A stretch of DNA of 64,000 bases from Rickettsiales bacterium (GCA_021299465.1 JAJTHB010000018.1:23990-87989); one strand, 5' to 3'. Numbered from the stretch's first letter, positions 1 through 64,000 are shown. Numbers and translations are program-made. The notes: generated from the sequence alone by a model not told the origin.

Positions 1-2
1 CA

Positions 3-923
3 GATAGCGACGTTGCTACTTCCAACGGCGCGGCGACGACGCATGCGTATGGCGTGAAGGTGCCGCGAGATAGTTTTGGACTCAGCAGTGGCAAGCAGAT
101 TCGTTCCGCTTCCGGATTTGATGGCAGTATTATTCACGAAGCCATGGCAAAGGGGCTGAAAACTGCGCTGATTAATTCCGGCAGCATCATGGAGCCGGGC
201 ACGGCGGCTTTTACCGCACGTGTGGAAAGCCGCAGGGATCATGATGCCATTGCGCAAGAGGTGACCCAAAGCGGGGTGGATGTGATTCTTTCCGGTGGCG
301 AGCGCCATTTACTGCCGCAGGGCATGAAAGGCCGCCACGGCATGGGCACGCGAAGCGATGGGCGCAATCTCATTGAAGAAGCAGAAAAAGCCGGCTACCG
401 CGTGGTCTACACGCAGCAGGAACTTGACGAAGCAGTGAAAGAAAAACCTGCTAAATTGCTTGGTGTTTTTGCTGAGGAACATACGTTTTTTGATAAGGAT
501 GATAGCAAGCCAGCCTACCTTGCAACCGCGCCGACCATTGCCGAAATGATGCAGGCGGCACTGGCGTTGTTTGATGGGCAGGAATTCCTGATCATTGCGG
601 AGGAAGAGGGTACCGATAATTTTTCAAATGAGGGCAGACCCGATGAAACCATCAAAGCGGCGAGCCGTGCTGATGAAGCGATCGGCGTGATGCTTTCGGC
701 GGCCAAGAGAAATCCTTCGCTGTTGCTGCTGACCGCGTCCGATAGCGATGCTGGTGGTATTCAGCTGCAGGCAGAGGGTGATGGCAAAGCCAAGCTGCAA
801 GCTTTGGGTACCAAAAACTATGCGGGCGGTATTCTGGCGCGTAGCAACCAGCCGCTGCCTGCGGTCGTTGATAACACGCAGATCCACGCCATTTTATCGC
901 GGCATCTGTTCGGCAAGAATTAA
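3..923 (+). CDS. alkaline phosphatase family protein, 5' end cut by window edge
   Basis: The frame is open from nt 3. DSDVATSNGAATTHAYGVKV resembles the DS(nucleophile)...GVK block of PhoA-type enzymes, and EPGTAAFTARV and LLLTASDSDAGG blocks follow. Confidence 0.7.
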   Translation, partial: DSDVATSNGAATTHAYGVKVPRDSFGLSSGKQIRSASGFDGSIIHEAMAKGLKTALINSGSIMEPGTAAFTARVESRRDHDAIAQEVTQSGVDVILSGGERHLLPQGMKGRHGMGTRSDGRNLIEEAEKAGYRVVYTQQELDEAVKEKPAKLLGVFAEEHTFFDKDDSKPAYLATAPTIAEMMQAALALFDGQEFLIIAEEEGTDNFSNEGRPDETIKAASRADEAIGVMLSAAKRNPSLLLLTASDSDAGGIQLQAEGDGKAKLQALGTKNYAGGILARSNQPLPAVVDNTQIHAILSRHLFGKN

Positions 924-1087
924 TTGCCAGTAAATAGTCTTGATTTGAAATAAGACTGGACGGTGGCGTATGGTTGCTATGGGGCGTATTTATTTTGTAT
1001 CATGCTGTAATAACTAAAAAATCGTTTCGTTGACAGAGATACGCTGTAAGCATAGGATTAACATAGTTTATTAGTAAGTTTTTGTAA

Positions 1088-1732
1088 GTGGAGTATGATA
1101 TGCGGGTAGTAGCTGCATCGCATTTGCGCCGGAGTGCGCAGATGAAATATGCCTCGATTCTACGCGCCGCCAGTCGTTTGTTTCTTCGTCACGGCTATAC
1201 ACGCACCAGCATGGATGCGGTCGCGAAAGAGGCAGATGTTTCAAAACAAACCGTCTATAGCTACTTCAAAAATAAAGACGAGCTGTTCCAGCGCATGATT
1301 GAAGAAGAATGCGCGCGTCATACGCCGCCCGATTCGATGCTGGAGAATGGCAGCCTGACGATGAACCAGGCGCTGTTTAAAATCGGTATGGGCTTTATTG
1401 ATATGATCAGCAGCCCGCGTGGTCTTGCGATTCACCGGCTGGTGATGGCCGAGGTTGAGCGGCATCCACGCGTTGCAAAACTATTTTATGATTCCGGCCC
1501 GCTGGTGATGCAGGGGCTGCTTGTGCGTTATCTGAAACGTCAGTCGCAGCTCGGCGCTGTGGTGATTGATGATGTCGAGCGTGCTGCAACCGATTTCTTC
1601 GCACTGGTCAAAGGCCGTTACCATCTCAAGATGCAGCTTAAAGTAAAGCCGCTACCCACGGCCAGAGATATCGAAAAACACCTGCACGAAACGGTGCAGG
1701 TTTTCCTTAAGATTTACGGGAAGAAGTCCTAG
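1088..1732 (+). CDS. TetR family transcriptional regulator
   Basis: ILRAASRLFLRHGYTRTSMDAVAKEADVSKQTVYSYFKNKDELF is the TetR N-terminal HTH signature. The start is ambiguous (GTG 1088, ATG 1100 or ATG 1142). Confidence 0.85.
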   Translation: MEYDMRVVAASHLRRSAQMKYASILRAASRLFLRHGYTRTSMDAVAKEADVSKQTVYSYFKNKDELFQRMIEEECARHTPPDSMLENGSLTMNQALFKIGMGFIDMISSPRGLAIHRLVMAEVERHPRVAKLFYDSGPLVMQGLLVRYLKRQSQLGAVVIDDVERAATDFFALVKGRYHLKMQLKVKPLPTARDIEKHLHETVQVFLKIYGKKS

Positions 1733-1750
1733 AATAATTGGAGCTTACCT

Positions 1751-1779
1751 GTCATCGACGGATCAAGTCCGAGGATGAC
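1751..1779. repeat. GC-rich hairpin between convergent tetR and merR
   Basis: GTCATCGACGGA-TCAAG-TCCGAGGATGAC, with 10 of 12 positions paired. Confidence 0.6.
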
Positions 1780-1808
1780 AAGGCTTGTGCATTTAAATCA
1801 AAAATTCT

Positions 1809-2237
1809 CTAATAGAGCTGACGCTTGAGTAATTCTTTAAGCGTGATGAGTTCCTGCCTCACGACTGTGAGCTGATCGAGCTGCTTATCAGTGAGTGATG
1901 AACCGGCAGGCGCCCCAATCGCAAGCGGTAGATCTTTGCCAATCGCTTTTTTGGCGCCATCAATGGTGAAGCCTTGCCGGTAGAGAAGATCTTTTATGGT
2001 GGTGATGAGCGCAATATCCTCTGGCCGGTAATAGCGTCTGCCGCCACGCATTTTCAGCGGCTTGATCTGTGGAAAGCGTGTTTCCCAGAAGCGCAGCACA
2101 TGTTGTGGAACCCCGAGTGAATCCGCAACTTCGCTGATGGTGCGAAAGGCGTGCTCGGATTTTTCTACAGCTAGCTCCTGACGCGCACCGTTATCTGCCT
2201 TTATGGAACTATCAGGCAGTGATTCTGTCTGCACCAT
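1809..2237 (-). CDS. MerR family transcriptional regulator
   Basis: [45 protein letters not shown] is a MerR-type HTH. This is the usual neighbour of ihfA in Alphaproteobacteria. Confidence 0.8.
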
Positions 2238-2257
2238 CGGCCAGTCCTTTATCCGAA

Positions 2258-2569
2258 CTAGTTTTTAGCGAGCTTCTCGTTGACTTTGGCTTTGAGTAAG
2301 TTCGATGCATTAAACGAGAGTACCGTGCGAGCTGTAATCGGCACTTCAACGCCGGTTTTCGGGTTGCGGCCCATGCGCTGCTTTTTGCGACGAAGGTTGA
2401 ACGTGCCAAACGATGACAGCTTGACCGCATTGCCCTGTTCGAGCGCAGTGCAGATTTCTTCAATCACTGAATCGACCAGTGCGTTACATTCCTGTAGCGA
2501 CAGACCAATTTGTTTGTAAATCGAATTGCTTAAATCAGCGCGGGTGAGGGTTTTTTCTTCTTCGGTCAT
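2258..2569 (-). CDS. ihfA: integration host factor subunit alpha
   Basis: [37 protein letters not shown] matches the IHF-alpha arm region (GRNPKTGE.IPITAR). Confidence 0.9.
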
Positions 2570-2650
2570 GTTTTACTCGTCGGTCTTATGGTTACAACAA
2601 CAGAACTATACCGATTTTCACAACAAAATCAAGACAATAGTCAAAACATG

Positions 2651-3487
2651 TTAAAAAAATGCTTGAATTACAAGTGTACAGAGCATTGCACTAGGCGGTG
2701 ATTTTACTGAAACATTATAGACCGGATTGGCTAAATTATCATCGTTAATGCAGGCATTAGCATTGGTTGCACTTTTTTTCATGTAATCACCAGGATCGAT
2801 TCCATCGGCACAAACACCCATACCAAAACAAACATCAGTAGCGTTAAAAATTGGCCCCAACGCATGCATCAGACCGGATTCCGGCAAACCATTATCGATT
2901 TTGTAGTCGAGTGCCTGAGCTGTTTCTGCATTGTATATTCCGCTACCATTATTATCTGCAGCAATCATTGCAATGATGTTTTGTCCTGGCATCTCAACAG
3001 AAGGGGCTAGGTCTGATTTGTTGATGATCCAGAATCCTCCCGGCGTAAGAGGGGTCATCTTAAGTGGTTGCGAGATGGTGCCGGGAGTATCGAGATTAGA
3101 GATTGGGCTTAAAAACAAGTTAGATTGGGTTAAGTGATACCAGAAATTGACGCGCTCACTTTTTTCTGGAGGCGTTGTAGCATTGTTTTCCACGATACCG
3201 TTTCCATTGCCATTGTTTCCAACCTCCCCAGCGAAACCAAGTCCGAGATCTTCTGCAACATTACAATCCCCAGGTATGCATTTATTTTTTTGTACAAAAG
3301 TCGCAATAGCAAGGTTGAGGGATTCTATTTGGCTAGCCTGCGCGCGAACTTCCGCCGCGCGAATCAAGCTCTGACCCATCAGTATTCCGGCAGTTAGTAG
3401 GCCAATCACAACCAGCACTATCGACACCTCAACTAATGTAAATGCTTGCTGGGTGTTGAAGGTCGGTTTTAAGATTTTGGTTTTCAT
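2651..3487 (-). CDS. prepilin-type N-terminal cleavage/methylation domain protein (orphan type IV pilin / pseudopilin-like)
   Basis: MKTKILKPTFNTQQA/FTLVEVSIVLVVIGLLTAGIL is a class III signal peptide with Glu at +5. The ATG at 3487 lies 2 nt after the fabH stop, with AAGGTGG just upstream. The region is AT-richer than its flanks. Confidence 0.75.
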   Translation of the reverse strand: MKTKILKPTFNTQQAFTLVEVSIVLVVIGLLTAGILMGQSLIRAAEVRAQASQIESLNLAIATFVQKNKCIPGDCNVAEDLGLGFAGEVGNNGNGNGIVENNATTPPEKSERVNFWYHLTQSNLFLSPISNLDTPGTISQPLKMTPLTPGGFWIINKSDLAPSVEMPGQNIIAMIAADNNGSGIYNAETAQALDYKIDNGLPESGLMHALGPIFNATDVCFGMGVCADGIDPGDYMKKSATNANACINDDNLANPVYNVSVKSPPSAMLCTLVIQAFF

Positions 3488-3489
3488 TG

Positions 3490-4449
3490 TTACCACCTTA
3501 TCAGCGCACAGCCCCAGGTAAAGCCCGCGCCCATGGCCGGACAAGCAACCAGCTGGCCTTGTTTTAAGCGGCCATCGGTGGCTGCTACATGCAGGGCAAG
3601 CGGGATGGAAGCGGCGGAGGTATTGGCATGCTCAGGGACGGTGGAAATGAGCTTTTCTGAGTCTAAACCAAGCTTTTCACCAACGCTGGTAAGAATTCGC
3701 TGGTTAGCCTGATGGGGGGCGATCCAGTCCAGATCCGAAACGCTGAGTTTGGCATCCGCCAGCGCAGCCAGTGTTGCTTCAGGCATTTTTGCTACGGCAT
3801 GGCGAAAGACTTCCTTGCCAGCCATAGAAAGGACACCAGCTTTCTGGTTGCTCGCGACGCCGCCATTCGTTGCCAGCATCGAGCCGTAGGTGCCATCGGA
3901 GTAAATGCGCGTCGCAAGAATGCCGCGATCAGTTGTTTCCTGCGCCTCTAACAAGAGTGCTGCTGCACCATCGCCAAACAAAATACAGGTGGTGCGATCC
4001 TTCCAATCGATGATGCGCGAAAAAATTTCTGCACCGATCACCAGCGCCCTATTAGCCTGGCCACTGACTAACATGGCGTCGGCAACTGAGAGCGCATAGA
4101 TAAAACCGCTACAGGCCGCATTCAGGTCAAATGCTGCGCCGGTTTTAATACCAAGCCTGTTTTGTACTTTGGTCGCAGTGGCGGGCAGCGTGTCATCCGG
4201 CGTTGCGGTGGCGACAATGATAAGGTCAATGGATGCTGCATCAATTTTTGCGCGTCCTATCGCATCGCGTGCAGCGTTTGTGGCAAGGTCGGAGGTGAGT
4301 TCGTTGTCTGCAGCTAAATGGCGCTGGCGGATGCCGGTGCGCTCGACGATCCACTCATCGGTGGTATCGACCAGTTTTGCGAGTTCATGATTGCTCATGA
4401 TGCGCTGGGGTAAATACGCGCCGGTAGAAGCTACGATCGAACGGCGCAT
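3490..4449 (-). CDS. fabH: 3-oxoacyl-ACP synthase III
   Basis: Carries the [11 protein letters not shown] active-site Cys block, HQAN, and the GAGFTWG C-terminus. Confidence 0.9.
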
Positions 4450-5522
4450 TAATCAGCCTCACCTTCAATAGCATCCAGTGGCACACCTGGAATTTGCGGC
4501 GGTGTTGAGAGCTTGATTTCCTGCATGATGCGCTGGTTGATGTGATGCGCGACCAATTCAATGGCTACGCTCACTGCATTGCAGAAGCCTTTGGCATCCG
4601 CACCGCCATGGCTTTTCACGGCAATACCGCCAAGACCCAGAAACATCGCGCCATTGCGCTTGCGGTCATCAAGCTTATCACGCACCACTTTCAGAGCACC
4701 CGATGCCATCAAGCCGCCAACTTTGGCAGGAACAGAACTTGAAAATGCTTCGCGCATATAGGTGCGAATCAGCCGTGCCGCGCCTTCGGCTGTTTTTAGC
4801 GCGACATTACCGGTAAAGCCGTCGGTGACAACGACATCGACCGTCCCTGCGGCAATATCATTACCTTCGATGAAGCCGTGAAAATTAAGATCAAGACCGG
4901 AGGATTCGATAAGGCGGCGTGCATCTTTAACTTCATTGCGGCCTTTTAAATCTTCTGATCCGACATTCAGCAGGCCGATTTTAGGTTTGGATAGGCCAAG
5001 CACTGCACGCGCAAACGCATCGCCCATTACCGCGAAGCGAAACAGATCCTGCGCATCGCACTCGACATTGGCGCCAAGATCCAGCATCACGCATTCGCCT
5101 TTTAGCGTCGGGAACAGGGCGGCAATCGCGGGGCGATTCACGCCTGGTAGCGGACGCAGGATGAGTTTCGACATGGCCATCAGCGCGCCGGTATTGCCAG
5201 CCGAAACCACCGCACAGGCTCTTTCTTCCTTCACTGATTCTATCGCCAGCCACATGCTGGATTTGCGTCCACGGCGAACGGCAATCGATGGCTTGTCATC
5301 GTTTGCAATGACTTCCTCGGTGTGGACAATCTCAGCGTGTTGTTTCAGCTGGCCGAGCTCGGCGAGCATTGGTTCCAAGATGTAGCGATTGCCAAAAAAT
5401 AAAAAACGGCTGCCAGGATGGCGTATAAGGGCAAGTTGTGCGCCTTTGAGTACGCAGTGTGGTGCGTGATCGCCGCCCATGGCGTCCAGGGCGATCGGAA
5501 GTCTCAATTTACTCGCTGCCAT
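4449..5522 (-). CDS. plsX: phosphate acyltransferase PlsX
   Basis: Carries DAMGGDHAP, NVGSE and DGFTGNVALK motifs, in plsX-fabH order. Confidence 0.9.
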   Translation of the reverse strand: MAASKLRLPIALDAMGGDHAPHCVLKGAQLALIRHPGSRFLFFGNRYILEPMLAELGQLKQHAEIVHTEEVIANDDKPSIAVRRGRKSSMWLAIESVKEERACAVVSAGNTGALMAMSKLILRPLPGVNRPAIAALFPTLKGECVMLDLGANVECDAQDLFRFAVMGDAFARAVLGLSKPKIGLLNVGSEDLKGRNEVKDARRLIESSGLDLNFHGFIEGNDIAAGTVDVVVTDGFTGNVALKTAEGAARLIRTYMREAFSSSVPAKVGGLMASGALKVVRDKLDDRKRNGAMFLGLGGIAVKSHGGADAKGFCNAVSVAIELVAHHINQRIMQEIKLSTPPQIPGVPLDAIEGEAD

Positions 5523-5624
5523 GTAAACTCGTGGTTAGCGTGGTTATCGTGTTTATCTGTCTTTAGTGATGCATAAACCATCACGAAGATCACGGCAATC
5601 ACGAATCACGACAGCCAAGAAAAA

Positions 5625-5807
5625 TTAGCGGTTGACCTTCGATTTCGTTACCTGACGGCCCTTGTAATAACCATCGGGAGAAACATGGTGCGGGCGCTTG
5701 AGTTCGCCGGTCGTTTTATCTTCAACCACCGTCGTTTTATCAAGGGCGTGATGCGAGCGACGCATGTTGCGGGCGCTGGGGGTCTTTTTTCGCTTGGGTA
5801 CTGCCAT
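5625..5807 (-). CDS. rpmF: 50S ribosomal protein L32
   Basis: [22 protein letters not shown] is the L32 N-terminus. The start was moved to the internal ATG of the 74-aa ORF. Confidence 0.9.
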
Positions 5808-5892
5808 ACTCTGTATCCTTGTTTTTAGTGAACGAGCCTTATACAGCAATACTGGCAGGCTTGAAAAGCGGTTTTTTAGTAAATAATGGCCA

Positions 5893-6537
5893 TTAATTTA
5901 CGATTTCCCAGCTGCCGTCAGGTTCGAGGCAGGCGGTGCCGTAGGTATCCTGCGTGCGGCCGCCAACGGTCGCTCTGGCCTGGTATTCGCGGCAATAACG
6001 CCCCTGCCTGCGGTAGTCGCGCATCGGCGTCAGCTGGTAATACCCATCATCCGCGCTGTCTTCCCAGCGTACCGGTGTGCCAACGGGCAGGCTCGCAAAA
6101 GACTCTTCTTCACAATGTTGTTGGTATGCGCCGGAGCCGACTGCGCTGCCAAGAACCGCGCCGGTGATGATGGCGGCGGTGTTGCCGTTGCCCTTACCGA
6201 TCTGTTTGCCAACGATGCCGCCCGCCGCCCCGCCCAGAAGCAGCCCGAGTGGATTATACCCATTGGTACAGCGTACCTGCCGGTAGCTGGCAGGTTGGTA
6301 ATGATGGTAGCGGCGGTCATCATCATCGTCATCGTAGCGATGGTTGATAACGGTGTGCTGAACGACAACTGGCCGATGATGGTAGCGATGCTTGTGGCGC
6401 TGACGCCATGAATGATGGCGTGGATGGTTATCATAGTAGTGGCTGCCGCCGTAATACGTGTAGCGATCAGCAAAAACGGGTGAGGCGAGGCTAGTGCTGA
6501 AACAGATGCATAAAGCTACAAGCAAGCGATTTTTCAT
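5893..6537 (-). CDS. secreted/lipoprotein-like glycine-zipper surface antigen family protein with His/Asp-rich insert
   Basis: Signal peptide [23 protein letters not shown]. Glycine zipper [39 protein letters not shown]-terminal RYCREYQ...[15 protein letters not shown] resembles the 17-kDa surface antigen family. Confidence 0.6.
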
Positions 6538-6618
6538 GAGGCCTCCTTAGTTTGGCACCTCATCAATAGCCGCAGGCAGGTTACGGCAATACTACAGCAA
6601 CATTACAAAAGATTAAGT

Positions 6619-7845
6619 TCAAACAGCCTTTGCAAGTTTTGGCGCTTCGTTGCCATAGATGTAGTCACGCGTCAGCGGTACGGCATCGATTTTTTTGGCA
6701 AACTGGATCTGCCACGCCATGGTGCCTGAGTAAATCATCGCCAGCTCGCAGCCGGTTAAATACAAGTCAAACATGCGGTAAAACACTTCCCCGTTCATGG
6801 CGCGGATGCGCTCGGCGTTTGCGCGGTAGCGCTTTTTCCATTCACGCAGCGTGTAAGAATAATGCAGGCGCAGCACCTCGGCGTCAGTCACCCAGAAACC
6901 AGCTTTCTCGATAAATGGAATGGTCTCCGAAAGCGCCGGCAGGTAGCCCTTGCGGAACATATATTTTTCCAGCCACGGCTGGGTGGCAAGGGACGGTTTA
7001 TTGTAGCCGATCGAATGCAGCAGCATGAGGCCGTCTTCTTTCATCAGCTCATGCACTTTGCCAAAATATTCCGGGTAATGCGGCAGGCCGACATGCTCGA
7101 ACATGCCGACCGAGACAATGCGGTCAAAGGTCTCATTCACGTGGCGGTAATCCTGCAGGCGGATGTCGATTTTGCCTTCAAGGCCGGCGGCCTTCACGCG
7201 CTCTACGGCCAGCTGATGTTGCTGCGCCGAAAGCGTGACACCCACCACGTTCACGCCTTTTTGTTTTGCCATCTCCATGGCAAGGCCGCCCCAACCGCAG
7301 CCGATATCCAGCACGCGCTGGCCGGGCGAGAGATTCAGCTTGGCAATGATGTGGCTCTTTTTATTGATCTGCGCCTGCTCCAGCGAATCCTGCTCGCTTT
7401 TGAAATAGGCGCAGGAATATTGCATGTCTTTATCGAGAAACAGCTGGTACAGCTCGTTGGAAATATCGTAGTGGAACTGGATGTTTTTGGTCGCGTTGCC
7501 AATGGCATTATTCTGCCAGATGCGGCGCAGGCCATAGCGCGCCAGCGTGATGGCTTTGGCAAATGGGAAATCTCGAAACGCCTGATTATTCGCCGCCAGC
7601 ACGCGCAGGAATTTATCAAGATCACCGTCATCGATCGTGAGCGTGCCGAACATGTAGGCTTCCGGCAGGTTGATCGAAGGGCTTACGACCAGTTTCCAGT
7701 GCAGCGCCTTGTCATGCAGCGTAATCGCGGTTGATTCACCCGGGCTGCCCGCATAATGGTGGCGCTTACCCGTGGCATCGGTGACGGTCAGTTCGCCACG
7801 TTTCATGATTTGGCGAAAAAGCACGCCGGCGGGAAAATCGAGCAT
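6619..7845 (-). CDS. cfa: cyclopropane-fatty-acyl-phospholipid synthase
   Basis: SAM motif VLDIGCGWGGLAMEMA, plus HYDISNELYQLFLD and YSCAYF blocks typical of Cfa. Confidence 0.85.
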   Translation of the reverse strand: MLDFPAGVLFRQIMKRGELTVTDATGKRHHYAGSPGESTAITLHDKALHWKLVVSPSINLPEAYMFGTLTIDDGDLDKFLRVLAANNQAFRDFPFAKAITLARYGLRRIWQNNAIGNATKNIQFHYDISNELYQLFLDKDMQYSCAYFKSEQDSLEQAQINKKSHIIAKLNLSPGQRVLDIGCGWGGLAMEMAKQKGVNVVGVTLSAQQHQLAVERVKAAGLEGKIDIRLQDYRHVNETFDRIVSVGMFEHVGLPHYPEYFGKVHELMKEDGLMLLHSIGYNKPSLATQPWLEKYMFRKGYLPALSETIPFIEKAGFWVTDAEVLRLHYSYTLREWKKRYRANAERIRAMNGEVFYRMFDLYLTGCELAMIYSGTMAWQIQFAKKIDAVPLTRDYIYGNEAPKLAKAV

Positions 7846-7866
7846 GATGGTTGATCCTTGTAAGGT

Positions 7867-8706
7867 TTATGCGGCGTGCAGCTTACCCTTTGAAATGATC
7901 CGGTCAACAGGATCCAGCGCGCCGTCGGCGATGAGCGGCTGTTTTTTGACCTCGGCATAAATCGGTGCGAAATCGGGCCTCGTTGCCTCGAACAGCTCAT
8001 CGAACGAGTTGATTACGAAATAGGTTTTCTGCAAATCATCGATACGATAATCGCTGCGCATGATGCGTTTCAGGTCAAATTTCAGTCGGTTAGGCTGGTC
8101 GCTCTCCAGGCAGTAAACCGATTCGGTTTTAGACGAGACGATGCCCGAGCCATAAATGCGAAGGCCGTCTTCCTGCTGAATGAGGCCAAATTCCACCGTG
8201 AACCAGTAGAGCCGCTCGATTTCCTTATCAGCATCCAGCTTATTGGCTTTCAGCGCGCCTTTACCCCATTCCTGCATGTAATCCGCATAGACCTGATGCG
8301 CGAGCATCGGCACATGGCCAAACAGATCGTGAAAAATATCCGGCTCCATCAGGTAATCAATTTTAGCAGGCTCGCGGATCCACCATGTCACCGGAAAACG
8401 GCGCTCGGCGAGATGGCCTAAAAATGTCATCGGCGGAAGGTAGCCTGGCACGGTTACCAGCTGCCAGCCCACCTTTTTTTCCAGCATGTCCGAGACGCGC
8501 CGCCAGTCAGGAATCACGTCGCTTTCGCGCATGCCGAGCATATCCAGCGACGAAAGATATTCCTTGCAGGCGCGGTTTTGTAATAGCGGGTACTGGCGGT
8601 TACTCAGCGTGCGCCACATGGCGTGATCCTCGGCGCTGTAGGTGCTTGGATCAAAATCAAACGTGTAGTCCGATCTCATATTCTCTGGATGCTCGTCTGC
8701 TCTCAT
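7867..8706 (-). CDS. phhA: phenylalanine 4-hydroxylase
   Basis: PDIFHDLFGHVPML iron-binding His pair, plus YWFTVEFGL. Confidence 0.85.
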   Translation of the reverse strand: MRADEHPENMRSDYTFDFDPSTYSAEDHAMWRTLSNRQYPLLQNRACKEYLSSLDMLGMRESDVIPDWRRVSDMLEKKVGWQLVTVPGYLPPMTFLGHLAERRFPVTWWIREPAKIDYLMEPDIFHDLFGHVPMLAHQVYADYMQEWGKGALKANKLDADKEIERLYWFTVEFGLIQQEDGLRIYGSGIVSSKTESVYCLESDQPNRLKFDLKRIMRSDYRIDDLQKTYFVINSFDELFEATRPDFAPIYAEVKKQPLIADGALDPVDRIISKGKLHAA

Positions 8707-8870
8707 TTTTCCTCCAAACGCATTTCTATGGCCAATTGCGTTGTTATCTGCGTGCTCGAATCCTCATGTAGCGCTGCTACACTGCGGTTCTCCGCGCGCA
8801 GCTGCCTAGCACTTGGCGCATATAAATGCGTTTGAAAAACCATGCCAGACTGTATACATTAAGGCAAATT

Positions 8871-9320
8871 ATGACACCTTCTTCAAAAAAACAATCGATT
8901 ACCATCCGTGAATTGAAAACTCGCGCAGAGATCGAGGCCATTTACCCGCTGGTGAAACAGGTCAATCCCGACGTATCTAAGCGTGAATTCATGACCGACC
9001 TTGATACCATGCTACCGCTGGGCTACCGCTGCATCGGCGCGTTTTCCGGCAGCAAACTCATCGGCGCTTGTGGTTTTTGGATCGGACGCAGATTCTGGTG
9101 CGGAAAATACTGCGAGGTTGATAACCTTGTCGTTGATTTAAATCAAAGAAGCGGCGGCATCGGTGCATTAATGATGCGCTGGGTAGAAAAAGAAGCGAAA
9201 AAGCTAAAATGTGAGATCGTGATGGCCGACAGCTACACCACGAACCACGCGTCACACCGCTTTTATTTCCGCGAGGGATATATTATAAAGGGCTACTGTT
9301 TTTATAAGGAACTCAGTTAA
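8871..9320 (+). CDS. GNAT family N-acetyltransferase
   Basis: The acetyl-CoA motif [20 protein letters not shown] (Q/RxxGxG/A) is present. The start was chosen at MTPSSKK; the ORF opens at 8826. Confidence 0.75.
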
Positions 9321-9321
9321 T

Positions 9322-9339
9322 TCCCCGCGAAAGCGGGGA
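9322..9339. repeat. short GC-rich palindrome (REP-like)
   Basis: TCCCCGC-GAAA-GCGGGGA, between the GNAT stop and the hppD start. Confidence 0.6.
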
Positions 9340-9360
9340 TCCTGTAGAGAAAAGGATTCT

Positions 9361-10479
9361 ATGATGGTTACTACAGCCGCAAGACCTGACCCCGGGGCAA
9401 GTACGGGGATGAATATCAACCCCATGGGCACCGACGGCTTCGAATTCGTCGAATATGCGGCGATTGATCCAAGGCCGCTGGAGGAGCTTTTCGCTAAGCT
9501 CGGCTTTACCCGCATTGCTCAGCACCGCTCGAAGAATGTGCATTTGTGGCGTCAGGGCGACATTAATTTTATCTTGAACGCGGAAAAAAATTCGCAGGCC
9601 GAAGGGTTTTACAACGCGCATGGCCTGTCCGCCAATGCCATGGCATTTCGTGTGAAAGACGCGGCCTTCGCCATCAAGCGCGCGAAAGAACTGGGCGCGA
9701 AAGTGGTGGAATCCAAGGTTGGGCCGATGGAGCTTGCGATTCCGGCGATTGAAGGCATCGGTGGTAGTTTGCTTTACCTCGTGGATCGCTACGGCGAGCG
9801 GGGATCGATTTATGACATTGATTTTGTCCCGCTGGCGGGTGTGGACCAGCATCCGAAAGGCGTCGGGCTTACCTACATTGACCACCTTACGCATAATGTT
9901 GAGCGCGGTAATATGGAAAAATGGGCTGAGTTTTATTCGCGCCTGTTTAACTTCCGCCAGATTCGCTATTTCGATATTGAAGGAAAACTAACCGGCCTTG
10001 TCAGCAAGGCGATGACCAGCCCCTGCGGCAAAATCCGCATTCCGATCAACGAATCATCGGACGATAAATCGCAAATCGAAGAGTACCTGCGCGAATATAA
10101 AGGCGAGGGCATCCAGCATATTGCGCTGGCGACGGGGGATATTTACAAGACGGTTGAGCAGCTGAAGCAGCATGTTCGCTTCATGGATCCGCCGCCCGAT
10201 ACGTATTATGATAATCTCAAAAAGCGCGTGCCGCATAGCAAGGAAGAGGTGAGTAAGCTGAAACCGCTCGGCATCCTCGTTGATGGGGCGCCGGAGAGCA
10301 AGCCGGGCGCGAATGACGGCGGCATCCTGCTTCAGATTTTCACCGCAACCGTCATCGGCCCGATCTTTTATGAAATCATCCAGCGCAAGGGCGATGAAGG
10401 TTTCGGCGAAGGTAATTTCAAGGCATTGTTTGAGTCCATTGAAGAAGATCAAATCAAGCGCGGCGTGCTTAAGCAATAA
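9361..10479 (+). CDS. hppD: 4-hydroxyphenylpyruvate dioxygenase
   Basis: Carries [25 protein letters not shown] and [24 protein letters not shown]. An alternative start is at 9409. Confidence 0.9.
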
Positions 10480-10481
10480 GC

Positions 10482-10599
10482 GCTTCCTGAAGCTGGAGAA
10501 CTTGCTTGCGAGGCTGTGCTTCCGGTGCTCACGTACTTCAATATGTACGCTGCGCGCCGGTTCTCGCCTCACTTCGCATTTCCCTCAGCTTGAGGAAGC
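10482..10599. repeat. 118-bp MITE-like palindromic element, possibly a diverged member of the same family
   Basis: 14-bp terminal inverted repeats GCTTCCTGAAGCTG / CAGCTTGAGGAAGC match at 13 of 14. The inner CTTGCTTGCGA, GTACTTCAATATGTAC and CGCGCGC echo copies A and C. It starts 3 nt after the hppD stop. Confidence 0.6.
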
Positions 10600-10612
10600 T
10601 TAGTGCAATATA

Positions 10613-11317
10613 TTAGTTGAGCGAGAGGTTGGTTGCAGCCTGTCGGCTTTGTGCAAGCCGCTCTACAAAACTGCCGCCGCGCATCGTTTTGCCAACCATT
10701 TCGACCATGGAGCGCTGCAGCTCGGGCGTGTCGAAATTATCTGCGATGCTTGCTGCGAATTCAGCAGGAACTTGTAGCTGCTCCACTTGCTGCAGCACAG
10801 GATCAGCCAATTTCGACATGCTGTAGGCGACGCGAAGATTGCCTTTGTCCATCTGAAGCTGTGGTAATTTCCTGAAATCGACCTTGCCGCTTTTAACTTC
10901 CTTGAATACGCGCGCGGCATCCAGCGGATCCGTGTGGCCGTGCGCCATATTTTTATAGGCGGCGATGATGCGCACATCGTTAGCCGAGTATCCATCAGCT
11001 TCGCGCAGGATTTGCGCCGCGACCATGCCCGGGCCGGTGCCGACTGAGTTGGTATGTTTCGCGTGGTCCAGCCGGTGGTGGCCATCGGCGACATAGAGCG
11101 TGCCATCATTTCGTTCATGCAGCAGCAGTGGGTCGCCGTCAAGAATCGGATCCCAGCGCTCGCGGCGAATGCGATGCGCCTCAGTCACCCCGTTGACATC
11201 GCCATGCCCGCGGAATTGATAGGTGGCTGCATCGGTCCTGATTAAATCAGGATCGACCATCACTAGCGAGAGCTTGCTTAGTGTTTGCCGCGGTTGCTGA
11301 GAAACGAAAGTAACCAT
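10613..11317 (-). CDS. ParB/sulfiredoxin-like N-terminal domain protein
   Basis: TLYVADGHHRLDHAK contains the DGHHR signature of ParB-like nuclease domains. The remainder was not recognised. Confidence 0.55.
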   Translation of the reverse strand: MVTFVSQQPRQTLSKLSLVMVDPDLIRTDAATYQFRGHGDVNGVTEAHRIRRERWDPILDGDPLLLHERNDGTLYVADGHHRLDHAKHTNSVGTGPGMVAAQILREADGYSANDVRIIAAYKNMAHGHTDPLDAARVFKEVKSGKVDFRKLPQLQMDKGNLRVAYSMSKLADPVLQQVEQLQVPAEFAASIADNFDTPELQRSMVEMVGKTMRGGSFVERLAQSRQAATNLSLN

Positions 11318-11501
11318 TGGGAAATTTTACCCGTTTCACTTGATGGTGAGTAGAGCAGAAATATGAAATTTTCATGACAAAATCACATAAAGCCGTTTTT
11401 TTGATCATACTGATTTTTCAGTATTAATAGAAAATAAACCAAAGGCTGTTATTAATTTTAGTATCCTTCACTCTCAATCATCAAGAAAATCAGGAAGACT
11501 T

Positions 11502-12104
11502 ATGGCCATACCACAGAATGTTCGCGCTAGTGACCGTCCGGAACTCAGCAATCCTGCTGGCGATGACTTCGTTGTTCGTCGTCGTTTCCCATCGGTTCGC
11601 CAAATGGCGCAGATTTGTCTGGCCGCTGTCATTGTGGTATTTGGTGTCGTGATTCTGGTTCGCAATGACACATTGGTAGGATCATTGATTTGCGTACTCG
11701 TGGGGAGCATCATGCTTCATCTTGGCCGCAATATCGAAAAGCAGCAGAAAGTCATTAATGCTACGGAGTATATGAACGCACTGTTTTCCTCGGCGCTTTG
11801 CAAGGGCTATAAATTCTGTTTTGTTGCGCGCAAGGATGGCGCCATTGTTTATCTTGATCGCGGTTTTCAGGAAGTGTTTCCTGATTTTATGGAGCAGCCC
11901 AGACGCGAGCTATCCGCGCTCAGCGAGGTTTACAACCTGAGCAGTGATGTTTCCTCAAAGCTCACTGAAATCGTGACCGCGGGAAGCGATGGCCAGCTGC
12001 TGCTGACCGCTGCGACAGGCGCTAACAAAATCAGCCAGACGATGAATGTGACGTGCGAGACAATCACTCGTCCTAAAGGTTATGTATTAGTGCGTGGCAA
12101 GTAG
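11502..12104 (+). CDS. hypothetical membrane protein with PAS-like C-terminal region
   Basis: There are two hydrophobic helices (ICLAAVIVVFGVVILV and GSLICVLVGSIML). FCFVARKDGAIVYLDRGFQEVF then resembles a PAS core. Confidence 0.4.
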   Translation: MAIPQNVRASDRPELSNPAGDDFVVRRRFPSVRQMAQICLAAVIVVFGVVILVRNDTLVGSLICVLVGSIMLHLGRNIEKQQKVINATEYMNALFSSALCKGYKFCFVARKDGAIVYLDRGFQEVFPDFMEQPRRELSALSEVYNLSSDVSSKLTEIVTAGSDGQLLLTAATGANKISQTMNVTCETITRPKGYVLVRGK

Positions 12105-12107
12105 CGC

Positions 12108-12353
12108 TTAAGCAGCTGTTTTTTTAATCATTGAAAATAATTCGTCTTGAATTTTAAGGCGTTGCTTCTTGAACTTCTTCGCCAGAAAATCCGATAACTT
12201 GTCGATTTCCTGCTCGATGCGGTGCACCTGCTTGCAAACGGTCTCGTATTCATCAAACAAATGGGCAAAATGTGTGTTGTTCATCTTCAGCGAGTAAATT
12301 TGCTTTTTGAATTCAGGAAATTCCTGAAGCAGTGAATAAGATTCGTTGAACAT
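12108..12353 (-). CDS. DUF465 (YdcH-like) family protein
   Basis: FPEFKKQIYSLKMNNTHFAHLFDEYETVCKQVHRIEQ ... KKQRLKIQDELFSMI fits the YdcH/DUF465 pattern. The start was set at MFNESY. Confidence 0.6.
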   Translation of the reverse strand: MFNESYSLLQEFPEFKKQIYSLKMNNTHFAHLFDEYETVCKQVHRIEQEIDKLSDFLAKKFKKQRLKIQDELFSMIKKTAA

Positions 12354-12418
12354 GAGAGACTCCTTCTTGCTGGCTCTCGATACCTTAGCAGCAACAATCA
12401 TCAAAGCCTTGATTCGTA

Positions 12419-13189
12419 TCAAGCGCCAGCAAAAGCAGGGTGAGAGGCAATTTTCCCATAAGCTTCAAAATGTTCGGGCGTGCGGTTTTCACCGGCTTTG
12501 CAAATGGCCTCTTGCATGGGAACTGTTCCCAGAAGCGGCACGTTCAGCTCGTGCGCCATCTTTGCGCCGCCGCCGCAGCCGAAGATACTGCCGCTCATAT
12601 TCTCAATCACACCAAGAACCGGCACATGCACTTTCATGAACATCTGCGCGCATTTTCGGGCATCAATGAGCGCGACTTCCTGCGGCGTGGTGACGATGAT
12701 CGCGCCCGAGAGCGGCACCTGCTGCGCCATGCTTAAATGAATGTCGCCGGTGCCGGGCGGCATGTCGACGAGCAGGATATCCAGCGGCGCGTCTTTCGTG
12801 CCCCACCTTGTCATGCGCAGGAGTTGGTTCAGCGCCTTAGTGATCATCGGGCCGCGTAAGACCGCCGCCTGATCGCCGATGATAAAGCCCATGGAATTGC
12901 AAACAATGCCGTGGCTGGTGAGCGGAATCATTTGTTCCTTGAATTCCGGCTGGCCGGAAAGCCCCATCAAATGCGGAATGGAAGGCCCGTAAATATCGGC
13001 ATCTAGAATTCCGACGCGCTTGCCTGCTGCTGTGAGCGCAACAGCGAGATTAACAGCCGTCGTCGATTTACCGACACCGCCTTTGCCAGAGGCAACCGCG
13101 ATGACCTTCTTCACATAAGGCAGCGGCTCACGAACCCACATCGCTGGTTTTTTAAGCGGCGTTTCATCCTGAATAATATTTGTTGGCAT
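12419..13189 (-). CDS. apbC: Mrp/ApbC family Fe-S cluster carrier ATPase
   Basis: Carries the deviant Walker A VIAVASGKGGVGKSTTAVNLA and the CGGG(A) cluster-binding region. The start is at MPTNIIQ. Confidence 0.9.
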   Translation of the reverse strand: MPTNIIQDETPLKKPAMWVREPLPYVKKVIAVASGKGGVGKSTTAVNLAVALTAAGKRVGILDADIYGPSIPHLMGLSGQPEFKEQMIPLTSHGIVCNSMGFIIGDQAAVLRGPMITKALNQLLRMTRWGTKDAPLDILLVDMPPGTGDIHLSMAQQVPLSGAIIVTTPQEVALIDARKCAQMFMKVHVPVLGVIENMSGSIFGCGGGAKMAHELNVPLLGTVPMQEAICKAGENRTPEHFEAYGKIASHPAFAGA

Positions 13190-13277
13190 AGTCTTGCATT
13201 CCTTTGGGTTACGAATATATAGTGGCGGCACAAATAAATACCAGCCCTGCCATTTGGCAAGGTTACATGGAGGATAC

Positions 13278-14402
13278 ATGGCGTGGGATAATCAGGGTCC
13301 GTGGGGCAAACCAAGTGGCGGCGGCATGGGCGGTGGCCCGCGCCGGCCTACAGGTGGTGGTGGAGGCGGTAAGCCGCAAGGCCCCGATCTGGATGAACTG
13401 CTTCGCAAAAGCCGCGAGCAATGGAAAACCATGTTCCCGCAGGACGGCAATGGTGGTGCGAAAGGTCTGGTGCTGCTGCTGATCATTGTGGTGCTGCTTT
13501 GGCTGTCGTCCGGCGTGTATTTTGTGAAGGCTGATGAGCAGGGCGTTGTGCTGCGTTTTGGTGAATATCACCGTACCACCGGATCAGGCCTTAATTACCA
13601 CATGCCGTATCCATTTGAATCAGCGCTGATGCCGAAAGTCACCGCGGTGAACCGTGTGGAAGTTGGTTACCGTTCTGGTTCTGCGCGTGCCAACCGTGAG
13701 AATACGGCGGTGCCAGAGGAAAGCCTGATGGTGACCGGCGACGAGAACATCGTCGATATCAATTTCGAGGTGCAGTGGAAAATTCGTGAAGCGCCGGACT
13801 TCCTGTTTAATATCCGTAACCCCGAAGATACCGTGAAAGCCGTTTCTGAAAGCGCGATGCGCGAGGTGATCGGCCAGAGCAAAATCGCTACCGTGCTCAC
13901 CGCCGGCCGCGAAGATGTGGCGATAGAAACCAAACTACTGATCCAATCGACGCTGGATGAATATAAGGCCGGGATTGAAATCATCGCGGTCAACCTGCGG
14001 GATGTGAACCCGCCGGATCAGGTGATCGCTGCGTTCCGCGATGTGCAGTCGGCGCGCCTCGATATGGAAACATCGCGCAACCAGGCCGAAGCCTATCGTA
14101 ACGACATTCTTCCCAAAGCGCGCGGCGCCGCCCAGCAGATGATTTTGGAAGCGGAAGCCTATAAGCAGGAAGTGATCGCACGCGCGCAAGGGGAAGCATC
14201 GCGCTTCGCCGCTGTGTATGAAGAATACCGTCTGGCGCGCGATGTCACCAAGCAGCGTATTTACCTTGAGACGATGGAAGATATTTTATCGGGCATGAAC
14301 AAGGTGATTATCGATGAAAAGGGCTCCGGCGGTGTCGTGCCATATTTGCCGCTTGATTCGCTTAAAGCCAGACAGCCAGCAACTCAGGAGGCAAAGCCAT
14401 GA
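13278..14402 (+). CDS. hflK: FtsH protease modulator HflK
   Basis: Gly-rich N-terminus followed by an SPFH/band-7 domain. Its end overlaps the hflC start. Confidence 0.9.
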   Translation: MAWDNQGPWGKPSGGGMGGGPRRPTGGGGGGKPQGPDLDELLRKSREQWKTMFPQDGNGGAKGLVLLLIIVVLLWLSSGVYFVKADEQGVVLRFGEYHRTTGSGLNYHMPYPFESALMPKVTAVNRVEVGYRSGSARANRENTAVPEESLMVTGDENIVDINFEVQWKIREAPDFLFNIRNPEDTVKAVSESAMREVIGQSKIATVLTAGREDVAIETKLLIQSTLDEYKAGIEIIAVNLRDVNPPDQVIAAFRDVQSARLDMETSRNQAEAYRNDILPKARGAAQQMILEAEAYKQEVIARAQGEASRFAAVYEEYRLARDVTKQRIYLETMEDILSGMNKVIIDEKGSGGVVPYLPLDSLKARQPATQEAKP

Positions 14403-15316
14403 AGTGGTTAAGTGTCGCAATTATTGCTTTTTTTGTTGGCCTATTTATTCTGTTTAATTCCATTTTTGTGGTGAAACAAACAGAGCAGGCATTGGTCCTG
14501 CAATTTGGAAAACCGATACGAGTGGAGCGCGATCCCGGCCTCGAATTCAAGGTGCCGTTCATCCAGAATGTCGAGTTTTACGATCGCCGCCTGCTGGATT
14601 TTGATGCCGAGCCCAAAGAGGTAACCGCCTCCGACCAGAAACGCCTGCTTGTCGATGCGTTCGTGCGCTACCGTATCACTGATCCATTGCTATTTAAGCA
14701 AACAGTCGGCAGCGAAATCAATATGCGCAGCCGCCTGAATTCTATTCTGGAAGCAAGCCTTCGTCAGGTGATTGGCCGTGTGCCGCTGCTGGATGTCATT
14801 TCCGAAGAACGCGACGATATCATGGAGCGCATCCGTGTGCTGGTGAATGCACAGGCTTCCGGCGCACAGCTTGATGCTGAGGGTAATCTGATCAAAGGTC
14901 AGTCCCGCGGCTTTGGTGTAGATGTGGTTGATGTGCGCATCATGCGCGCTGACCTGCCGAAGGATAACGCAGAAAGAATCTACACTCGCATGCAGACCGA
15001 GCGTGAGCGTGAAGCCAAGGAATTCCGAGCGAAAGGTTCTGAAGATGCACAAAAAATCCGCTCTCAGGCGGATAAAGAGCGCACGATTCTGATCGCGGAG
15101 GCGAAAAAAACCGCCGAGATCACGCGCGGTCAGGGCGATTCGCAGGCAACCAAAATTTTTGCCGAGTCGTTTGGCAAGGATGAAGAGTTTTTCAAATTCT
15201 ACCGTACCATGCAGGCTTATCGCAAAACGCTGGGCAAAGATGACACCACCATGGTGCTATCGCCCGATAGCGACTTCTTGAAATACATTGAGCGTGGATC
15301 ACGCGCAGGAAATTAA
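14399..15316 (+). CDS. hflC: FtsH protease modulator HflC
   Basis: SPFH domain with an N-terminal TM helix, translationally coupled to hflK. Confidence 0.9.
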   Translation: MKWLSVAIIAFFVGLFILFNSIFVVKQTEQALVLQFGKPIRVERDPGLEFKVPFIQNVEFYDRRLLDFDAEPKEVTASDQKRLLVDAFVRYRITDPLLFKQTVGSEINMRSRLNSILEASLRQVIGRVPLLDVISEERDDIMERIRVLVNAQASGAQLDAEGNLIKGQSRGFGVDVVDVRIMRADLPKDNAERIYTRMQTEREREAKEFRAKGSEDAQKIRSQADKERTILIAEAKKTAEITRGQGDSQATKIFAESFGKDEEFFKFYRTMQAYRKTLGKDDTTMVLSPDSDFLKYIERGSRAGN

Positions 15317-15394
15317 GTTATTGAAAAACAATGAAAATTAATGGTGTTGTGTTTAATTATTTAACAAAACCGTCACATTAATTTTGTTCGTTGC

Positions 15395-15429
15395 TGGTAT
15401 AATCACTGTAGGCTTTCAAGATTCTTGAA
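15395..15429 (+). promoter_or_regulatory. extended -10 promoter plus palindromic operator candidate upstream of the six-HTH gene
   Basis: TGgTATAAT lies at 15395-15403. The perfect palindrome TTCAAGA-T-TCTTGAA lies at 15415-15429. Confidence 0.45.
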
Positions 15430-15459
15430 TGCGCCGTTTTGTGATTATTTGGCGGACTT

Positions 15460-17055
15460 ATGTCGGTTATCAGTAGCCATCAAAGAGCTAGCGATCAGGT
15501 GCTTTCGCCCAATAAAAAATTGGCCGAGACCCTGAAGAGATGCATAAATCCATCGCCAGCAGATTACCAAAAAATTGCAAACGAGCTAGGTATTGAAGAA
15601 GCAAAAGTGCGCGGGTTTTTCCTTGGTTACCAAACGCCCACGACGGATAATGTCAACAAGCTCGCCCGATCTTACCAGATAAGTTTTGATGATCAGGAGG
15701 CACTTTTTCGTATTTCGCTGAACCTGAATTCTGACCAGCCGCTTCCGGATGAAGTCTTGGGGCTTTGGCTAAAGCAGTTCAGAGAGCAGCGGCAAATCAA
15801 GCAAACCGATCTGCACAAGAAAGCCGGGATCAAACAGGTGACGATATCTGCATGGGAGTCTGGCAGAAATCCGATTAAACCGTCGATGATACCGATCCTG
15901 GCTGAGGCGATTGGTCTAACCCAGGAAGAGTACCAGTTGCTTTTGAGGCATCGCTTGCCAGCCCTAAACGAAAACTGGCTCGATACCGCAATAGAAAGCC
16001 CTGAGCAACGCTTTGGCCTGCTCTATGATGCTTACAGAGAGCTTGCTGGTTGCAAAGTTGATGAAGTTGCGCAGGCTCTTGGTAAGAGCAACGCATGGCA
16101 TGTCATCGATGTTGCAAAAGGGAGATCTTCTTTTTCTACCGAAGAAGCAAAAAAAGTAGAAACTCTTTTTGAGCAAGCAAACCATTCACTGCCACCACAA
16201 TATCGCTGGTTTGATAAGGAGCGGTTCGAACAGCTACACAAGCCACTTACAACAAAACGGCAATACCTGAATGCACATGATTCAGCGAAGCAGGCCGGAG
16301 AGCTATTAAGGCACATAAGGGATGAAAAAAAACTCTCCCAGGCCAAATTGGCTGAAATGATTGGCGAGAGTAGCGGTTCGATTGGCGATTGGGAAACAGG
16401 GCGCAATTTGCTGCCGCCTCGCTTGCTTGGTAAGCTTCGTGATGCTCTTGACTTATCTGAGGTTGATTACAGGCAGCTTCGTGACACCAGGCTACCTGTG
16501 CTTAACCCAGACTACAGGCTGAAAAATCCGATGCGGGAACATGGCGGCGAGGCGATTGCTGCGCTGCGCGACATGCGCGGTCTCAGTCTGCAGCAGCTCG
16601 CCAGCCAGATATCTCTGGATGTCAATGTGCTTGGCCGCATGGAACATGGCCGGGCTGCAATCGGAGCAAAAGATCTCATGGCTATCCACGCTACACTTAA
16701 GCCGGATTCTGAGGAATCAAAGCAGCTGATTTACTCAGTTTTTCCTGCTCTTGATAATGCATGGCTGAGCCAGAAACTACCGCAGCAACGCTTTGGACAT
16801 AAAGTGGTTGGGCTAAGAAGCTGGTGCGGCCTGACACAAGAACAGCTTGAGGATAAATTACAGATGCCACCACGCGCGATTTCAGAAATAGAAATTGCAA
16901 CACGTGCGCCGTCTGATGATGAAGTGAGTAAAATAACTAGTTTTTTTGACGAGCATATCTCGCGGGCTCATAAAATACTGATTGGTTACAACTCAGCAGA
17001 TCTTCATAAGTTGTCAGGCAGTAATGTGCCAAAGCCATCAATGCGTAAAGCCTAA
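15460..17055 (+). CDS. protein built of about six tandem XRE-type helix-turn-helix modules
   Basis: HTH modules recur, e.g. REQRQIKQTDLHKKAGIKQVTISAWESGRNPI, RDEKKLSQAKLAEMIGESSGSIGDWETGRNLL, RDMRGLSLQQLASQISLDVNVLGRMEHGRAAI and RSWCGLTQEQLEDKLQMPPRAISEIEIATRAP. The linkers RLPALN..WL and QRFG also recur. Confidence 0.6.
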   Translation: MSVISSHQRASDQVLSPNKKLAETLKRCINPSPADYQKIANELGIEEAKVRGFFLGYQTPTTDNVNKLARSYQISFDDQEALFRISLNLNSDQPLPDEVLGLWLKQFREQRQIKQTDLHKKAGIKQVTISAWESGRNPIKPSMIPILAEAIGLTQEEYQLLLRHRLPALNENWLDTAIESPEQRFGLLYDAYRELAGCKVDEVAQALGKSNAWHVIDVAKGRSSFSTEEAKKVETLFEQANHSLPPQYRWFDKERFEQLHKPLTTKRQYLNAHDSAKQAGELLRHIRDEKKLSQAKLAEMIGESSGSIGDWETGRNLLPPRLLGKLRDALDLSEVDYRQLRDTRLPVLNPDYRLKNPMREHGGEAIAALRDMRGLSLQQLASQISLDVNVLGRMEHGRAAIGAKDLMAIHATLKPDSEESKQLIYSVFPALDNAWLSQKLPQQRFGHKVVGLRSWCGLTQEQLEDKLQMPPRAISEIEIATRAPSDDEVSKITSFFDEHISRAHKILIGYNSADLHKLSGSNVPKPSMRKA

Positions 17056-17117
17056 ACCAAATCTTGAAAAAAGCGCAGATTGCGACTAGCTATGTCTCAT
17101 CTTTGATGAGGCTGTTT

Positions 17118-18527
17118 ATGAAGCGTTTTGTCTCTGCTGTTTTGCTCTCATGGTCACTCACTTTTCCCGCTTATGGTCAGGCGCAAGCTACTGTGCCGCA
17201 GGCTGGCTTTGCAGATCTGGTGGAAAAGCTTTCGCCGGCGGTGGTGAATATTTCCACGACGCAGAAGGTGAAAAACCCGCCGATCATGTTCGGCATGCCG
17301 TTTGAGGGGCTGCCGAATACGCCGGAGATGGAGCCGTTTCGCGAATTCTTTGATCGTTTCGGGCAAGGCATGAAGCAGGCGCCGGAGCGTGAGGCAACTT
17401 CGCTAGGCAGCGGGTTTGTGATTGACCCTAAAGGCTATGTCATCACCAACAATCATGTGATTGAGCAGGCCGATGAAATCACGGTGATTTTCTCCGATAA
17501 CTCTAAATATAAAGCGACCATCGTTGGCGGCGATAAGAAAACCGATCTTGCCCTGCTTAAAATTGAAACGAAAAAAGACCTGCCTTTTGTGACGATGGGC
17601 GATTCGGACAGCGCGCGCGTCGGCGACTGGGTGATTGCGATCGGCAACCCGTTTGGCCTTGGTGGTTCGGTCACGCAGGGTATTATTTCGGCAAGGCAGC
17701 GTTCGATCAATGCCGGCCCGTTTGACGATTTCTTGCAGACCGACGCGCCGATCAACCGCGGCAATTCAGGCGGCCCGCTGTTTAACATTAAGGGCGAAGT
17801 GATTGGCATTAATACGGCGATTTTCTCGCCGTCCGGCGGATCGGTCGGCATCGGCTTTGCCATTCCTACCGCGCTTGCAAAACCGGTGATCGACCAGCTG
17901 AAAACCAGCGGCAAAGTGACGCGTGGCTGGCTGGGTGTGAAGATTCAGGAGGTTTCGGAAGAGATCGCTGACAGCGTTGGCCTCGAAAAGCCAATGGGTG
18001 CACTGGTTCTCGACGTTGCGAAGGATAGCCCTGCCGGTAAGATTGGCATTCAGGCCGGCGATGTGATCACGCATTTTGATGGCAAGGAAGTGAGGGAAAT
18101 GCGAAACCTGCCGCGCCTTGTTGCCGAAGCGCCGATCGGCAAAAAAGTCGAGATCAGTTACTGGCGCAAGGGCAAGGCGATGAGCGGGCAGATTACTGTC
18201 GGCGAGCTGAAAGATGAAGCTGAGAAAGCGGCGGGTGGCAGTAAAGAGCCTTCCGGTGCGGCGGGTGCCGGTGAAGTGATGCTGGGCATGCGCTTGCTGC
18301 AGGAAAATGGTCAATTGATTGTTGCCGGCCTGGAAGCTAATTCCGAAGCGGCCAAGCGTGGCGTGCGCGAGGGCGATGTGATCCGTGAGGTGGGCGGCGA
18401 GAAAGTTGCAACCGTCGCCGCGCTGAAAGAAGCGATGCAGGCAGCCAAAAAGGCTGGCCGCAAATTCGCGCTGGTTCGCATCTCACGCGGTAATGAAGAG
18501 GCGTTTATTACGCTGCCGGTGAATTGA
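17118..18527 (+). CDS. degP: DegP/HtrA periplasmic serine protease with two PDZ domains
   Basis: Catalytic blocks TNNHV, DLALLK and GNSGGPLF are present. The signal peptide is MKRFVSAVLLSWSLTFPAYG. The ORF opens at 17064. Confidence 0.9.
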   Translation: MKRFVSAVLLSWSLTFPAYGQAQATVPQAGFADLVEKLSPAVVNISTTQKVKNPPIMFGMPFEGLPNTPEMEPFREFFDRFGQGMKQAPEREATSLGSGFVIDPKGYVITNNHVIEQADEITVIFSDNSKYKATIVGGDKKTDLALLKIETKKDLPFVTMGDSDSARVGDWVIAIGNPFGLGGSVTQGIISARQRSINAGPFDDFLQTDAPINRGNSGGPLFNIKGEVIGINTAIFSPSGGSVGIGFAIPTALAKPVIDQLKTSGKVTRGWLGVKIQEVSEEIADSVGLEKPMGALVLDVAKDSPAGKIGIQAGDVITHFDGKEVREMRNLPRLVAEAPIGKKVEISYWRKGKAMSGQITVGELKDEAEKAAGGSKEPSGAAGAGEVMLGMRLLQENGQLIVAGLEANSEAAKRGVREGDVIREVGGEKVATVAALKEAMQAAKKAGRKFALVRISRGNEEAFITLPVN

Positions 18528-18529
18528 CT

Positions 18530-19030
18530 CTAAGCTCTCGCTGCGCCTTGAGCTTGTTCTTTGCTGCGCTCTGATTTTAGCGACTCAACAAAGGATTTGC
18601 TTTCGCGAAGCTGAGCGCTTGTGGTTTCCAGTTTTTCCGATAACAGCGCATTTTCAGTGGTGATCTCGTCAAACTGCTTTTTAGCTTCGCTGGCTTTTTT
18701 GGCGCCGCGGAAATAACCAACAATGCTTCCCACCATACTCAGCGCTAGCATGCCACCAACAGCCGCAGCAAATGCTTTTCCGCCGCGACCCAGAGAATGC
18801 CATGCGGGTTTGAGTGCTCCCTCAGCTTTTGCAATTGATTTGATGGTTTCATTATTGGCCAATTTGATAGCATCATGTTTGGCCTGATTATGCAGGGCTG
18901 CGCCAGCAATTGCACCGCCGACACCGCCTATTGCAGTGCCAACAAGGCTATCTACCTGTGACTGGCCAAATGCAGTCACCACTTCGCTTGGGCCTTTATA
19001 TTCCGGTTTTTTGCTATCGGTGGTCGCCAT
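18530..19030 (-). CDS. hypothetical glycine-zipper membrane protein with coiled-coil tail
   Basis: Carries GTAIGGVGGAIAGAA and AAAVGGMLALSMVGSIVG segments and a C-terminal heptad-like region. No family was recognised. Confidence 0.4.
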   Translation of the reverse strand: MATTDSKKPEYKGPSEVVTAFGQSQVDSLVGTAIGGVGGAIAGAALHNQAKHDAIKLANNETIKSIAKAEGALKPAWHSLGRGGKAFAAAVGGMLALSMVGSIVGYFRGAKKASEAKKQFDEITTENALLSEKLETTSAQLRESKSFVESLKSERSKEQAQGAARA

Positions 19031-19098
19031 AATATCCCTCATCATTTAATGTAGGGTCATCATAGCAAAATCAGTCCACTTATAGAAATGTATATATA

Positions 19099-19950
19099 TT
19101 AAGATTTAATGACAATCGCTAAGGCCCGTAAATTATTGTAATCCAACCGACTCTTTGCCTCGGCGCGGACGTTTGGCTTGGCGTGGTAGGCGACCCCTAA
19201 GCCAGCGGCGAGCAGCATGGGCAGGTCGTTCGCGCCATCGCCGATGGCAATAACTTCATCAGGCGTAATGCCAAGCTTAGCGCATCCCTCATTCAGCGCG
19301 GCGAGTTTTGCATGTTTATCAAGGATGGGCGGCAGGACGTTTCCGGTAAGCTTGCCTGCGGCTATTTCAAGCCTGTTGCTGCGCTGTTCATCAAAGCCAA
19401 GTCTCTGTTTGATAAGCTCGGCGTAGAAGCTGAAGCCGCCGGAGACAAGCATGGTATAAATACCCGCGTCTTTTAGGGCTTTCATGAGTTCTATTGCCCC
19501 AGGCATGAGCCGCACGCGCTGGTCATACACCTCCTGCAACGCTGATTCCGGCAGGCCAGCGAGCAGGCTCACGCGTTCTTTCAGTGCGGCTTCGAAATCC
19601 AGCTCGCCGTTCATGGCACGCCGTGTAATGGTTTCAATTTTATCCCTAAGGCCAACATAATCCGCGAGTTCATCCAAGCATTCATTTTCAATGATGGTCG
19701 ATTCCATATCGGCGACGAAGAGTTTGTAGCGGGGGCGCGGGTGGGGCTGGATAATCCAATCACAGGTCATGCCGAGCGTAGCCGAGGCATCTTTAAGATC
19801 CCTCGGCAGGCTCGGGATGACAAGCGCGCAAGCCACGCCTTTCTCCAGCCAGCGGATTTCTTGCGCATCAAGCCTCAGCGCGATACTATCCAGCGCCGTT
19901 TGCGAAAGCGTTTCTTTTTCGGGATTGGCGATAAGGGTTACTGAAAACAT
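19099..19950 (-). CDS. serB: phosphoserine phosphatase SerB
   Basis: HAD motifs are present: ADMESTIIENE (motif I, reading DxE not DxD), VSGG, K...GDGANDL. The start was chosen at MFSVTLIANP. Confidence 0.85.
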   Translation of the reverse strand: MFSVTLIANPEKETLSQTALDSIALRLDAQEIRWLEKGVACALVIPSLPRDLKDASATLGMTCDWIIQPHPRPRYKLFVADMESTIIENECLDELADYVGLRDKIETITRRAMNGELDFEAALKERVSLLAGLPESALQEVYDQRVRLMPGAIELMKALKDAGIYTMLVSGGFSFYAELIKQRLGFDEQRSNRLEIAAGKLTGNVLPPILDKHAKLAALNEGCAKLGITPDEVIAIGDGANDLPMLLAAGLGVAYHAKPNVRAEAKSRLDYNNLRALAIVIKS

Positions 19951-20800
19951 GGCTAAGATACACATCATCGCGGGGGCAACTGCAAGCGGTAAATCCTCAA
20001 GGGCACTGGCGCTTGCCGAGGAAACAGGCGGTGTGATTATCAACGCGGATTCGCAGCAGCTATTCAAGGACCTGCCTATTCTCACAGCGCGGCCAACGCT
20101 TGAGGAAGAAGCGCGCGCGCCGCACAAGCTTTACGGCCTGCTGAATGCCAATGAATCGCCTTCGGCCGGTAAATGGCTCAAATGGGCAAAGATGGAAATT
20201 GATTGGGCGCTGGGTGAGGGGCGTCTACCTATCGTGGTAGGCGGCACCGGATTATATCTGAAAGCCTTGATGCAGGGCCTTGCCGAAATTCCCGAGATTG
20301 ATGCCGCTGTGACCAACCAAGCGGCCAATGATTATGAGGCGATGGGTAAAGCTGCGTTTGAGGAGCGGCTGCGCGTGGTTGACCCGGCCTTTTTTGAGCG
20401 GCTTAAGGTTTATGACAAGCAGCGGCTGATTCGTGCCTACGCCGTATGGCTTGGCAGCGGCAAGCCACTTTCTTTCTGGCAGCAACAGGAGCAAAAACCG
20501 TTTTATTCTGCCGATTATTTCGAAGTCGAAATGACCCTTATAGAGCGCGAAGAGCTCTATCGGCGCTGCGACGCCCGCTTTGTGAAGATGGTCGAGCAGG
20601 GGGCGGTGGAGGAGGTGGCTGAGTTAGTTTCCAGTCTCCAGTCTCCAGTCTCCAGCTTAGAAAAAATTATCGGTTTCAGGGAACTAACTGCCCACCTGAG
20701 GGGCGAACTTACCATCGAGCAAGCCATTCAAAAAGCTCAACAATCCACCCGAAACTACGCCAAGCGACAGATGACATGGTTTCGGCATCAGCTGTCATGA
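19949..20800 (+). CDS. miaA: tRNA dimethylallyltransferase
   Basis: P-loop MAKIHIIAGATASGKSS, DSQQLFKDLPILTARP, and YAKRQMTWFR at the C-terminus. Confidence 0.9.
   Translation: MAKIHIIAGATASGKSSRALALAEETGGVIINADSQQLFKDLPILTARPTLEEEARAPHKLYGLLNANESPSAGKWLKWAKMEIDWALGEGRLPIVVGGTGLYLKALMQGLAEIPEIDAAVTNQAANDYEAMGKAAFEERLRVVDPAFFERLKVYDKQRLIRAYAVWLGSGKPLSFWQQQEQKPFYSADYFEVEMTLIEREELYRRCDARFVKMVEQGAVEEVAELVSSLQSPVSSLEKIIGFRELTAHLRGELTIEQAIQKAQQSTRNYAKRQMTWFRHQLS
20631..20658 (+). repeat. heptanucleotide tandem repeat inside miaA
   Basis: CCAGTCT occurs three times, followed by a degenerate CCAGCTT. Confidence 0.9.
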
Positions 20801-20873
20801 ATTCTTAACATGACAATGGCATGATGAAAAAGTAGCTTATTAACCACCGTTAATAATAACTTTTACCTCAACC

Positions 20874-23669
20874 ATGCCAGCCCAAAACATAGAATTTAAA
20901 TCACAGCAAGACCCTTCAGCATTAAGCCAAGGCGAAGGTCGTGCGGATCTTCCTGATCCGTTAGGTGAAAAAGCACACGATAGAGTCGATCGTTATGATA
21001 AAAAGTTGGCAGAGGTCATCGGTGGCGAACGTCCTATCCTCAGCGGCGAAGGCAAAGGCGATAAATTTCTTGAGGCGCAACTTGCGACAATGTCCGCCGA
21101 GGGAATGATTCCTGAGGAATCGAATGCCTACTACCGAAAACCACAGCAGGAACGTGTGCTTGGTTATAACCCTATTCCGCATCAATATGTTTTTGATCGA
21201 GAAGGGATCTACAAAAGATTAGCGCGCGCAGGTGTCAATGATGTTCGTGTGGCCGGCGACAGCCACCAGCAACTTAGGCGCCAGCGCATTCCCATGGAAA
21301 AGCAGATCGATAGCGCGACGATGACGATTGCGATTCCAGGTGATCTCTACGCCGCCAAGGAAATGGTGCATATTGTTAGGGAAAAGCTAAGCGGCCGGAT
21401 GCTTGACCACCCGCTGATTATTGAGAATGCGGTCAACGCGCAAAATGAAGGATACTGGGATGGTTTGCTGCGCGGCATCAAAATCTTCGAAAAAGATCAG
21501 GGTCTGGGCGTCGAAGAAAATAAGCGCCGCAAATATGTTGATTTCGACGCACTCGCTCACCATTACGGCATTTACGTTACGGAAGATCGAAACAGCACGC
21601 TGGAACTTGCAAAAAAAATTGATCCCAAAACCAAACCGCTTGAGCAGCTCAATATCCGAAAACTAGTGCCCGATGGATCTGTTCTGTTTGTCGCGACCGG
21701 CACTATGAAAAAATACCATGAGATTGAAAAAATTTGCCGCGCATCCGGCATGGATGTTCGTGTTCGCCCCATTTATGAGCTGGTTGATACGTTTGTCGGG
21801 CCGCAAGAGGTTAGCCGAACCTATGAAGGCAACGTTGCAGAGAAAATGCAGTCTGCATTTACAGCCTGGAATAGTATGGGAGATGAACATTATCGTGCTG
21901 AACGCCTTAAGCATCTGGGACTTAATAAAAAACAGGTCTTCATTTTGGCGGAAGATTCGGGCTTTCATTTTGCGGAAAAAGGCATTGCGGATGAAGATGA
22001 GTTTCGCAACATCCGCCATACGATTAACCCCGATGCACCTTTCCCTGGTGTAGAAACAGGACCGGCCACGATCGGCGCTGACGGCGTTAAAGGATTCATG
22101 CGCAAAATGCAGGGCATTTTTGCAAGGCGTACACAAAAAGGCGAAGCGGTTGATCACGGTATTTCAAGCAAATCCGTGATCGCCATTGCGCCGCTTGAAC
22201 AGCAGGAATATGGTAAAATTGACATGCACATGGTCAGCGGTGAAACTCGTGGCCGGGTGACATTTACACCTTCGACATCGAAAGACGGCTCACTAGAAAT
22301 CGCTAATTACCTGATTCCCGACCCCATTCCGGGGCTACCAAGGGATCGGACCGAAGCGCAGCTGGGCGAAGACTTCATGCTTCACCATAGCCCGCGAGCA
22401 CAGGCAATGCGCGCTCAGGCCATTGAAATGCAGTTCCCCAAAAATGTCGGCAGGATGCCCATCAATGATTATTCTGATCAATTTGCCGCAGGCATCGTCG
22501 TGGATGAAGGAAGCTATGCATCCAAACATCAGGCCGATCAGCTAGCTAAAGTCGCTCATCAAGATGGCTTTGGTGTGATTACGCTGCCTTCGGCGATTGA
22601 AAAAGCAGCGGATGTTGAGAAAAATATCCTGAGTAAGTCGGATGGTATTATTTTCGCGTTTGATCCCAAGCGTGCTAAAGAAGAATTCTGGCGTAATGTG
22701 TATTTATTCACCTCGATGATCGTAGGTGAACAGACTCACGATAAGTATAAATTTACCAAGCCTTTCTATCTGGTCAATCCAAACGGCGAGTTTAAATACC
22801 TCGAAGATCTGGTGTCTGATTTTCACCATCAGGGAACGGTGCCAGAAAATCCAACCACCTTGTTTCGCTCGGTTAAAACGATTGAAGAAGCAGTCGAAGG
22901 GCTTAAAGAGGACCGGAAAAGCTATCGCCGCTATCATATCCCTGATTACGCCAGGCAGGAAAAGCCAAACGAGCCTGAAGGGCGGCGCGGCACTAAAAGC
23001 TTCAATGTTGCGGTATTCTGCTCGGCAAGCAACAAGAATGCACGTTACACGGGTGAGGCAAGAAAACTTGCCGAGATGCTTGTTAAAGAAGATTTCGGGC
23101 TGGTATCCGGCGCTGGCCTCCTTTCCATGATGGGTGAGGTCACCAAGGTTGGAAGCGAGCATCGATCATCCCACCGCGCGGAGCATCTTGGTTCCAACGT
23201 GCCTCACATTATGCCGGGGGAAGGTGATGCACGCGACCAGATGACCGAGTTTCTGATGGCGCGCAATATTTACGAGCGCATGGAATATATGATCGATAAA
23301 TCTGATGCGTTTGCTGTCATGGTAGGTGGCACAGGTACAGTGCAGGAGATGGCGCTCCTCGCTCTACTTAAGAAACGTGCAATTGAAGGCAATGATCCCT
23401 ATGCCAAGAAAAAAATGGATGGCAAGGAGATCGTTATCATCAATACACAAATGGATACAGCTAATCGTGGATTCTTTGACGGCCTCAAAAAGATTATTGA
23501 TGTGAATGACCCAGAGGCCTGTGAGAAACTTGGCATTCGCTTCGTTTCATCGGTGGATGAAGCCATGGATCGTATGCGTCAGTTGCGTGCAGCAAAAACC
23601 GGCGTTGAGATTGGTAGCGCGAACACAAAAGGGCGCGGCGCCGCTGCCGGCGCTTCGGCCAGTCTGTAA
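20874..23669 (+). CDS. 931-aa fusion: unknown N-domain + Ham1/ITPase-like domain + degenerate LOG-like domain + LOG/TIGR00730-like domain
   Basis: The Ham1 pattern reads FVATGTMKKYHEIEKI ... EVSRTYEGNVAEKM ... ILAEDSGFHF ... FPGVETGPA ... HHSPRAQAMRA. The C-terminal LOG pattern reads VAVFCSAS...LVSGAGLLSMMGEV...SDAFAVMVGGTGTVQEMA. Confidence 0.6.
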   Translation: MPAQNIEFKSQQDPSALSQGEGRADLPDPLGEKAHDRVDRYDKKLAEVIGGERPILSGEGKGDKFLEAQLATMSAEGMIPEESNAYYRKPQQERVLGYNPIPHQYVFDREGIYKRLARAGVNDVRVAGDSHQQLRRQRIPMEKQIDSATMTIAIPGDLYAAKEMVHIVREKLSGRMLDHPLIIENAVNAQNEGYWDGLLRGIKIFEKDQGLGVEENKRRKYVDFDALAHHYGIYVTEDRNSTLELAKKIDPKTKPLEQLNIRKLVPDGSVLFVATGTMKKYHEIEKICRASGMDVRVRPIYELVDTFVGPQEVSRTYEGNVAEKMQSAFTAWNSMGDEHYRAERLKHLGLNKKQVFILAEDSGFHFAEKGIADEDEFRNIRHTINPDAPFPGVETGPATIGADGVKGFMRKMQGIFARRTQKGEAVDHGISSKSVIAIAPLEQQEYGKIDMHMVSGETRGRVTFTPSTSKDGSLEIANYLIPDPIPGLPRDRTEAQLGEDFMLHHSPRAQAMRAQAIEMQFPKNVGRMPINDYSDQFAAGIVVDEGSYASKHQADQLAKVAHQDGFGVITLPSAIEKAADVEKNILSKSDGIIFAFDPKRAKEEFWRNVYLFTSMIVGEQTHDKYKFTKPFYLVNPNGEFKYLEDLVSDFHHQGTVPENPTTLFRSVKTIEEAVEGLKEDRKSYRRYHIPDYARQEKPNEPEGRRGTKSFNVAVFCSASNKNARYTGEARKLAEMLVKEDFGLVSGAGLLSMMGEVTKVGSEHRSSHRAEHLGSNVPHIMPGEGDARDQMTEFLMARNIYERMEYMIDKSDAFAVMVGGTGTVQEMALLALLKKRAIEGNDPYAKKKMDGKEIVIINTQMDTANRGFFDGLKKIIDVNDPEACEKLGIRFVSSVDEAMDRMRQLRAAKTGVEIGSANTKGRGAAAGASASL

Positions 23670-23670
23670 A

Positions 23671-24291
23671 TCAGCGATTATTGCCTTGCTGAGATTTCTG
23701 ATCGAGTGCTTCGGTATGTTTTTTCGCTGCGCCACGCGAGCTGGCAATCGCCATGATCGCACCCACCGCAACCGACGCCACCGCGCCGGTGGCGAAGGCA
23801 ACCTCGAGCCACTGGTGCTTTTTCAGCACCTTGGCTTCATCCCATACATTGTTAAAGCCCAGAATTTTTTTGCGCTCCTTGAGCGCTTTGTCGTATTCCC
23901 GGCTGACTGCCGCCATGCGCTTGGGTGCATCGATGACGGGCTCGCCTTGTCCCCAAGGTTTGGTTGAGCGTGCCGCTTCACTGATGGCGTTATATTCCTT
24001 ATCACGGGTGATTTGCAGGTCTGCAAATGCGCCCATCTCACCTTTGTTGACTGTTTTGAAGAATGCGCGGGAAATGGCGTCGCGTGCGGTCACCAGTGTG
24101 GCTGCGATTGCAAATAATGCGCCGCTTACTTTTGCTGTTGTCGTATCCAGCCACGATCCGCTGCGGTTATTGCCCTCAGAGGTGATGATGTTCTCGACAG
24201 TCGCAACCGCAGCAGCAGATTCAAGCCCCATATTATTTTGAAGGGAGCTGGATTCGCTTCGGTTCTGATTTTTAGAGGCGATTTCAGACAT
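23671..24291 (-). CDS. hypothetical membrane-associated protein
   Basis: An ORF with hydrophobic segments (GALFAIAATLV, AFATGAVASVAVGAIMAIA). No family was recognised. Confidence 0.4.
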   Translation of the reverse strand: MSEIASKNQNRSESSSLQNNMGLESAAAVATVENIITSEGNNRSGSWLDTTTAKVSGALFAIAATLVTARDAISRAFFKTVNKGEMGAFADLQITRDKEYNAISEAARSTKPWGQGEPVIDAPKRMAAVSREYDKALKERKKILGFNNVWDEAKVLKKHQWLEVAFATGAVASVAVGAIMAIASSRGAAKKHTEALDQKSQQGNNR

Positions 24292-24435
24292 TCAACTAAA
24301 ACGGCTTAATGTTTGTTATAGCCAAATTATGGTTAATTTAGCCCAGATGGTCAAATGACAGAATTATGACAATAAAGAATTGACGCAAACCCGCAGAAAA
24401 ACTAGATTAATTTTTCATTTTGACATGAATCGCCT

Positions 24436-26226
24436 ATGAAATCCGTGCTAAAAACCAACCCATCAGAAGCCCCGAACGCTAAAAACGACCTTCTCGGTGC
24501 AGAGGCGATTGTGCGCGCGCTGGCGAATGAAGATGTTGATACGGTGTTCGGCTATCCCGGCGGCGCTGTGCTGCCGATTTACGATGCGCTCTTCAAGCAG
24601 AACCATGTGCGCCATATTCTGGTGCGCCATGAGCAGGCGGCAACCCACGCCGCGGAGGGCTATGCGCGCTCGACCGGCAAGGTGGGCGTGGTGCTGGTGA
24701 CATCCGGCCCGGGCGCAACCAACGCGGTGACCGGACTCACCGATGCGATGCTGGATTCCATTCCCATGGTGTGCATCACCGGCCAGGTACCGACCCACTT
24801 GATTGGTTCCGATGCGTTTCAGGAAGCGGACACGACGGGCATTACCCGCTCCTGCACGAAATATAATTATCTGGTGCGCTCGGTAGAGGAGCTGCCGCGT
24901 ATCATGCATGAGGCGTTTCATGTTGCGCGCAGTGGTCGGCCGGGGCCGGTGGTGATCGATATTCCCAAAAACATCATGAACCAGAAGCTGGTTTATGGCG
25001 GCAAACCGGATTCGGTGCGCGCCTCGTACAACCCGCAAACGGTTGGTGATCCGGCACAGATTGAAAAAGCCATCCAGCTGATGGCGACCGCGCGCAGGCC
25101 GATTTTTTATGTCGGCGGCGGCGTGATTAATTCAGGCTTAGATGCCTGCGCGAAGCTCACAGAATTTGTGCGCGCAACCGGCTTTCCCTGCACCAATACG
25201 CTGATGGGGCTTGGCGCATTTCCGGGTAGCGATCCGCAATTTGTCGGCATGCTCGGCATGCATGGCAGCTTAGAGGCCAATATGTGCATGGCCGAGTGTG
25301 ACGTGATGATTAATATCGGCGCGCGCTTTGATGACCGCGTGACCGGCAGGCTGGATGCGTTTTCGCCGAAATCAAAAAAAATCCATGTCGATATCGACCC
25401 CAGCTCGATCAATAAAAATGTGCGGGTGCATGTGCCGATTGTGGGCGATGCCGGCGTGGTTATCAGTCAGATGATGGAGGCGTGGAAAGCGCGCAGCGCA
25501 AAACCAGACAAGGCAGCGCTGGCAGAGTGGTGGAAAAAAATCGAGGGCTGGCGCGCAAGGAAAAGTTTTTCTTACGATCAGGGCAAAGAAATCATCAAGC
25601 CGCAGCATGCGCTCGCCCGCCTGCAGGCACTCACCAAGGCGAAGTCGCCTTATATCACCACCGATGTCGGCCAGCACCAGATGTGGGCAGCGCAATATCT
25701 GCTGTATGAAAAACCTTATAAATGGATGACGAGCGGTGGCCTCGGGACGATGGGTTACGGCCTACCTTCCGCCATGGGCGTGCAGATCGCGCATCCGGAA
25801 GATTTGGTGGTGTGCGTGACCGGCGAGGCCAGCTTCATGATGAATATTCAGGAGCTTTCGACCATCACCCAATACCGCCTGCCGGTGAAAATTTTCATTC
25901 TCAATAATCACTGCATGGGCATGGTGCGCCAGTGGCAGCAGATGTTCCATGGCTGCCGCTACAGCGAATCCTACATGGACTCGCTGCCGGATTTTGTGAA
26001 GCTCGCTGAAGCGTATGGTATGAAGGGCCTTCAATGCAGCAAGCCTTCCGAACTCGATGCCACCATCGAGCAGATGATGGCCATACCCGGGCCAGTGCTA
26101 TGCGATATTATCGTCGACCCCGAAGAAAACGTCTACCCCATGATCCCCGCCGGCGCCGCGCATAACGAGCTGCTCCTTCGCCCCGAGGACAATAAGGGTG
26201 ATATCAAGACGGGGGATTTGTTGTGA
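24436..26226 (+). CDS. ilvI: acetolactate synthase large subunit
   Basis: ThDP enzyme blocks are present: GYPGGAVLPIYDAL, TSGPGATN, GGLGTMGYGLPSAMG. Confidence 0.9.
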   Translation: MKSVLKTNPSEAPNAKNDLLGAEAIVRALANEDVDTVFGYPGGAVLPIYDALFKQNHVRHILVRHEQAATHAAEGYARSTGKVGVVLVTSGPGATNAVTGLTDAMLDSIPMVCITGQVPTHLIGSDAFQEADTTGITRSCTKYNYLVRSVEELPRIMHEAFHVARSGRPGPVVIDIPKNIMNQKLVYGGKPDSVRASYNPQTVGDPAQIEKAIQLMATARRPIFYVGGGVINSGLDACAKLTEFVRATGFPCTNTLMGLGAFPGSDPQFVGMLGMHGSLEANMCMAECDVMINIGARFDDRVTGRLDAFSPKSKKIHVDIDPSSINKNVRVHVPIVGDAGVVISQMMEAWKARSAKPDKAALAEWWKKIEGWRARKSFSYDQGKEIIKPQHALARLQALTKAKSPYITTDVGQHQMWAAQYLLYEKPYKWMTSGGLGTMGYGLPSAMGVQIAHPEDLVVCVTGEASFMMNIQELSTITQYRLPVKIFILNNHCMGMVRQWQQMFHGCRYSESYMDSLPDFVKLAEAYGMKGLQCSKPSELDATIEQMMAIPGPVLCDIIVDPEENVYPMIPAGAAHNELLLRPEDNKGDIKTGDLL

Positions 26227-26234
26227 TTTTAAAT

Positions 26235-26287
26235 TGTCACCCCGTCGCATGACGGGGTCTGAATGCCGCCGTAAAGACGGCATGACA
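26235..26287. repeat. composite double hairpin (REP-like) just after ilvI
   Basis: ACCCCGTC-GCAT-GACGGGGT and ATGCCGCC-GTAAA-GACGGCAT are enclosed by TGTCA...TGACA. Confidence 0.65.
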
Positions 26288-26297
26288 GGAACAGGAT

Positions 26298-26642
26298 ATG
26301 ACTAAACACTATTACGTATATATATTAGCGAAAGCGCGAAACAGTACGTTCTATGTTGGTGTGACGAATGATTTGATACGCAGGGTATATGAGCATAAGA
26401 ATGATCTGGCGGATGGGTTTACGAAGAAATACGGCATTAAAATGCTTGTATATTATGAAATGTGCGATGATGTGAATGCAGCCATATGGCGGGAAAAACT
26501 GATCAAGAAATGGCGCAGAGAAATTAAAATGGAAGCGATTGAACGGATGAATCCGCAGTGGAAAGATTTGTATTACGATTTAACGGGTGAACCGGATCCC
26601 GTCATTCGACGGGATGACAAACTGGCGGGGGATTTGTTGTGA
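26298..26642 (+). CDS. GIY-YIG nuclease family protein
   Basis: YYVYILAKARNSTFYVGVTNDLIRRVYEHK carries the GIY...YVG motif plus the conserved R and E. The gene is AT-rich. Confidence 0.8.
   Translation: MTKHYYVYILAKARNSTFYVGVTNDLIRRVYEHKNDLADGFTKKYGIKMLVYYEMCDDVNAAIWREKLIKKWRREIKMEAIERMNPQWKDLYYDLTGEPDPVIRRDDKLAGDLL
26596..26615. repeat. short GC-rich palindrome inside the 3' end of the GIY-YIG ORF
   Basis: ATCCCGTC-ATTC-GACGGGAT, which encodes ...DPVIRRD... Confidence 0.6.
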
Positions 26643-27102
26643 GTAAACCAGAGCTTGTTGTTAGTGTTGCTGCGCTTCATCTTGTAATGCTCAGGAAAAT
26701 TGCAACTGGGAGAGATTGGATTAGAGAAACTGATTTGATTGAAGGGACTAAAGTTACGGATGTTAAGACTATAGATAAACAATTATCAAAATTCGCTGAT
26801 GGGCAAGAAGAGCCTCAGAAGGTTTCATACGAAGATAACAGTCCCCTCAGAAGATCACATGATACCTTTAGAACTATTGTGAAAGCGCAGATTTCTACTT
26901 TGCTGGGTTCTAACTATATTGAATTAATTCCAAGAGATAATCCAATTTATTCAGTTAGCTCTCGCGGCAGGAGTAATTTTTATAAGATTACCGAAAAAGG
27001 CCGTAAATACCTTGCTAATTTACAAGAAAGTTTGGTCAGTGATGGTCCTCACAGTCGAGTCGCATTAGATCATTCAATAAAAACAAGCAATGCAGGTATC
27101 TC

Positions 27103-27106
<4 letters not shown>
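26639..27106 (+). CDS. hypothetical protein, possible winged-helix DNA binding C-terminus
   Basis: An AT-rich ORF. Its GTG start overlaps the upstream TGA and its stop overlaps the ilvH ATG. SRGRSNFYKITEKGRKYL resembles a wHTH wing. Confidence 0.45.
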
Positions 27107-29304
<2,198 letters not shown>

Positions 29305-29335
29305 TGCGGGTCATGCAGCAAATTCCTACCATCAA

Positions 29336-30406
29336 TTGCGTATGAAAGAAAGCCGACTGGATATGGCGCAATGCATTGATGCTGCCAAGAAAGCATGCTG
29401 GCTACTGCTATGCCTGATGCTGCTCATGCGCGCCTTCGTGTGGATGCAGCAGAATATGCCGGAATTTCCAACTCAAAGCCTGGAAGAATATGTCGATGGC
29501 ACAGGTCGAACGCCATTTGCTTACCGCGCATTATTGCCGAAGACCGTTGCCGCCATCGAATATCTGACACCGCAGACATTTCAGCAACCGATTGCCAATA
29601 TGACTCGTGATATCGTAACGCTGTACAGCGCGATGATCTGGACACCCACGGAAATATGGACCAAGCCAGACCGCTTCTTTTTTCTTCGCTTTACCGCGGC
29701 GGCGCTCATGCTCGGGCTACTGATTGGCTATGCGCTTGCGCTTTATCGTTTGGCGAATCTGTTGATGCCACAAACCATGGCAGGCAGGATTGCGCCGCTG
29801 CTGGGGCTTTACCTGATCCCCATTGGTTCTTGGAAAGCCGCTTATCTTTATGATGCCGGAACACTTTTTTTTACCGCATGGGCATTTTACCTGCTGCTTA
29901 CCGGACGCTTAAAAGCCTATCTCTTCTGCTTTATGCTTGCGTGTTTTAACCGCGAAACAGCCTTTTACCTGATGATATTGTCAGCCTTGATACAGCTCGG
30001 CACCATGCCGCGCCGATCTTATTATGGATTTCTGGCCGTTCAATGTCTGCTCTGGGGCGCTATCACCCTCTTGCTGCGAACTATTTATGGCGACAATCTC
30101 GGCTCTTACAGTTTGCATTTACTCAATAATTTACGCTTGGCGATTGGCGGGTTTGAGCTCATCAACGGCTTGTCGATCATCGTTTTTCTATTTGTGCTGG
30201 CCTATGGATGGCAGCAAAAACCTGAGCTACTCAGGAAAACCATCTGGATTATAGCCTTGGCAGCTGCCTTATGGCTGGGATTTGGGCGCATTCAGGAAGT
30301 GCGCGCGATCTATGATGTATTTCCATTCCTGACCTTAATGCTAAGCCATAGTTTGGCAGTGGCAATAAATGGAATGAGTAACGCTGGAAAAAATAACGAT
30401 AGCTAA
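29336..30406 (+). CDS. hypothetical polytopic membrane protein
   Basis: At least 8 hydrophobic helices, e.g. FTAAALMLGLLIGYALALY and IALAAALWLGFG. No family was recognised. Confidence 0.5.
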   Translation: MRMKESRLDMAQCIDAAKKACWLLLCLMLLMRAFVWMQQNMPEFPTQSLEEYVDGTGRTPFAYRALLPKTVAAIEYLTPQTFQQPIANMTRDIVTLYSAMIWTPTEIWTKPDRFFFLRFTAAALMLGLLIGYALALYRLANLLMPQTMAGRIAPLLGLYLIPIGSWKAAYLYDAGTLFFTAWAFYLLLTGRLKAYLFCFMLACFNRETAFYLMILSALIQLGTMPRRSYYGFLAVQCLLWGAITLLLRTIYGDNLGSYSLHLLNNLRLAIGGFELINGLSIIVFLFVLAYGWQQKPELLRKTIWIIALAAALWLGFGRIQEVRAIYDVFPFLTLMLSHSLAVAINGMSNAGKNNDS

Positions 30407-31164
30407 CGCTGCATTGATGCTCTTTTTTCCGGCGGCGTCCATGCAGCTGCAATCGTACCGCTGGCAGCTGCGACCCAATGGCGGGCAAGATCCATCAGGT
30501 TTTTCCAGTCGGTTTTATCCGTGGTTGGTTTGAGATCGAGATTATCTTTGATTTCTTTCATCAGTTCGCGCGCTCTTGCGGCATGCTCGCCTGGTGTCCA
30601 GGTAAAGCCGCGATCATCCAGCGTGCCGGTCATCATCGCAGCTTCCATGGCATCCTTCAGTTTCGCTGCCTGATTGGCCACCGGCTCCTTGGCCGTAGGG
30701 CGAACAATGCGTTCAATGGAAAGCCCGTTGCACAGCATGAACATCACGCCGGTAAACTGAATCTGCCAGACATCCAGCGCGGTGCCGTAGGTGGTGATGC
30801 CGGCGGCGCCGGAGATCAGCGCCATTTGTTGCAGCAGGCGCTGCGTGCTGATCGGTTCGGTGGTTTGCTCTTTGCCTTCTGAATCCCTGTATTTAAAGCG
30901 CAGCTCTTTGCCGAACCATTTTTCCATGGTTCCTCGTGTCCGCTGAAAGTCGAATAGCGTATTGGCCGGAAAACTAATGACGTTGTAACCTACTTTCAGC
31001 ATTCCAGGCCAGAGCGGTGCGCCCTCGGCGATACTGAGTGCTTCGCCGCCACCAAGAAAAACACTGCCTCCCAATGAAAGCATTCCCAGCAGAGTTCCTT
31101 CATCCGCTTTTTCCATGCCTGGAACTTTTCTGACGGCAGTCAAAAGCTTATCCGTGTAACCCAT
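30403..31164 (-). CDS. hypothetical membrane-associated protein
   Basis: ORF with a glycine-zipper-like LGMLSLGGSVFLGGGEAL. The ATG at 31164 is preferred over the TTG at 31188. Confidence 0.4.
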   Translation of the reverse strand: MGYTDKLLTAVRKVPGMEKADEGTLLGMLSLGGSVFLGGGEALSIAEGAPLWPGMLKVGYNVISFPANTLFDFQRTRGTMEKWFGKELRFKYRDSEGKEQTTEPISTQRLLQQMALISGAAGITTYGTALDVWQIQFTGVMFMLCNGLSIERIVRPTAKEPVANQAAKLKDAMEAAMMTGTLDDRGFTWTPGEHAARARELMKEIKDNLDLKPTTDKTDWKNLMDLARHWVAAASGTIAAAWTPPEKRASMQR

Positions 31165-31333
31165 TTTTGCCGCTTTGCAGGTCGGCAAGGATCATTGCGA
31201 TGGCAAGCATGCATGCGCCGCCATAGCGCACGTGATCCGGCGCGCCGGGGGCGATCATGGTGGTCGTGCCGGCGGCCATGGCAATGGCGGGTAGAGCGTC
31301 TTTGGTAAACCTGAAAGGATCCATATCAACCAC
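31148..31333 (-). CDS. possible small membrane protein overlapping the start of the downstream ORF
   Basis: A 61-codon ORF with hydrophobic AIAMAAGTTTMIAPGAP...CMLAIAMILA. It overlaps the next ORF by 17 nt. Confidence 0.2.
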   Translation of the reverse strand: MVDMDPFRFTKDALPAIAMAAGTTTMIAPGAPDHVRYGGACMLAIAMILADLQSGKNGLHG

Positions 31334-31480
31334 TATAATTAATGATATTTAATTATTTTATAATGGTGTCTAGGGCAACTGATTTTCTTGAAAGCAGGGC
31401 GTGGTTACGCTATTGCTGGCATAATTTTTTGAGATTCAGCAGGTTATTTTATTATTCACTGCCCCATGAACTGATAGGAG

Positions 31481-31501
31481 ACCCCGCAATAAATGCGGGG
31501 T
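31481..31501. repeat. short GC-rich palindrome 10 nt upstream of the leuA start
   Basis: ACCCCGCA-ATAAA-TGCGGGGT. The 3' arm covers the only purine-rich SD-like sequence. Confidence 0.6.
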
Positions 31502-31510
31502 GACTAAATT

Positions 31511-33049
31511 ATGTCTAACGACCGCATCATCATTTTCGATACCACGCTGCGCGACGGCGAGCAATCGCCCGGCATGTCGATGAACCTTGAGGAAAAGCTT
31601 ATGGTGGCAGAAAGCCTGGATGCGATGGGTGTCGATGTTATTGAGGCAGGTTTTGCCATGGCCTCGCAGGGCGATTTTGAATCGGTGCGTGAGATAGCAC
31701 GGAAAATCAAAAACTCTGTGGTCTGCTCGCTGGCGCGTGCCAAGGCGGCGGATATTGAGCGCGCGGCGGAGGCCTTGAAGCCCGCGAAGCAGCCGCGTAT
31801 CCACACCTTTATTTCCACCAGCGATATTCACCTCAAATATCAGTTCCGCCTTTCGAAAGAGCAGGTGCTGGAGATCATCCGCGAGACGGTGACGCTCGCT
31901 CGCAGCTTCACCGATAATGTCGAATGGTCGGCAATGGATGCGACGCGCAGCGATAAAGATTATCTTTGCAAAGCGGTTGAAACGGCGATCAAGGCGGGTG
32001 CGACCACGGTCAATATTCCTGATACGGTTGGCTATGCGACGCCGGATGATTATGGCCAGCTCATTGCTTACCTCAAAAACAACGTGCAGAATATCGACAA
32101 GGCGATTATCTCCACCCATTGCCAGAATGACCTTGGCCTTGCCACCGCCAATAGCCTCGCTGCGATTCGAAACGGCGCGCGGCAGATCGAATGCACCATC
32201 AACGGCATCGGCGAGCGCGCTGGCAATACCGCGCTGGAAGAAGTGGTGATGGCGCTTAAAACTCGCGCTGACATGTATCCTTATACCACCGGTATCGATA
32301 CCACCCACATCACCAAACTTTCTCGCCTCGTGCAGAGCATTACCGGCGCGATGGTGCAGGTGAACAAAGCGATTGTCGGCGCTAATGCTTTTGCCCATGA
32401 ATCCGGCATCCACCAGGATGGCATGCTCAAGCACGCCGGTACATACGAAATCATGACGCCGGAATCGGTGGGGCTTGCCAAATCGAATCTTGTGCTGGGC
32501 AAACATTCTGGCCGCGCCGCGTTTCGCGACAAGCTCACCGAGCTTTCGATTGAGGTGGGCGAAAATGCCTTTGAGGACGCGTTTCACCGCTTCAAGGATC
32601 TCGCTGATAAGAAAAAAGATGTTTATGATGAGGACATCATCGCGCTGCTCGATGCCGAGTCGCGCCGCGATGATGCCATCCAGCTCGAATCACTTCATAT
32701 CACCTGCGGAACGATTGGCCCGCAGACGGCGATGCTCTGCCTGCGCGTAAATGGTGAGATACGCCGTGCAACGGTGGAAGGAAACGGCCCGCTCGATGCG
32801 ACGTTTAATGCCATCGGCGCGCTGGTGCCGCATCGTGCGACGCTCAAGCTTTATCAGGTGAATGCAGTGACGCAGGGCATCGATGCGCAGGCGGAAGTGA
32901 CCGTGCGCCTCGAGACGCCTGAGGGACGCATCATTAACGGCCACGGCTCAAGCATTGATACGATGGTTGCCTCCGCAATGGCTTATGTTAATGCGCTCTG
33001 TAAGTTGCAAGCCATTACCGAACGTCAGGCATTAATCCCCGCAGCTTAA
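31511..33049 (+). CDS. leuA: 2-isopropylmalate synthase
   Basis: IIFDTTLRDGEQSPG, HCQNDLGLATAN and HESGIHQDG blocks are present. Confidence 0.95.
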   Translation: MSNDRIIIFDTTLRDGEQSPGMSMNLEEKLMVAESLDAMGVDVIEAGFAMASQGDFESVREIARKIKNSVVCSLARAKAADIERAAEALKPAKQPRIHTFISTSDIHLKYQFRLSKEQVLEIIRETVTLARSFTDNVEWSAMDATRSDKDYLCKAVETAIKAGATTVNIPDTVGYATPDDYGQLIAYLKNNVQNIDKAIISTHCQNDLGLATANSLAAIRNGARQIECTINGIGERAGNTALEEVVMALKTRADMYPYTTGIDTTHITKLSRLVQSITGAMVQVNKAIVGANAFAHESGIHQDGMLKHAGTYEIMTPESVGLAKSNLVLGKHSGRAAFRDKLTELSIEVGENAFEDAFHRFKDLADKKKDVYDEDIIALLDAESRRDDAIQLESLHITCGTIGPQTAMLCLRVNGEIRRATVEGNGPLDATFNAIGALVPHRATLKLYQVNAVTQGIDAQAEVTVRLETPEGRIINGHGSSIDTMVASAMAYVNALCKLQAITERQALIPAA

Positions 33050-33062
33050 ACTTCCTGCATAA

Positions 33063-33192
33063 CGCTACTTTGGCTTCAAATCTGCTTGCGATAGAGTCTC
33101 CCTCGAAAACGTCATGTACTTGTGCATACATTAGTTTTCTCGTACTCTATCGCCGCGCGCTTTTTTGCCAAAGCGAGTTCTGCAGGAAGTTT
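33063..33192. repeat. ~125-bp structured intergenic repeat, copy A (full length)
   Basis: It shares GCTTCAAATCTGCTTGCG...GAAAAC.TCATG...CCGCGCGCTTTTTTGC...GCGAGTT with copy C. Internal stems are TTTGGC/GCCAAA and GCGATAGAGT/ACTCTATCGC. It starts 14 nt after the leuA stop. Confidence 0.85.
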
Positions 33193-33194
33193 GT

Positions 33195-35072
33195 ATGACC
33201 AGCCAGCTGCAAAAACTATTCAGCATCGATCTTCGGTCGCTGGCGCTGTTTCGCGTGATGCTGGCGCTTGCGATTTTACTCAACCTTGCCATTTTGCTGC
33301 CGGATGCCCATGTTTTTTTGAGTGACAGCGGTATCTATCCGCGCCGCAGTGCGATGGGTACTTCCCTGAACTGGTCACTTTATTTCATAAGTGGCAGCGG
33401 CGTATTTTCATTGGTGCTCATGCTGCTGAATGCACTTGTAGCACTCATGCTGCTGGTGGGGTATCGCACGCGCTGGATGACCATCATCTGCTGGGTGCTC
33501 GCAATGTCGCTTGATAGCCGTATCATCGGCCTTACCAGCGGTGCTGACACATATCTCAGGCTGCTTCTTTTCTGGAGTATGTTCCTGCCGCTGGGCGCGC
33601 GCTGCTCAGTCGATGAGGCGATGAGCAAAGCTGCCGCTCTGCCGCGGCTTTACTTCTCATGGGCGGTGGTGGCGATTTTTGTTCAGGTCACCTGCCTTTA
33701 CCTGTTCAGTGCGCTACTTAAAACCGGTACGCACTGGCGCGAAACTTATGACGCGGTGTATTTTGCGCTGAATACGCCGGAAATCACCACGCCGCTGGCT
33801 GCTTATCTTGCTTCGCATGTGGAGTTGCTGCGCAGCCTGACATTTTATGTTTACCATCTCGAGCTGGCCGCGGTACTTTTTCTCTTTGCGCCCATCTTCA
33901 CCGCGCAGGCGAGGCTTCTTATCATTGCGTTGCTGGCGCTCATGCATATCGGTTTTGCGCTTTTTCTTTCCATCGGCTTTTTCCCATTGGTTTGTCTGGC
34001 GGGGCTTACGGTGTTTCTGCCGCCGCTTTTCTGGGATAGTCTGCTGCCGCAGCGCCGCCAGCGCATTCGCATCTATTATGATCAAGATTGCGGATTTTGC
34101 CGAAAAACCTGCCTGATTTTCCGTGCGCTCGGCATGCCGCCAGCCACCGAAGTGCTGCCCGCGCAGCAAACACCCGAGATAAGGGAAATTTTAGAACGTG
34201 AATATAGCTGGGTGGTGGAAGACGGCACTGGCAGACGACGGCTGCGCTGGGATGCTGTGGCGTGGTGCTGGCGGCGCTCGGCAATCTTGTGGCCGCTTGG
34301 CGTGCTTTTTGCCATCCCGCCGATGCATATGGTTGGTGACAGGCTTTATCGTTTGATTGGGTCTAATCGTGGAGATTTTGGAAAGTTAAGCGCCAGATTG
34401 CTGCCTGAAACCGACCACTCCCTTGCACCAGCTTTACCACTCGCAACCAGCTATATCGCCGCAGGGCTTGCGATGGTGGTGGTGGCTTGGAATATCGGGG
34501 CTTTAAGCGGCAGGCCGCAGGATATGTTTCCTGCATTTATTTCGGATACGGTACAAATTATCGGCTTGCGCCAGAAAATGAATTTCTTCGCGCCGCAGCC
34601 GATCAGCCGCACGCGCTGGGCGGTGGTGGAAGGTGAGCTTGCGGATGGCCAGATGGTGGACGCGCTTTTTGAACGGGTGGATGCGCCATCACACCAACTG
34701 GCGACGAATGGATTTGCGGTCAATCCCGGCTATCGCTGGCGCAAATTTTTCTCCAGTGTAAATATCGAACGCAATCGTAATTTGCTGGGCCGCTATTTTT
34801 GCGCGCGTTATGATAACTGGAAAACACAGGATATGGCTTCCCTCAGAACAGTCGAGATCGTCTTGTATCGACAAAATACATCAGCACCTGGCCAGAGCGC
34901 GCAGGAAGCGCGAAAACTATTTCATTTACGCTATGATTGCGCGACGCGTAAAGGGGCGGTTCTCTTTAAAAGCAAGAAAACCACTGGCTCACCAAAAGAA
35001 GCCGCCAAACCCGCTTACGAGCTTGATCCTTACATTGATTCGATTCTTCGTGAGCCTGGTGCAGATCAGTAA
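33195..35072 (+). CDS. HTTM (vitamin K-dependent gamma-carboxylase-like) membrane domain fused to a DCC-family thiol-disulfide oxidoreductase domain and a further C-terminal domain
   Basis: HTTM-like start IDLRSLALFRVMLALAILLNLAILLP with multiple TM helices. DCC motif IYYDQDCGFCRKTC. C-terminal RQKMNFFAPQP...W...DG block. Confidence 0.65.
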   Translation: MTSQLQKLFSIDLRSLALFRVMLALAILLNLAILLPDAHVFLSDSGIYPRRSAMGTSLNWSLYFISGSGVFSLVLMLLNALVALMLLVGYRTRWMTIICWVLAMSLDSRIIGLTSGADTYLRLLLFWSMFLPLGARCSVDEAMSKAAALPRLYFSWAVVAIFVQVTCLYLFSALLKTGTHWRETYDAVYFALNTPEITTPLAAYLASHVELLRSLTFYVYHLELAAVLFLFAPIFTAQARLLIIALLALMHIGFALFLSIGFFPLVCLAGLTVFLPPLFWDSLLPQRRQRIRIYYDQDCGFCRKTCLIFRALGMPPATEVLPAQQTPEIREILEREYSWVVEDGTGRRRLRWDAVAWCWRRSAILWPLGVLFAIPPMHMVGDRLYRLIGSNRGDFGKLSARLLPETDHSLAPALPLATSYIAAGLAMVVVAWNIGALSGRPQDMFPAFISDTVQIIGLRQKMNFFAPQPISRTRWAVVEGELADGQMVDALFERVDAPSHQLATNGFAVNPGYRWRKFFSSVNIERNRNLLGRYFCARYDNWKTQDMASLRTVEIVLYRQNTSAPGQSAQEARKLFHLRYDCATRKGAVLFKSKKTTGSPKEAAKPAYELDPYIDSILREPGADQ

Positions 35073-36182
<1,110 letters not shown>

Positions 36183-36296
36183 TTGCTCCGTTTCCTAAGA
36201 TTTTATTAATTTTTTGTCCAAACCACTACGGGTTGATTTCTTGCTTGCGTGATATTTGCGAAAGAGTAACAATCTTTCGGTATCATATTTTTTGTT

Positions 36297-37127
36297 ATGG
36301 CTATGAAACGACCACAATCCATCCGTCTAGCGCAGCAGCCTCTTAGGCAGTGGGCAAGCCGTGCGAGCGTTGTTTTGATGATGACAGCGGCGCTGACGCT
36401 GGTGGTTATGAGCAAAGCCGAGCATCCCGCGGCGATGAAGCTCAGGACCACGCTTACCGATACGCTAGCGCCGGTGCTGGCAGTTTTGGCAAGTCCAATG
36501 GATGCAGTTTCTAGCACCGGGCAGTGGCTGGCTGGCCTTGCGAATCTCCACGCCGAAAATGCCGCGCTTAAAAACCAGAATGCCCAGCTGCTCAAATGGC
36601 AGGCGATGGCCAAGGATATGCAGCAGGAAAATGAAGCACTCCGCCGCTTGCTGCATGTGGTGCCACAGCCAAGCCGCAGCTTTGTGTCAGCACGTGTGGT
36701 TTCCGATGTTGGCGGGCCGTATGGCCATGCGGTGCTTATCCAAAGCGCCGATACGCTCAGTATTTCCAAGAATCAGGCGGTGATGAATGATCGCGGGCTT
36801 GTTGGACGTGTTGTCGATGTTGGTAGAAATTCGGCGCGGGTGCTGCTGCTCTCCGACATTAACTCCCGCGTACCGGTGCTGCTTGAGCGCACAAGGGAAA
36901 AAGCGATTCTTGCCGGTAGCAATGATGGCTTGCCATCGCTGCTTTACCTTGCCGTGAACACGCAGGTGGCGATTGGCGACCGGCTGGTGACATCGGGCGA
37001 TGGCGGTGTGTTTCCTGCTGGTGTACCGGTCGGGGTGGTGAGCGCGAACCTGAGCGGAGTCCTCAAGGTCGAGCCATTCGTGCAACCATCCAAACTCGAA
37101 TATGTTAGCGTTGTAACCACACCATAG
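36297..37127 (+). CDS. mreC: rod shape-determining protein MreC
   Basis: Coiled-coil AENAALKNQNAQLLKW, then VMNDRGLVGRVVDVGRNSARVLLLSDINSRVPV. Confidence 0.85.
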   Translation: MAMKRPQSIRLAQQPLRQWASRASVVLMMTAALTLVVMSKAEHPAAMKLRTTLTDTLAPVLAVLASPMDAVSSTGQWLAGLANLHAENAALKNQNAQLLKWQAMAKDMQQENEALRRLLHVVPQPSRSFVSARVVSDVGGPYGHAVLIQSADTLSISKNQAVMNDRGLVGRVVDVGRNSARVLLLSDINSRVPVLLERTREKAILAGSNDGLPSLLYLAVNTQVAIGDRLVTSGDGGVFPAGVPVGVVSANLSGVLKVEPFVQPSKLEYVSVVTTP

Positions 37128-37130
37128 AAC

Positions 37131-37183
37131 TCGCTTTAGCTTCAAATCTGCTTGCGATAGAGTCTCCCTAGAAAACGTCATGG
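37131..37183. repeat. structured intergenic repeat, copy B (5' half only)
   Basis: GCTTCAAATCTGCTTGCGATAGAGTCTCCCTAGAAAACGTCATG differs from copy A at 1 base over ~45 bp. It breaks off at the ATG used as the mreD start. Confidence 0.85.
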
Positions 37184-37713
37184 TTTTGAGTAACAGAAAT
37201 TTGGCGCTATTGTGCCTTGCAGCAGTTCCTGCTTTTATCCTGTTTCTTGCGATCATGCTCACTTTGATCCCCAAGCATATGGATGGGCTTTCGCAGTTTA
37301 TGCCGCTTGTCTATATGCCGGTTGTTTTCTTTTGGGCGGTGCATTATCCACGCCACATGCCTTACTGGCTGGTATTTGTAGCTGGGTTACTTATTGATGC
37401 TATTGGCGGGCAGCCACTGGGTGTTAGCTCCTTGCTCATGATGGGGTTTTTGATCGTGCTGCATCGCCGCTATAAAACGATTCACAAGGAAGGCTTCGTG
37501 TTGCAGTGGGCTATGTTTGCCTTGATTCTTGGTGGTATGTTTATCTGCCAATGGCTTATTATGGCGATCTACCACCAGATGCTGATGAGCCCGATCCATG
37601 GGCTGATCCAGTGGTTTTTGACCTTATGCCTTTACCCGCTTTTGCATCAAGTGTTTGACGTGACTCATCAGGCGGTGCAGAACCGAAGGTATCAGTTGCT
37701 TCACAGCAGGTAG
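37180..37713 (+). CDS. mreD: rod shape-determining protein MreD
   Basis: A 177-aa polytopic protein in the mreD position. Its ATG lies inside repeat copy B. Confidence 0.7.
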   Translation: MVLSNRNLALLCLAAVPAFILFLAIMLTLIPKHMDGLSQFMPLVYMPVVFFWAVHYPRHMPYWLVFVAGLLIDAIGGQPLGVSSLLMMGFLIVLHRRYKTIHKEGFVLQWAMFALILGGMFICQWLIMAIYHQMLMSPIHGLIQWFLTLCLYPLLHQVFDVTHQAVQNRRYQLLHSR

Positions 37714-37717
37714 AACC

Positions 37718-39523
37718 GTGCCCAAAGAAAATGAAAAACAGCGCATTTTTTCGCGCCGCGCCATGATTCTGGGCGGGGTGCAGGTAGCAGCATTTTCGCT
37801 TTTGGGTAGCCGCTTGTTTTACCTGCAATTCATGAAAGCGGATGAATATAAAACGCAGGCCGAAAATAACCGCATTAAGCTGCAACTCATTACGCCGGAG
37901 CGCGGCCAGCTGCTCGATCGCTTTGGCCTGCCGCTGGCGGTGAATGAAAAAAACTTCCGCCTGTTTGTTGATTACAGCACGCTCAAACAAAAAGATTTCA
38001 TCGCCAGCATCGAGATGTTGCAAACCATGGTGCCGCTGCCGGAAAAACGTTATCAGCAGCTGCTAAAAACCAAGGTGAGCACCGCCTCGATGCCCGAGCT
38101 TCTCCATGAGCATTTAAGCTGGGAACAGGTGTCGCTGATCGAGCTTAATCTTTTATCGCTGCCGGGGATGTATGTCGATATCGGCCAGATTCGCCATTAC
38201 CCGCTGAAAGACGAAGCGGCGCATCTGCTTGGCTATGTCGGCGCGGTGTCGGAGGCGGATTTATCGCCGGATGACCCACCGCTGATGCGCCTGCCGGATT
38301 TCAAAATCGGCAAGAATGGTGTGGAGAAAATGCTTGAGGAAGAGCTGCGCGGCACTGCCGGTATTCGCCAGCTCGAGGTGAATGTGCGCGGCGTGCCGGT
38401 GCGCGAGGTGAGTAACCGCGAAAGTATCCCGGGCAAGAATATTCACCTCACGATTGATCGCCGCCTGCAGGATTATATCGCTGATTACGTGCGGGAAGAA
38501 AGCGCCTCTGCAGTTGTGATGGAGGTGGAAACGGGTAACATCCTCGCGCTGGTTTCCATGCCGGCGTTTGACCCCAACAGCTTCAGCAAGGGCATTTCGA
38601 ACGACGAATGGGCGGCGCTCAACAAAAATAAGAAAAACCCGCTCATGAACAAGGCGATCACCGGCCAGTACCCGCCAGGCTCAACCTTCAAGATGCTGGT
38701 CGGTATGGCTGGTATCGAATCGGGAATGTTTAATACATCCTCGACGGTTTATTGCCCAGGCCACTTCATGCTCGGCGATCACCGCTTTAACTGCTGGAAA
38801 CCTGAGGGCCATGGCTGGATGAATTATCACGATGCGGTGGTGCAGTCGTGCGATACGTATTTTTACACGGTGGCGCAGCGTATCGGCATCAACCGCTTTG
38901 CCGAGATGGCGCGGCGCTTTGGCCTCGGCCAGACCTATGATATTGGGCTGATTGGCGAAAAGCCTGGTATTATTCCTGACCCTGATTGGAAAATGCAGCG
39001 CTACAAGCAGCGCTGGGCAGGCGGCGATACCATCAACTGTTCGATCGGGCAGGGCTATGTGCTATCAACGCCGCTGCAGCTCGCAACCATGACCGCGCGC
39101 ATGTGTAGCGGCAGGCAGGTGACGCCGCGCCTTTATGTGCCTGAGGATGCGCTGGCGGTTAATTTTGACCCCATCGCTATCAAGGAATCGCTGCTTAGGA
39201 TCAACCTCGAATCGATGATCGATGTGGTGAATACTGAGCGCGGCACTGCTTATGGCAAGCGCATCATGGAGCCACGCTTTGCTTTTGGCGGCAAGACCGG
39301 CACCTCACAGGTTCGGCGTATCGTGCAGCGCGGTGTTGACCAGAAAACCATTCCGTGGGAACAGCGCCACCATGCGCTTTTTATCGGCTTCGCGCCGATT
39401 GACAAGCCTAAATATGCCTGCTGCGTGGTGGTGGAACATGGCGGCGGCGGCTCTGCGGCTGCTGCGCCGGTCGCGCGCGATATACTGCTCAAGATTCAGC
39501 AGCTGGAAGAAGAGCGTGCCTAG
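37718..39523 (+). CDS. mrdA: penicillin-binding protein 2 (elongasome transpeptidase)
   Basis: SxxK PPGSTFK, SxN-like region, KTGTSQ. GTG start. It sits after mreD. Confidence 0.9.
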   Translation: MPKENEKQRIFSRRAMILGGVQVAAFSLLGSRLFYLQFMKADEYKTQAENNRIKLQLITPERGQLLDRFGLPLAVNEKNFRLFVDYSTLKQKDFIASIEMLQTMVPLPEKRYQQLLKTKVSTASMPELLHEHLSWEQVSLIELNLLSLPGMYVDIGQIRHYPLKDEAAHLLGYVGAVSEADLSPDDPPLMRLPDFKIGKNGVEKMLEEELRGTAGIRQLEVNVRGVPVREVSNRESIPGKNIHLTIDRRLQDYIADYVREESASAVVMEVETGNILALVSMPAFDPNSFSKGISNDEWAALNKNKKNPLMNKAITGQYPPGSTFKMLVGMAGIESGMFNTSSTVYCPGHFMLGDHRFNCWKPEGHGWMNYHDAVVQSCDTYFYTVAQRIGINRFAEMARRFGLGQTYDIGLIGEKPGIIPDPDWKMQRYKQRWAGGDTINCSIGQGYVLSTPLQLATMTARMCSGRQVTPRLYVPEDALAVNFDPIAIKESLLRINLESMIDVVNTERGTAYGKRIMEPRFAFGGKTGTSQVRRIVQRGVDQKTIPWEQRHHALFIGFAPIDKPKYACCVVVEHGGGGSAAAAPVARDILLKIQQLEEERA

Positions 39524-39526
39524 AGG

Positions 39527-39943
39527 CTATTCTTCATCGATATACTGCTTTTCCATTTTCTCGTGACGCTCTTGCGCCTCGATGGTCATGGTGGCAATCG
39601 GACGCGCCTCTAAGCGCTTGAGGCCGATCGGTTCGCCGGTTTCTTCGCAGTAGCCGTACTCGCCGTCTTCGATGCGCTTGAGCGCAGCATCAATTTTACC
39701 GATCAGTTTTAAATAACGGTTACGCGTGCGCAGCTCGACGCCGGCTTCGGTTTCCAGCGAAGCGCGATCGGACAGATCTGGTTCGCGCCAGTTTTCTTCC
39801 TTGAGGTTGTTGATCGTCTCCTGCGATTCGGCCAAGAGCTCATCGCGCCACGTCGTAAGCTTCTGGCGGAAATATTCCAGCTGCTTCGCGCTCATGTATT
39901 TTTCATCGGCGGTGGGTTTGTAGCCTTTGGGGAGTTTGGTCAT
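39527..39943 (-). CDS. dksA: RNA polymerase-binding protein DksA (single-Cys type)
   Basis: Carries the coiled-coil tip DLSDRASLETE, plus YGYCEETGEPIGLKRLEARPIATMTIEAQ. Only one of the four zinc-finger Cys positions is kept. Confidence 0.85.
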   Translation of the reverse strand: MTKLPKGYKPTADEKYMSAKQLEYFRQKLTTWRDELLAESQETINNLKEENWREPDLSDRASLETEAGVELRTRNRYLKLIGKIDAALKRIEDGEYGYCEETGEPIGLKRLEARPIATMTIEAQERHEKMEKQYIDEE

Positions 39944-40020
39944 TACACACCTCGTTAAATGGTTAAAATGGTGACCCTGTTATTAAGGAATGGCGTGTAT
40001 AGCCCCGTCAGATGAAAAAA

Positions 40021-40473
40021 TCAACCCTCACGGTTGCCCTTTTCAGCCATTTCTAATTTTGCCAGCTCTACCGCCGCACGCAGCTCAATATCATCCATAA
40101 GTGACAGCAGCGCCGGATCGCTAATGTTTACACGCTGAACGGCAAGCTCCTTGCCCAGGTTCTGAAGCGTCGATAGCGGCACGCGGCCAATGAGGAGCTG
40201 CTGGCGAAGCTTATCTAATTCATCCAGCAGGTTTTTACCCTGCAGGATCAGTTTTTTACGATTCAGCTCGTCATCCGATATTTCCTGCAAGGCGAGCATC
40301 ATACTCACATCGGCGGGCGCTGATACATCACTCAGGTTGCCTGTGGACTGCGCGTTATCCGATGAGACGGCATCAAGCAAATCCGCAAAACTGCTAGAGC
40401 TGCTGCTCCCGGCACGTGCTTTTCTACGTATTTCAGCGGCGGTTTTGATCGGGTTGGAATCGGTGATACGCAT
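40021..40473 (-). CDS. fliX: flagellar assembly regulator FliX-like protein
   Basis: Divergent from flgI, as in Caulobacter. It is Ser-rich with a middle LALQEI segment, and C-terminal IELRAAVELAKLE matches my recollection of FliX. Confidence 0.55.
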   Translation of the reverse strand: MRITDSNPIKTAAEIRRKARAGSSSSSSFADLLDAVSSDNAQSTGNLSDVSAPADVSMMLALQEISDDELNRKKLILQGKNLLDELDKLRQQLLIGRVPLSTLQNLGKELAVQRVNISDPALLSLMDDIELRAAVELAKLEMAEKGNREG

Positions 40474-40607
40474 GCGCGTATCATAGTCTATGCGCTGGGC
40501 AATGGTAAAGGAGGATGAGTAGCAAGGTGAGAGTGATTTGATGCGGCAAGTTTTTCCCTGCCAGCCAACCGGATGGTTTTTATTGATTAATAACAGCCAA
40601 TTAACTT

Positions 40608-40623
40608 TGGCACGGCTTTCGCA
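40608..40623 (+). promoter_or_regulatory. sigma54-type promoter upstream of flgI
   Basis: TGGCAC-GGCTT-TCGCA against the consensus TGGCAC-N5-TTGCW. The GG/GC spacing is correct, and it ends 36 nt before the flgI ATG. Confidence 0.6.
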
Positions 40624-40658
40624 TTGTTATTGGTTGAGATTAATGCGGGGGCATCATC

Positions 40659-41792
40659 ATGATACAAAAAAGCATCCAACCATTCAAACTGGCGCTGGCG
40701 CTGTTCATGGCTGTTGCCAGCATGCCTTTGCCGGCGCAGGCAGATGCCCGCATCAAGGATATCGCCACCTTTGAAGGTATTCGCGAGAACATGTTGATGG
40801 GTTACGGGTTGGTGGTTGGTCTTAAAGCCACCGGCGATAACCTAAAAAATAACGCTTTTACCGAACAGAGCCTGATCGCGTTCCTGGAGCGCCAAGGAGT
40901 GAATACACGCGGCACTGAACTTAAAAGTAAAAACGTCGCGGCCGTAACTGTGACCGCTAAGCTTCCGCCATTCGCACGCAGCGGCGGCAAAATTGATGTG
41001 ACGGTGAGTGCCATGGGTGATGCCAAAGACCTAACGGGTGGCATGCTGCTCGCCACACCACTCTATGGTGCTGATGGCGAAGTCTATGCTGTCGCGCAAG
41101 GTTCGGTTTCGATTGGCGGGTTTCAGGCTGGCAGCGGTTCGACCACTATCACTAAGGGTGTTCCTACTTCCGGCGTGATAGCGAGCGGCGCGATTGTCGA
41201 AAAAGAAATCGAATTTGCACTTAACTCCATGCCAGAACTTAAAATTGCGCTGCGCAATCCTGACATCAGTACGGCGAAAAATGTTGCTGAATCGATCAAT
41301 AACAATATCGGGCCTGGTATCGCGATGGTCAGTGATCCCGGCACTATCGTCATCACCGTTCCGGCTTCCTATCTCGGTAATAACACGCAGCTGCTCGCTG
41401 AAGTCGAGAAGCTGACGGTGCCGACCGATCAGGTGGCGCGCATTGTGATCGATGAAGCATCGGGCACCATTGTCATGGGCGAGAATGTCAGAATCGATAC
41501 GGTGGCGGTGGCGCAGGGCAACCTGATTGTCAAAGTTGAAACCACCACGCAAGTCTCTCAGCCAGGTGCTTTTGCGCCTGAGGGTGCGGAGACAGTCACG
41601 ACCGAGCAAACGGCCGTTAGTGTTGAAGAAAGTGGCCCGGGTAAAAAAATGGCTGTCCTCTCGCAGACGGCAACACTCAAAGATCTGGTGGCGGGTCTCA
41701 ATGCCCTCGGCGTTACCCCGCGTGATCTGATCACCATCCTGCAAACCATCAAAGCCGCTGGTGCGCTTCAAGCCGAGATTCATACGAGGTAG
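40659..41792 (+). CDS. flgI: flagellar P-ring protein FlgI
   Basis: Signal peptide, then RIKDIATFEGIRENMLMGYGLVVGL and a C-terminal LVAGLNALGVTPRDLITILQTIKAAGALQAEI. Confidence 0.9.
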   Translation: MIQKSIQPFKLALALFMAVASMPLPAQADARIKDIATFEGIRENMLMGYGLVVGLKATGDNLKNNAFTEQSLIAFLERQGVNTRGTELKSKNVAAVTVTAKLPPFARSGGKIDVTVSAMGDAKDLTGGMLLATPLYGADGEVYAVAQGSVSIGGFQAGSGSTTITKGVPTSGVIASGAIVEKEIEFALNSMPELKIALRNPDISTAKNVAESINNNIGPGIAMVSDPGTIVITVPASYLGNNTQLLAEVEKLTVPTDQVARIVIDEASGTIVMGENVRIDTVAVAQGNLIVKVETTTQVSQPGAFAPEGAETVTTEQTAVSVEESGPGKKMAVLSQTATLKDLVAGLNALGVTPRDLITILQTIKAAGALQAEIHTR

Positions 41793-42137
41793 ATGATGTT
41801 CACGCCCAATCTCACCACCTATTTAGCCCAAACGCAAAGCAAGTCGGGGCAAGCGGCTGCTGAATTTTCGCCGCTGACGATGAATGCGCGCGTTAAAACG
41901 ATGAGTCATGGCCAAATCGAGCAGACGGCTAAAGATTTCGAATCCATGTTCATTACGCAGATGCTGGAGCCGATGTTTGGTGAATCGCTGGGCACAGACC
42001 TGTTTGGCGACGAACAATCAAGCGATATCTACAAAGGGATGATGATGGAGCAGTTTGGCAAGGAAATCACGCGCTCGGGTGGCATAGGAATTGCAGATTA
42101 TGTGAAGAGAGAACTACTTAGATTGCAGGAGGTGTAG
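41793..42137 (+). CDS. flgJ: flagellar rod-binding protein (FlgJ N-terminal domain only)
   Basis: AKDFESMFITQMLEPMF is the rod-binding motif. There is no muramidase domain. Confidence 0.7.
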   Translation: MMFTPNLTTYLAQTQSKSGQAAAEFSPLTMNARVKTMSHGQIEQTAKDFESMFITQMLEPMFGESLGTDLFGDEQSSDIYKGMMMEQFGKEITRSGGIGIADYVKRELLRLQEV

Positions 42138-42138
42138 C

Positions 42139-42603
42139 ATGAGTACCAAGACCGAAATGGTCGTTGAAAACACGGCGCCGACCAATATTGATGTGCGCGC
42201 TGTAATCACCGTTACAGCAAGATTAGCACAGCTTCTGGCAGAAGAAGTCGATCTGCTGACTGATATGAAAGTCTCGAAAATCGAGCATTTGCAGCATGAG
42301 AAGATTTTTCTCACCAATGCGCTGGAAGCCCAGAAAAGGCTGATTGAAAAGCACCCCTACATGCTGGATAGCATACCGTCTCAGGATAAACATGATCTTG
42401 AGCAGGTGGTTGAGGTATTTAGCGGCATTCTCGAGGAAAATCATCGCAAGCTGCTACTGGCGAAGGAAGTAAATCACAAAATTGTAGAGGCCATTACCAG
42501 CGTCGTAAAAGAGAATACCCAGAGTAAGGTTTATGACGATCGCGGGGTCAAAACGCAGGCGCAGTATGAATCGCTTTCGGTAACGCTTAATCAAACGATC
42601 TAG
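42139..42603 (+). CDS. flgN: FlgN-like export chaperone (putative)
   Basis: A helical 154-aa protein directly upstream of flgK-flgL. The LAQLLAEEVDLLTDMKVSKIEHLQHEK pattern resembles FlgN. Confidence 0.45.
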   Translation: MSTKTEMVVENTAPTNIDVRAVITVTARLAQLLAEEVDLLTDMKVSKIEHLQHEKIFLTNALEAQKRLIEKHPYMLDSIPSQDKHDLEQVVEVFSGILEENHRKLLLAKEVNHKIVEAITSVVKENTQSKVYDDRGVKTQAQYESLSVTLNQTI

Positions 42604-42618
42604 CCAGGCAGGCTCTGT

Positions 42619-45336
42619 ATGACCCTTTCACTTGCGCTGAACAACGCCTTAAGTGGCCTTAATATCAATCAGCAATCGCTGTCGGTACTCTCACAGAATA
42701 TCGCCAACGCCAATACCAAAGGCTATTCGCGCAAGATTATCAATCAATCCGCCATCTATCTGGATGGTCGTGGTTCAGGCGTTAGTATTGAATCGGTATC
42801 GCGCAAGGTCGATCAGTATCTATTGCGCTCGGTGCGGCTGCAGGGCTCGGTGGTAGGGCGTAACGAGACGCTGGTAGACTATGCTGACCGCACCCAGCTT
42901 CTCTTAGGCAAACCAGGGAGCCAGAACAGCCTGCCTAGTTTTATAGGCAATTTTTTTAACTCGATGCAAACACTGGCGCAAACGCCAGAAAACAGCACGC
43001 TTCGCGTAGGGGCGGTCAATAGTGCGTCCTCGCTCGCCCGTGAACTCAGAACTTTATCCCAGTCACTGCAGGAAATGCGCCTGCAATCCGAAAGCGATAT
43101 TTCTCAGTCGATCAGCGTTATCAATGCCACGCTGCGTGATATACAGGGTCTCAATACGACCATCGTCAATGATGGTGCGCTGGGTAAAGGTGTGGGTGAG
43201 TTGCTTGATCGCAGGGATCTGGCGCTTGCAACATTATCGCAATATCTTGATATCGATACGTTCGAGCTTTCCAATGGCCGTGTCAATATTTTTACCGGTA
43301 GCGGTGTGAGCCTTCTTGACGAGAATGTCTATCAGCTCAGCTACCAGCCACAATCATCAACACAGTCGTTCATTAATGATGCTGTTAAGGCACCGATCAA
43401 CGTCTTTCGCTTAAACGATAGTGGTCAGCTGGTGGGTAATCCGGTGCAGCTGGTGTCTGGTGGCACCAGTGCTCAGGTATCGAGCGGTTTGGTCAGCGGC
43501 AAGCTGCGTGCCTTAATTGATCTGCGCGATAAGCAGGTGCCTAATCTGCTTTCACAGCTCGATCAGGTTGCATCCAGACTGCGCGATGAGTTTAATCGCG
43601 TTCACAATAATGGTATTGGTTTCCCGGGCGCTAATAATTACACTGGCACACGCTCTGTCAATGCAAGTAGTGCAAGCCAGTGGGCTGGTAAAATGCGCCT
43701 TGCTTTACTCGATAACGCTGGTCGTCCGGTATCGTCGCCTTATCCAGGAGAGAATTCTGGTATTAGGCCGCTGCAGCTTGATTTTAGCAAGCTCGATACA
43801 GGTAGTGGCCCTGGCTTCCCAACCGTGCAGGGGATTATTGATGAGATCAACCAGCACTATGGACCACCGCAGAACAAAGCGGTTATCGGCAATCTCAACA
43901 ATATTCGTCTTGCTTCAAACAATGCCTCGATGCCAGGTAATCCACCGCAGTTAAACTTTGATTTTGACGTAGAAAACATCTCTGGCGGTGCGGCTAATTT
44001 CTTTGTCACCGGTGTGCAGGTGCTGGACAACAACGGTGTTGATATTACGAACACTACCCAAACCATCCCCCAGGTGAATTTAGCGGGAACCAATACCTAC
44101 AGCACCACCGATGGTAGCTCATTGGTTACAGTCAGAACCTCTGCCAACCACGGCTTTCAGGAAGGCCAGACGATCTATCTTTCGTCGCCGCCCGGCAGCA
44201 TCAATGGCATTGATGGGGCTCAGCTTGGCGGGTTTTTCACCATCACCAATGTCACGGGTGATAGTTTCCAGATTCAGGCATCCTCCCCGGCTACTGCCAC
44301 AGGGCCTGTGGACGTTGCAGGTCAGAATGCCAAACCACCCTACAAGGAGGTAGCGGCTGGTGAATATGGACGCACCACCGACCGTGGCACGATCACGGCT
44401 AATCTTTCAGCAAATCCGACAGCCCTGTATTATACGGTTAGGGTAAATGTCGCGGTCAAGGATGCGGACGGTAACCTGACTACGTCACAGATCAGTTATC
44501 AGGTTGATAACAACCAGCCTGCAACCCGTAATCGCCGTTATTCTACTAACGCGGTAAGTGGTGGTGGACAGCTGGTTCCTCCAAGCAGCAATCAGGGATT
44601 GGCACGCGCGATTCTGGTTGATAGCAACGGCGTTGAGCTACCCAGAATTAACGGTCAATACACCAATCAGCAGAATGGCTTTTTGAAGCTGGTTGCAGAG
44701 AACCCCAATCACAGCCTTGGTATTGACAGCCTTGATAGTGTCGAGCTGGGGAATTCAACCAGTATTCCCGCAGTCGCTGGCGCAGGGCGTGGTTTTTCTT
44801 ACTTTTTTGAGCTTAACAACTTCTTCAAGCGCTTTGATAATAATGGCGACAGTGTGACTAACAGTGCGCTCAACCTGGATATTGAACAGCGCCTGATAAG
44901 CAATCCTAATTTGCTCTCGCTTGGCACGCTTCGCCAGAGCGCCAGGCCAGCAGATCCGAATTTGCCGCCACTTTACACTTATGAGCGCAATGTTGGCGAT
45001 AACAATATCATTCAACAACTCGCCGGTATATCAAGCTCGGTTATTAATTTTAGCGCAGCGGGCGGTTTGAGCCAGTCTTCGACCACGTTTGGTAATTATG
45101 CCGGATCGATTATCGGAGCGGCGGCGACCAACACGTCATCTTCGGATTCAGAATTGCAAAATGCCAAGTCGTTGCTGGCTGGTTTCTCGGATCGCTCAGA
45201 TTCCATCAGCGGCGTAAACCTTGATGAGGAGCTTGCCAATACGGTGATTTACCAGAATGCCTACACCGCCTCAACGCGCGTGATCACAGTGGTAAGTGAG
45301 TTGTTTGACACGTTACTCAATAGTTTTGGAAGATAG
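42619..45336 (+). CDS. flgK: flagellar hook-associated protein 1 FlgK (905 aa, enlarged)
   Basis: N-terminus SLALNNALSGLNINQQSLSVLSQNIANANTKGYSR. C-terminus NLDEELANTVIYQNAYTASTRVITVVSELFDTLLN. Confidence 0.85.
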   Translation: MTLSLALNNALSGLNINQQSLSVLSQNIANANTKGYSRKIINQSAIYLDGRGSGVSIESVSRKVDQYLLRSVRLQGSVVGRNETLVDYADRTQLLLGKPGSQNSLPSFIGNFFNSMQTLAQTPENSTLRVGAVNSASSLARELRTLSQSLQEMRLQSESDISQSISVINATLRDIQGLNTTIVNDGALGKGVGELLDRRDLALATLSQYLDIDTFELSNGRVNIFTGSGVSLLDENVYQLSYQPQSSTQSFINDAVKAPINVFRLNDSGQLVGNPVQLVSGGTSAQVSSGLVSGKLRALIDLRDKQVPNLLSQLDQVASRLRDEFNRVHNNGIGFPGANNYTGTRSVNASSASQWAGKMRLALLDNAGRPVSSPYPGENSGIRPLQLDFSKLDTGSGPGFPTVQGIIDEINQHYGPPQNKAVIGNLNNIRLASNNASMPGNPPQLNFDFDVENISGGAANFFVTGVQVLDNNGVDITNTTQTIPQVNLAGTNTYSTTDGSSLVTVRTSANHGFQEGQTIYLSSPPGSINGIDGAQLGGFFTITNVTGDSFQIQASSPATATGPVDVAGQNAKPPYKEVAAGEYGRTTDRGTITANLSANPTALYYTVRVNVAVKDADGNLTTSQISYQVDNNQPATRNRRYSTNAVSGGGQLVPPSSNQGLARAILVDSNGVELPRINGQYTNQQNGFLKLVAENPNHSLGIDSLDSVELGNSTSIPAVAGAGRGFSYFFELNNFFKRFDNNGDSVTNSALNLDIEQRLISNPNLLSLGTLRQSARPADPNLPPLYTYERNVGDNNIIQQLAGISSSVINFSAAGGLSQSSTTFGNYAGSIIGAAATNTSSSDSELQNAKSLLAGFSDRSDSISGVNLDEELANTVIYQNAYTASTRVITVVSELFDTLLNSFGR

Positions 45337-45346
45337 GACATAGCCT

Positions 45347-46258
45347 ATGACAGTTGGTCGCGTTAGTACGTTTTCTCTTCAACAGAGCACGCTTCGGGAT
45401 TCTGCACTGACTCAGGAACGGCTCTCGCAATTACAAATACAGCTCTCAAGCGGCCTTAAGTCCCAAAACTTTAAAGGCATCGCAAGCCAGAGTGAACAAT
45501 ATCTACAGCTCGAGGCAAGAATCTCCCGCACCAAACTTTACAACGAGAATAACCGTATCGCGATGACGAGGCTTGATACAACCGATAATGTTCTTGGCCA
45601 AACCATCGAAACAGTCACCAATCTGAAAAGCCTTATCATGCAGCGGCGTAATGGCGCCGTGTCAGGAAACCTGGCGTTTCCAGAGCAGCTTGATGGTTTG
45701 TGGCGCCGGATCACGACCGAGCTTAACACCTCGCTTGAAGGCCGTTATTTATTCAGCGGCACTCGTACCGATGTGCCGCCTGTCAGCGCGACGGTATTTC
45801 CAAGCCTTCGCGTTGATGGTGTCGCTGATGATGGCTATTACGCCGGTAGTAGCGATAACATAACACTTCGCGCCGATGATAATCTCGACATCACTTACAA
45901 TGTGCGTGCCAACGAACCAGGATTTCAGAAAGTATTTGCTGCACTGGCTATGGCCAGAAAGGGTGATCAGACCAATAGTCAGGATGACCTCATTAAGGCC
46001 TTTAATTTTGCTGAGCAGGGGCTTAATGAAATTATCTCAGCGCGTGCAAAAGTGAATGCGAATAAGGTTACGCTCGATCAAATTGTTGACCGCCAGACAT
46101 CACTCAATCTTTACTGGACAGGGGTGAAAGAAGAAATCGTCAATGCTGATCTGGTTAGCGTTTCAACGCAAGTCGCCCTCAATCAGGGCATATTGCAAGC
46201 ATCATTTCAATCGTTTGCACGAATTAATTCCTTGAGGCTTGTAGACTTTTTACGCTAA
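45347..46258 (+). CDS. flgL: flagellar hook-associated protein 3 FlgL
   Basis: Flagellin-like N-terminal and C-terminal helices (QILQASFQSFARINSLRLVDFL), positioned after flgK. Confidence 0.8.
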   Translation: MTVGRVSTFSLQQSTLRDSALTQERLSQLQIQLSSGLKSQNFKGIASQSEQYLQLEARISRTKLYNENNRIAMTRLDTTDNVLGQTIETVTNLKSLIMQRRNGAVSGNLAFPEQLDGLWRRITTELNTSLEGRYLFSGTRTDVPPVSATVFPSLRVDGVADDGYYAGSSDNITLRADDNLDITYNVRANEPGFQKVFAALAMARKGDQTNSQDDLIKAFNFAEQGLNEIISARAKVNANKVTLDQIVDRQTSLNLYWTGVKEEIVNADLVSVSTQVALNQGILQASFQSFARINSLRLVDFLR

Positions 46259-46305
46259 ATTAAACAACGTTTGATAAACTATTTTTTATAGTTAGGAACT
46301 TCGGT

Positions 46306-46782
46306 ATGCTTACTCAATCAATCGTTAGTGGCTCGCAGGCTGCCGGTGTTATTCCGGGGGTAATCAAGTCACGTTTTGGTGATGTCGCGGTCGACGCGGC
46401 CAGGGTGCTTACCTTTCCCCGCGGCCTGCTTGGTATGCCGGACAGATTTCAGTTCGTGCTTGCCAACTTTCCCAATGAGAAAATGGCTCAGTTCAAGCTG
46501 TTGCAATCACTTGATGATCAGGCGCTTTCATTCATCACGCTGCCGGTTGAACTCCAAAACCCGATTGTAGCTCAGGCGGATATCCAGATGGCCTGCCGCG
46601 ATCTGGGGATTGACGATAATGAGCTTGCCATGCTGCTGATTGTTTCTGTGCATCGTACTCCTGATCAGGTAAAGCTTTCGGTGAATGCGCGTGCTCCATT
46701 GATGATTGATGCTGGACGCCGGCTTGGCGTGCAGCATGTTTTCCAGAGTGACGATTATAAAGTTCAGCACATGCTGGGTTAA
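46306..46782 (+). CDS. fliW: flagellar assembly factor FliW
   Basis: LTFPRGLLGMPDRFQFVL...FKLLQSLDDQALSFITLP...NARAPLMIDAGRRLGVQHV follows the FliW pattern. Confidence 0.8.
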   Translation: MLTQSIVSGSQAAGVIPGVIKSRFGDVAVDAARVLTFPRGLLGMPDRFQFVLANFPNEKMAQFKLLQSLDDQALSFITLPVELQNPIVAQADIQMACRDLGIDDNELAMLLIVSVHRTPDQVKLSVNARAPLMIDAGRRLGVQHVFQSDDYKVQHMLG

Positions 46783-46787
46783 ACCCC

Positions 46788-48410
46788 ATGCTGCCCAACC
46801 AGAACCTGATCGCAACCTACCAAAAGGCTGATGCTATGCTTGCCAGCGGCGAGCTGCAGCAGGCTGCTGATATCTGCAAGCAAATGCTTGAGACCAATCC
46901 TAATTTTGCCTATGGGTATCATCTGATGGCGTCGTTGTTTCGCACCACAGGTAATATCGAAAAAGCGCTAAACTTTGCTGATCTCGCCATCAAGCTTGAT
47001 CCTAATGTGCCGAGTTTTTACCTTCAGCGTGGTGAACTGCTGAGTCAACTTTCTTGTTTTGATGCAGCCGAAGAAGCATTTCGTAAAGCGCACCAGCTTA
47101 AACCCGATCTTACCCAGGCTCTTTTGCTTTCAGCCGACGCATGCGTCAAGCAGGGCCGCTATGAAAGTGCCGTAGAGTTGTTCGCTGAGGCCAGAGCCTC
47201 GTGCCACGACCATGATCGAGCGGACATTGATCTGCACGAGGGGATGTTTCAGTTAGCACTCGGGCGCATGGATCAGGCCGAAGTGCTTTTTGATCGTGTG
47301 ATTGCTGCCAGACCAAACCAGCCGATTGGCTATTTGCACAAAGGCATTATTCTGCTTCATCAGGATCGCGATCATGAAGCAGAAATATGTTTTGCGCGCG
47401 CCCTGAATTGCAACCCACACCTGTATGAGGCGCTGCATGGTATGTCAGTGGTTAATGAGCGCCAGGGGCAAATTGATTCTGCGATTGCATTTGCGATTCA
47501 AGCGGTAAATGCCAACGGTTCAATCTTTGACAGCCTTCTTTTGCTTGGCCGGTTACTTCTGAGAAAGCAAAACTGGTCTGCCGCGGAGCAAATTTTTCGT
47601 CAGGCTTTATCGGTGGTTCCCGATCATGTGCTTGCCATTGCTGGTTTTGCAGAGGCATGTCTGGCACAACATAAACAACAGGATTTACGAGCGTATCTGA
47701 CACCGCTTCTATCCGCAAAACCCCAGCATACGATACTTGGTTTTTATCATGCGGCATTTTCAGGCCAGCGTGTGACATCTGCTCCTGCTGATTACGTGAC
47801 GATGCTGAATGACGAATTGGCGTGTCGTTACGAATTTTTCCTGCAGCCGCTAGAGATGTTTAAGCCACAGCATCTTGCTGATTTGCTTCGCCGCCTTCCT
47901 GTACTTCGAGATAAAACGGGACTTAGCTTGCTCGATCTAGGTTGTGGCTCTGGCCGGCTTGCGTCAGCGATGGCGGATGTGACGGATTTGCGTATTGGCG
48001 TCGATGTCTCTCAGCGTATGCTTGATATTGCCCAAATGCGTCAAAGCTACCACGACAGTTATACGCTTGATATCACCGAGTTCGCCCTGGGCAGTGACCG
48101 TATGTTTGATATCGTGGTGGCGCTCGACGTGTTGCCTTCAATCGGCAATCTTGAGGCATTTTTTCGCGCTGCACGCAATGTGCTCGCGTCTGGAAGTCTG
48201 CTGGCATTCTCCATCGAGCGTGATGGTTCGACGCAAGATTGGATTCTAAAACCCAACGCGCACTTTGCGCATAATCCGAATTATATTCATTCCCTGCTCG
48301 CCGATCATGGCTATGAGGTCGTGCATGAAGAAGACGCCCTGCTTCGTTTCGAGTGTGGCCAGCCCGTCGTTGGGCTCATCTATGTCGTACGTAAGATGAT
48401 GGTGCATTAA
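46788..48410 (+). CDS. TPR-repeat protein fused to a class I SAM-dependent methyltransferase
   Basis: The N-terminal ~300 aa carries TPR-like repeats (AYGYHLMASLFRTTGNIEKALNFADLAIKLDPN and others). The C-terminus has motif I LLDLGCGSGRLA and FDIVVALDVL. Confidence 0.7.
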   Translation: MLPNQNLIATYQKADAMLASGELQQAADICKQMLETNPNFAYGYHLMASLFRTTGNIEKALNFADLAIKLDPNVPSFYLQRGELLSQLSCFDAAEEAFRKAHQLKPDLTQALLLSADACVKQGRYESAVELFAEARASCHDHDRADIDLHEGMFQLALGRMDQAEVLFDRVIAARPNQPIGYLHKGIILLHQDRDHEAEICFARALNCNPHLYEALHGMSVVNERQGQIDSAIAFAIQAVNANGSIFDSLLLLGRLLLRKQNWSAAEQIFRQALSVVPDHVLAIAGFAEACLAQHKQQDLRAYLTPLLSAKPQHTILGFYHAAFSGQRVTSAPADYVTMLNDELACRYEFFLQPLEMFKPQHLADLLRRLPVLRDKTGLSLLDLGCGSGRLASAMADVTDLRIGVDVSQRMLDIAQMRQSYHDSYTLDITEFALGSDRMFDIVVALDVLPSIGNLEAFFRAARNVLASGSLLAFSIERDGSTQDWILKPNAHFAHNPNYIHSLLADHGYEVVHEEDALLRFECGQPVVGLIYVVRKMMVH

Positions 48411-48533
48411 CTCTACTGCAGCTTCAAATCTGCTTGCGGTGGAGTCTTACAAGAAAACATCATGCAGTCGATTGTGCGCTTATTTTTACGACCTGTAGTG
48501 CCGCGCGCTTTTTTGCTGCAGCGAGTTGTATGA
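48410..48533. repeat. structured intergenic repeat, copy C (full length)
   Basis: Aligns with copy A end to end. The outer stem is CTGCAGC/GCTGCAG where copy A has TTTGGC/GCCAAA, which is a compensatory change. It starts at the methyltransferase stop. Confidence 0.85.
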
Positions 48534-48558
48534 AAGACTATATTCGCAGAAATAATGG

Positions 48559-49731
48559 ATGACGATGATGACGATATATCAACACCCTCTGCTCGCGCAG
48601 TTTAGTTGTCTTGGCGACCGGTGCGAAGATACGTGCTGTAAAGGCTGGTCGATGCAGCTGGATGATGCAACGTATGAAACATATCAAACCAAGGCACCCG
48701 AATTACTCGATGCTGTTGAGGCTGCCGAAGAGTCGCCGTGGATCATGCGGAAAGATAAACAGACAACCTACTGCGTGAAATTTGAAAATGGTTTATGCGG
48801 CATTCACAAGAAGTATGGTGATAGTTTTTTAGGTGATGCCTGTCATTTTTATCCGCGCGCGACACGCACGCTCGGTGATCAGACGCTGATGACGGCCACG
48901 CTTTCCTGTCCGGAGGTGGCAAGGCTCGCGCTGTTTGATACGAAACCATTTGCGTGGCACGAAGCGAAGGTTGATCGTTTGCCCCACGGCCTCAAGGATT
49001 ATTTGCCAGAAAAACTTAGCGGCGAGCAATCGAGGGTGGTGCATGAAGCGTTTTTGAAAGCCTGCGAAGACGAGGGGAGCGCCGAGCAAATTCTGGCGCG
49101 CATTGCAAGTGTTGCACGCTCGATGGCCATGCTGGATCAGGCGAGCTGGCCGCAAGCTATTCCATTTTATTTACGCATGGCCGATGGCAGGCTGCCGGTG
49201 CCGCAAACAAACATTAACGATCCATTCAATCTGCTGCATGCGTTGATGGGGCTTATCGTGGCCACCCAGAAACCTATGAGTGATCGGTTGCGACAAACCG
49301 TTTCGGATATGGAACGAATGCTCGCAGTCACGCTTGACTGGCAAACGACACAAATGCAAACCAGTGAACAAAGCGCTGCATCATATCAACAGGCGCGCAC
49401 CATGTGGGATTTGCACAGCCCGCATTACCAGCCACTTCTTAAGCGCTATCTACAGATGCAGCTTTCGGTGTCTCTCTTTCCGTTCTCAGGTTTGGGCGGA
49501 GCACCGGCGGAGCGCATGACGATCATCGGCGTACGGCTTGCAACGCTCAGGCTGGCATTGATGGCCGCCCATCAAGCTCATGGTGATCTGTTGCCGCAGG
49601 ATGCCATCGTGCGTGTGGTGCAAAGCCTGTCACGTTTTATGGATCATCTGGGTGATGCTGCTTACTCGCTTGCTATCTATAAAGAGACCGGCTGGGATCA
49701 GGAGGCAAGGCTTCGTGGCTTATTATTTTAA
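48559..49731 (+). CDS. fliB: FliB-like flagellin lysine-N-methylase (Cys-cluster protein)
   Basis: FSCLGDRCEDTCCKGWSMQLDDATYETY ... CVKFENGLCGIHKKYGDSFLGDACHFYPR matches my recollection of the FliB N-terminal Cys-rich signature. It lies directly upstream of fliC. Confidence 0.65.
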   Translation: MTMMTIYQHPLLAQFSCLGDRCEDTCCKGWSMQLDDATYETYQTKAPELLDAVEAAEESPWIMRKDKQTTYCVKFENGLCGIHKKYGDSFLGDACHFYPRATRTLGDQTLMTATLSCPEVARLALFDTKPFAWHEAKVDRLPHGLKDYLPEKLSGEQSRVVHEAFLKACEDEGSAEQILARIASVARSMAMLDQASWPQAIPFYLRMADGRLPVPQTNINDPFNLLHALMGLIVATQKPMSDRLRQTVSDMERMLAVTLDWQTTQMQTSEQSAASYQQARTMWDLHSPHYQPLLKRYLQMQLSVSLFPFSGLGGAPAERMTIIGVRLATLRLALMAAHQAHGDLLPQDAIVRVVQSLSRFMDHLGDAAYSLAIYKETGWDQEARLRGLLF

Positions 49732-49798
49732 TTATATATATTATTAATAAACAGTGGCTTATAAGATTCATCCACTTATTTTATATTTTTTCTGGCGC

Positions 49799-49815
49799 GT
49801 TAACCTGTCGTTAAG
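49799..49815 (-). promoter_or_regulatory. CtrA-type box TTAA-N7-TTAAC upstream of the flagellin gene
   Basis: The plus strand reads GTTAACCTGTCGTTAAG. The minus strand reads cTTAA-CGACAGG-TTAAC, an exact match to the CtrA full-site consensus. Confidence 0.45.
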
Positions 49816-49916
49816 GGTTACACAGTAATAATGCTTGGTAATGTGGTCATAGAAGACTGCATAAGTTCGGAGAGCATGTAGCACTCCATGTATAACATCC
49901 ATGTAGGAGACGACAA

Positions 49917-52900
49917 ATGGCTAACTCAATTAATACCAACATTGCGGCTTATTTCGCGCAAGCGAACATTGGCCGCGCAGCGGATTTCGCGACGGCATCT
50001 GTGTCGCGCTTATCCAGCGGTAACCGCATTGTAAAAGCATCTGACGACGTAGCGGCCCTTTCGATTGGTACCGCACTTCGTACCGGTGTATCCGCTCTGC
50101 GTACTGCTCTTATTAACGCGTCGCAAGGTTCCAGCTTGCTACAGGTCGCTGACGGCGCTCTGTCGCAGGTAACCGAGATTCTGCAACGTCAACGCGCCAT
50201 TGCCTTCACGGCAGGTTCGGGCACGCTGCAAGATTCTGACCGCGTATTCCTTAACCAAGAATTCCAAGCTCTGACTGCTGAGGTTGACCGCCTTACCGGC
50301 TCTACCAACTTCAACGGCGTGCGTCTGCTCAACGGTGCATTGTCCACCGCTGCTGGCGTAAGCTCGGTAAGTACTGCGGCAAACGGTGGTTCGCAAACCA
50401 TCACCATCAACGCTCAGTTCACAGCTGGCCAGACCATTTCTATCGGTGGTGTGACGCTCGTTGCAGTTCCAGCTGATGGTTCGCAGGTTCTCACGGGCAC
50501 CGATAACTCGGTGGCGAGCTTCCGCATTGGTTCTAACATCAACCAGACTGTTACCAACATTGTCAATAAACTGCGTGAACTGCAAAGCAACAATACCATT
50601 GCTGCCGGCCGCACGACCTCGTTTGCTGAGGCGCTCGGTCAGGCTAACTTTGAAGTTAGCGCAAACGGCACCGGTAATGATATCGTTGTGACCACGCGTT
50701 CTGGCGGTTCGCTGGCTAATAACTTCACCTCCAGCACCACCGGCGTATCGGCAAGCCTAACCGGCACCAACAACGCCCGCTTCACCAGCACCGCTTCTAA
50801 CGGCACATTGTCCATCGACCTTGCTAATTCCGGCCTGGTTGTTGGTCAGTATGTTTACCTCAATGCCATGGGCACAATCGGTGGTCAGGCTGTCACGGCT
50901 GGTCGCTATCAGGTGAACGGCGTTACGTCGAGTGGCTTTACCGTTGCCACGGCGTTAACCGCAACTGATACGAACAACGTCTCGCTTGCTACCAACGCTT
51001 CTGTCGTTTCGGATTCGGCGATTAATAGCTTCCCGGATGGCAGGATCAGCGGTGGCTTCTCGAGCTTCAGCTTTAACCTGTTTGCCAACCTTGGTTCAAC
51101 CGCAGGTACGCCAACCGCTTCAGTTACAGCGGCTAACTCCGGCGCAGCTGCAGCTGGTACCACACCATTTGTTGCTGGTAATATTATCACCGCAACAGTG
51201 GGCAACACCACGGTGAACCTCTACACCCTGCAAAGTGGTGATTCGCTGCGTGGAATTGTGGATGGTATCAACGCTAATAGCGGCACCAGCGGATTTAAGG
51301 CGGCGCTCGTTTATGACGGCACCAACTATAATATCCGCCTGTCGACCAACACCAATCAGGGCGCAGTTCGCGTCAGCCTCGGTAACGACTTCGTTTCCGG
51401 TACGGCGGCTGGTTCGTACGGTCTGGCTGGTAACACCATCAACAGCTCGGCTGCTGCAACCACCACCATTGGCGCACTCAACGCTGCTTCGCGCAGTTCG
51501 GTGTTTGCAACCAATTATGTGGATCTGCTCGGCTCCGGCCTCAACGCCTCTGACGTTGGCGCTACGGTGATCTCCGCAGCTGTTGGTTCGACGACAGCTA
51601 CGGCGGCGTTCGCGGTAGGTGATAACATTTCCATCACCATCAACGGTTCGGTGCTCAACCTGGCAACGATTGCTGCGAGTGAAACCTTCAATACACTGGT
51701 TGCTAAAATCAATGCCAATTCGTCGCTGACTGGCGTGACCGCATTCGTAACCGGCTCTGCAGGTGCTTTCAACATCCGCCTCTTTACTTCAGCGGATGCT
51801 TCGGCAGTACCATCAGCAACGGCCAACCGCGATGTGATCTCGCTCAACACTGGTGCTAACCGTAACGCTACTGCTGCTGCTGCAGGCTCAACCGCTACGG
51901 TACGTGACAACTCCGGCACACTGACTTCGGCTGTTCGTAACAGCGCGTTTGGTCTGTCAGGTGGCGTGGATAATGGTCTCGGTGCGGGCTCCGTCTCTGT
52001 ACGTGGCACTACCGGTGACAACATCCTCACTTCGCTGTCACAAACCCGCGCTAACAGCTCGTTCATCTTTACGGCGAACGCTGTCGCTGCGGACACGATC
52101 ACGATTGGTGGTAAGGTGTTTACCTTCTCGACCAACTCGGCGAACCGTGGTGTTGATGAAGTGCTCATCGGCGCTTCGATCAGCGAAACCATCGATAACC
52201 TGATCTCGACCATTCAGCGTTACCTCAACGATGGCAATGCAACTGGCGCTCAAGCGTTTGAGCTCAACCAGATGGCGTTTGCCCGTTCGGGAACCAATAC
52301 CTTCACCGTCACTGGTAAAGGCCTTGGCAACATCAAGACGCTGACAGGTGCTGATTCGACACTCGCTCGTTCTAATACAACGAACGTGTCGCTCACCGTT
52401 GCAACGCTGAACAATGCTTCCAGCACGTTCGGTGTGGATACGACTGGTATCACGAATTCTGCCTTCCAGGGCCGTATTCAGGGATTCACTGCGACCTATA
52501 CTGGCGTAGCGGATACCGTGAACCTGTCGATCAAGATCGGTGATTTCACCTACACTGCTGCAAACGTCGACACAACCAACTCTTCGGACACTCGTATCCG
52601 CCTTTATTCGGATACGGTCGGTGGCCGCAGTGGTGGTTACTTCGACATCCAGCTTGATGCCGGTAACGTTTCTGGCTTCAATAACCAAGCAGGTGCGGAT
52701 GCGATTGCTAGCCGTTTGAACGTTGCGTTCACAACGCTTAGCTTCGACCAAAAACGCAACCTTGGCAGCTACAGTGGTACCGGTGGTATTTCGTCTAACG
52801 GCGTTATCATTGGCTCGCTCGTGGGTACCACAGTATCAGCGCAGTTTGCCGATTACTCGAATGTTCGCCTGTCGGATGTTCGTGTGGCCGCCCCGACTGG

Positions 52901-53531
52901 TAGCGCAACCGATGCAAGGATTACCCTCGTCATCAACGGTGTGAATTACAGCACCTCTGTTGGCCTTGGCACCAAGCTCGGCGCGAATCAGCCCTTCCGT
53001 CTGGTAAGCGAAGCGGACGTGAATCAATTTGTTGAGTTTACCACAGGTAACTCAGCGATTGATATCTCCAGCTCGGCTAATGCTGCTGCAGTCGAAAGCG
53101 CACTCAAAACCGCGTTTGGCGCGACCTCCGGCTCTGCCGCACTGTCGTTCCAGATCGGCTCGAGCGCAACCGACACGCTGGCAGTTAGTATTGGTGATGC
53201 TCGTACAGACTCGCTGTTTAACGGCGAAGAGCTGGACGTGCTAAGCCAGGCTAACGCATCACGTGCCGCTGCTGTGATCGACGCTGCGCTCACGAAGGTC
53301 ACCAGCATCCGTGCGGATGTGGGTGCGCTTCAATCCAGGTTTAACTTTGCATCTGCGAACATTCAGATCGCTGTGCAGAACCAGGATGCCGCGCAGTCAG
53401 CACTGCTCGATACTGATATCGCTTCTGAGTCCACCAGCTATGCCACCGCGCAGGTTAAACTGCAGGCTGGTATTTCGGTACTCGCTCAGGCTAACCAGCA
53501 GCTCCAGGCTCTCCTGAAGTTGATCGGTTAA
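49917..53531 (+). CDS. fliC: giant flagellin (1204 aa)
   Basis: N-terminus SVSRLSSGNRIVKASDDVAALSIGTALR...LQRQRAIAFTAGSGT...EVDRLTGSTNFNGVRLLNG. C-terminus SIRADVGALQSRFNFASANIQIAVQNQDAAQSALLDTDIASEST. The ~900-aa central insert is rich in T/S/N/G/A. Confidence 0.9.
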   Translation: MANSINTNIAAYFAQANIGRAADFATASVSRLSSGNRIVKASDDVAALSIGTALRTGVSALRTALINASQGSSLLQVADGALSQVTEILQRQRAIAFTAGSGTLQDSDRVFLNQEFQALTAEVDRLTGSTNFNGVRLLNGALSTAAGVSSVSTAANGGSQTITINAQFTAGQTISIGGVTLVAVPADGSQVLTGTDNSVASFRIGSNINQTVTNIVNKLRELQSNNTIAAGRTTSFAEALGQANFEVSANGTGNDIVVTTRSGGSLANNFTSSTTGVSASLTGTNNARFTSTASNGTLSIDLANSGLVVGQYVYLNAMGTIGGQAVTAGRYQVNGVTSSGFTVATALTATDTNNVSLATNASVVSDSAINSFPDGRISGGFSSFSFNLFANLGSTAGTPTASVTAANSGAAAAGTTPFVAGNIITATVGNTTVNLYTLQSGDSLRGIVDGINANSGTSGFKAALVYDGTNYNIRLSTNTNQGAVRVSLGNDFVSGTAAGSYGLAGNTINSSAAATTTIGALNAASRSSVFATNYVDLLGSGLNASDVGATVISAAVGSTTATAAFAVGDNISITINGSVLNLATIAASETFNTLVAKINANSSLTGVTAFVTGSAGAFNIRLFTSADASAVPSATANRDVISLNTGANRNATAAAAGSTATVRDNSGTLTSAVRNSAFGLSGGVDNGLGAGSVSVRGTTGDNILTSLSQTRANSSFIFTANAVAADTITIGGKVFTFSTNSANRGVDEVLIGASISETIDNLISTIQRYLNDGNATGAQAFELNQMAFARSGTNTFTVTGKGLGNIKTLTGADSTLARSNTTNVSLTVATLNNASSTFGVDTTGITNSAFQGRIQGFTATYTGVADTVNLSIKIGDFTYTAANVDTTNSSDTRIRLYSDTVGGRSGGYFDIQLDAGNVSGFNNQAGADAIASRLNVAFTTLSFDQKRNLGSYSGTGGISSNGVIIGSLVGTTVSAQFADYSNVRLSDVRVAAPTGSATDARITLVINGVNYSTSVGLGTKLGANQPFRLVSEADVNQFVEFTTGNSAIDISSSANAAAVESALKTAFGATSGSAALSFQIGSSATDTLAVSIGDARTDSLFNGEELDVLSQANASRAAAVIDAALTKVTSIRADVGALQSRFNFASANIQIAVQNQDAAQSALLDTDIASESTSYATAQVKLQAGISVLAQANQQLQALLKLIG

Positions 53532-53597
53532 TCGGAGACTCTATGGGAATGGCCGGGGTGGTAACCCTGCTCCGGCCAAACCTGTAAGGAGGATGAT

Positions 53598-53963
53598 ATG
53601 GATGCATTAGGATCAACTAAACCAGTAGTGGCGGCACCAAGCTCCGTTAAGGCTTCTGCGGTACTTCCGGCTCCTGTCCAAAGCGAAGCTTCGGCTCCAG
53701 TAAGTAAGGATCTGGAGTCAGTAAGGTTCGATGCCAAGGTCGTCGATGCCAGACGTCAAGAGGTGCTCATAAATGCGGCAAGAAACGCACCGCAACCACT
53801 TGGTAGTCAGGTCTTTACTATGTTCAAGGACTCGACTGGCCAGATGGTGACGCGGTTTCGCGATACGAATAGTGGCAGGGTAACTTATATACCAGAGCCT
53901 CAACTATTGCGTTTAGCGGCGAATACTGCTGGCAGTGAGTCGCTACTGAATATTAAAGTGTAG
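53598..53963 (+). CDS. flaG: FlaG family flagellar protein
   Basis: A 121-aa protein after fliC. MFKDSTGQMVTRFRDTNSGRVTYIPEPQLL fits the FlaG C-terminal pattern, and the RBS is AAGGAGG. Confidence 0.6.
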   Translation: MDALGSTKPVVAAPSSVKASAVLPAPVQSEASAPVSKDLESVRFDAKVVDARRQEVLINAARNAPQPLGSQVFTMFKDSTGQMVTRFRDTNSGRVTYIPEPQLLRLAANTAGSESLLNIKV

Positions 53964-54096
53964 CACGAAAGAACGTGCGCTAGGCATGAAAATTGCCTAG
54001 ACTATTGTGAATAAAGACTTGGGGTCACGCGCTGCCTGTTCAGGTGTGGTCAGCGCGCCTTCTTTGTCTTTAAAAAACGATAGATGGAGATGAACA

Positions 54097-56223
54097 ATGG
54101 TCACCCAGATCCAGTTAGGAAACTTCTTTAATTCCGGCGGCAGAACCGTAGTTGGCGGTGCAGGTGGATCGGGCCTTGACACACAATCCATTATTAAATC
54201 ACTCACCGAAGCCAAGCGAATTCCAGCTACCAACATCGAAGATCGTATCGAGCTCAACAAAAAGCGTACCGCGGCGCTGACGGAATATCGTACGTTACTT
54301 GCAAAATTTAAAGATGCTCTCAATTTCCTGCGTAATCCGCCAGGTGTTGCCAACGCATCAGACAACGTCTTTCGTTATGTAAATACTTCGGTAACCTCCA
54401 ACACTTCAGTTGCCGGCACAACCTACCTGAGCGCTACAGTTGCGCCAGGCGCAAATATACAAAATTATTCTGTGACGGATATCACGTCCGTTGCCAAGGC
54501 GCGCAAGCAGACAAGCGCCAATTTTAGTATTGCGACTGCAGACACGTCCGTGGTGTCAGACAGCCCGACTGGCGTGCAATTCAAGGCCGGTACTTTTACC
54601 TTCAAAGGCAAAACCATCACGCTAGCGGCAGGCGATAGCCTCAATACTGTGGCTACCAAGTTTAATGCTGTATCCTCCGATACAAAGATGAATGCCAGTG
54701 TTGTCAGGGTGGGCGATGGCAGTTATCAATTGCTTTTCACGGCCAACAGCACCGGTACGGCTGTTGATTTTGATTTTAATGATGGCGGTACGACCCTTGA
54801 CGATCCCGATGATGTATTTGATCTGGTGACCATTAACAACCAGCAGGCGGCCTCTAATGCTGTATTCAAATTTAACGGCACTGAAATCACCCGCCAGTCC
54901 AACACAATCACTGATTTGGTATCAGGGCTTAGCTTAAATATTATATCAACAACGCCTCCCGAACCGGATCCCACCGAGATCAACATCAATATCAGTTCCG
55001 ACAGCCAGGTGGCGAAGGGCGGTATTATTAACTTCATCAATGCGTACAACGATTTGAAGATTTTTGCTGCTAAGCAGAGCGAAGTCAATCCCGATGGCAC
55101 GTTTGCCGAGACCGCTGTACTAAGTAACAGCGCGGTGATGCGTAGCAGTTTGAGTAATGTTGCCTCTCAGCTTTCCAGCATTATTGGTGGTTTAGGTAAT
55201 GGTTTTAACCGACTTGCTGATATCGGGATTGTTTCGGCGGATTTACCGGAGAGCGAAGATAATCCACTGGTACGCAATATTCTTAATATCGATGATGCAA
55301 AGCTTACTTCCGCCATTTCGAGAAACTTTGATCAGGTCCGTAGATTGTTTGAGTTTGATTTTATTAGTAACAACCAGAACCTGCGCGTTTTCTCACGCAC
55401 CAACGCACTCACTGCCAACGCATTCACGCTTGAAGTGAACCCCTATGCTACGCAGCAAACCAAAATCTATGAAATTGTGGATGCGGACACGGCTGTTGTC
55501 TCGGCAACACCCGATACCAACCAGATCAAAGCTGGCTCGGTCGTGATTAATGGTATTGCGATTGATCTTGTGGCGGGCGATTCGCTTAATCAGATCCGCG
55601 ATAAATTTAATGCGGTCACCGCCAGTACGGGCGTGACGGCGGAAGTTGTGGAAACTGCCCCAAATAAATTCCGTCTGAAATTTACCAGCGCCATCAACGG
55701 TGTGAATACCAATCTGCTGTCATCCAGCGTTAATCCTAACGGTGTCTTCACCGATGCCGGCATCACCGCAACACCAAACTACAAAGCAACATTTGCGGGC
55801 TCTGGCGGGCCGGTGACGGTGAATCTGATCGGATCATTCGTACAAAGTAGTAGTGGTACGCCCAGCGGTATTCGTCTGGAGGGCCCTAAAGGCTCTGCGT
55901 TTGAAGGTCTTGTCCTTGTTTATGCAGGTACGACGTCTTCTAACATTGCCGTAACCGCTACGCAGGGTGTCGCTGACCGTATCTATAACATTACGGATGA
56001 AGTGCTGAAAGATGATGTTGGCGCGCTTGAGGTTGAGATTGATAATATCAAAACCGCCGATGAAAAATTAGAGCAAGATATCAAGCGCATTGATGAGCAG
56101 GTGGAACGCCTTCGTCAAGAGCTGGTTGCTAAGTTTAGTGCGCTTGAACAAGCGATTTCCAGAGTCAATACGTTGCTGCAAAGTATTGATGCCAACCAAC
56201 AGGCTCTCTTCAACAGCAACTAA
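54097..56223 (+). CDS. fliD: flagellar filament capping protein FliD (708 aa, internal duplication)
   Basis: N-terminus GLDTQSIIKSLTEAKRIPATNIEDRIELNKKRTAALTEY. The C-terminal coiled coil ends KFSALEQAISRVNTLLQSI. Confidence 0.85.
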   Translation: MVTQIQLGNFFNSGGRTVVGGAGGSGLDTQSIIKSLTEAKRIPATNIEDRIELNKKRTAALTEYRTLLAKFKDALNFLRNPPGVANASDNVFRYVNTSVTSNTSVAGTTYLSATVAPGANIQNYSVTDITSVAKARKQTSANFSIATADTSVVSDSPTGVQFKAGTFTFKGKTITLAAGDSLNTVATKFNAVSSDTKMNASVVRVGDGSYQLLFTANSTGTAVDFDFNDGGTTLDDPDDVFDLVTINNQQAASNAVFKFNGTEITRQSNTITDLVSGLSLNIISTTPPEPDPTEININISSDSQVAKGGIINFINAYNDLKIFAAKQSEVNPDGTFAETAVLSNSAVMRSSLSNVASQLSSIIGGLGNGFNRLADIGIVSADLPESEDNPLVRNILNIDDAKLTSAISRNFDQVRRLFEFDFISNNQNLRVFSRTNALTANAFTLEVNPYATQQTKIYEIVDADTAVVSATPDTNQIKAGSVVINGIAIDLVAGDSLNQIRDKFNAVTASTGVTAEVVETAPNKFRLKFTSAINGVNTNLLSSSVNPNGVFTDAGITATPNYKATFAGSGGPVTVNLIGSFVQSSSGTPSGIRLEGPKGSAFEGLVLVYAGTTSSNIAVTATQGVADRIYNITDEVLKDDVGALEVEIDNIKTADEKLEQDIKRIDEQVERLRQELVAKFSALEQAISRVNTLLQSIDANQQALFNSN

Positions 56224-56229
56224 GCGCTT

Positions 56230-56709
56230 ATGACAAGTAGACAAAAATATCAGGCTTATGCTTCGGCGACCCAGACGGTAGCCAAAACCAAGCAGATTGT
56301 GCTACTTTACGATGCTGTGATTCGCTACTTGCAGCAGGTCAAGGAAGCCATTAGCGAAAAACGTATTGAGGATCGTTACAACCTGCTGATCAAAGCCAGT
56401 GAGATTATTTTTGGTTTGCAGTCGTGCCTTGATTTTGAAAACGGTAAAGACATCGCGCGCATCCTTTATAATTTTTACTCCTCTATCGACAGCCGTGTTT
56501 TTTCGATTCACCGCAGCGCAAGCCTTCAGATGTGTGATGAGGTGATTGCAGAATTGAAGCAAATGCGCGATGTCTGGCATGAAATTGACCAGGGTGGGGA
56601 TGCTGGCGGCGATACGCCTGCGGCCATCACGCCTCCTTCTGAGGCTGCCGCGTCTGATGTGGCAACAATTGCCCCGACACCTGATAAACCGGTCAGCCTT
56701 TCCGCATAA
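56230..56709 (+). CDS. fliS: flagellin export chaperone FliS
   Basis: QIVLLYDAVIRYLQQVKEAI...KASEIIFGLQSCLDFENGKDIARILYNFY is the FliS four-helix pattern. Confidence 0.85.
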   Translation: MTSRQKYQAYASATQTVAKTKQIVLLYDAVIRYLQQVKEAISEKRIEDRYNLLIKASEIIFGLQSCLDFENGKDIARILYNFYSSIDSRVFSIHRSASLQMCDEVIAELKQMRDVWHEIDQGGDAGGDTPAAITPPSEAAASDVATIAPTPDKPVSLSA

Positions 56710-56726
56710 AAAACAGCCTGTTGCTT

Positions 56727-56742
56727 TGGCACGCCAATTGCA
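56727..56742 (+). promoter_or_regulatory. sigma54 promoter for fliK-flgD-flgE
   Basis: TGGCAC-GCCAA-TTGCA is a perfect match to TGGCAC-N5-TTGCW. It ends 54 nt upstream of the fliK ATG. Confidence 0.75.
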
Positions 56743-56795
56743 ACGATTACCGCTGAAAATAGGGATATGTGATCCCTTGCGTAAGAGGTGGTGGT

Positions 56796-58634
56796 ATGGC
56801 GACATTATCAGTTTCATTACTAAAATTGGTTGGGCAGGCCGATGCTCCTTCTTCCAATGGCAAACAAAAAACAAAAGATGGATTTGACCTGCTGCTGGAC
56901 GTGAATCAGCGTGAGATGGAATTCGGTAAGGAAAAAAACAAGCAACAAGATCCTGTGGCTGGTCTAGCTATCCAGCCGGTATTTTTTTCGCCAGATACTA
57001 CAACGAAGATTGAACCCGCATTTGCTAAGCCGGACAATAGGGTTCGTGATGCTGTAAATACTGATCAGGATTCAGCAGCAGAGAGTAGGGACTTACCACG
57101 TGATGCCCTTACATCTGCAGGGCAGCGCCCGCGCGAGGAGAATATAGCTAGGGATCGCAATGTTTCTGATGGTGCGGCTGAAGTTGATCGGCCAGAACCT
57201 GCCCAGACAACTAAGAATATTGATGGCGAGGCGGTACAAACGGACACTAACGCTGATTCTGTTGCCGCTACTAACAATGCCGCCACAGCTTCAACTGATG
57301 ACGAATCAGCTGTGCAGCCTTCCGGCCTTGTCCGCGTGATGCAGTTGATCAGAGATTTTCAACAACAATTGGCGGATTTGCTTGGGCAGGGAAATCCGTC
57401 GGCTATTTTTGAATTGGTGCGCAATTTTCATACGCAGCTGCAGGCAATTTTACAAGGCGGCAATCCGGCGATTCTGCAGCCCCAGCTATCACCAACCGCT
57501 GCACCATCCAGTACTGCGGCGCTACCTCCGGTCGCAATTAGTTCCGCGATTAGTAGTGACTCGGCAACTACGATTCCAGAAATAAATCAGACGATACCAG
57601 TTCTTTCGCAGCCCGCTGTTACGATTCCAGAAATAAATCAGACGATACCAGTTCTTTCGCAGCCCGCTGTCACTGTGGTGCCGGCTGAGATTGCTTCTGG
57701 CTCGCCTGTTTTAACCCAAACGGCGGGCACAATCTTGCCAACGCAAACATTGCCCATGGCAACCAGTGACATATCTGCTGAGGCGCTTGTTAGCAAAACG
57801 ATGGATGATATTCGTCAGCTACCGAACCTGCCATCGGAAACTGATCAAGCCATCGCCGATGATCTGCTTCAGCGATTGGATAGCATTAAATCGCTCATAC
57901 AGGTGGCGCAGGCCAATAACGATACATTGCTCACTAAATCACCGACACTAAGTGCTTATGTGGCGCCAGTAATATCCGGCAATGAATCCCAGCCATCGTT
58001 CTCTCCGGCCAATCCTCTTAATTTACAGACAGCAACATCAGCGGTTGTCGCGGCTACATCTTCTAATGCCTCACTAGCCGATCAGGGCGACAGCCAGGGA
58101 GATTCTCGTCAGCAATCAGCACCGTCGCTTCCTGCTTCATCTGCAGGCGCTACTTCCAGCGATGCAAGTGCAAGAATTAACGGCGCATCCTTCTCGCGCC
58201 TGCTGAATCAGGAGCCGGCAAGGCCCGTACTTGATCAAGTTGCATTTCAAATCAAAACAGCGCTGAAAGATGGCAGCAGTCAGATCACCATTCAGCTTGA
58301 TCCGGTGGAGCTGGGAAAGCTCGACATTAAACTACAGGTGGCAAGCGATGGCCGTACGCAGGTGGTGGTCACTGCAGACAATAAAGATACGCTTACCATG
58401 CTGCAAAAGGATTCGGCGGGTCTTGAACGCGCCCTTTCTGACGCTGGCCTGAAAGCCGATAGCGGCAGTCTCAGTTTTAATCTTCGTCAGGGCCAGCAAG
58501 AGCGTGATCCTGAATATGCCCAGGCCAGCGGATCCTACAACAAAACCATGCCTGAAGAAGAGATTCCACCAGCCAGCGTGATTGCGCGCAGCTATGTGGT
58601 GAATCTCGCCGAAGGACTCGACATTAAAATTTAA
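56796..58634 (+). CDS. fliK: flagellar hook-length control protein FliK
   Basis: C-terminal Flg_hook domain QITIQLDPVELGKLDIKLQVASDGRTQVVVTADNKDTLTMLQKDSAGLERALSDAGL. The ruler region is Pro/Ser/Ala/Thr/Gln-rich. The ATG follows GAGGTGG. Confidence 0.75.
   Translation: MATLSVSLLKLVGQADAPSSNGKQKTKDGFDLLLDVNQREMEFGKEKNKQQDPVAGLAIQPVFFSPDTTTKIEPAFAKPDNRVRDAVNTDQDSAAESRDLPRDALTSAGQRPREENIARDRNVSDGAAEVDRPEPAQTTKNIDGEAVQTDTNADSVAATNNAATASTDDESAVQPSGLVRVMQLIRDFQQQLADLLGQGNPSAIFELVRNFHTQLQAILQGGNPAILQPQLSPTAAPSSTAALPPVAISSAISSDSATTIPEINQTIPVLSQPAVTIPEINQTIPVLSQPAVTVVPAEIASGSPVLTQTAGTILPTQTLPMATSDISAEALVSKTMDDIRQLPNLPSETDQAIADDLLQRLDSIKSLIQVAQANNDTLLTKSPTLSAYVAPVISGNESQPSFSPANPLNLQTATSAVVAATSSNASLADQGDSQGDSRQQSAPSLPASSAGATSSDASARINGASFSRLLNQEPARPVLDQVAFQIKTALKDGSSQITIQLDPVELGKLDIKLQVASDGRTQVVVTADNKDTLTMLQKDSAGLERALSDAGLKADSGSLSFNLRQGQQERDPEYAQASGSYNKTMPEEEIPPASVIARSYVVNLAEGLDIKI
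57570..57671 (+). repeat. 51-bp perfect tandem duplication inside fliK
   Basis: 57570-57620 and 57621-57671 are identical except for the last base. They encode TIPEINQTIPVLSQPAV twice. Confidence 0.95.
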
Positions 58635-58646
58635 CCAGGAGCATCT

Positions 58647-59570
58647 ATGCTGAATTCAAACGCAATATCACAGGCAGTCGGCGGTGGTCAGAGCAGGACA
58701 TCGCTGGGAAAAATTGATCAGAACTATCAGGACTTCCTGACACTCCTTACCACGCAGCTTAAAAATCAGGATCCTTCAGATCCTACTGATACTAACCAGC
58801 TCACGCAGCAGATCGCGACACTTTCGCAGGTTGAGCAACAGCTAAAAACCAACGAAAATCTTGAGAGGCTGGTGGGGATGTATAGCGCCACGCAGTATAA
58901 CAGCGTGGTGTCTTATATCGGCAAAAAGATTGAGGCTGAAGGCGATATTGGCGCACTCAAAAACGGCAAAGCAAATTTTGCCTACAATCTCGCCGGCTCT
59001 TCAAGCGAAGTGAAAATCACTATTCGTGATCAGCAAGGCAATCTTGTGCGCACCGATACGATGACCGGCACCAAACCATCCGGTGACCATAGCTATGTGT
59101 GGGATGGGAAAGATAATCAGGGCAATATTGCAGCCGAAGGTCGATACGTGATGACGGTGGAAGCGAAAAACGGGAACTCGACCGTTGCGGCAACGGGTGG
59201 CAACGCTGATCTAAGACATGCAAAACCTGAGTTTGTTTATTACCTCGCACAGGATGCGGCGTCGCTGACCGTAACGATCAAAGATAAAAATGGCGGAGTG
59301 ATTCGGCGCGATACGACGGGTGGCACAAAAATTGCTGGTCGTCATGAATATCAATGGGACGGAAAAGATAATAACGGAAACGCTATGCCAGAAGGTGAAT
59401 ATAAAATCGAAATTGCGGCTAAAGATTCGGCCGGAAAGGACATTGTCGCCAAGACATTTATGACCGGTATCGTCACCTCGATTGATAGTGTCAACGGTTC
59501 AGCGTTTCTTTCTATCGGTGATATTGCAATTCCACTGGAGCGGGTGACGTCCATCCGCACGGCAAGCTAA
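58647..59570 (+). CDS. flgD: flagellar hook capping/assembly protein FlgD with duplicated Ig-like module
   Basis: N-terminus QDFLTLLTTQLKNQDPSDPTDTNQLTQQIATLSQVEQ. There are two copies of a (V/T)TI(R/K)D..G..(V/I)R.DT..GTK..G.H.Y.WDGKDN.GN...EG.Y module. Confidence 0.85.
   Translation: MLNSNAISQAVGGGQSRTSLGKIDQNYQDFLTLLTTQLKNQDPSDPTDTNQLTQQIATLSQVEQQLKTNENLERLVGMYSATQYNSVVSYIGKKIEAEGDIGALKNGKANFAYNLAGSSSEVKITIRDQQGNLVRTDTMTGTKPSGDHSYVWDGKDNQGNIAAEGRYVMTVEAKNGNSTVAATGGNADLRHAKPEFVYYLAQDAASLTVTIKDKNGGVIRRDTTGGTKIAGRHEYQWDGKDNNGNAMPEGEYKIEIAAKDSAGKDIVAKTFMTGIVTSIDSVNGSAFLSIGDIAIPLERVTSIRTAS

Positions 59571-64000: not shown

Follow-up and report, generated by a model that had tools for sequence, protein, structure and literature searches.

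What is the AT-rich DNA that separates ilvI from ilvH in this Rickettsiales genome, and how did it come to lie there? In the 64,000-nt stretch that was analysed (hereafter the window, 64 kb), GC content is 36-44% over 26200-27100 (about 40% in the inserted unit) versus 54-60% in ilvI and ilvH, which bears out an earlier, sequence-only reading of this DNA as foreign-looking. That reading had further proposed that a small GIY-YIG mobile or homing element had landed inside the operon, with a winged-helix-like (wHTH) ORF next to it. We find instead that an Ssn/SRM unit, consisting of a nuclease gene and its hairpins, probably entered the ilvI/ilvH junction with a duplication of the ilvI end, the wHTH gene (ORF155) being independent of it (Table 1).

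Table 1. Features of the ilvI/ilvH junction and of the solo hairpin near leuA, in window coordinates
Feature	Coordinates	Strand	Description
ilvI	24436..26226	+	acetolactate synthase large subunit, 596 aa; Pfam TPP_enzyme_N/M/C
DR1	26210..26226	+	last 17 nt of ilvI: TGA stop, SD-like GGGGGA, GTG
Inserted Ssn/SRM unit (predicted)	26227..26625	+	399 bp: linker, hairpins A and B, ssn, hairpin B', linker
SRM-like hairpin A	26234..26259	+	TTGTCA tag, CCCCGTC/GACGGGG stem, C; left arm of inverted repeat
Hairpin B	26263..26287	-	ATGCCG...CGGCAT, then GACA; inverted relative to A; kept in L011
ssn	26298..26642	+	single-domain GIY-YIG nuclease gene, 114 aa, core residues 1-98
SRM-like hairpin B'	26595..26620	-	TTGTCA tag on minus strand; right arm of inverted repeat
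DR2	26626..26642	+	second copy of ilvI terminus; gives ssn stop, ORF155 SD and GTG start
ORF155	26639..27106	+	155 aa, rare PadR/MarR-like winged-helix gene; GTGA start overlap, ATGA end overlap
ilvH	27103..27651	+	AHAS small subunit; Pfam ACT_AHAS_ss, ALS_ss_C; start overlaps ORF155 stop (ATGA)
Solo SRM hairpin	31477..31505	-	5 nt upstream of leuA ATG; ssDNA fold z = -6.8

The ilvI terminus is present twice

The end of ilvI recurs as an exact 17-bp direct repeat, CGGGGGATTTGTTGTGA, at 26210-26226 and 26626-26642, so that the duplication first described as 16 bp is indeed present at both sites and is one base pair longer. Its 16-mer core has two occurrences in 64 kb, a number unchanged when 2 mismatches are allowed, where 0.05 are expected and two or more were obtained in 0/100 shuffles. 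As had been noticed, both proteins consequently end in GDLL (...TGDLL for ilvI and ...AGDLL for the GIY-YIG ORF, each followed by the stop); the native ilvI C-terminus ...IKTGDLL is common to the clade, with EIK[TS][KG]DLL before the stop conserved in L011-L029.

The earlier reading was also right that the ORF at 26639-27106 starts at a GTG overlapping the TGA and at its other end overlaps ilvH by an ATGA. The coupling that it saw across the whole insert, on the other hand, holds for one part of it: overlap linkage spans ssn, ORF155 and ilvH only, and a 71-nt hairpin-bearing spacer separates the ilvI stop from the ssn ATG. No terminator-like site was found in the spacer or the insert, and promoter-like sites were not in excess in the spacer. 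The duplicated terminus does preserve the stop/start linkage into the downstream genes.

A single-domain nuclease between directional hairpins

Residues 5-75 of ssn match Pfam PF01541 (E = 5.8e-14). The AF2 model (pLDDT 86) has a core, residues 1-98, at about 90 and a disordered tail, residues 99-114, below 50, which is a read-through of hairpin B' and DR2; its fold is matched in Foldseek by UPF0213, Slx1 and UvrC-N. Both AF2 and Pfam give one domain only, a second or DNA-binding domain being absent. The GIY and YIG tyrosines are present, as are the active-site Arg, Glu and Asn; across 40 aligned homologues Y8, Y19, R29 and N85 are invariant, and conservation of H33 and E66 is at least 90%. 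Homologues number at least 7994, the best 120 of which measure 92-154 aa, and the tail PDP[VA][MI]RRGDK recurs across many of them. The window holds one ssn copy in its 64 kb, and in metagenomes the exact protein was found at the ilvI/ilvH locus only. PADLOC, run on ssn, ORF155 and five proteins from the same junction in relatives, gave no significant match.

Ssn proteins (cd10448) were reported in 2025 as single-domain GIY-YIG ssDNA nucleases (Chenal et al., Nat Commun; PMC11893778). Directional GTCA-tagged hairpins (SRM/NTS) flank their genes, and the characterised proteins bind the hairpin only as ssDNA and nick the DNA a few nt 5' of it (PMC11893778). The window resembles this system in several ways. 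It too has a single-domain GIY-YIG protein of about 95 aa; the gene lies between inverted directional hairpins, each a palindrome with the GTCA tag on its 5' side and a C following; and solo hairpins are found close to other genes. Canonical SRM/NTS accompany homologues with 60-66% identity to ssn, which are flanked by hairpins that match the SRM regular expression, and in L102 (66% identity) both flanking hairpins fit the Neisseria NTS consensus. Among 67 related ssn genes, 16 have such SRMs within 300 nt, 7 of them on both sides.

The double hairpin that was said to open the segment, and the palindrome said to close it, correspond to hairpins A and B and to B', the last encoding DPVIRRDDK as proposed. 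A and B' are the arms of a 26-nt inverted repeat, TTGTCA...TGACAA, with 88% complementarity; each folds as ssDNA, with stems at 26239-26246 and 26251-26258 in A and at 26596-26603 and 26608-26615 in B'. The A+B region folds as ssDNA at -17 kcal/mol (z = -3.8, equalled in 0/200 shuffles), and the tail of hairpin B supplies the SD of ssn (AGGAA). Measured against the published SRM search motif, HGTCWYN(0-2)YYVSBRHN(0-5)WNVSBRGN(0-2)RNCYNB, which was hand-built from 29 genomes and is for that reason a weak criterion, A and B' fail by 1-2 stem positions, the stem CCCCGTC lying just beyond this degenerate motif. The only exact match to it in the 64-kb window is the solo SRM at 31477-31505, a leuA-proximal position that is occupied by an entire ssn unit in two relatives, L185 and L186. 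SRMs also occur without ssn, singly or as doublets, and one viral contig has two hairpin copies and lacks ssn. An Rfam scan of 25900-27400 (E <= 1) returned no family.

Given the GIY-YIG match, the single-domain model, the homologues with canonical SRM/NTS and the features shared by the window's hairpins, we hold ssn to be a probable member of the Ssn family, and 26227-26625 is, to judge from its sequence, an Ssn/SRM unit, that is, a single-domain GIY-YIG nuclease together with its directional hairpins. By analogy with the characterised members, the window nuclease would bind its hairpin as ssDNA and nick 5' of it. Ssn was also considered as a homing endonuclease and rejected, with TIGR01453 at 20.4 bits versus a cut-off of 56 and no DNA-binding domain. 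Of the small mobile or homing element first envisaged, what stands is an inserted unit with inverted hairpin ends; the homing enzyme gives way to a probable member of the Ssn family.

The ssn unit is shared with a sister species

A MAG of a sister species (L011) has the ssn unit at the identical ilvI/ilvH site, again with the duplication, whose repeat there is 22/26. The DR2 17-mer is 100% conserved in L011, both of its flanks being unalignable. Over residues 1-101 ssn is 91% identical in amino acids between the window and L011, and its nucleotide identity (87.4%) is like that of ilvI (86.4%), ilvH (83.6%) and ilvC (86.7%); its codons differ by 27 synonymous and 5 non-synonymous changes. By this comparison ssn is under purifying selection and has diverged together with its flanks. 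Since L011 shares both the insertion and the duplication, and the divergence of ssn is like that of its flanks, the insertion is not recent but old, by these comparisons as old as the species split.

Comparison of the junction in relatives, suggested earlier as a check, revealed empty sites as well as other units with gene-end duplications. Unit-free junctions, with ilvI and ilvH overlapping directly, are found in L013 (GTGA) and L029 (ATGA), and ssn lies next to ilvI in 1/80 close-relative genomes. Relatives that lack the duplication but carry the same genes here as conserved residents had been named as counting against an insertion; L011 does have the residents, but with the duplication. L006 was considered as a recombinant with a divergent ilvI and an identical cassette; the best reading of it is a chimera that arose in assembly at a conserved 31-mer.

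Other ssn units are bracketed by gene-end duplications

Two further units lie within gene ends: L091 has an ssn unit at the ilvH start with a 23/23 gene-end duplication, the corresponding empty site being that of L031, and L186 has one at the leuA start with a 56/59 duplication of the gene end. The flank duplications all score above shuffles (maximum score 12-13) and were seen only where the ssn unit lies in a gene end; at 80 metagenome ssn loci no further flank duplications were found, the other long repeats being same-orientation repeated SRM units. Each duplication has one boundary on a start or stop codon, and the linkers that separate the duplications from the hairpins measure 1-14 nt and are mutually unrelated. 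Because of these codon-edge boundaries and variable linkers, the duplications fit poorly with a simple transposase-type target-site duplication. One junction of each unit lies 0-7 nt from the predicted Ssn cut, which is suggestive only.

The duplications in L091 and L186 support the insertion of whole ssn units, and we regard such scars as new evidence that units of this already known nuclease family have moved in the past. An IS-like origin of Ssn was put forward as a hypothesis only in the original paper, from which insertion scars and empty sites are absent (PMC11893778). For SRM-ssn-SRM units as wholes, the window locus and its relatives supply the first concrete scars of insertion, combining orthologous sites with and without the unit, gene-end duplications that are long and vary in length, and junctions near the expected Ssn cut, and they make the question of Ssn mobility directly testable.

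We propose that a small winged-helix gene, its GTG start overlapping the stop of ilvI, would already have been in the junction before the unit entered. In the common ancestor with L011 the unit would have arrived directly 3' of that stop, along with a duplication of about the last 26 nt of ilvI; 17 of these nt are left in the window. The duplicated terminus would rebuild an SD (GGGGGA), a GTG start and an overlapping TGA, with the result that ssn would extend through the right-hand hairpin up to the second copy of the stop, ORF155 would start there, and ilvH would follow through the ATGA overlap. The unit may thus be co-transcribed with an operon that stays unbroken, expression and coupling being deduced from sequence only, and ssn would then have been retained by purifying selection. 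The duplication itself could have arisen from staggered breaks and fill-in, or from one-sided homologous joining combined with one illegitimate joining. An ssn unit can, on this evidence, persist within an essential operon under purifying selection, spliced into its stop/start chain.

ORF155 is a separate occupant of the junction

The single-sequence AF2 model of ORF155, of moderate quality, has a wHTH topology with a core pLDDT of 65-89. Among the Foldseek matches listed most, and all of the top ones, are winged helix (MarR, TubR, F93, LmrR, AspA; E 0.03-0.3), the best reaching probabilities up to 0.99. Like PadR/MarR proteins, ORF155 has a predicted H-H-H-wing arrangement with a C-terminal helix and a 'Y.ITEKG..L' wing motif, and its best PDB matches in sequence and fold are PadR, MarR, LmrR and AspA, a profile search of the PDB giving PadR at E = 0.16. 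It differs from them in passing no Pfam or NCBIfam cut-off (HTH_45 14.8 vs 25.5 bits; Sso10a 13.8 vs 60), in a disordered insert of about 25 residues between helices 2 and 3, and in sitting between two AHAS subunit genes. In Pfam and NCBIfam searches with the proteins from this junction, the winged-helix matches were all sub-threshold.

Homologues of ORF155 form only 2 clusters among billions of public proteins. A word-indexed search returned its own cluster alone, a profile of nine proteins from the junction returned its own members alone, and a full HMMER search added P0122 as well as a protein of 4429 aa. The latter, matched weakly in 18 repeats, was set aside as spurious (BLASTP E about 0.02 per repeat). 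No relative of ORF155 was found in viral contigs.

The ORF at the same position in L011 is 24% identical to ORF155, compared with about 90% or more for the flanking proteins. Genes for wHTH proteins without ssn occur in L015, L016, L024, L025 and L187, and in the first two the ORF begins at the ilvI stop. P0122, from L187, is 53% identical to ORF155 and lies at infB-rbfA, where ssn is absent; it is preceded by the last 33 nt of ilvI, and the infB end is duplicated on either side of it (28/32). Around the whole content of the junction in 13 relatives, no duplications scored above shuffles. Considering the 24% identity in L011, the wHTH genes at this junction without ssn and the infB-rbfA copy, we do not place ORF155 in one cassette with ssn; by sequence comparison, it is an independent accessory cassette that appears to be rapidly diverging or to have been replaced. 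A functional pairing of the two genes was also considered and dropped, as a member of the wHTH family adjoins no other ssn at about 90 ssn loci. We regard the ilvI/ilvH overlap as a slot in which, within one alphaproteobacterial clade, small genes turn over fast; in relatives it holds other small genes or none, and one slot gene has apparently been copied elsewhere together with its ilvI flank.

Alternative histories of the locus

Could DR2 instead be a 5' flank (SD and start) carried by a wHTH cassette that was placed downstream of a resident ssn? The L187 cassette, with 33 nt from the end of ilvI still in front of it, is what such carriage would look like, and the stretch from about ssn codon 95 to the ilvH ATG, unalignable with L011 save for the 17-mer, has the look of a joint exchange. 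We nevertheless hold this unlikely: it needs two different wHTH alleles at one point behind one ssn unit, and in L091 and L186 an ssn unit alone lies between gene-end duplications. The L187 flank, moreover, reaches deeper into ilvI than either DR2, and on account of this longer reach it was probably copied from a plain ilvI-wHTH junction, which we take as the ancestral state.

It is less probable still that ssn and its hairpins are a domesticated resident that never moved as a unit, the hairpins being REP-like and the repeat a local one fixed by coupling. Domestication has been proposed for Ssn (PMC11893778), and a gene that has one copy in the window, is inherited vertically and is kept by purifying selection would suit it, as would solo SRMs and doublets without ssn; yet whole units are bracketed by gene-end duplications at the ilvI end, the ilvH start and the leuA start, orthologous empty sites exist, the distribution is patchy (the 1/80 genomes above) and the base composition is foreign.

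That both genes form one composite homing or mobile cassette, recently landed, with the wHTH protein as DNA-binding partner, we consider very improbable. GIY-YIG homing enzymes do require a DNA-binding module, and the two ORFs are AT-rich and adjacent with a GTGA overlap, but the wHTH gene lies outside the repeat-bracketed unit and has diverged far more from L011 (24% identity) than ssn (91%, residues 1-101). The about 90 loci without a neighbouring wHTH gene, the wHTH genes without ssn, the age of the insertion, which dates to the species split, and the TIGR01453 score (20.4 vs 56 bits) point the same way. Finally, an assembly artefact or chance repeat has a negligible probability, for although some short-read contigs break or turn chimeric about 95 nt upstream (26131-26134), the ilvI-to-ilvH arrangement is base-for-base identical on contigs from 10 samples and in the window, L011 was assembled independently, and a 17-bp repeat is far beyond shuffles.

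Known systems and a possible route of spread

Insertion of an Ssn/SRM unit with duplication of the ilvI end, the reading that we favour, departs from the published Ssn system in that the unit lies within an essential biosynthetic operon, co-oriented and joined to it by stop/start overlap, and is bracketed by a host gene-end duplication. REP/REPIN-RAYT and IS200/IS605 systems likewise combine a single-copy nuclease gene with inverted hairpins that it recognises as ssDNA, non-autonomous hairpin doublets elsewhere and mostly vertical inheritance; their enzyme, however, is an HUH/Y1 transposase and that of the window a GIY-YIG protein, and IS200/IS605 elements insert without target duplication, in contrast to the 17-59-bp duplications here. 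With free-standing and intron-encoded GIY-YIG homing endonucleases of the I-TevI type ssn shares the catalytic fold and a selfish-element flavour, but it lacks a DNA-binding domain, lies outside any intron or phage and has no recognisable homing site, and homing through gene conversion leaves sites free of duplication. The 26-nt arms, 88% complementary, are like the terminal inverted repeats of a classical IS, whereas a fixed-length target duplication abutting conserved ends is missing, the lengths being 17 (26 in L011), 23 and 59 bp.

Homology-facilitated illegitimate recombination during natural transformation would give duplications of variable length. It resembles what is seen here in that one junction lies at a gene boundary, where homology between donor and recipient would begin, and the other is illegitimate and a few nt from the hairpin; the L187 cassette differs in having two illegitimate junctions. 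A literature search combining COG2827 or small GIY-YIG genes with MITE, REP or target-site duplications retrieved PMC11893778 alone, and no follow-up on Ssn mobility was found in the literature covered.

We tentatively raise the possibility that a route unlike that of a transposase spreads SRM-ssn-SRM units, and at times small cassettes unrelated to them (the wHTH gene being one), inside genomes and from one related genome to another. Ssn would make ends a few nt 5' of the hairpin in ssDNA, for example in transforming DNA; such ends might be joined illegitimately within a gene end, with homologous recombination on the other side. The outcome would be long duplications of variable length (17-59 bp) of the start or stop region of a gene, which would by themselves restore the gene that was interrupted and bring the newcomer into the translational chain. 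If true, this route would explain both the codon-edge boundaries and the junctions 0-7 nt from the predicted cut, as well as the accumulation of units at operon junctions (ilvI/ilvH, ilvH, leuA, flhA).

A GIY-YIG gene unit between two copies of the ilvI terminus

We confirmed the observation of a GIY-YIG gene (ssn) lodged in the ilvI-ilvH operon, while the interpretation that the sequence-only reading attached to it is partly supported. The layout it described, with two GDLL protein ends, hairpins and overlapping GTG/TGA and ORF155/ilvH codons, is borne out by the window sequence (see table), as is the duplication of the ilvI terminus, except that the repeat measures 17 bp (CGGGGGATTTGTTGTGA) and not 16 bp. 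The 16-mer core has exactly two matches in 64 kb with up to two mismatches permitted (0.05 expected), and two matches arose in 0 of 100 shuffles. The 399 bp between the repeat copies DR1 and DR2 start with two hairpins (A and B) and end with a third (B'); the outer hairpins form a 26-nt inverted repeat (TTGTCACCCCGTC...GACGGGATGACAA; 88% complementarity) whose folding as ssDNA lies well above shuffles. The AT-rich, foreign-looking character noted earlier was also evident, with a GC content of 36-44% across 26200-27100 vs 54-60% in ilvI and ilvH. No terminator-like site was found in the insert, where promoter-like sites were not in excess, and contigs of ten independent samples carry the same arrangement with no differences. 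A mini-ORF of 9 codons (VILNCHPVA*, 26222-26251) now begins at the GTG of DR1, the ancestral start codon of the downstream gene, and ends within hairpin A.

Two metagenome contigs have gaps, 71 bp in the ilvI 3' end with a frameshift (L007, ~1007/1008; window 26114-26184) and 75 bp farther downstream (L005, ~3587; window 29687-29761), which may be population variants or assembly errors. The first ~220 nt of L006 (1-220) come from ilvI of a distantly related alphaproteobacterium (84% identity to L057) and are joined at a conserved 31-mer to window-identical sequence; we rejected it as a recombinant and regard it as probably an assembly-graph branch or chimera at that 31-mer. L009 and L010 start at this very junction (window position 26134).

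Coordinates of the features in the window and in related loci
Feature	Location	Strand	Remark
ilvI	24436-26226		C-terminus ...IKTGDLL*
DR1	26210-26226		ilvI terminus
Hairpin-ssn-hairpin unit	26227-26625		71-nt spacer from ilvI stop to ssn
ssn (114 aa)	26298-26642		ends ...AGDLL*
DR2	26626-26642		second copy
ORF155 (155 aa)	26639-27106		GTG start overlaps ssn TGA
ilvH ATG	27103		overlapped by ORF155 stop
Solo SRM hairpin AGTCACCCCGCATTTATTGCGGGGTCTCC	31477-31505	(-)	5 nt upstream of leuA ATG at 31511
flhA-linked ssn	L171 2501-2842
flhA-linked ssn	L180 2501-2965
flhA-linked ssn	L181 1144-1608
flhA-linked ssn	L183 2501-2869
Slot example	L016 5791-7415		among L011-L036
Slot example	L024 4549-6499		among L011-L036
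Slot example	L019 5746-6460		among L011-L036

The gene is a probable member of the Ssn family

Enzymes of the Ssn family (CDD cd10448) consist of a single GIY-YIG domain and measure ~94 aa; they are accompanied by Ssn-related motifs (SRM, called NTS in Neisseria), directional hairpins to which they bind only when these are single-stranded, cutting a few nt upstream (PMC11893778). In that study SRM lay near 71% of ssn genes, on both sides for 42%, and the authors described the NTS-ssnA-NTS architecture as IS-like and proposed domestication (PMC11893778). Indirect but strong evidence, from the domain, the fold and the SRM/NTS flanks of homologues, indicates that the window gene belongs to this family. 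A GIY-YIG domain is recognised in the ORF (PF01541, E = 5.8e-14), which has at least 7994 homologues, the best 120 of which span 92-154 aa; Y8, Y19, R29 and N85 are invariant among 40 homologues and E66 is kept in at least 90%. AlphaFold, from an alignment of 40 homologues, predicts a single confident domain (residues 1-98, pLDDT ~90) and a disordered tail (99-114) whose codons lie in the right hairpin and the repeat, and the closest solved folds are UPF0213 BH0048, Slx1 and UvrC-N. The earlier idea of a homing element was abandoned, since the protein lacks a DNA-binding domain and reaches 20 bits with TIGR01453, whose cut-off is 56. An Rfam scan of the region returned nothing.

Many homologues terminate in PDP[VA][MI]RRGDK, a translated hairpin, and some start with PQQVRHD, a translated upstream hairpin, so the hairpins are conserved companions of ssn. 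Across 80 related metagenome loci, inverted hairpins repeatedly bracket the gene, with stems varying by lineage and a constant 5'-TGTCA tag. The two hairpins that flank ssn in the window differ from the published degenerate SRM motif by 1-2 stem positions; homologues 60-66% identical to the window protein have exact matches on their flanks, and the hairpins around that of L102 conform to the Neisseria NTS consensus. The only exact match in the window is the solo hairpin near leuA, which may be the leftover of a complete ssn unit, since such a unit stands at the same place in L185 and L186. On a separate contig (L188, IMG/VR UViG_3300020477_000177) we noted two REPIN-like doublets of ~80 nt (764-845 and 3245-3330), made of hairpin A, exactly as in the window, and an inverted second hairpin, with no ssn gene within 5.6 kb.

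The ilvI/ilvH overlap as a slot for variable genes

The junction comparison that the sequence-only reading had called for was carried out by scanning one genome per species with ilvI, which gave 80 loci. EIK[TS][KG]DLL* is the native ilvI C-terminus across the clade, which identifies DR1 as the true end of ilvI. The empty ancestral junction is evidently seen in L013 and L029, where ilvI stop and ilvH start overlap directly (ttGTGAcc, ttATGAcc). A GIY-YIG gene adjoins ilvI in L011 only, the sister species and closest relative (ilvI 92% aa identity), as an equivalent unit at the equivalent site, with the double hairpin on the left and both hairpins inverted on the right. The second ilvI-terminus copy of L011 (AGATCAAGACGGGGGATTTGTTGTGA) matches its own ilvI end at 22 of 26 positions, and the DR2 17-mer is identical in both species. 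Nucleotide identity between window and L011 is 86.4% in ilvI, 87.4% in ssn, 83.6% in ilvH and 86.7% in ilvC, third-position divergence is 0.30-0.35 in all four alike, and the codon differences in ssn are 27 synonymous and 5 non-synonymous. From these comparisons we conclude that insertion and duplication are older than the species split, that the original duplication was at least 26 nt, and that purifying selection has preserved ssn.

An added discovery is that, in this 'Rickettsiales bacterium' MAG clade, the ilvI/ilvH overlap is a variable gene slot. The gap in relatives holds 0.4-2.2 kb of assorted small genes, often beginning at a GTG/ATG overlapping the ilvI stop; it is empty in L013, L020, L022 and L029 and elsewhere contains 1-4 small ORFs, including winged-helix (wHTH) genes, a Cys-rich lipoprotein (L021, L025, L026), VapBC (L019), a membrane protein (L030) and others. 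In L011 the double hairpin of the left end occurs a second time, as a solo copy immediately before the ilvH ATG (~6880-6950), so the winged-helix gene of L011 is bracketed by SRM hairpins.

For ORF155, the slot gene of the window, the evidence favours a winged helix. A model built from the sequence alone predicts this topology with a disordered insert (core pLDDT 65-89), its best Foldseek matches are mostly winged-helix proteins (MarR, TubR, STIV F93, LmrR, AspA; probabilities ~0.9 or more for most top matches), and Pfam and NCBIfam give sub-threshold winged-helix models. The architecture of ORF155, an N-terminal '..G[IV]L.FL' helix followed by 'NP..' and 'Y.ITE.G..L', is common to slot genes of L011, L015, L016 (two copies), L024 and L025. 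The winged-helix slot ORFs are weakly similar to one another (BLASTP E ~0.006); their family profile aligns with ORF155 over the wing (hhalign P = 9e-4) and has PadR and MarR as best PDB matches (E 0.16-1.4). ORF155 is 24% identical to the L011 slot ORF, as against ~90% or more for the flanking proteins. Defence-system models gave no match.

A word-indexed search with ORF155 returned its own 97% cluster only. From 1.84 billion representatives, a full HMMER search recovered a single further genuine homologue, P0122 (53% identity, E = 1.5e-31), besides a repeat protein dismissed as spurious. P0122 lies outside the ilv locus, between infB and rbfA after the infB stop (L187 1-1030, Logan SRR22184553). 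Before it stands AAGGTGAGATCAAGACGGGGAATTTGTTGTGA, corresponding to ~33 nt from the end of ilvI, and after it comes CATGACC, which is the start of ilvH; the insert is framed by a duplication (28/32) of the infB terminus, with ATAA microhomology at the left junction. These flanks imply that the cassette was copied, flanks included, from a plain ilvI-wHTH-ilvH slot, and they support ilvI-GTGA-wHTH as the probable state that the ssn unit entered. No wHTH gene stands beside any other ssn in about 90 loci. The proposal of one joint GIY-YIG and wHTH cassette is thus contradicted, and P0122 shows the wHTH gene to be an independent cassette. That DR2 travels with this cassette, which at infB-rbfA does bring ilvI-terminus sequence along, seems to us unlikely beside the ssn units elsewhere that carry duplications of their own. 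After the L187 insert, before rbfA, stands a palindrome with 18-nt arms.

Repeated entry of ssn units into gene ends

In L091 (ssn 77% identical) a unit sits 22 nt into ilvH between exact 23-bp repeats (GATGAAAGACATCGTCTACGATA), a stub ORF upstream continues across the hairpin until it stops in an ATGA overlap with ssn, and L031 provides the matching empty site. In L186 (74% identical) the insertion point of the unit is 59 nt inside leuA, and the repeat (56/59) starts at the ATG. Together with window/L011, these duplications indicate at least three entries of whole SRM-ssn-SRM units into gene ends, in each case with a duplication rebuilding the interrupted gene; other long flank 'repeats' in related loci were rejected as duplications, being merely repeated SRMs. 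Further related units are found shortly before ilvH (L172, L185), upstream of leuA (L185) and inside an ABC-transporter operon (L184), and three MAG lineages (L171, L180/L181, L183) have ssn genes 71-72% identical to that of the window directly ahead of flhA, their ends overlapping the flhA start. L181 and L019 come from the same MAG. For 52 ssn genes the flanks were long enough to compare orientation: 23 run in the direction of both neighbours and 7 run against both.

The Ssn/SRM family is already known and the operon-embedded setting is unusual. The published study reported an IS-like architecture and did not show insertion sites (PMC11893778), whereas here we find both scars of insertion and empty sites, so that the mobility proposed for Ssn units can be put to the test; a literature search found no follow-up on Ssn mobility.

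The insertions do not look like the work of a fixed-stagger transposase, since duplication lengths differ (17/26 bp in window/L011, 23 bp in L091, 59 bp in L186), no relatedness is seen among the linkers that separate duplication from hairpin tag (left 7/1, 9 and 5 nt; right 5/3, 14 and 12 nt) and one edge of each duplication is at most 1 nt from a start or stop codon. The duplications could have arisen through one-sided homologous plus illegitimate joining, or through staggered breaks under strong selection; the presumed illegitimate junction lies 0-7 nt from the expected Ssn cut. DR2 duplicates the SD, GTG and TGA. We hypothesise that the unit is transcribed from the ilv promoter and ssn translated from its own SD, derived from the hairpin B tail, and that ribosomes finishing ssn at the duplicated TGA would restart at the overlapping ORF155 GTG and then at the ilvH ATG. 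The Ssn protein would nick its own hairpins when single-stranded, and its role today could be self-maintenance or, by analogy with Neisseria, modulation of recombination in the ilv-leu neighbourhood. Between ilvI and the ilvH-abutting ssn unit of L172, a 119-aa ORF (2038-2397) with CPLC...CEKC has no Pfam, NCBIfam or PADLOC match and is possibly HNH-like or a zinc ribbon.
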